A stretch of 63,999 nt of DNA, the filler included, from Kipferlia bialata (Eukaryota): the NCBI GenBank assembly GCA_003568945.1. It is 5 parts of 5 records of this genome, joined end to end, with 100 filler letters (N's around TTAATTAATTAA, not from the genome) between each part and the next. Parts side by side here need not be neighbours in the genome. Positions count along the whole stretch, not along the records: positions 16,125 to 32,140 come from BDIP01000643.1; 4 more parts are not named here. One strand, written 5' to 3'. Shown here piece by piece: positions 1 through 63,999 of the stretch. Below the pieces are notes generated by a model, which saw only the letters and a program-made list of their open reading frames with translations, was not told where the DNA came from and ran no database searches. The position numbers were made by a program, and so were the translations under genes. The first letter of the stretch is position 1, and each line of letters opens with the position of its first letter.

Positions 1-15555: not shown

Positions 15556-15557
<2 letters not shown>
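7689..15557 (+). CDS. About 22-exon gene for a secreted/surface protein with an N-terminal signal peptide; resembles marine-phage virion/structural proteins
   Basis: Exon 1 (7689-7802) MHTLSVCLALACVLACCVCA-FNDAGPCIHALADGELKK; exon 2 (8291-8338) GDAVIVNPDGTVSSVQ. Final exons 14373-14488, 14811-14849, 15145-15215 and 15431-15557 give ...HESTNLTKSNLVGMADGNYSHGQLVTVNTIGATNDGQWALTAGERYCVTESGDLSVISDD...TGRAITSNQMLITL*. Gene structure is well supported; the phage resemblance is recalled, not searched. Confidence 0.7.
8346..8660. repeat. Degenerate (TA)n/(TG)n intronic microsatellite, representative of intron filler throughout the window
   Basis: About 300 nt of tatatatg-type repeats; similar (TA)n, (TC)n, (GA)n and poly-C tracts occur in nearly every intron. 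Confidence 0.9.
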
Positions 15558-15594
<37 letters not shown>

Positions 15595-16024
15595 CAGGGC
15601 CATCACATCTAACCAGATGCTGGTGACACTCTAGATATCTATATATTCATATTGAGAGAGAGAAAGAGAGGGAGATGGGGAATAGTGACATGTAATTCAG
15701 GGTTAGTACCGTGCCATAACTCCACCTCTTCGTTGTGGAAGTGATGAGTACTTAACTGTAGACAGGGTCTTGCAACAGACACTTGACTAAAGGCAGACAC
15801 AGAAGTATTGAGGCAATGAGGGGGATGTTACCATATGCTTCTCACTGTGACTCACTCCCTTGAATATATATAGTATACGTGGGAGAGTCTTCCCACTGCA
15901 GGTGGGTCACAGAGTGTGACCGTCTTAAGTCACATTCGTCAAGATGTACTATGTACGCTCATCCAGCTAGTGGTACATTGAAATGAATCATATGTGTATC
16001 ACGGACCGAGTTGGTGAAACCTAT

Positions 16025-16124
16025 NNNNNNNNNNNNNNNNNNNNNNNNNNNNNNNNNNNNNNNNNNNNTTAATTAATTAANNNNNNNNNNNNNNNNNNNN
16101 NNNNNNNNNNNNNNNNNNNNNNNN
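16025..16124. other. Artificial scaffold linker (N44-TTAATTAATTAA-N44)
   Basis: TTAATTAATTAA (stop in all six frames) at 16069-16080, flanked by 44 N each side; identical linkers recur three more times. Confidence 0.97.
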
Positions 16125-16180
<56 letters not shown>

Positions 16181-16289
16181 ACTTACCCTATAAGTCATTG
16201 ATGGCTCTGCCCCCCCCTGATGTGGAGAAATATATGCATATATAAATGCGTATATATTTCATCTTTTGGCTCTCTTCTTATATCCCTAG

Positions 16290-16914
16290 GTCATTGATGG
16301 CACTGCCCCCCCTGATGCAGAGACATCTAGCATACTGGACAGTCACTTGTATTGGGTAATAGAGGGACCAGGTACATATGTATACATATATATATATATA
16401 CTATTCGATATATATATATATAGTGAATGGATATCTATGTGTGTGAGCATACATGTATAGTGGACAGTCACTTGTATTGGGCCTCAGCTTGACCGGGTAC
16501 ATATATATGTATATATACTATTCGATATAGATATATATATATACTATACTACTAACTGTATACACTATATATACATATATGTATTACCTGAGATGAGTCA
16601 GAGGAGGAACATGTACTGTTACTAACTTCGCCATCATAAATATCATAAATATCATAAGTATACTAACTAATAAATGTATACTAACTTATAAATTTACGTA
16701 TACTAACTAGATACCTCTCTCGCTGTGTAACTCTTCCGCTGTCTACTAACCCCACCACGTAACCTCCTGGTCCTTCCCGCATCTCTCTCTCTCTCCCCTC
16801 TCCTCCTTACACCCAGTGCGTATCCTCCTCATCCAGGCCAATGGGGTCACAGGATCAGGTATATATATACGTATATACATATATATTCACATACACATTA
16901 ACTATATATACCTA

Positions 16915-16951
<37 letters not shown>

Positions 16952-17694
16952 ACCCAATGGTCCTGGCCAACGGGGTCACAGGGTCAGGTACTGAATAATT
17001 AGCATATATATATGTACTATATACTGTATATGTATACTATATACCACCATATATATGTGTTTCCTCCTTGTCCTGGTCAATGGATACACAGGGTCAGGTA
17101 TGTGTATGCATACATCTATATATACGTTATATATCAGTATTTATGTATATTATATAAATATATATATATATATACTTATAGTATCATACACATATACATA
17201 TAGGAATTAAATATTGTGTGTATATAACAAATGGAGTCACGGAGTCAGGTAAAGATATATATATATATATACTCTGTAAGTTCTCTATATTTGTCCATGT
17301 GTATGATTACACTTGATGTGTACTATGATTTCCAGTGTCTCTCTGTCTTAGGATTCTGTGGTGGGTAGAGTATAAACTCTGTATATACTGTAAATGTATA
17401 GTATGTATATTATACAGTCTAGGCAAGAACAATCCACTTTGCCTATCTTACAAACTCTCTCTGTGTATGCACTTACTTATACTTTACCCTTCCTCGATAT
17501 ATACATATATATATATATATATGTATGTATGTATATACTCTCACTCTCTAGGCAAGACATTCACTGTACAGCACGTGGTGCGTAGAGTGCTCAGGCACCT
17601 GGAAGAGGAGAGAGACCGCCTTATCAGCTCAGGTAGGACCATTTACTATCTCTCTCTCCCTCTCTCTCTATATATATATACATATACATATATC

Positions 17695-17725
<31 letters not shown>

Positions 17726-17994
17726 TATCAGAGTACTCAGCCACCTGGAAGAGGAGAGAGGCAGACTCATCAGCTCAGGTTTGAGAGTATTGTATTGTGT
17801 GTTCTAGTTATGTATTGTGTACGTGGCTCCTAGTTCTCTTCCAATGCTAGGTGTCACTACCTCTGTATACACATTCGGCCTCTCTGTCTCTCTCTCTCTC
17901 TGTCTCTCTCTCTCTGTCTCTCGGCCTCTTTCTCTCCCTTCCATTTGTCTTTGGATATGTGAGAGATGTGTCTATAAGCCTTTGTGCACATATA

Positions 17995-18032
<38 letters not shown>

Positions 18033-19304
18033 CTTCACATAACTATCGACTCATCCAGGTCAACACGCCTCTGTGTACACATACTGCCTTGAGTTCAGGG
18101 CCACAGTCAAGAGGAAGACCCACGGGGAGTACGGTTATGTATATAGATAGATTTGTATATATGTAGAGGGGGAGAGAGAGAGAGAGAGGAAGAGCCACAG
18201 TCAAGAGGAAGACCCACGGGGAGTACGTACCCATATCAGTATGTATTCATTAGATATAGAATAGTGTATGAACATCCGTATTTACATAGACACAATCTAA
18301 TATAACTACAGGTACACCTGTGGTAAGATGCCGTGCTACAGACTGTCGATATATGTATATTCATTAAATACCATATAGATGATATTGTATATATGAATAT
18401 GTATCATGTCTAATACAGGTACACCTGTGGCAGATGCAGTGCTACGGACTGGATGCAGACACACACTAATGCATATATATATATACATACATATAAATAT
18501 GTATATGTATATATTCATCTATTCCCTAACCTGTAGGTACACCTGTGGCAAGATGCAGTGCTACAGACTGGATGCAGACACCAAGGCAGAGAGGGACAAG
18601 GTCTTGGAGCCAATGCTGTACGTGACAATGATATTAATGCATATACATAGGGGGAGAGAGAGAGAGAGAGATGCAGACACCAAGGCAGAGAGGGACAAGG
18701 TCTTGGAGCCAAGACTGTACGTGTATATTGCTAAATGTAGAGAGAGATTAGTTTCCTGCTCCATTACTCTGTCACCTTCTGATGTATATAATGTATATAC
18801 GTATATACTATAGTATTGTTACTGTTCATGCCTATATATGTCTTACTGACCATAGCACACGCCCCCCTTCCTTTGGCAGCACTGTTAGTGTCACGCCAAG
18901 GGAGATGGGGACAGCACAAGGGGCATATGAGGCATATATGGTATGTATGTATATATGTGAGACTAAGGAAGAGAGAGAGAGAGACAATGGGAGATGGGGA
19001 CAGCACAGGAGGCATATGAGGCCTTTATGGTGAGTTCTTCAATATATATATACATACCTGCTTGGGTTTGTATGAATTGAGGGGGGAGAGTCTGCATTTA
19101 TGGTATGGACCCATGTATACCTATGTGGATATATAGTATCACTCTCTTTCTGACTGATACATATAGGCCCTCACCCGTATCACCAAATGCATCTATATAC
19201 ATGGATTCATATACATATATACACTTATCTTGGTATATATGTATACATTTATATATATACTTATATATAGGCCCTCCCCCGTATCACCCTGGCCACCAAG
19301 TATA

Positions 19305-19346
<42 letters not shown>

Positions 19347-22300
19347 ATAGGCACTTCCTAGGATCACCCTTGCCACCAAGGGCAACCCGACCAGTTCTAG
19401 GAGCCATGCAGCCATATGTGCCACACTCACTGTGGTATGCATGCATAGTATATAGTATACTATATACTGTATGTATGTATATAGTATATATAGTATATAT
19501 AGTATATATAGTATATATAGTATATATTTACTATACTATGCAGCCATATGTGCCACACTCACTGTGGTATGCATGCATAGTATATGTACTCCTCTACGTT
19601 ACCATTAGTCACGCTTAGTCACCATGGCATACATGCATAGTATATAGTTCACTGTATATGCATTGAATATTCACCATGGTATACATGCAAAGTGTATGTA
19701 TAGTATACTAAATGTATTCTATATACTATGTTACCACCGATGTCACGCTCACAATGTCATACATATATGAGTGAGTATATAATTATTACCACGTAAATAT
19801 CTCACCCCAGGGAGAGGGGAAGGCACGGAGAGAGGTGGCGAGTGTCATGCTGGTGGACATGGCAGGTTAGACAAAAGAGGGTATATATGTATATAGAAAT
19901 ACTTANNNNNNNNNNNNNNNNNNNNNNNNNNNNNNNNNNNNNNNNNNNNNNNNNNNNNNNNNNNNNNNNNNNNNNNNNNNNNNNNNNNNNNNNNNNNNNN
20001 NNNNNNNNNNNACTGTATCTATGAGAGAGGTGGCGAGTGTCATGATGGTGGACATGGCAGGTGAGAGAGAGGCATTAATACTATATATATGTATAGTATA
20101 TAGTATGTTAATCTATATTGTCTATATTAATACATCTATGAGGGAGGTGGCGAGTGTCATGATGGTGGACATGGCAGGTGAGAGAGAGGGATTAATACTA
20201 TATTTATATATAGTATATAGTATGTTATACTATATTGTATATATTAATATATCTAGGAGGGAGGTGGCGAGTGTCATGATGGTGGACATGGCAGGTATGT
20301 GATATATGTATGTATATATACATACACTCTATACTATTCTCTACTCTACTATATGGATATGTATATGGATATGGATATGTATATGATATCGGTGGCCAGT
20401 GTCATGATGGTGGACATGGCAGGTATACATAGATATACATATATATATACATAGGTTGATGAGTCTAGTGTATATGTGTGTCTTGTATATATAGTGTATA
20501 TGTATATGACAGAAGTTGTCAATGTGATGATTGTGGAAATGGCAGGTGATGCTACTAGGAGTACATATGCACTATATAGTATACACACATATGGTGCATA
20601 CATATGGGTACATACACAGCCGCACATGGTTGATATGGCAGGTGAGGCTACAAGGAGTATATAAACTCACTATATAGTATGAATGTATGTACCTATGTAC
20701 CTATATATATATGTGTGTGTGTGTGTGTTGTGCTTGTGGACATGGAAGGTGAGACTAGAAAGAGTGTATGGGGTAGATATTCCTATGTTAAGATTCATAA
20801 TATTACATACTGCTTGCTACTCATATGCACTTTTTTCGTATATGAATTGTTTCTGACTCGAGGCCGTGAGTCCTTCAACGCTGACTCATATACTATTGAT
20901 TTGTGTGTGCGGGTATGCTTACCTCAGGCAGTGAGCCCTTTGACTATGACGCCGACCCTAAGCTGAGAGCACAGGTGGGTACTTATGTACATATATACAC
21001 ACATACACACACAAATATTTGGTATGTATACTATACATTTGATACTGATATATTTGATACTGATACTGATATATATACTTATGCAAAGGACAAGGCCATC
21101 AACTCTGACCAGACTGCATATATGCGTATATGATAATACCTAAGATTATATATATATGTTTATACACTAACGTGTGGGCCACTAATTAGATCATATATAT
21201 ATATATATGTATATATACTTACGTATAGGGCAAGGCCATCAACTCCGACCAGACTGCATTCAAGAGTCACATGACAGACCTGCTCAGAGAGAACAAGGCA
21301 GGGAGGAATGCACTCAGGTATCACTAGTATGTATATATATTTAGAGAAAGAGAGAGAGAGAGAGAGACACGAGGCACTGCAGGATGAGAGAGAGAGAGAG
21401 AGACAACAAGGCAGGGAGGAATGCACTCAGGTATCACTAGTATATATAATATGTATTATAGTGTACACTCACTTATGGATAGTATATAAATATATATAGA
21501 GAGAGAGAGAGTGTGTCGCATGACAGACCTGCTCAGAGAGAACAAGGCAGGGAGGACTGCACTCAGGTATCACTAGTATATACAATATATATTATAGTGT
21601 ACACTCACTTATGTATAGTATATATACAGAGAGAGAGAGAGAGAGAGAGAGTCACATGACAGACCTGCTCAGAGACAACAAGGCAGGGAGGACTGCAATG
21701 AGGTGTATAGTATATTATATATATATACATGTACTATATGTATTAGATATGTATATACTCAGACATATATATATATAGAGAGAGAGAGAGTTGCATGACA
21801 GACCGGCTCAGAGACAACAAGGCAGGGAGGACTGCAATGAGGTATATAATACATGTATACAGTGTATTAGTATGTATGTATATATAGTACTGTCACTATC
21901 TATAATGTATGTATATATATATAGATATATATTGGACTGCGTATTAATATGGAACATATTAACACCAGGGGCTCTGAGCTCCTGAAGGTCATCTCCCCCT
22001 ACTTTAGTGGTGACCCTAGACACCCTGAGGTACATATACCAATATAATATATATATATATATATATAAGTGTGTATATATATATACACTCAGTCCTAATC
22101 CTCAGGCCAGGGTGGTGCTGATAGGGTGTGTGTATGGACACCCGGACCAGTACAACAACGCTAAGGTACTGATATATGTGTATACACATATATCAGGTAT
22201 ATACTCTGTATACTCTATATACTATTACGCGTCGGGTGTGTGTATGGATATCAGGACCAGTGCAACAACGCGAAAGTTACTTTTGGATGTAGGGTTTATG

Positions 22301-25300
22301 CTACTGTATATATATTTGTGCTGATATGGTGTGTGTATGGTCACCGGGACCATAACACTCTGGTAAGTGTACTACAGTGTGTAACATACTGGTGATATGA
22401 TGTGATTATTGTATGGACAGTTCAACCAGGCAAGGTGTACATATATGAGTAGGTATCGTAACATACTCCCAGCTTAGAACACCCTTGAGTTCATCAGCCG
22501 TAGGCTTTTGTCTCTCTCCCCCCCCCCCTCTATATCTCTATATCTCTCTCTATATATATGTACATATCTTACCCCCAGAACACCCTTGAGTTCATCAGCC
22601 GCAGCAGGGGCATCAATCCACAGACAGTCTCAAAGTGAGTGGCAATATATGTATAATCTATATATTAGATTATACATATGTATTTGATATATGTTTGTGT
22701 ATATATCATGTTTCATTGGAACTATATGTGTCATACTAGAATAGTGTATCAAACACCTGTCCTAGTCTCATCATCGACTGCCTTCCAAACTATATGCTGC
22801 TCCTATTTACTATTCGATACACATATACTACCTGAGGCGTTTATGTCCTATTTGGTGTCAAAAATAAAAGAACAGTATCACTTATACCGATCTACAGGGC
22901 GTATGCCTCTATAACAATCTTCTCAGAATATATGTATGCATGTATATCATTGACTGACCCCTGGGTATATGCCGCCACTGACCGTATCTCTGCCTCTCTC
23001 TCTATATATATAAGTATATCTCTCTCTATATATTTATATATATTAGTATGTATGTGTTCACGTGTATATTCTTCTGAACCCAGGGCATGTGCCGCCACTC
23101 AGCGTGTCTTTCTCACCATATATACATAGATATCTGCATATATATAGAGAGAGAGTATGTCTAACCCCAGGGCAACAGCCATCACTCAGCGTATCTCTAG
23201 GGATGCACACCGTCCTTACTACGGGAGTCCTACCCTGAACAAGCTGAGAGGTATGCATCGCTTACACGATATCCCCACACTCTACGTATTCAAATTGTAC
23301 ATATATGAATTAGTGTTTGGTGTACATAAACACACACACACACACACACTCTTCACATGAATGTATATATACAGGTGTAGTATAGTATAGTATATATATA
23401 GTAGTATATGTACCACAATACTCATTGTGGTGGGGAAGCCAAGATGGCCCAGAGGACGGCTACTATTATTATATTATATTTATATATATTATACGTGTAG
23501 AGTTGTTTGTATATATAGTATATTGTGTATATAGTGTAGCACGTGTAGTATATACCCTTACTCCCAGCCAATATGGCCCAGAGGACGGACTTCACTACAT
23601 ATATATGTATACATTCATAGTATAGAGGTATATTGTATATAGTATATATAGTATATATAGTATATATATAGTATATATATAGTATATATTGTCTATATTT
23701 AGCAATATACTCACTGTAGCCAAGATGGCCCAGAGGACGGAAAGGGCTACTAGGCGGCTGCAGCAGGCTGAGAGAGAGGGAGAGAGAGAGATGGAGCTGG
23801 AGGAGTTTGACACTGAGACTGACACCATCAGCATATCAGTGGATAGGGAGGCACTGCAGAACATAGAGAGGTACAATGATTACATATATTCAGATGTCAG
23901 TATATATATATGTATGTATGTATGTATGTGTGTATGTATATTTACACTATAACTGGGGGTCTATGTCCTTGATTTGGGAGAGATACAGTCATTGCATGAA
24001 TATTCGTCAAGTGCGGGCTACTGACTTCTCTTGACGTCTTTATACCTCTATTGACTTCTCTTGACTCTCAGGGAGATCACTGAACTGGCCGTACAGGTGC
24101 AGATACTGTCCCAGACAAGAACAGGTGTGTACATATACCGTTGATTATTAGTATGGTATTAATGCATAATTGTGTATATAGCAACAAATGTTCTACTTAG
24201 ACAAGCAGTCGGACTCTGCCGCCAAGGACAGTCTCATATTATATATATTTTGTGTATTTGTTATACTATATATACGTATATAATTATATATATGTATATA
24301 CTGACTCACTCTTAGAGATGCAGTCTGAGTCAGCTGACAAGGATAGTCGCATTGTAGACCTCAAGGCGCAGCTGGAGGAGCAGAGGCAGAGCATTGAAGA
24401 GTACCGGGATAAGGAGGACAGGTATATGTTTCTATTAGTGTATTAACATAGGTACTCCACATATATACGACCTGAGTATTAGTAACTACTCACCCTAGGG
24501 ACCGTCAGGCTCTGGATGCTGCCAACACCCTTGCTCTAGAGGCCAGAGCAGAGGCAGCCAAGTGGAGGGAGAGACTCGACACCACAAGGTAATATACTAT
24601 GCTGTTCATTGTGATATACTAGGTGTATATAGTACAGTAATTATCAAGTGGAGGGAGAGACTCGACACCACAAGGTAGGAGACTCCGCACTGAGGAGGCA
24701 ATACTATTTCGTGGCATATACTGGGTGTATATGGTATAGTATAGTATAGTTATTATAGTGCCAAGTGGAGGGAGAGACTAGATAGCTTGAGGTGAGGATA
24801 TGCAATACAAATGATTATCATGTGCTTTGTATGGAGATAGTAGACTTGTAATACTAGGTGTGTATACAGTGGTCTGTTTGAGTATAGTTGTCTTACCCCT
24901 AGGGACAAGCTAGACAGGGCTACCGACAGGGCTATGGAGGCGGAGGATAGGGCAGGTACGGAAAGAATATGAATATATGTGTATATATGAATCACTGTAT
25001 ATATAGAGAATATAGCATGGCGTATGCTCTGGATAGGGCTGGGGAGGCGGAGGAGAGGGCAGGTTCGGATTGTATGAGGATATGTATATATCTATGTATG
25101 TCCAATATTCTAATCCAGCTGAGTACACCGCCACCATATCCTGTCTCCAGCAGTCACTCAGAGAGGCAGAGAGGGAGAGAGAGAGGGAGAGAGAGACTGC
25201 ACTTAGAGAGGCAGAGAGAGAGAGAGAGACTGCAGTCAGAGAGACAGAGAGGGAGAGAGAGACTGCTCTGAGAGAGGCAGAGAGGGAGAGAGAGACTGCC

Positions 25301-26857
25301 GTACAGCTGAGAGAGGAAATGGAGGCTAGACTGCAGGAGCACAAAGGTAATACCACTCAGTCTTACCGTCTATTCATCTTGCATACTATTATATATATCC
25401 CTTCTATCCCCAGCCCGGATTGAGCACCTCCAGTCCCAGCTCTCTATCTCAGATTCTAATAGNNNNNNNNNNNNNNNNNNNCCTCCAGTCCCAGCTCTCT
25501 ATCTCAGATTCTAATAGTGTAAATAATGTATATATATACTATATGGTGTGTATGGTATATCTCTTTCTAACCCCAGCCCGGATTGAGCACCTCCAGTCCC
25601 AGCAGACCTCGTCTGACACTGCTATGGCAGAAGCAAGGGAGGCTGCACAGGCCAGGGCTCTAGAGTATGCTGAGACTATAGCTGTAGCTGAGACACAGGC
25701 AGACCACGCTAGAGTGAGGTACGCAGAGCTAGAGGCTGTCCTGAGAGGGGAGAGAGAGCAGCTTGCTGAAGTGAGGGCTGCCGCAGAGGCCAGGGCTGAA
25801 GCGGATGCTAGGGCTCTAGCTGAGGCCAAGTGTGCCGCAGAGACCCAGGCAGAGGATGCCAGTGTGAGGTACTCAATTAGCTATATATATATATATATTT
25901 ATACACTTATACTGATGCTGATACTGTTAGGTACGCAGAGCTAGAGGCTGTCCTGACAGAAGAGAGGGAGCAGAGAGAGAGAGAGAGAGACAGCGTCCTG
26001 ACAGGGGAGAGGGAGCTGCTTGCAGAAGTGAGGACTGCTGCAGAGACACAGGCAGAGCAGGCTAGTGAGAGGTACTTATATAGTGTTATACAGTGTTATA
26101 GTGTTATACAGTGTTATACAATTACATTCCTATAGTGATAGATAATTGAGAACATATGTTGTATGTAGATACTCATACTGCCACTGACACTGTTAGGTAC
26201 TCTCAGCTTGAGGCTCTCCTGGCTGAGGCCACGGCAGCTGCTGAGAGACAGGAAGAGCAGGCTAGTGCGAGGTACGCAGAGCTAGAGGCTGTTCTAGCAG
26301 AGAAGAGGGAGCAGCTGCAGAGATCAGAGACGGCGAGAGAGAGAGAGAGGGAGCAGTTGCAGGTGGTACGCTCAGAGAAGAGTCAGCTGGAGTCTCAGTG
26401 CAAGGAGCTGGGAGTTCTAGTGGACAGCCTGAGATCAGAAGCAGAGAGAGAGAGAGAGATCCAGCAGATGGAGGAGGAGAACACCGGTCTCAAGCAACAG
26501 CTAGGTAAGAGTTGTACATTTGTAGTCTCTACCTCTCTGTGAGTAGCTACTGTCTCTAATCATTCTCTCTGTTTCTAACCCCAGCTGAGTCACAGTCCCT
26601 GCTGGCTGAGTTGCAGTCATCCCTCACATTGTCCAAGGAGGTCGCTCTAGGTAGGAAGAGATGTACATATATAGTCTACCCCAGCGTGAGTGGCTACTTA
26701 CGATGATCTCTCTCTAACAGCCGCTGAGTCTTTGGTCAATTGTTGCCACCTCTCTCTGTCAATGTATGCATCTAAGTGTATAACGTGATAGTGTATAAGC
26801 GTATGTGTGTATACATACCATCTGAACTGAGTGTAGGCCTTTGGGCACTGGTTATGA

Positions 26858-26892
<35 letters not shown>

Positions 26893-29648
26893 ACCCCAGC
26901 CGAGTCCAGGTCTAAGGTGTCCCAGTTGCAGGCATCCATCACACTGTCCAAGGAGGCAGCGGACCAGGCTCTTGCTGAGGCAGAGGCTATGGTAGAGAGA
27001 GAGAGGTCTCAGGCACAGGCTATGGTGGAGTCTGCCACCAAGTCTCACACCTCCACTACCGCTCTCTTGGAGGAGAGATACCAGAGAGAGCTAGAGGTTG
27101 CCATCGAGGCTCGTGATGAGAAGATTGCCGTGCAGATGCAGCTAGAGGCCCAGGTGGCAGCACTCGAGGAGGTATGTATACTGGTATATATATATATATA
27201 TATACATACTCTTATACATATTATACCCTTATACATATATACATATACATATATCAGTGGTGGAGGCACAGGCGGTAGCACTGGTGGAGGTACGTGTAAG
27301 TCTCTCTCTCTCTCTCTCTCTCTCTATTTAGAGATATATATTTGTATATCTATCTAATCATAGGCCAATGCCACCCTGCGCACCAGTCTCTCTGAGGTCC
27401 GGGAGGAGATGGAGAGAGAGAGGGATGAGAGAGAGACAGAGAGAGCGGAGAGAGAGAGAGAGGGGTCTGTCCTGCACCGGGTGCTGCAGCTGCAGGAAGA
27501 GACTGCCAGTGAGATGAGCACTCTCCAGACACACCTTTCAGACGCCAATGAGGAGAGAGACAATGCTCTAGCCTCAGCCTTTGTGCTGCAGGACCGTCTG
27601 GACAGTGCTGCCGCAGATGTTGTCAGGGTGAGAGATACCTTGGAGAGTGAGGCTGCAGAGAGAGAGAGGGAGTGGATATTGGAGAGAGATGAGCTTGAGC
27701 TCAGGCTGGTGCAACAGACCTCTCTAGTGTCTACCCTTCAGACTGAGAGGGAGAAGGAGGTGGCTATATCTGCTGAGAGAGTGCGTGAGGCACAGCGGTT
27801 AGAGACAGAGAGAGAGGCTCTGAGTGAGACTGTGGTAGCTGAGCTAGAGAAGGAGAGAGAGAAGACACAGGTCCTCAAGACTAAGCTGAGTGAGAGAGAC
27901 TCCCAGCTAGAGAGAGTCAGAGAGAGACTTGGTGAGAGGGCGACCGAAGCCGAGGAATCCAATAGCTTGGTAGAGCTCCTGCAGCGTGAGGTGGCCGCGC
28001 TGACAAGGGAGAGAGACAAGCTGAGATACGGTGCTGCAGTGACAGATGCTGCCGAGGTGGAGAGGGAGAGAGAGACAGTGACTGCTGAGGCAGCCCCTGC
28101 CACGCCTGACCCTTGGTGTGGGGTTGGTGTGACTCCAGAAGTACGAGGGAGGGACACTACTCTCAGCACGTCGCTAGGGTCTGCTTCTCCACTGGTACCC
28201 TCTCTGGAGGACCCTCAAGCCGGTGTGACAGGAGCAGAGGAGGTACTTGCCACTGAGAGTGACACAGGTGTAGATGGTGACTGCAGCCAGGAGGGTGAGG
28301 GAGAGGATGGCATTGAGAGTGCCGAGGTAGGCACTGTTCTGGAGCCACTGCACATTGAGAGAGAGAGAGAGGGAGAGGGTGAGGGTGAGGGTGACCAGAC
28401 TGACACTGATACCACCAGTGCCTCTACTGCAGAGACAGAGGACGCAGTTGAAAGTGAGAGAGCCTCTATGGTCACGGATGCAAGTGGGGGAGAGAGAGAG
28501 TGGGTTGACTGGGAGCCTCTGGACAGTCAGTTCTGGGACACCCCACGCAACCCCAAGCAGAACACATACCAGGGCGAGTACAACTTGTATGGACAGAGGA
28601 GTGGCAAGGGTAACATGGTGTACAAGAACGGGGACCGCTACTCTGGGAGCTGGCGGTTCAACAAGAGGTGTGATAAGTGCATTTCTACTTTACTCATCCA
28701 TCATCCATACGTACCTGTTGTATGTTTGAGATACTATTATCGCGTCTGGCGGAACAATACGAGGTATATGGAGTGAGTCTATGTATATATGTACTATCTA
28801 CAGTATCTCTCACTGTAGGCACGGGAAGGGCAGGATGGTGTATGCGTCCGGGGAGACCTACTCTGGTGACTGGAAGGGAAGCCGTCGGATAGGACATGGC
28901 ATCAATATATACCCTAAGGGTGCCATGTATGATGGCGACTTCTTTGGGGATGCCCCGGACGGCCATGGCACGATCCACTACCCCGACGGCTCCACATACA
29001 AGGGAGAGTGGACGAGAGGGGTTAGGAGTGGGCATGGTGTGTGGGCAGATTCACAGGGTAATGAGTACGACGGCGAATGGGTGGGTGGGATGAAGCATGG
29101 GCGTGGTCAGTACACCGATGCCAAGGGTGATATATATGTGGGGGATTGGGTGAAGGACCAGATGCATCGTAATCAGACATGTGCCAGGAAGAGACGGGGG
29201 GTCTGGGGGGAGGAGATAGAGGTGGTGGAGGAGCAGTCATGGGAGAATGGTGTCCTGAGGTTCTCTCGTACAGTCGGGAACAAGATACTCCAGCGTACTG
29301 GTAGTGAGTCTGAGAGTGGCGGGGAACCTCCTGGGCACAGAGGGAAGCCCAGGTACGGATACACATATATTTATATATACATACAGTGAATATATGTTTA
29401 TTCATTGTGCCTTTCATTCCTATAGACATCACGCTGCCTCTTGACTTAACCGAAGGTTACTAGACGGCTTAGTTGCTGCAGGGGAGGAGAGGCATGAGAG
29501 AGACCATGCTGAGACAGAGAGGGTGAGGGAGAGAGAGAGGAGGACGCAACTGCCGAAGGGTCCAAGACCCAAGGCTGTAGAGAAGGGAGTGATGTCCTAT
29601 ACTGAGAAGGTCCGAGGAGGTGGTGCTCGGAAGAGGCCGCAGAAGTAG
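16290..29648 (+). CDS. Divergent kinesin: N-terminal motor, long coiled coil, acidic linker, C-terminal MORN repeats (5'-truncated at scaffold edge)
   Basis: Spliced motor motifs occur in order: P-loop IQANGVTGS|GKTFT (16817-16858, 17552-), switch I NPTSSRSHA (19351-19433), switch II LVDMA|GSE (19811-19865, 20928-), then GKAINSD and NTLEFISRSRGI. E/R/A/Q-rich coiled-coil exons span 23.7-28.0 kb. MORN repeats (YQGEY...GKGNMVYKNGDRYSGSW, GETYSGDW, GSTYKGEW...) lie at about 28560-29170. Probable last exon 29456-29648 ends ...RKRPQK*. Confidence 0.85.
19811..20770 (+). repeat. Stack of 7 or more downstream echoes of the kinesin switch-II exon end, each ending in its GT donor
   Basis: Live exon 19811-19865 ends ...gtggacatggcag|gt. 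Copies end at about 20060, 20177, 20294, 20422, 20545, 20641 and 20768, separated by (TA)-rich spacers. Confidence 0.9.
25152..25300 (+). repeat. Coding tandem repeat (~33 nt; EAERERETA(L/V)R units) in the kinesin coiled coil
   Basis: LREAERERERERETALREAERERETAVRETERERETALREAERERETAV seen in ORF 25070-25423. Confidence 0.8.
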
Positions 29649-31011
29649 CCCTGAGAGAGAAGAGAGAGAAGAGAGAGAGAGAGACGTGGGCATAGGGAGA
29701 GGTAGTTGGAGGCCAGTCCCCTCTTTGTAATATATCATCAGCGATAATGGCTATGAACTTCGTACTTTGAAGGGCTTAACCTTATGGAGTCGTCATCCTG
29801 TATGGTTTGACTATGCATATACGGTGTACAAAATTCCCTTCTCGATGGTATTTGTCATGAATGCTGATACTAAGCCCTCTAATTGAAGTGCACACTCCCC
29901 CTGTAGAGTATTTCCTACTTTGAGCCTCCACCATTAATTGATATGCTTGTAGTGCAAGCCTTGTACAACTCTTAGACTGAGAGTCTATGGTAGTCTAGTG
30001 GATCATATTGGGACAAGAGAGAAATCTGGAGGGTGGCCACCGGCCAGATGAGAAGCCTACTTATAGACCAACCAGTCTAAGACCCTGAGGATTAATAGTA
30101 CTATTTCAAAACCATTACTGTTGGTGAATCACTGACAGTCAGTGACAATGGTTGGTTGTATCAATGTAGTATGTTGTTACTAGACCTAGTATTTCCGACC
30201 CGCTCGAAACATGCTATTCAACCAGAAAATCAAGTCTTGAACGATTCAAGTGTCCTTGCCACGCATATAACAATAAATAGTAAATAAAGAATAATAAAAA
30301 AAGAAAAAAAAATATTTTATAATGAATACACATGGGTCACATATGTATTATACATTATGTATGATTCTCAGAACGTGCCTACATTCTATTGGTAAGTTGT
30401 CACGACTTAGTTGTTGCAGTTCGTGGACCCAAAGTTTTGCATCGCATACGACGTTGACTCAACGTCGTTGAGTAGTTATGTGCGTTTCTGATTTCTACAT
30501 GAATTGGTGGAGACAGCACTTGTAAAACAACCTACAGACAGTGTCCATCGGTGTCGATGATGGTGGGAGTTGCCTACTTTATAGGTCCCACTGTGGGAAC
30601 GTCAGGCCCTGACGAGGGGTAAAATTATTTTTATTTATTCCGAGTCGGAATGGATAAGCGTTCCAGAATTACCGACTCTCTTTGTATACAACATATTGAG
30701 TATATGTATCCCGGAGTGTCCTTCCTCTATGAATGAAAGTGGGTTGCAGGGTCTGTTTGTCTGACAGACTAGAGTGTATTCAATATATACAGTATGAGTA
30801 GATATTCAGTAGTATTCTTGATTCCGTCGGTGACCAGAGTTTGGCTGAGATTGAAGTGTCACTTGGTGTTATTGGTGACGGGTAGGTATCACATCTGTTT
30901 TGGATACAGACTGTCCAGCTTCCGTATCGTAACAGCGCCTGAGAATATCAAGTTGAGGTATACAACGTGTCATCTATTCTTCCATCTCTCTCTCTTCCTC
31001 TACCCTATGTC

Positions 31012-31599
31012 TTACACAAATGCCTTGAAGCCAGAACGGCCAGAGACCCTGGGGGTAAGACGTATATTAATATATATATATATATATATATACTCTAGTA
31101 TTACTACACCTGTTCTTCCTGAGCCTATCCTTCTGAGCATATATGTGTATGTGTATATATTAACATGCCTGTTCTTTCTGAGCACCAGGAACCATGTGAC
31201 ACATATGTACACACGCCATTATATACATATATACATATATCCATCAGTATATGACAATAGTAATGCATACATATACATACCTGTTCTTCCTGAGCACCAG
31301 GAACCATGTGACACCCCCCACCAGAGCAATGACTAGCAGGACAAGGAGGACCCACACCCACCTGGAGTGAGGTATATATAGATAGAGAGAGAGAGAGAGA
31401 GAATGGCAAGGAGGACAAGGAGGACCCAGACCCACCTGGGTATGAGTGGTGTCTTATATATACAGGCTGAGCACCATAAATACATATATACATTCAATCT
31501 ATACTCACCAAGATGTGTGCCCATCTGAGCCCAGCACCACAAAGGATGCATAGGAGCCAGCAGAGATGGTGGTGATCTCAGTGCCTGATATAAGGGTCT

Positions 31600-31640
<41 letters not shown>

Positions 31641-31957
31641 CATAGGAGCCAGCAGAGATGGTAGTGAAAATAGCTGGGTACTGTATATATACAAAATGGA
31701 GATACTTCCTACCCGCTTCGTATCCCATGTCCACCAGGGCAGTAGTCTCTCTCTCTCTCTCTATCTAGTATATAATGTATACATACTATATACCTGCTTC
31801 GTATCCCATGTCCACGAGGGTAGAAGTGTATAACAATATATATATGTGCGTGAACTATATTAACCACTATACACTATATATACATATATATACCCACCCG
31901 CTTCGTATCCCATGTCCACCAGGGTTGGGGTGGAGACAGTGGCAGTGGCATCATAGT
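31012..31957 (-). CDS. C-terminal part of a single-pass membrane protein with an RCC1-like repeat (5'-truncated)
   Basis: Four minus-strand exons: YDATATVSTPTLVDMGYEA|GTEITTISAGSYASFVVLGSDGHTSW|WVWVLLVLLVIALVGGVTWFLVLRKNR|VSGRSGFKAFV*. Clear TM helix with a basic stop-transfer. PTLV...I..ISAG..S.V..SDG resembles an RCC1 repeat. Confidence 0.65.
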
Positions 31958-32140
31958 CTGGGGGGTCAGATCTATATATATATATATATATAGATGTGCA
32001 CTCATATATTGACGCATGTATTCACATGTATAGGTACATCTATATGGGGGTGGAGACAGTGGCAGTGGCATCATAGTCTGGGAAAGTGAGACAGAGAGGG
32101 GGGGGGGGAGAGAGAGAGAGAAAGAGCGAGAGAAAGAGAT

Positions 32141-32240
32141 NNNNNNNNNNNNNNNNNNNNNNNNNNNNNNNNNNNNNNNNNNNNTTAATTAATTAANNNN
32201 NNNNNNNNNNNNNNNNNNNNNNNNNNNNNNNNNNNNNNNN
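32141..32240. other. Artificial scaffold linker
   Basis: N44-TTAATTAATTAA(32185-32196)-N44. Confidence 0.97.
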
Positions 32241-32280
<40 letters not shown>

Positions 32281-32284
<4 letters not shown>

Positions 32285-32396
32285 TACACCCTTATGTCAG
32301 CTGCTGCCCATGACATTGAGCACTGTATCTCTCTCTCCCCCCCTCTACACCCTTATATCAGCTGCTCCCCATGACATTGAGCACTCTCTCTCTCTC

Positions 32397-32438
<42 letters not shown>

Positions 32439-32690
32439 TGCACCCTTATATCAGCTGCTGCCCATGACATTGAGCACTGTATCTCTCTCTCCCCCCCTCT
32501 ACCCCCTTATATCAGCTCCTGCCCATGACATTGAACCCTCTCTCCCTCTCCCTCTCTCCGTCTCTCTCTCTCTCTCTCTCTCTCCCTCTGCACCCTTATT
32601 TCAGCTGCTGCCCATGACATTGAGCACACACTCTCTCTCTCCCTCCCTCTACACCCTTATTTCAGCTGCTGCCCATGACATTGAGCACTG
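32281..32690 (+). repeat. Stack of upstream acceptor echoes before the PDE HD exon
   Basis: cacccttat(a/t/g)tcag|ctgctgcccatgacattga occurs six times; five stop after about 20-27 nt in (TC)n, and only the last (32666) continues as the exon. Confidence 0.9.
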
Positions 32691-32899
32691 CGGAGTGAGT
32701 CCAGACCTGCTCGTCAACATGAGGTGGTGCATGGATATATACACACATATATATATATTTATATATATATACAGGAATCAAGAGATAGTGTTCAATAGTT
32801 TCATACACACATGTACCAGTTTCCGCTTATTCTAACCGTTAACACACACGAACACACTCTCTCTACTGTTTTAACTCTTAAACACCCTCTGTATCATGA

Positions 32900-32944
<45 letters not shown>

Positions 32945-33939
32945 CGCCCTTACTAGTAACACCCAGACACCCTCTGTACCATGTATTTGGCCAGGACAGT
33001 ACCCTTGAACTGTACCACTCCATGCTGGGGGCATACGTCATAAGGTATACTATATATATATATATATATATATTAATATGTACTGTCTCTATACTGGTAT
33101 GAGCTATACCACTCCATGCTGGGGGCATACGTCATAAGGTATATGTTATATATATGTGTATATATATACTATCTGTATACTGGTCTGTATATTGGCATGT
33201 GTATCTACCCTTGAACTGTACCACTCGATGCTGGGGGCATACGTCATAAGGTATATATGCTATATATGTGTATATATAAACATATGTACTGTCTCTATAC
33301 TGGTGTGTGTATCTACCCTAGAGAGCTCTACCACTCCATGCTGGGCACATATGTCATAAGGTGTGTACTGTTGCACTCACAAAGAATGCATGTACACTCC
33401 TATACTGGTTATACACACTATTGGGTGTATATGTGTACTCAACCCAGATACTATGGCGTCCTTGACAAGATTGATGCCTCTGCAACATGTGTATATATGT
33501 CATATATACATATATAGACTACTATAGACTATATTACCTGTGTATACATGTTCCTATGTATATAATCACTCACATCAGATACTACGGCGTCCTAGACAAG
33601 ATTGATGCCTCTGCACCATGTGTATATCTATCTATATATCTATACTACTTCATTTACCTATGCATACATGTTTCTATGTACATACACTCACATCAGATAC
33701 TACGGCGTCCTTGACAAGATTGATGCCTCTGCCTCCTACAGTAATATGTTCCAGAGACTGATACTGGCAACGGATCCAAAGGTATCGATGTATTAATATA
33801 TGATTGTATAATGTATAGTGTATTCGCTTCGCCGTTACGTATATTTGTCAAGTGCAACATGTTCCAGAGATTGATCCTGGCTACGTATCCCAAGGTTTGT
33901 AGCACTATACATATGATAATACCCATGTGTATGTATGTG

Positions 33940-33972
<33 letters not shown>

Positions 33973-35372
33973 GTTACCGAGATTGATACTGGCTACGGAT
34001 CCAAAGGTGTGAAGTGATATATATATATATATATAAGTATAATAGCACTACGCATAAATGTGTAGGTATACATATGCATGTATGTATATTGCAACATGTT
34101 CCAGAGACTCATATTGGCAACGGATCCAAAGGTAACACTCTACATATATGTGTATATATACGCCTTCACATACTATATGTATGTATATAATTAATTGGAC
34201 CTCTATGTATATAGAGTGACATGTTCCAGAGACTCATACTGGCAACGGATCCCACGATATAGAATGTATATATATACAATTGAAAGACAATTTGTATGGT
34301 ATATGATATCTTCTTACCCCCAGAGTCTGTTTGACAGTGCCTCTTTGTTTAAGGGATATGTATTACTATACAGAGCTACGATGGCTTACTGTATGTGTGT
34401 ACCACTATATACCTATGAATACAAGTGTCTACCAACCTTCAGAGTCTGTTTGACAGTGCATTATATAAATGTGTGTATACCCATACATATGAATACATAT
34501 ATATGTATGTGTAAGTGTATATCTTCTAACCCCCCAGAGTCTGTTTGACAGTACATTGATATATATGTGTATATACCCATACATATACCCATATATATAT
34601 ATATATACATATATATGTATGTAAGTATCATCTAACATCTCCAGAGTCTGTTTGACAGTGCCTCATCCTTCAAGGACTATGTATTACTGTACAGAGCTAC
34701 AAGTATACCACCATACAACTATGAATACATGTGTCTACTAACCTCCAGAGTCTGTTTGACAGTGCCTCATCCTTCACGGACTGATGTTCATATGTATATA
34801 TATATATGTATGTGTCACTCTAGTGTATACTAACACCCCAGAGTCTGTTTGACAGTGCCTCATCCTTCAAGGACTATGTGGCAGAGAGGCAGAAGGGGGA
34901 GGGGGAGGGGGAGGGGGAGGGAGAGACGCCTGAGCTGACTGAGGAGGTGTGTATTCACTATAATGTATGCTGATGTTATGTCTACATCTCTCTCTCTCTC
35001 TATCCATCTATGTATATGTATGGGTATATGTATTAATTCATATCTCTAACCTCTAGGCCACTGACTCTGTGCTGTGTGGCATCATCAGACTGGCAGACAT
35101 CAGCAACGCATCGAGGTATAGTATGTATATCTATATATATATATAAGGGTGACTATACAATATGCATGGAACTGAATTATCGCATTGAGGTTGCAGTTTG
35201 TATTGTGTATTAAGTGCGGTATGTTTCCCTGCGTTTCTCTCTTCTCTTTCCCCAGACTGGCAGACATCAGTAACGCCTTAATGGGTGTTTCATTCTTTCT
35301 GTCTCTTTCTTTAGTATATACACATACCTTCAACGTGGCCAAGACCCACTCTCTCAATGTCATGAGGGAGTT

Positions 35373-35408
<36 letters not shown>

Positions 35409-36973
35409 CATATCTATATGTCTATAGGTATATACTTATATACTCATATTAGGCCCTTCCCAGTGGCCAAGACCCACTCCCTCAATGTCATGAGGGAGTT
35501 CTTCAGGACAGGGGACATGGAGGACGCATGTGGGTTACAGGTAGGGATATAGATGTGTAGACATATGTATATATATTTGTACTGTGATACAGTGACCTGT
35601 TTGTTCAGTATATGATACCTTTTGAGAGTGTCTCGGTTTCACAATGTGAAGTGTTTGTATGAGTATATTATTATATATGTCTGTTGCTGTATGTACCTCG
35701 CCAACACCCCAGATTGGTCTGTACAGGGATAGACAGGGGGGACCAGAGGCAGTCAGAAAGTGTCAGGTATATACTGTACATATATTAATGTTTTTGTCAG
35801 GTATATACTGTACATATAGTATGTAAACACAGTATATATAGTGTATATATATAGTATATATAGCCATTAATGTACCTCGGGGACCTGAGGCAGTCAGAAA
35901 GTGCCAAGTAACGTCTCAATAATATGGAATAGGCATATATTCACATTGTATTTTAGTATCATTCAGCCTCTCATCCCACCCTCATTCCAGACCTCCTTCA
36001 TTGACTTTGTGGTCAGGATGTACAAATATGTTCACTTCAATAATAATGTAAATAGGAGTTGACCATATCATTAGAGACACTTCATTCCCTTTGTACTAAC
36101 ACCAGACCTCCTTCATTGACTTTGTTAATACTTACGTTCAATCTCTCTCTCTCTCTCTTTGTGTTCCTAATATTGCCTCTGCCCCCTCATTTCAGACCTC
36201 CTTCATTGACTTTGTACATATAGTATATATATACAGTATATATAGTATATACATATATAGTATATATATATATTACTTCTTATGCCAGACCTCCTTCATT
36301 GACTTTGTCGTCAGGATGTACGCAGAGGCTTTCAGAGACTACACAAGGTGTGTGTACAATCAGCGTCGTCTCCTCATCCTGCCACGCTCTCTCTCTATTA
36401 TCTCCAGTGGAATCCTTCTGGTCTGTCTGTATATACATACATTGTCTCTAGTTATGGCTCACCTCTAGGGCCCTACAACTGCAGCTGGAAGTGGTTCCCA
36501 CTAGTCCACTGGATACAAGTGCCACTAGTCCAAGTGGTGGAACAGCGAGGTAAATGGGTTATTATGTCTAGGTCTCCATAACTTGTTCATGTGTTATTCA
36601 TTGACTCTCTGATGATCTTACGTATATATAAAGATATATATATATAGTATACTATTATTCTAACATCAGTCTCTGCCTCCCCGTCTGTGTAGACACCATG
36701 GCCCAGAGGATGTATATATATATATATATATATGTATATATTCACACCTATATATACTCTTCTTACCATAGTATGTGTCTCCCCACTTGTGTAGACACCA
36801 TGGCACAGAGGATGTATATACCCTTATATATATATATATGTATATATATACATATAGTATAATAATATTCTAACATCAGTCTCTGCCTCCCCGTCTGTGT
36901 AGACACCATGGCACAGAGGATGGACACAAACAAGGAGAGGTGGAGGGAGGTGAGACTCTTGGTTGTATATATG

Positions 36974-37010
<37 letters not shown>

Positions 37011-37050
37011 TACACGAACAGGAGAGGTGGAGGGAGGTGAGACTCTTGGT

Positions 37051-37091
<41 letters not shown>

Positions 37092-37227
37092 TACACGAAC
37101 CAGGGGAGGTGGAGAGAGGTGAGAATGTGTTCATGTACGGATGCTATAATGAGTAGGTATGTGTAACTCACCCCTTCAGGTCCCTGATACCGACCCTGAC
37201 TTGGTGGCGTGTCTCAACCACCACTAA
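32666..37227 (+). CDS. Class I 3',5'-cyclic nucleotide phosphodiesterase, C-terminal catalytic domain (5'-truncated)
   Basis: Spliced motifs in canonical order: AAAHDIEHCG (HDxxH), STLELYH, LILATD, RLADISNASRPF, MREFFRTGDME, KCQ|TSFIDFVV (invariant Gln), NKERW. Ends ...CLNHH* at TAA 37225-37227. Confidence 0.92.
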
Positions 37228-37801
37228 TCCAATGGATATGCACTAATCCAATGACCTCTCGTCAATATGAGCCGTCAGTCAGTTCCCCCCATTCCTCTCC
37301 CATGTCGTATATTGAGGAGGTCCCCACTTGTGTGTGTACACACATACATACAATGACCTGTCTCCCGTTGAGACGTCTCATTACGTGTACACGCCCTGTC
37401 ACAGCATGTCACAGACAGTTCTGTGATGTACTAGCGATCCTTTCTTTTCTTATGTTTGTGTTGTTTGTTTCTTGCTTTCTCGGCCTCTTTCTGTGGCTGA
37501 ATCAATGTGTCAATAGAGAATATGTTTGTTCCAGTTTCCATATATGATATTATCGACAAGATAGGTCGAAATCACTGTAGACTCGGAAACTGTTGATACA
37601 TCAATGTGTGACAAGACGTGTCACAATGTGTGAAACCAATATGAACAAGTGAAACACCCCTCACTTGTCATCGTGTTTGATGGCCTACAGTGTGTTGGTG
37701 TGTGGTGACAAATGAACCCCTCAACACGGAGTATGGGTTAGCATCACACCTCTCCTCTCTACCCCTAGAGTACAACAGCACTCACTACACACACACACAA
37801 T

Positions 37802-38322
37802 ATGGCCCCTACCAAGCCCAGTCTACTCGCCCAGAAGAAGGTACAGGCTCTCTCTCTCTCTCTCTCTCTCTCTCAGTATCTATGTTTGCGTGTATTCATA
37901 TGTATGACATGTTGCTAACATACACTTACACTGTCACCATAGCGCTCTCCATACCCTCCATGTTTATCTATACCATCATGTATCGCCTCCCCCCATTATA
38001 TATGGACTGGGGGCCTTGATTACTCAATCCTCGATGAGGTGTCTCGTGACGTCATTGACACTCTACAGTTATGAAGGCATCACATGTAATAGTGAGAGGG
38101 TGTTGTATGCGTGCCCTATATGCATCCTGTTCATACATCACATGCTCTGTGAGCCTTATATAGCTCTAATGTATACTCTTATGCCTGGTCACAAGTCCAC
38201 ACCGATATCTATTTTTAGATCATCGCTTGTCACCCAACACTTTTTACACTTTCACACTGCCTATTGACCACTCACTTCAGGCTTCTCCCTAACCCCTCAA
38301 GGTCTTGTTTATGAACCCCTGA

Positions 38323-38354
<32 letters not shown>

Positions 38355-51298: not shown

Positions 51299-53163
51299 CC
51301 TTCTCCTTCCTTTCCATCTGCGTTCGCCTCTCTCTCCATGTCCTCGCCCTATCCATGGATTTCTCTCTATCACTTATTCCCCCCCCCTCTCTCTCTCTCT
51401 ACTATATATATATTCATATATATATATTTATGAATTGTATGTATGATTATATATTATATTACCCCTCTTTGATACCTAGGTCTTTCTCTAACCCACCCCC
51501 CCTCGCTCTATATGTATCTATGTCTCACCCCTAGGTCCTCCTCTCAATATAGCACAGACAGAAGGGCAACCATCTCTCTCTCTCTCTCCCCATCTCTCTC
51601 TCTATCTCACAATCAGGTCCTCCTCTCCATAGAGCACAGACAGAAGGGCAAGCAGCGTGATGAGTTCTCTCTCCACATCCTAGGGGGCAAGAAGGAACCC
51701 GGCGAGACAGTCAGGCAGACAGCAGTGAGGTACCTACCCGCATATAGCTATGTATACATACGCAATGGTGCCACTCTAATAGTATGTTGAGACAGCAGTC
51801 AGGTATAGTTGAGTAGTAACGTTGTATTTGTATTCCTCTCTCTCTCTCACCCCCAGGGAGTTCTGGGAGGAGACCAGTGAACTCCTGCGCCTCAGTGAGT
51901 GTGATGCCATGCTGGCACCAGAGGCTCAGCCAATGTACGCACAATTTGTAAATATATGTATGTGTTTATATAGCGTGTCTCACTCTCTCCGGGTATATAA
52001 TAGTGTATGTATATGAGATATTGTTAGTATACAATAATACATTTGACTGCTGGGACCAGACGCTCGGCTGGTGTACGTATGTATACTCATCTTTCTTGGT
52101 CTGTCTCTGTGTGTGGTATACCCATATACATATATACCTAACTTCCAGATTTGTATTGAGTGGCCAGCATGTTTGTGACCCTCTTGGTTCTCTCTCTCTA
52201 TCTCTCTGTCTCTATATCTAACCCACAGTTACATTGAGAGTGGCAAGTACTCTCTCTTTGTGACCCCTGCCTCTGATAGGGTACAGGCACTGCCGGACAG
52301 GTTCACACCCAACAGAGAGGTATATATACTCTAAAACTCCTTATCTTTCTATAGTATACAGGGCAATATACCGTAGAGAGTAGAATAGTCTTCTTGTGTG
52401 ACAGGCACTGCCGGACAGGTTCACCCCAAACAGAGCGGTATCTTAACTCAGTGAAACCGTGTTCTCTCTCTAGTGAGATAGTATATAGTACAGGGTATAG
52501 TGGTATTGTGTGACATTACTATCAGATAGCTCTCTGTGAGTTCTCTACCCTATACGTCTCACTGTTAGGTGCATAGACTGGTCTGGATCAGTCTGGACTA
52601 GTGTGTCATTACTCTACCATATTGAATACACAAGATTTGTCTTTCTATTCTCCTCTTATCTCTCAGGTCCATAGGCTGGTCTGGATCAGTCTGGACAGCC
52701 TTCTGCATGGAGTGAGGGAAAGGGTGCCCCTTACCCTACCAAGGGGGGTGGTAGTAGCTGGAGAGACAGAGGGAGAGGGAGAGGGAGAGGAGACTGTCCT
52801 CAAGACAAGCAGGTACATGGATCCGCTGTCTGATATGTTATCATTGTATATGTGATGTATACCAGTACCTTGCTCCAACTCTCATGTGACATGGGCACAG
52901 TGTATTGTAAATATAGTCTGTATACTACTCTCTATAGTATATTCTTTATAACACCCAGGTTCCTGGCCACTGTCATGTGGCACAGAAGGGACACAAGTAT
53001 AATAGTGGATCAGTATATATATATATGTGTATATATGTATGTATGCAGTGTATAGACTCTCATATCAAGGTTCCTGGCCACTGTGATGTGGCACAAGGGT
53101 ACTGAGCCCACGGTCAGACAGGTGGCACAGGGGATAGACGAGACACCAGATACTACCGAGTGA
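50749..53163 (+). CDS. Nudix hydrolase
   Basis: Nudix box split by an intron: LHILGGKKEPGETVRQTAVR|EFWEETS (GX5EX7REUXEE); downstream NRE|VHRLVWISLDSL; stop TGA 53161-53163. First exon is tentative. Confidence 0.85.
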
Positions 53164-54025
53164 CCTTTCTTGGTTCAGAGTGCCTACAAGTCTCAATTTA
53201 CAGAGGGATAGTGAGTAGGTGAACTGCACCTGTTCTGTAGATCATGGTCACACATGTCGCAAGAGGCTGAGAGGGGGAGATTGGTAGGGTATGCACCGGT
53301 TGAGTGGTGAAACCCTGCCCAAGTAGGGATTCTAGGAGTGAGCGCCATACTGTATTTAATGGTCAGGGGCACTCTAGAAGGGCAAGCTCTAGTGTCTACA
53401 CACGAAAGCGCCATGGAGCAGAGTGGTTGATTGCGTCTTTTGATCCCTTCAGTTCTTGCACTGCCCTCCTTCCCTTATAATCGAGTGGCGTATGCCCAAT
53501 TTGGGATCAATGTAGATACTTGTGCTATGGGCTTATATTCACTGGAGTCTTTGCATACTCAATATTACAGCACTGCCGTCCAGGTTGAGTTAGCCGCAGT
53601 ACACGATATATATGGACCAGGATGCTTTGTCAGCATATATATCAATTTTCATGGTAATAGACTGGCTCGAACCTTAGGGTCACTGCTCTCTCCTCCTAGG
53701 TTCTGTGTGTGATATTGTTATTATTCTTCGAGACCACATGTCAGATTCTTGTGAGGACAACTAATTAGGATGACAGTAGTACTGGGACCTATTATAAACC
53801 CTTTCCCACCTTGTCAAAAAGTCATTTTTGAGTCAAATACTCGATAAGGGTTCAGCAGAAGTCCTCTGCCGCACTGTCTTCGGTGGAAGGAGACTGAGTG
53901 CCCACGTTGTGTCTGTGAGACCAACCAGTGCCTCCCCAGTTACAGAGAGACCCCTAGGCCCTTGGCGGCACCTCTTGTTCCAGACCAGGCCAGGGTGCGA
54001 GAGAGAGAGAGAGAGAGAGAGAGCG

Positions 54026-54522
54026 ATGAGCGATGATGAGTGCAGCAGCTACTCCTCCTCCTCCTCCTCGGCCTCCTTCGACCTCGAGGCAGCCTGCAAC
54101 AACGACTCGCCCATCACACACGCCCCTGCGAAGCCTGCCTTTGTGGAGAAGAAGCGGCCACGACAGGGGACTGGGTTGAGTGTGCCTGTGGTCAAGAAGC
54201 CAGATCCCTGGAAGAAGGTGGCTGCCCAGTCGCCTGTGCGCAAGGCACACCCCATTCCCAGGATTGTGGTGCCTGTTGTGGCCAAGAAGCCGAAGAAGGA
54301 GAGCACTGGCCGGCTGGAGAACCCCCTGCAGGACCCCTTTGCCACCAGCCATCGCATCTGTGACGACAGTGACTGCCACACAGAGAGCCAGTTCGAGACA
54401 GAGTCATCGGAGAGTGCGTCAGATGTAGGGTTCACATTCCAGGTATGCGTGGTTGGAGTATAGTGTGTGTGTATGTTTGTGGACAGCACTCGTAGTACTA
54501 CCCTCACCTCTCTCATACCTAT

Positions 54523-54555
<33 letters not shown>

Positions 54556-55846
54556 GTATGTGTGTGTGTGGGTGTCTATGTGTGTGTGGGTGTATCTATT
54601 GGGTACCCCTCCTAGGTTGGCGTTGTGGATTTATGCGGCTCAACTTCTTACGTCTGACAGTATATATACAGTATACCCCATCTGACGTCTTACAGTATAT
54701 TCCCCCATGTCTGATACCTGTAGATACCTTGTCAGAGAGTAATACTCTTGAATCTTGTATCTGGTATATATGTCAGTGGGTGATATCGGATCAGTCCGGC
54801 CATGGCGATGGACACAGCCTTCTGATAAGCTAGACCTATATACATATTTATAGACACACATATATATACCTGCCCAATATCCAGGTCAGTAAGTCTATGG
54901 CTGCCATCAAGGAGAAGTATATCTATACTACTACCCCCCCTCTATCTATTTCCCCCTCTATGTATGACTATATCTAACCTCTAGGCCAGCGAGTCCCTGG
55001 CTGCCATCAACGATATGTATATAGCTCTCTCTCTCTATATATATAAATACATATCATGTGTCTCTCTCTATATCTGTTCTAACCCCCAGGCCAGCGAGTC
55101 CCTGGCTGCCATCAAGGAGAAGAATACTTCTATGTATTAGTATATACATATCCATACATATATATATACAGCTTCCTCACTCATATCCAGGCCAGCGAGT
55201 CCCTGGCTGCCATCAAGGAGAAGGAGAAGCATGCCGCTCTGATGGGCATCTCTCTCAATGTGGAGAAGAGCAGTGAGGTATGAGTAGTGTATATACCATG
55301 TACTACTATATACATATATGTGTCTATACCATATGCCGCCCTGATGGGTATCTCTCTCAATGTGGAGAAGAGCAGTGAGGTGTATATATGCTATATACTA
55401 TATATAGTATATATATGCCCGTCTGTCTAACCCCAGGTCTCTGACAGTGAGGAGCCTGTGTTTGCCATACTCTCTCTATATATATATACAATACATATTG
55501 AGGAGATAGTATTTGTAATTGTATATACCTCTTACCCCAGGTGTCTGACAGTGAGGAGCCTGTCTTCGCTATGCCCTCCTATAAGGACGGGGACAAGTAC
55601 ACACTGCCGGAGGACAGTGATATAGCACAGGTACTACTCATATATCTGTCTAAAATATAGATATACATGTATATAGATATTGCACAGGTCACTTTGTAGA
55701 ATTAATGTATATGTTTAGATATATGTTCTATCTATTGTGTGTTGTACTATATACCTATCTAACCCTAGGAGCAGACCGAGACCATGAGTGGGTTGGACTA
55801 CTCCTCGGGTGACACGCCCAGAGTGTTCTCGGGGTTCAGGCTCTAG
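54026..55846 (+). CDS. Hypothetical Ser/Glu/Lys-rich, probably disordered protein (4 exons)
   Basis: MSDDECSSYSS...VGFTFQ|ASESLAAIKEKEKH...EKSSE|VSDSEEPVFAMPS...DIAQ|EQTETMSGLDY...FSGFRL*; GT-AG junctions in frame. Confidence 0.7.
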
Positions 55847-56436
55847 AGAGAGAGAAAGAGAGAGAGACGGAGAGTACAGTATTCTGTCTCAGGAAGTAGT
55901 GGGTTGATATCACAGTGTATCAGTTTATGCCCTGGAGTGTAAGTTATTATGAGGTGTGAGGGTTGGAAGGTGGACAGTCTCTCGTGTTAGTGTAGGTTTA
56001 GGTTTTCCATTGGATCATGTTTGAGTGTACAGCCCTCTATAGCGGGAAGGGGTGGCTCTGAAGTGCATAAATGTGGTCTGTTCAGCAATAGCACTGTAGC
56101 AGTGGTACGTGTATCCAAACGGCACCCATCAGTATACGGCAGTAGTTGGTATTATTCAGTGCCCAATCTGTGTGCTTGTAGGCGTGTACTATCCTATATC
56201 AATGTACTGTAACAGCAGCACTTGGCCTAGCCGAATCCTTCTAACGAACATTCTAAACTAAACTATTTAATACAACCTTTGGCCAGGGTGTGCCCTGACA
56301 CGCATACACTGCACAGAGGGTATGCTCTCTCTCTCTCTCTCTCTCCAATCCACCATCCTCACACCCCCACACATACTACAAGCTACTGCTGGCAATCCAC
56401 CAGTATCTCTATCTGGGATCTATCACTCGAGATGGT

Positions 56437-56531
56437 TTAGATGATCTGGTGGTCTGACCTGGCCCTAGTCTTGTACAGGGTGTAGAGCTCTCTGGTCCTC
56501 TCAATCTCAGCACCCACGGTGGCCTTGACGG
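56437..56531 (-). CDS. Terminal exon of an unidentified gene (truncated by scaffold edge)
   Basis: Acceptor ctcaccccag followed by VKATVGAEIERTRELYTLYKTRARSDHQII*. Confidence 0.5.
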
Positions 56532-56573
56532 CTGGGGTGAGAGATGCATAGAGGGATAGGAATGGGGGGGGGG

Positions 56574-56604
<31 letters not shown>

Positions 56605-56608
56605 TCAT

Positions 56609-56708
56609 NNNNNNNNNNNNNNNNNNNNNNNNNNNNNNNNNNNNNNNNNNNNTTAATTAATTAANNNNNNNNNNNNNNNNNNNNNNNNNNNNNNNNNNNN
56701 NNNNNNNN
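56609..56708. other. Artificial scaffold linker
   Basis: N44-TTAATTAATTAA(56653-56664)-N44. Confidence 0.97.
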
Positions 56709-56876
56709 CAATATATCTTGCGCCCCCCCCCAAAACCCCCCCCCCCCCCCCCCCTTCCTCATATATCACATCCGTAGACGTGCTGCCCAAGGCCATCAAT
56801 AATCATTAAAGATACATTATCTCAATAATGAATAGTCGTCTCTATAAGTCTACTACCACATGTATCCGAAATCCGT

Positions 56877-56964
56877 ACCTGTCGGCTGTGCTGTTCCGGC
56901 CAGGGTCAGCGACACCACAACCTCTGTAGAGTCACAGGAGACAGAGGCAGACTGGGGTGGGGGG

Positions 56965-57002
<38 letters not shown>

Positions 57003-58246
57003 CCCATACCTCATCCAGCCAGGTGGCACTATAAGGGCAGTCGGGGAATGCCATTACATTCCCATACTCATCTGTGGTGGATACAGTAAAGGAGAGAGAG
57101 GCGCCTGGTGGTGAGGGTAGGTTGAGAGGTGCAAAGTGGGTTTTTCTATACACATCCACTATCCCATTCACATATCCCTCCCTCTCTCCGTGTAATAACA
57201 CACATCCCCCCCACCTGCCGTGTACACTAGCTGTGTGGTTGGGCTGACTGTCACAGTGTCTGCCAAGGGGTCGGGGTCCCCAGCCACAACCGAGGCATCG
57301 GAGACAGACCACAGCTCGGTCATGGCAGCTGAGGGTGAGGGAGGTTAGGGTTGATAAGGAGTATAGAGAGAGGGGGGGGATGATGAGAGAAGAATATGGG
57401 GTGGATATATATCAATGGGTGACAGTAGCTGCAGGTACCCCGTAAACTTACCATTGGCTGGGACGTAGAATAGTCGCAAGGAACCAGATCCAGCCTGAAT
57501 GTGAGGATAGGTCTAATGTAAAGTGTAGTATATAGTCGATGTGAGTAAATGTATCATGAAGGGGAGACACGCCGGAGGGTACTCCCTGTCCTGACTCACT
57601 AACAATGCCACAGACAAAAAGAGAGATTATATGAGTGCCAGTATCATTGTGAATGGCATGTATATATATGATATATATACTACATATATTATATGCATTA
57701 ACATCCAAGTACCTGTGTCATTGTGAATGAGGGGGAGTAGTTCGTGGAACAGAAGCCACTCAGGGACTGGCCTGAGGGTGGGGGAGGGATAGGGGAAGAC
57801 AGTGACAACACTTCAACTCTAAACATAAACTGCTAATTACATACAGTGACTAAACCCTGGAGAGAGGAGACATTTGGGACAGTACCTCAGGGCAATATAC
57901 ATACATATTCAGCAAGAGTATACTACAGTCATCCACCACTCCACTCTACTAACCTATCCACTCCAGAACATAGGAGCATGCTGATATGGAACCTGCCCCA
58001 CCATAGGAGTCCTTGGGTAAGACAATGGACATACAGTGGCCAGGGAGACAGGGGATAGACCTTCCAAACAATGCAGCACCGGAGAATACACCTCTGTCAG
58101 AGGCTGACGCTGTACCTGGGTGTCTGAGAGAGTATCAGTATCAGTATCAGTATCAGTACCTGTGTGTCTGAGAGTGTGAATGTGACGGTGGTGCCTGCAG
58201 TGACCGAATCAGTCTCAGGCCATGTGTCCGAGAGAGTGTAGTCCTG

Positions 58247-58283
<37 letters not shown>

Positions 58284-58533
58284 GACATATGTCCCAGAGT
58301 TCACATGACCGTGGCTAGACATGGATAACATAGTAGTCCCTGGAAGACTAACCCAGGTACCTGGTCACATAGAATTGTATCAATGTGTATATATATAGAC
58401 TGGTATATATGCACTGGCACCATACCATGGCAGGGTCAAAGTCACCCCCCCTCACAATGCACAGCAGCGACAGCAGACACAGCCATTGACAGAGGACACC
58501 CCAGGGCACCCGTCCTGACTCATGGCAGGGCAT
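56877..58533 (-). CDS. Secreted/surface protein with Ig-like (filamin/invasin-type) repeats (3'-truncated)
   Basis: Hydrophobic N-terminus (WGVLCQWLCLLSLLCIVRG), then exons DSVTAGTTVTFTLSD, VVAGDPDPLADTVTV and GASLSFTVSTTDEYGNV (AG...FTV...D.YGN pattern). Confidence 0.55.
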
Positions 58534-59127
58534 GGGGGGTGTCCGTGTAGGGCTGGTGGTTATCCACAAACAACCACCAGTCAAGGCGGAAACAGGGGAA
58601 GGACAGACAGAGACCCAGAGGACTAGCTACACACGGTGTGGCAAGGGAGATAGGCAGTCTGAGTGGAAGGGTAATGGTAGAATGGGTAGAGAGTCACAGT
58701 GGTTTTTGTCACGTTCCCACACCCTTATGTTGGAGCCACACTCATAATACAGTCTAATGGACCATGACAGTGCGACAAGTCATCTATAAACATTTACACA
58801 ACACATATACAACCACTACCGAACAAATGAGTCCTATCATTTATAGGCTAATTGATTTTCTTTAAGTTTTAAGTTTGTAATACATCATTCACACACTGGG
58901 CTCCCTCTATCCTCTAATGAATAGAGATAGAGGGGCGGACACGGACACACTAACGGACACATACAGTACAATCGACACCAGGCACAAGGGCGAGAAGGAA
59001 ACACCTCTCAGACACTGCCCTACACTAATTAAGGGTGCAGGGTCAGGGCGACAAACACAGGCTTGGGTAGGGGACGGTAAGATAGCTACCACCCCAGGAG
59101 CATAAGACACACACTCGGAGAGCGGGG

Positions 59128-59594
59128 CTAGAAGTCGAACCCCTGCCCCCTCTTGTTGACCTTGATGGAGGAGTGGAGGCTGGTCCTGCGGCCAGAGGCG
59201 GAGGGCCTGAACTGGGAGGGCCTCCCTGCCACCGACCCCCTGTGCCCTGTCCCGCTATTGGCCCTGAGGGAGGCCGGGGACCCACCCACACTGGACAGGT
59301 AGGACTGGAAGGAGGAGGGGACGGTGGTGTCGGTGGCCAGGAGGCGGGCGCTCTCTCTCTCCCTCTCCTGGGCCATGAACATGTCACGCACCCTGTCCCT
59401 CTCTCTCTCTCTCTCCACCTCCCTCGCGTCCCTGCCCGGCTTCACGGCTGATGCCTTGGGAAGGGGGGTCGGGGAGGAGCTGTGCCTGTGCCTCTGGGAG
59501 TGGGAGGAGAGGCCGAGGGTGTGCTTCTTGGTCAGCTGGGCAGACAGCATAGAGGGGGACCGGAGGGCATCGCCTGGGGTGGGACAGGGGGGGG

Positions 59595-59634
<40 letters not shown>

Positions 59635-61173
59635 ATTACCACACCCACACCCACAGTATGCAACCCACCTCCTGTCTGTGTGAGGTGTGTGGATGCCACG
59701 GCCAGGGCCTGGGGTGTCACGGGTGCCTTGGGCTGGTGGGTGTGGGAGGAGGTGTCGGAGTCAGAGGTGTCCCTCTCACCCCCCAGCTCCCTCTCAACCA
59801 CATCCCCAACAGATACACTCGAGTGCATAGGGTGCAGGGAGGGCATGGGGTTCTCTCTGGACTTGGAGGTGCGGAAGGTGGTGTTGATGCCCCTCCCTCC
59901 CATGGACAGAGACCCAGAGGTAGACATGGAGGAGACGCGGGGGGCGGGGCGGGAGGCAGCGCCCATGGAGGACATCTGGTGGGCACTGACAAGCCTCTCT
60001 CTGCTGCGCTCACGCACTGGGGGTCAGGGCGTGGGAGAGAGAGATGTATATGCAGCTGATAGTCCTCGTACATACAAATCAATAGTATATAGGCATTGAT
60101 ACCTGGTCCGAAGCCAGGGGGAGGTGGGGTGGTCTGGGAGTCACGGGTGCGACCCCACACGGCTGGGGTGGGGCTCTCCCTCCCCCTCTCCATCTCCATC
60201 TCCATCTCCAGCTCTCTCTCCACGTCCATGTCATCCAGCTGGTGCTTGTGCCTGGTGTTCCTGGCCAGGTTGGCGGCAATACCTGGGGTGAGGGAGGGAG
60301 AGAGGTCGGGGGTGGTATCGAGGGAATGAAGTCAGATATAGATATGCCCTAGCAGTTAGGGAACACACGAGAAGAATACACACACATCCATACCTGCGGC
60401 AGAGAGTGACGTGGATGTCACGCTCCTGGGGCCAGAGAGGGGCTGGTTGTAGCCTAGGGGGGACGGGGAAGGGGTGAAGATGTTGCCTGGGGGTGAGGGT
60501 CAATCGACACAATACTATGAGCCACACACATGGTGCTGATACACATGATCACAACACATACCCCTACGCTGCAGTATAGAGCCTCTCACGCCCACTAGCC
60601 CCACCTGGTACACTTGATGGCTAAATATAATCAAACACACACATACACTACATATCACACAAACAACTGTGTACCTGTCCTCCAGCCAGCAGGGAATCCT
60701 GCGCTGCCCAAGGACTGTGACTGGGGCGACGGGGCCCTCAGGGAGTGCACGCTCATGCTGCCGGACCCGTCCCTGTCGAGGTCTGCGGTCTCAAAAGTGG
60801 CAGGGGAGAAGAGAGACGGCTCCTCGGGGTTGTCAGTCTGGGAGGAGGGGGGGGACTGGGACCTCTGACTGGCCTCAGCTGCGATCTTAGCGGCTATCAG
60901 CTCCCGCTCCTTGGCCCTCAGGTTCACAACCTGGCGGCGCATGACCTTCTGGAGCTCCTTCAGACCCTGAACCTTAGAGCTGACACCCCGGAGGCGAAGA
61001 ATCGCCTGCCGACGCTCGTTCTCAAGGTTCCTGATCCATCTGGAGGGTAAGATATGAGTCAGCAGAGAGAAATAGATTGGCTAAAGGCACACGTACACTT
61101 GTGTGGCCTCGGGAAGCTTCGCGATGGCTACAGAGCAATCATCCTGGCTGGACGAAGTGGCAGAAGACGTCAT
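59128..61173 (-). CDS. Hypothetical protein with an N-terminal coiled coil and Ser/Pro/Arg-rich low-complexity regions
   Basis: MTSSATSS...ATQV|WIRNLENERRQAILRLRGVSSKVQGLKELQKVMRRQVVNLRAKERELIAAKIAAE..., then several GC-rich exons ending ...KRGQGFDF*. Confidence 0.6.
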
Positions 61174-61880
61174 TTGGTGAATAATAGGTAGGTGAGGTCA
61201 GTGGGACAACGGAGCCAGGGTGGAGGACACTAACAGATGTCAATGGCGTCAGAGAGAGGCCTGATTGGCATGGTTTTGTCAAGCTGTTCGTCTCATGCAT
61301 TTTTGCACCCTTTCTGCATTTCACGTATGGTATTGTGTCGCCTGTATACGATTCAGATTTCTGGTCTACAGTAGCTTATCCTCTTCTCCTACTTAGTTCT
61401 GACAAAGGTACCTTCACTAGAGGGGGACATTGTCCCTTTTGATTGTATGGGGTCGCAGACCAAGAGTCAAAAATATGGAATGGCGTTTCCATCGGTGTGA
61501 TTGCGCCGAGATATTTGATTACACATATTTCGGGTTTCAGGCAACGACAAGTATATGTTGAGAGAAAGTGACGAAACCACAAGTGACCAAAACATGATGT
61601 CTTAGACATATAATGAGCGTTGAATGTGTGCATAAACTCCCACCTTGTTGTCTAGAGTGGATCAGACAGTGCATATAGTCTACACTACTATCACTCTACT
61701 ATATTCAGTCATATCGAAGGTGATATTGCCCTGTGACAGGGAATCCGTACGCTGTATCTAATAGGCACATGCTAGTACACTGTATTGATCCCATGATGAG
61801 CTATTGGATCCCCATCAAGAGTACACCTCAGTATGCACATCAGCTGCTTCACCCTTCACGCACCCTATGTTCAACCCTGT

Positions 61881-63943
61881 CTATTCCACCATTCTCATCG
61901 CTGCTAGGGCACCGGTCCCTGAGAGTGAGAGGTAGGAGGGTTACATAACACCAGGCTAGATGAGCACTGTCATCAAGACAGTAATCGTGTAAGAAACAGG
62001 CACTCTCACCGTGTTCATCTGAAACACACTGAACTGGTACATGGGGATACATATACACATATACACACATACCTAGGGATATGCCGGCCTCTCTGACGTC
62101 GAGTGGCTTCACCCTGCAGAGCAGACCCCTGTGGTGGGGGCCACTCAACAGAGTGCGGTCACCCCCTGGGCCTGAGGGGTGGGAGGCGAGGAAGCCTGTG
62201 TACACGCCAATCTCTGCGGTGCACTGTGCGTGGAAGGGTGAGGGGCGGGGTCCATCTGGGGACTGTCTCTTGTCATGCACAGGTAGTAGGACAAGGGGGA
62301 CACGCTTGCTCTGGATCACCTGGTGTCAGAAGATAAGATAGGTATGATACTATACTACAAATCACACCCACACTCTGGATGACGTTGGGTGGGGTGGATG
62401 CATTGATAGTAAGAGACAACACACACCCACCTTCATAAGTACAAAGACCTGCTTGGACAGGGCCCCGGCATCCTCACAGAGCAGCTCGATCCTGGCCCTC
62501 TCTCCATCCTACAGGTGAGACACTGCAATCTACCCTCTGTACTATTATACTGAGTGACGGTGCTGTGATGATTTACAGCCAATTGGAAAAGAGATAACCG
62601 TATGTAAGGAACCAACATCTGATACCGAGGCACCAGATGTCGATATCGATCCGCCACCCATGTTGCACCCACCTCCTCCAGGATGTCTGCGTGCCCCATC
62701 TGTCTCCACACCTCGGGGTACAGGGCTGCCAATACATCGACAACCTCCTAGAGGGGTTAGAGACACTATGCTGCATATACACAGAAGGGGAAGACCATAT
62801 ATATCAGAGAGGTATAGTTACTTCACCCACATATCTATCCACACCCACCTGCCCCCAGAGCAGATGTCCGCCACCCTCCCTGCTGACAGGCTTGAGGACA
62901 TACTCGATAGGGACCCTGTCCCCAGTCTCCACAGTCTCCCCCCTCTCCCTGCGAGTTATGATGTCCATGTCCCTCAGGGCAGGACCCACCACATCGGCTG
63001 ATGTCTCCTTCAGCCAGTGCTGGGGGGCAAAGGTGCCTGTGTCAGTGTCAGATACATAATATATATGGGATATATATACTGGTACTGGGGGGCACATGGG
63101 CTGGGAGAGAGAGGGAAGGAAGATGGAGAGGGAGACAAAGGTGTGAGAGGCCGTACCTGCCATGGCCCTGAGAGGCTCGAGGGCCTTGGCGGGGAAGAAG
63201 TCTCTGTCAGCGAGAGAAGGGTCGAGGGAACATGCAAACAGACGCTGGGGATGAGAACCCTGAATAGAGGACACACTGACACGTATATATATATAATGCA
63301 CTCATGACACATAGAATTAAAATATCCTTACCTGAGGTACAATCTTGCTGGATATACACATACGCACATACTACATGAGCCATATTGTTTATACATGTCT
63401 ACATGTATAACCCACCTGCTGCACCCTCTTGCTGGACATATGTACATGAATATGTTAGTATATCATGAGTGTATCTATACCCCAATACCCGCTGCACCCT
63501 CTTGCTGTCGAGTAGCATACATACACACATATCACTTCACACTTCATGAGTATATAGTTATGATTATATATATATATGGACCACTCACCTGCTGCACCCT
63601 CTTGCTGAGCATATCTATTATATCTATATAGTATATAAGAATACACCAATACCTGCTGCACCCTCTTGCTGTTGAGCAGGAGCATGCCAGGGCTGGGCAC
63701 CAGGATGCAGCTGGACTGGGCAGCCTGGGGTAAGCCAAGGGGACAGAAAGGTGAGGGGGAGAGAGAGTATCAGTCAGAGTGGCACGGATACAGCATGTAC
63801 AGAGTATCAGTCTACCCCTCCACAAACATCACCACATAATAATCATAGGTGTATATGTATATATATATAGCCACACCACACGCACCAGAGCGTATCCCTC
63901 CCAGATGGCTGGGTCTGAGTAGTGGTCAGGGTGGTATCCAGAC
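61881..63943 (-). CDS. Eukaryotic-type glutathione synthetase-like ATP-grasp protein, C-terminal half (5' part outside window)
   Basis: Spliced: RSGYHPDHY...W...|AAQSSCILVPSPGMLLLNSKRVQQ (cf. RAGY.P..Y / S.AIKCP...LAGTKKVQQ); YVLKPVSREGGGHLLWG (cf. VLKPQREGGGNN); AEIGVY (cf. SELG); GLLCRVK...EAGISLG|TGALAAMRMVE* (cf. G.LLRTK...EGGVAAG). Confidence 0.78.
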
Positions 63944-63999
63944 CTGGGGGTGGGGAGGGGGGGGGGGGAAGAAACTGGTTCAGGATAGCCATCTGAGAC

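Follow-up and report, generated by a model that had tools for sequence, protein, structure and literature searches.

Loosely age-ordered stacks of exon-end copies in Kipferlia bialata introns and their possible origin in displaced allele ends

Introns of the free-living protist Kipferlia bialata carry stacks of short, partial copies of the neighbouring exon ends (echoes); these stacks are real, undescribed as far as searched, and their age order is loose. Silent intronic copies with coding-type divergence call for explanation, and from the sequence comparisons below the balance tips slightly towards echoes being displaced ends of older alleles, left behind when repair copied a diverged homologue and the break was closed by end joining. 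All counts refer to one window, a 64-kb stretch of K. bialata DNA (63,999 nucleotides) in which five contigs are joined by linkers.

Echoes at exon borders across the window

The exon set comprises 133 exons in 14 gene models, checked by open frame and curated by hand because automatic gene prediction mistook echoes for exons. Exon queries match the K. bialata proteins KIPB_003384 and KIPB_003380 at 100% identity. A comparison with the annotation, covering 35 of the 133 curated exons (two annotated proteins), found 27/27 in annotated KIPB_003380 and 8/8 in the second gene's annotated protein; all 35 exon peptides match, echoes are absent from the annotated proteins, and exon 18880 begins 24 bases earlier in the annotation than in the curated set.

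A local-alignment scan of exons against introns, at a threshold passed by 0.3% of 2660 exon/foreign-intron control pairs, returned 174 matches on 80 of the 133 exons, or 173 echoes after removal of one beside a gap, in 109 stacks. Detection succeeded in 109/266 adjacent pairs versus 0/212 same-gene non-adjacent introns and 2/266 inverted pairs. Among the 91 upstream matches, 87 reach the exon 5' end, 75 stand after AG and none represents the 3' end, while 76 of the 83 downstream matches reach the exon 3' end and 66 stand before GT or GC. The two kinds interleave in none of the 23 introns that hold both, and a single match of the 174, which lacks AG, reaches both exon ends.

Median echo length is 31 bases and median period 110 (10-90% range, 81-146), each unit comprising about 31 bases of exon end, a splice site and about 75 bases of intron-like spacer. 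Such units make up 15,894 of the 31,124 intron bases in 114 gap-free introns (51%); with half of the examined intron DNA in echo units, they constitute a route of intron growth, whatever its cause. The intron left between the outermost echoes has a median of 110 bases, like echo-free introns (120). At 0.51 identity, alignments of random flank pairs offer no sign that spacers at different loci belong to a common repeat family. Extrapolation from the 64 kb, at 1.3 echoes per exon, gives on the order of 100,000 echoes for the genome. The contig at 56709-63999 (contig 5) is nearly echo-free, with 4 echoes and 19 exons, and its introns look less TA-rich; echo/exon counts in the other four contigs are 54/37, 43/31, 61/36 and 11/10.

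Echoes are silent today, as seen in frameshifting gaps (10 of 11, the remaining one being a multiple of three) and stop codons (4 in 1699 codons). Individual cases include an echo at 9726-9766, in which 6/6 differences fall at third positions, and the following:

3504 to 3554, + strand: echo of exon 3355-3429, a strong case with 12 mismatches in 51 bases, 8 at third positions
5932 to 5981, + strand: echo of exon 5651-5721, a strong case with 8 mismatches in 50 bases, all at third positions
50322 to 50387, + strand: copy of a coding end that takes in the stop codon; no splice site

Echoes of last coding bases also occur in 3' flanks at 15590-15634 and 44440-44421 (- strand); two of these three echoes include the stop codon, and a splice site is part of none. 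Stop-codon echoes lacking a splice site suggest that echoes form where conservation ends.

The stack in the kinesin-like gene

The stack studied most closely lies in gene KIPB_003380, which has 36 echoes and 27 curated exons. Its kinesin assignment rests on a weak match to KIF13B (residues 151-314, E=1.6e-4); Pfam found MORN repeats on KIPB_003380 and no kinesin domain. PDB chain 9y6s_8a, titled Kinesin-MORN, matches the MORN part. Protein searches with the window proteins returned high-identity matches to the species' own record only. A preliminary description had reported seven echo peptides downstream of the live exon; all seven are present, as partial copies of the 3' end of 19811-19865, each followed by GT, and they translate as it stated. 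The features are:

16290 to 29650, + strand: KIPB_003380 (partial), host gene, a divergent kinesin-like motor with coiled coil and MORN repeats
19351 to 19434, + strand: previous live exon, with upstream and downstream echoes of its own
19811 to 19865, + strand: live 55-base exon 8 (counted within the contig) of the kinesin-like gene, encoding REVASVMLVDMA, with G-S-E completed across the intron
19866 to 20927, + strand: GT..AG intron holding the stack, 1062 bases including the gap
19906 to 20011, no strand: assembly gap of 106 N between the live exon flank and echo 1
20023 to 20062, + strand: echo 1 and GT; 38 bases (20023-20060), 1 mismatch
20061 to 20139, + strand: spacer 1
20140 to 20179, + strand: echo 2 and GT; 38 bases (20140-20177), 2 mismatches
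20178 to 20255, + strand: spacer 2
20256 to 20296, + strand: echo 3 and GT; 39 bases (20256-20294), 2 mismatches
20391 to 20424, + strand: echo 4 and GT; 32 bases (20391-20422), 2 mismatches
20508 to 20547, + strand: echo 5 and GT, the most diverged; 38 bases (20508-20545), 10 mismatches, 6 at third positions
20627 to 20643, + strand: echo 6 and GT; 15 bases (20627-20641), 2 mismatches, both at synonymous third positions
20725 to 20750, + strand: echo 7 and GT; 24 bases (20725-20748), 4 mismatches
20863 to 20885, + strand: sequence under threshold, noticed by eye, that follows AG and is probably a diverged upstream echo of the 5' start of the next exon
20928 to 20974, + strand: next live exon

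We take the exon peptide, together with G-S-E across the intron, to be a switch II-like motif. Echo 5 carries an Asp to Glu change in the motor motif; at one position the live exon and echo 7 have Leu and echoes 1-4 have Met. Echo 6 is under the automatic threshold, was read from the sequence and is left out of the window-wide counts. The re-duplication of echo-plus-spacer units that had been proposed is borne out for units 1 and 2, which repeat at a 117-base period with spacers identical in 71/79 columns. Over 38 bases echo 2 matches echo 3 exactly, whereas spacers 1 and 2 differ at 8/79. The 106-N gap between the exon and echo 1 may hide another unit. At position 20112 a unitig has A and the assembly T, either a miscall or a sign of a hidden extra unit.

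A spliced contig of RNA type joins 19810-19862, 20925-20972 and 21227-21318 consecutively, skipping the stack, and its loose end matches the previous exon. All four of its joints in 4 kb fit live exons alone. Its RNA nature is a guess backed by these spliced joints, as neither of the two runs that contain the stretch, both from one sample, is recorded as RNA. The status of 19811-19865 as a live exon is supported by this contig and by the presence of the exon peptide in the public protein KIPB_003380. DNA unitigs at 20043-20169, 20160-20286, 20395-20693 and 20740-21186 have depths of 394-444 versus 377-469 in neighbours, and those at 20395-20693 and 22095-22528 cross spacer-echo junctions without differences. 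As far as testable, the stack is not an assembly chimera; the read-level check covered 19600-23600, the longest pieces are shorter than the whole stack, and the DNA run may be the assembly's own source.

Divergence, flanks and age order

Mismatches between echoes and exons are concentrated at third codon positions (87, 84 and 278 at positions 1, 2 and 3, in 1833, 1849 and 1821 columns), and pN/pS is 0.23-0.30, likewise for the nearest echoes alone. At 0-fold sites 152/3436 columns mismatch versus 173/870 at 4-fold sites, the latter being higher for every base, for a ratio of 0.222 (exon bootstrap 0.168-0.29, maximum 0.38) that is 0.19 and 0.25 on the two sides. Corrected divergence is 0.23 at 4-fold and 0.046 at 0-fold sites. 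A simulated neutral echo, with amino-acid change disallowed in the exon, has a ratio of 0.57 (minimum 0.467 in 120 runs). The observed ratio is below 0.5 in 11 of the 13 echo-bearing genes (the other two have 7 and 3 four-fold columns), and KIPB_003380, at 0.43, is the weakest large case. Amino-acid differences are more conservative than random (p=0.003), and 32/173 echoes match the exon without any difference. Exon-echo gene conversion was rejected by reasoning, since within one lineage it could not bring the ratio below 0.5.

Changes confined to the inner echo are synonymous in 30 of 58 cases versus about 29% expected (p=0.0002), and could derive from order-scrambling multi-unit duplication. 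Inner singletons comprise 12 non-synonymous and 8 synonymous changes (7 synonymous and 11 not in a stricter count). Shared variants break a single ladder at 9 sites and follow it at 11; the former, found in non-neighbouring or inner copies, are synonymous in 7/9 cases, as if drawn from an allele pool. Comparing echoes with each other where their flanks are similar gives 11 pairs, in which third positions account for 11 of 18 differences. Mismatch counts did not follow the geometric law of a single coalescent: they are overdispersed, though less than that law requires, with a best-fitting k of 3-5 and not 1. Where upstream and downstream echoes of the same exon overlap, they have a non-live base in common at 3/17 variable columns, and this rarity suggests that the two kinds are mostly separate events. 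A single insertion that cuts an exon in two, giving one upstream and one downstream echo, was rejected as a general account because of the gaps that remain in long exons and the scarcity of shared bases; the overlaps fit such an insertion in 17/29 exons versus 11.3 expected (p=0.012).

Across the border, even for exon parts that are 98% identical, identity drops to 0.62-0.70 at intron positions 3-6 and 0.48-0.57 at positions 7-12. Echo flanks are still homologous to live ones (0.46 and 0.49 versus a same-gene background of 0.32 and 0.35). In 13/140 echoes they are 80% or more like the live flank; these units, roughly a tenth, have the look of simple duplications on the same chromosome and need no allele. 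Splice-site scores, for echoes with intact AG/GT only, are 5.5 versus 5.9 and 8.6 versus 8.9 bits for echo and live sites; other dinucleotides score 3.7 and -2.7 bits. Taken together, the synonymous-biased differences, the unlike flanks and the live-grade splice sites indicate that echo and live end diverged mostly while both worked.

Inner ends of echoes abut unrelated spacer, so that each unit has one homologous and one non-homologous junction. Runs of (CT)n lie within 20 bases after 37/87 upstream echoes (reverse case, 1), and (GA)n runs within 20 bases before 14/79 downstream echoes (reverse case, 0); (GA)n occurs in 3/114 intron parts that are inner or free of echoes. Such symmetry under reverse complementation speaks for DNA-end processing and not for splicing. 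Stacks of five or more upstream echoes at 32241-32665 and 43540-44064 are separated almost wholly by (CT)n runs. Inside many exons (25119-28667 and others) there are (GA)n runs that code for Glu-Arg repeats; these may be such filler in a form that the reading frame tolerates.

The preliminary description had claimed that divergence grows with distance from the exon. This holds as a loose trend over stacks; it fails in the stack after exon 19811-19865, where the most diverged copy, echo 5, lies inside. Correlation of rank with divergence passes weakly: over shared columns, divergence is greater in the farthest echo than in the nearest one in 23 of 39 stacks, smaller in 7 and equal in 9 (sign test p=0.003), and in the 14 stacks with 3 or more echoes mean tau is 0.29 (permutation p=0.02), with 4/14 monotone. 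Sites of 0-fold degeneracy, which are the better clock of time spent silent, give 41 versus 17 mismatches in 680 columns for farthest and nearest echoes (16:3 stacks, 20 ties, p=0.002), and a fixed 18-base window gives 15:7 (10 ties, p=0.07). Intact AG/GT is kept in 86/100, 32/35 and 23/24 echoes by rank, so loss does not rise with distance. The rank trend is flattened because highly diverged echoes escape detection. Such a trend would be expected of any tandem array growing beside an exon, and order alone is thus unsurprising. The further picture of exact copies ageing in place must be abandoned because of the synonymous bias.

Origin of the echoes and comparison with known systems

If echoes are displaced allele ends, a break that falls no more than about 50 bases from the end of an exon would invade a diverged allele, the exons alone being alike enough, and synthesis would continue into the donor allele's intron. 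The new strand, unable to re-anneal beyond the exon edge, would be linked, with simple-repeat filler, to the opposite side of the break through joining of the polymerase-theta type, whereupon the copied end would turn live and the old one be displaced into the intron. Repeated events, with unequal exchange between units, would build stacks; neutral decay of silent echoes would produce the loose age order; and selection against products in which the two splice sites are both misplaced or both in place would leave strict polarity. What is observed is that 5' ends stack upstream, 3' ends stack downstream and the transcript skips both. The enzymes of K. bialata fit one-sided invasion with end joining: in the available portions of the sources, fornicates are without Ku-type joining and Rad51A and have kept Dmc1 (PMC8516963), the K. 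bialata entries include Spo11, Dmc1 and PolQ (PMC8516963 Supplementary Data 2; by listing, not sequence), and Dmc1 stabilises mismatched joints (PMC6719624).

The allele model needs past outcrossing at a synonymous divergence of about 0.2. No donor allele was seen: metagenome scans for relatives found none, and one differing site in 4 kb of the DNA run indicates that the strain is not visibly heterozygous. The corrected divergences (0.23/0.046) suggest that echoes are younger than typical allele divergence, and they should therefore differ between isolates. The flat loss of AG/GT across ranks counts against the allele model, and the narrow period (median 110) is unaccounted for by any tested mechanism. 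The identity of echoes 2 and 3 despite a spacer difference of about 10%, together with the third-position lean, leaves room for present constraint or for faster mutation of TA-rich DNA. The wider reading, in which the genome holds some 100,000 fossil allele fragments, each exon border archives ends that repair from highly diverged partners displaced, and one genome thus records repeated outcrossing, a synonymous diversity of about 0.2 and recombination as the builder of half its intron DNA, is tentative and falls somewhat short of an even chance.

The simplest competing account, implied by the preliminary description, is that ordinary short tandem duplications on the same chromosome straddle the border, are filtered by selection and decay neutrally. 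It explains polarity and loose age order with no further assumptions, has a precedent in human F7 intron 7 (PMC1557585, as far as the portion at hand describes it), and accommodates the exon-identical echoes and the near-identical flanks; units 1 and 2 of the stack in KIPB_003380 are such a duplication. However, under it the 0-fold/4-fold ratio should be at least about 0.5, above even the bootstrap maximum, the flanks should be as alike as the exon part, and splice scores should drop with flank divergence, where no drop was observed. It covers a minority of units, is refuted as sole explanation provided that the synonymous bias holds across the genome, and is improbable as the general one. A single lineage could reach the observed divergence if repair copying were very error-prone (or exons mutated much faster than echoes), with selection for silent changes and a usable splice site, echoes being frozen snapshots. 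Filler-like strand-polar repeats at junctions agree with this, live-side changes are synonymous in 13/16 cases, and sex is unneeded in a strain that looks homozygous over 4 kb. Yet this account requires templated error rates near 0.2 per base, to our knowledge beyond any polymerase; it also predicts a ladder, against which stand 9 non-ladder variants, mostly synonymous, beside 11 ladder ones, and the flanks are homologous above background. We regard it as unlikely.

Selection acting on echoes at present, as spare exon ends used through pop-out recombination or rare splicing, has in its favour the synonymous bias seen when echoes with similar flanks are compared with each other, splice scores on a par with those of live sites and retention of AG/GT at all ranks. 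It is nonetheless rather unlikely in view of the frameshifts and stop codons, the mostly non-synonymous inner singletons, the altered motor motif of echo 5 and the skipping of the stack by the sole RNA-type contig; a half exon carries one splice site only, and second-order selection via pop-out would, by rough reasoning, be too weak. Synonymous bias, strong splice sites and unlike flanks would all follow in one step if whole-exon duplicates had long been mutually exclusive under selection and then lost one half. From the divergences of 0.23 versus 0.046, intact copies should then outnumber echoes, but one match in 174 spans both ends, and stop-codon echoes have no splice site; this history is quite improbable. 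Mixed haplotypes joined at microsatellites by the assembler are a very improbable source: the assembly is from short reads, gaps lie beside some stacks and junctions often fall at simple repeats, but unitigs that run through spacer-echo junctions have a depth like that of the DNA around them.

In architecture the echoes resemble the F7 minisatellite and in the proposed mechanism one-sided invasion, with full membership established in neither. The 37-bp minisatellite with 5' pseudo-splice sites in human F7 intron 7 likewise has a unit that spans the exon-intron border and silent donor copies that follow the real one, the first being used; as described in the part of PMC1557585 consulted, it is one locus of near-identical short units on the donor side only, whereas the echoes form 109 stacks in 64 kb, on both sides, with units of about 110 bases, unlike spacers and synonymous-biased divergence. 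Shared with F7 are a unit of exon end plus splice site, direct orientation, a place in the adjacent intron and skipped pseudo-sites; an intron part at 48-70% identity versus 98% in the exon part, and decay that is not codon-blind, set the echoes apart. One-sided invasion, or SDSA, completed through end joining with polymerase-theta filler, couples homology-primed copying on one side to a junction without homology, and with inserted bases, on the opposite side. We infer this geometry for each unit. The events in the available part of PMC9299229 are engineered or rare and their filler is templated from nearby DNA, whereas echoes would need action at most exon borders with a diverged-allele donor, and their putative filler consists of (CT)n/(GA)n runs.

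Intron gain by exon tandem duplication with a proto-splice site, as set out in the portion of PMC2891723 available, also leaves a local exon copy in intronic sequence; that process creates a new intron position, whereas echoes keep position and protein and lengthen an existing intron from its ends. No new GT..AG intron inside a duplicated exon was found, the echoes all lying within existing introns. Mutually exclusive duplicated exons, as far as the sources at hand describe them, are tandem exon-like copies that diverge at synonymous sites, as echoes do, but they are whole, with both splice sites, where echoes are halves with one; acceptor, donor and frame do not occur together in the echoes, given the single both-ends match lacking AG and the 10/11 frameshifting gaps. 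In CRISPR arrays new units tend to enter at one end. The likeness to a spacer array that had been drawn is an analogy only, since the leader, constant repeat, foreign spacers and integrase of CRISPR arrays are absent here and the order is loose in place of strictly polarised (4/14 stacks monotone).

The echo pattern is undescribed in the literature searched, which included few subscription papers; the supplements of the genome paper may bear on novelty. The genome paper gives 124,912 introns for K. bialata (PMC5874029), and duplication as a route of intron growth is unmentioned in the available portions of PMC5874029 and PMC6679479. If the allele model is true, one genome archives outcrossing in a group where sex was never observed, and the echo stacks are possibly a fossil record of sex in a lineage with no observed sex. 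The stacks also amount to thousands of natural tests of splice-site choice, in which equally strong sites are skipped and the first donor and last acceptor win; the spliceosome is reduced, with 87/174 proteins in the part of PMC6679479 available.

Repetition also occurs within coding sequence of the window. At 25577-26504, adjoining coiled-coil exons repeat one another (YAELEAVL-type units), as retained in-frame duplications of whole segments. KIPB_003384, at 45718-46788 (- strand), is an RNA-ligase-domain protein (PF09414) whose next relatives are environmental proteins only 34-42% identical. At 44088-44147, an apparent 30-base in-frame tandem repeat in a terminal exon, real or an assembly error, doubles a cysteine-rich motif.
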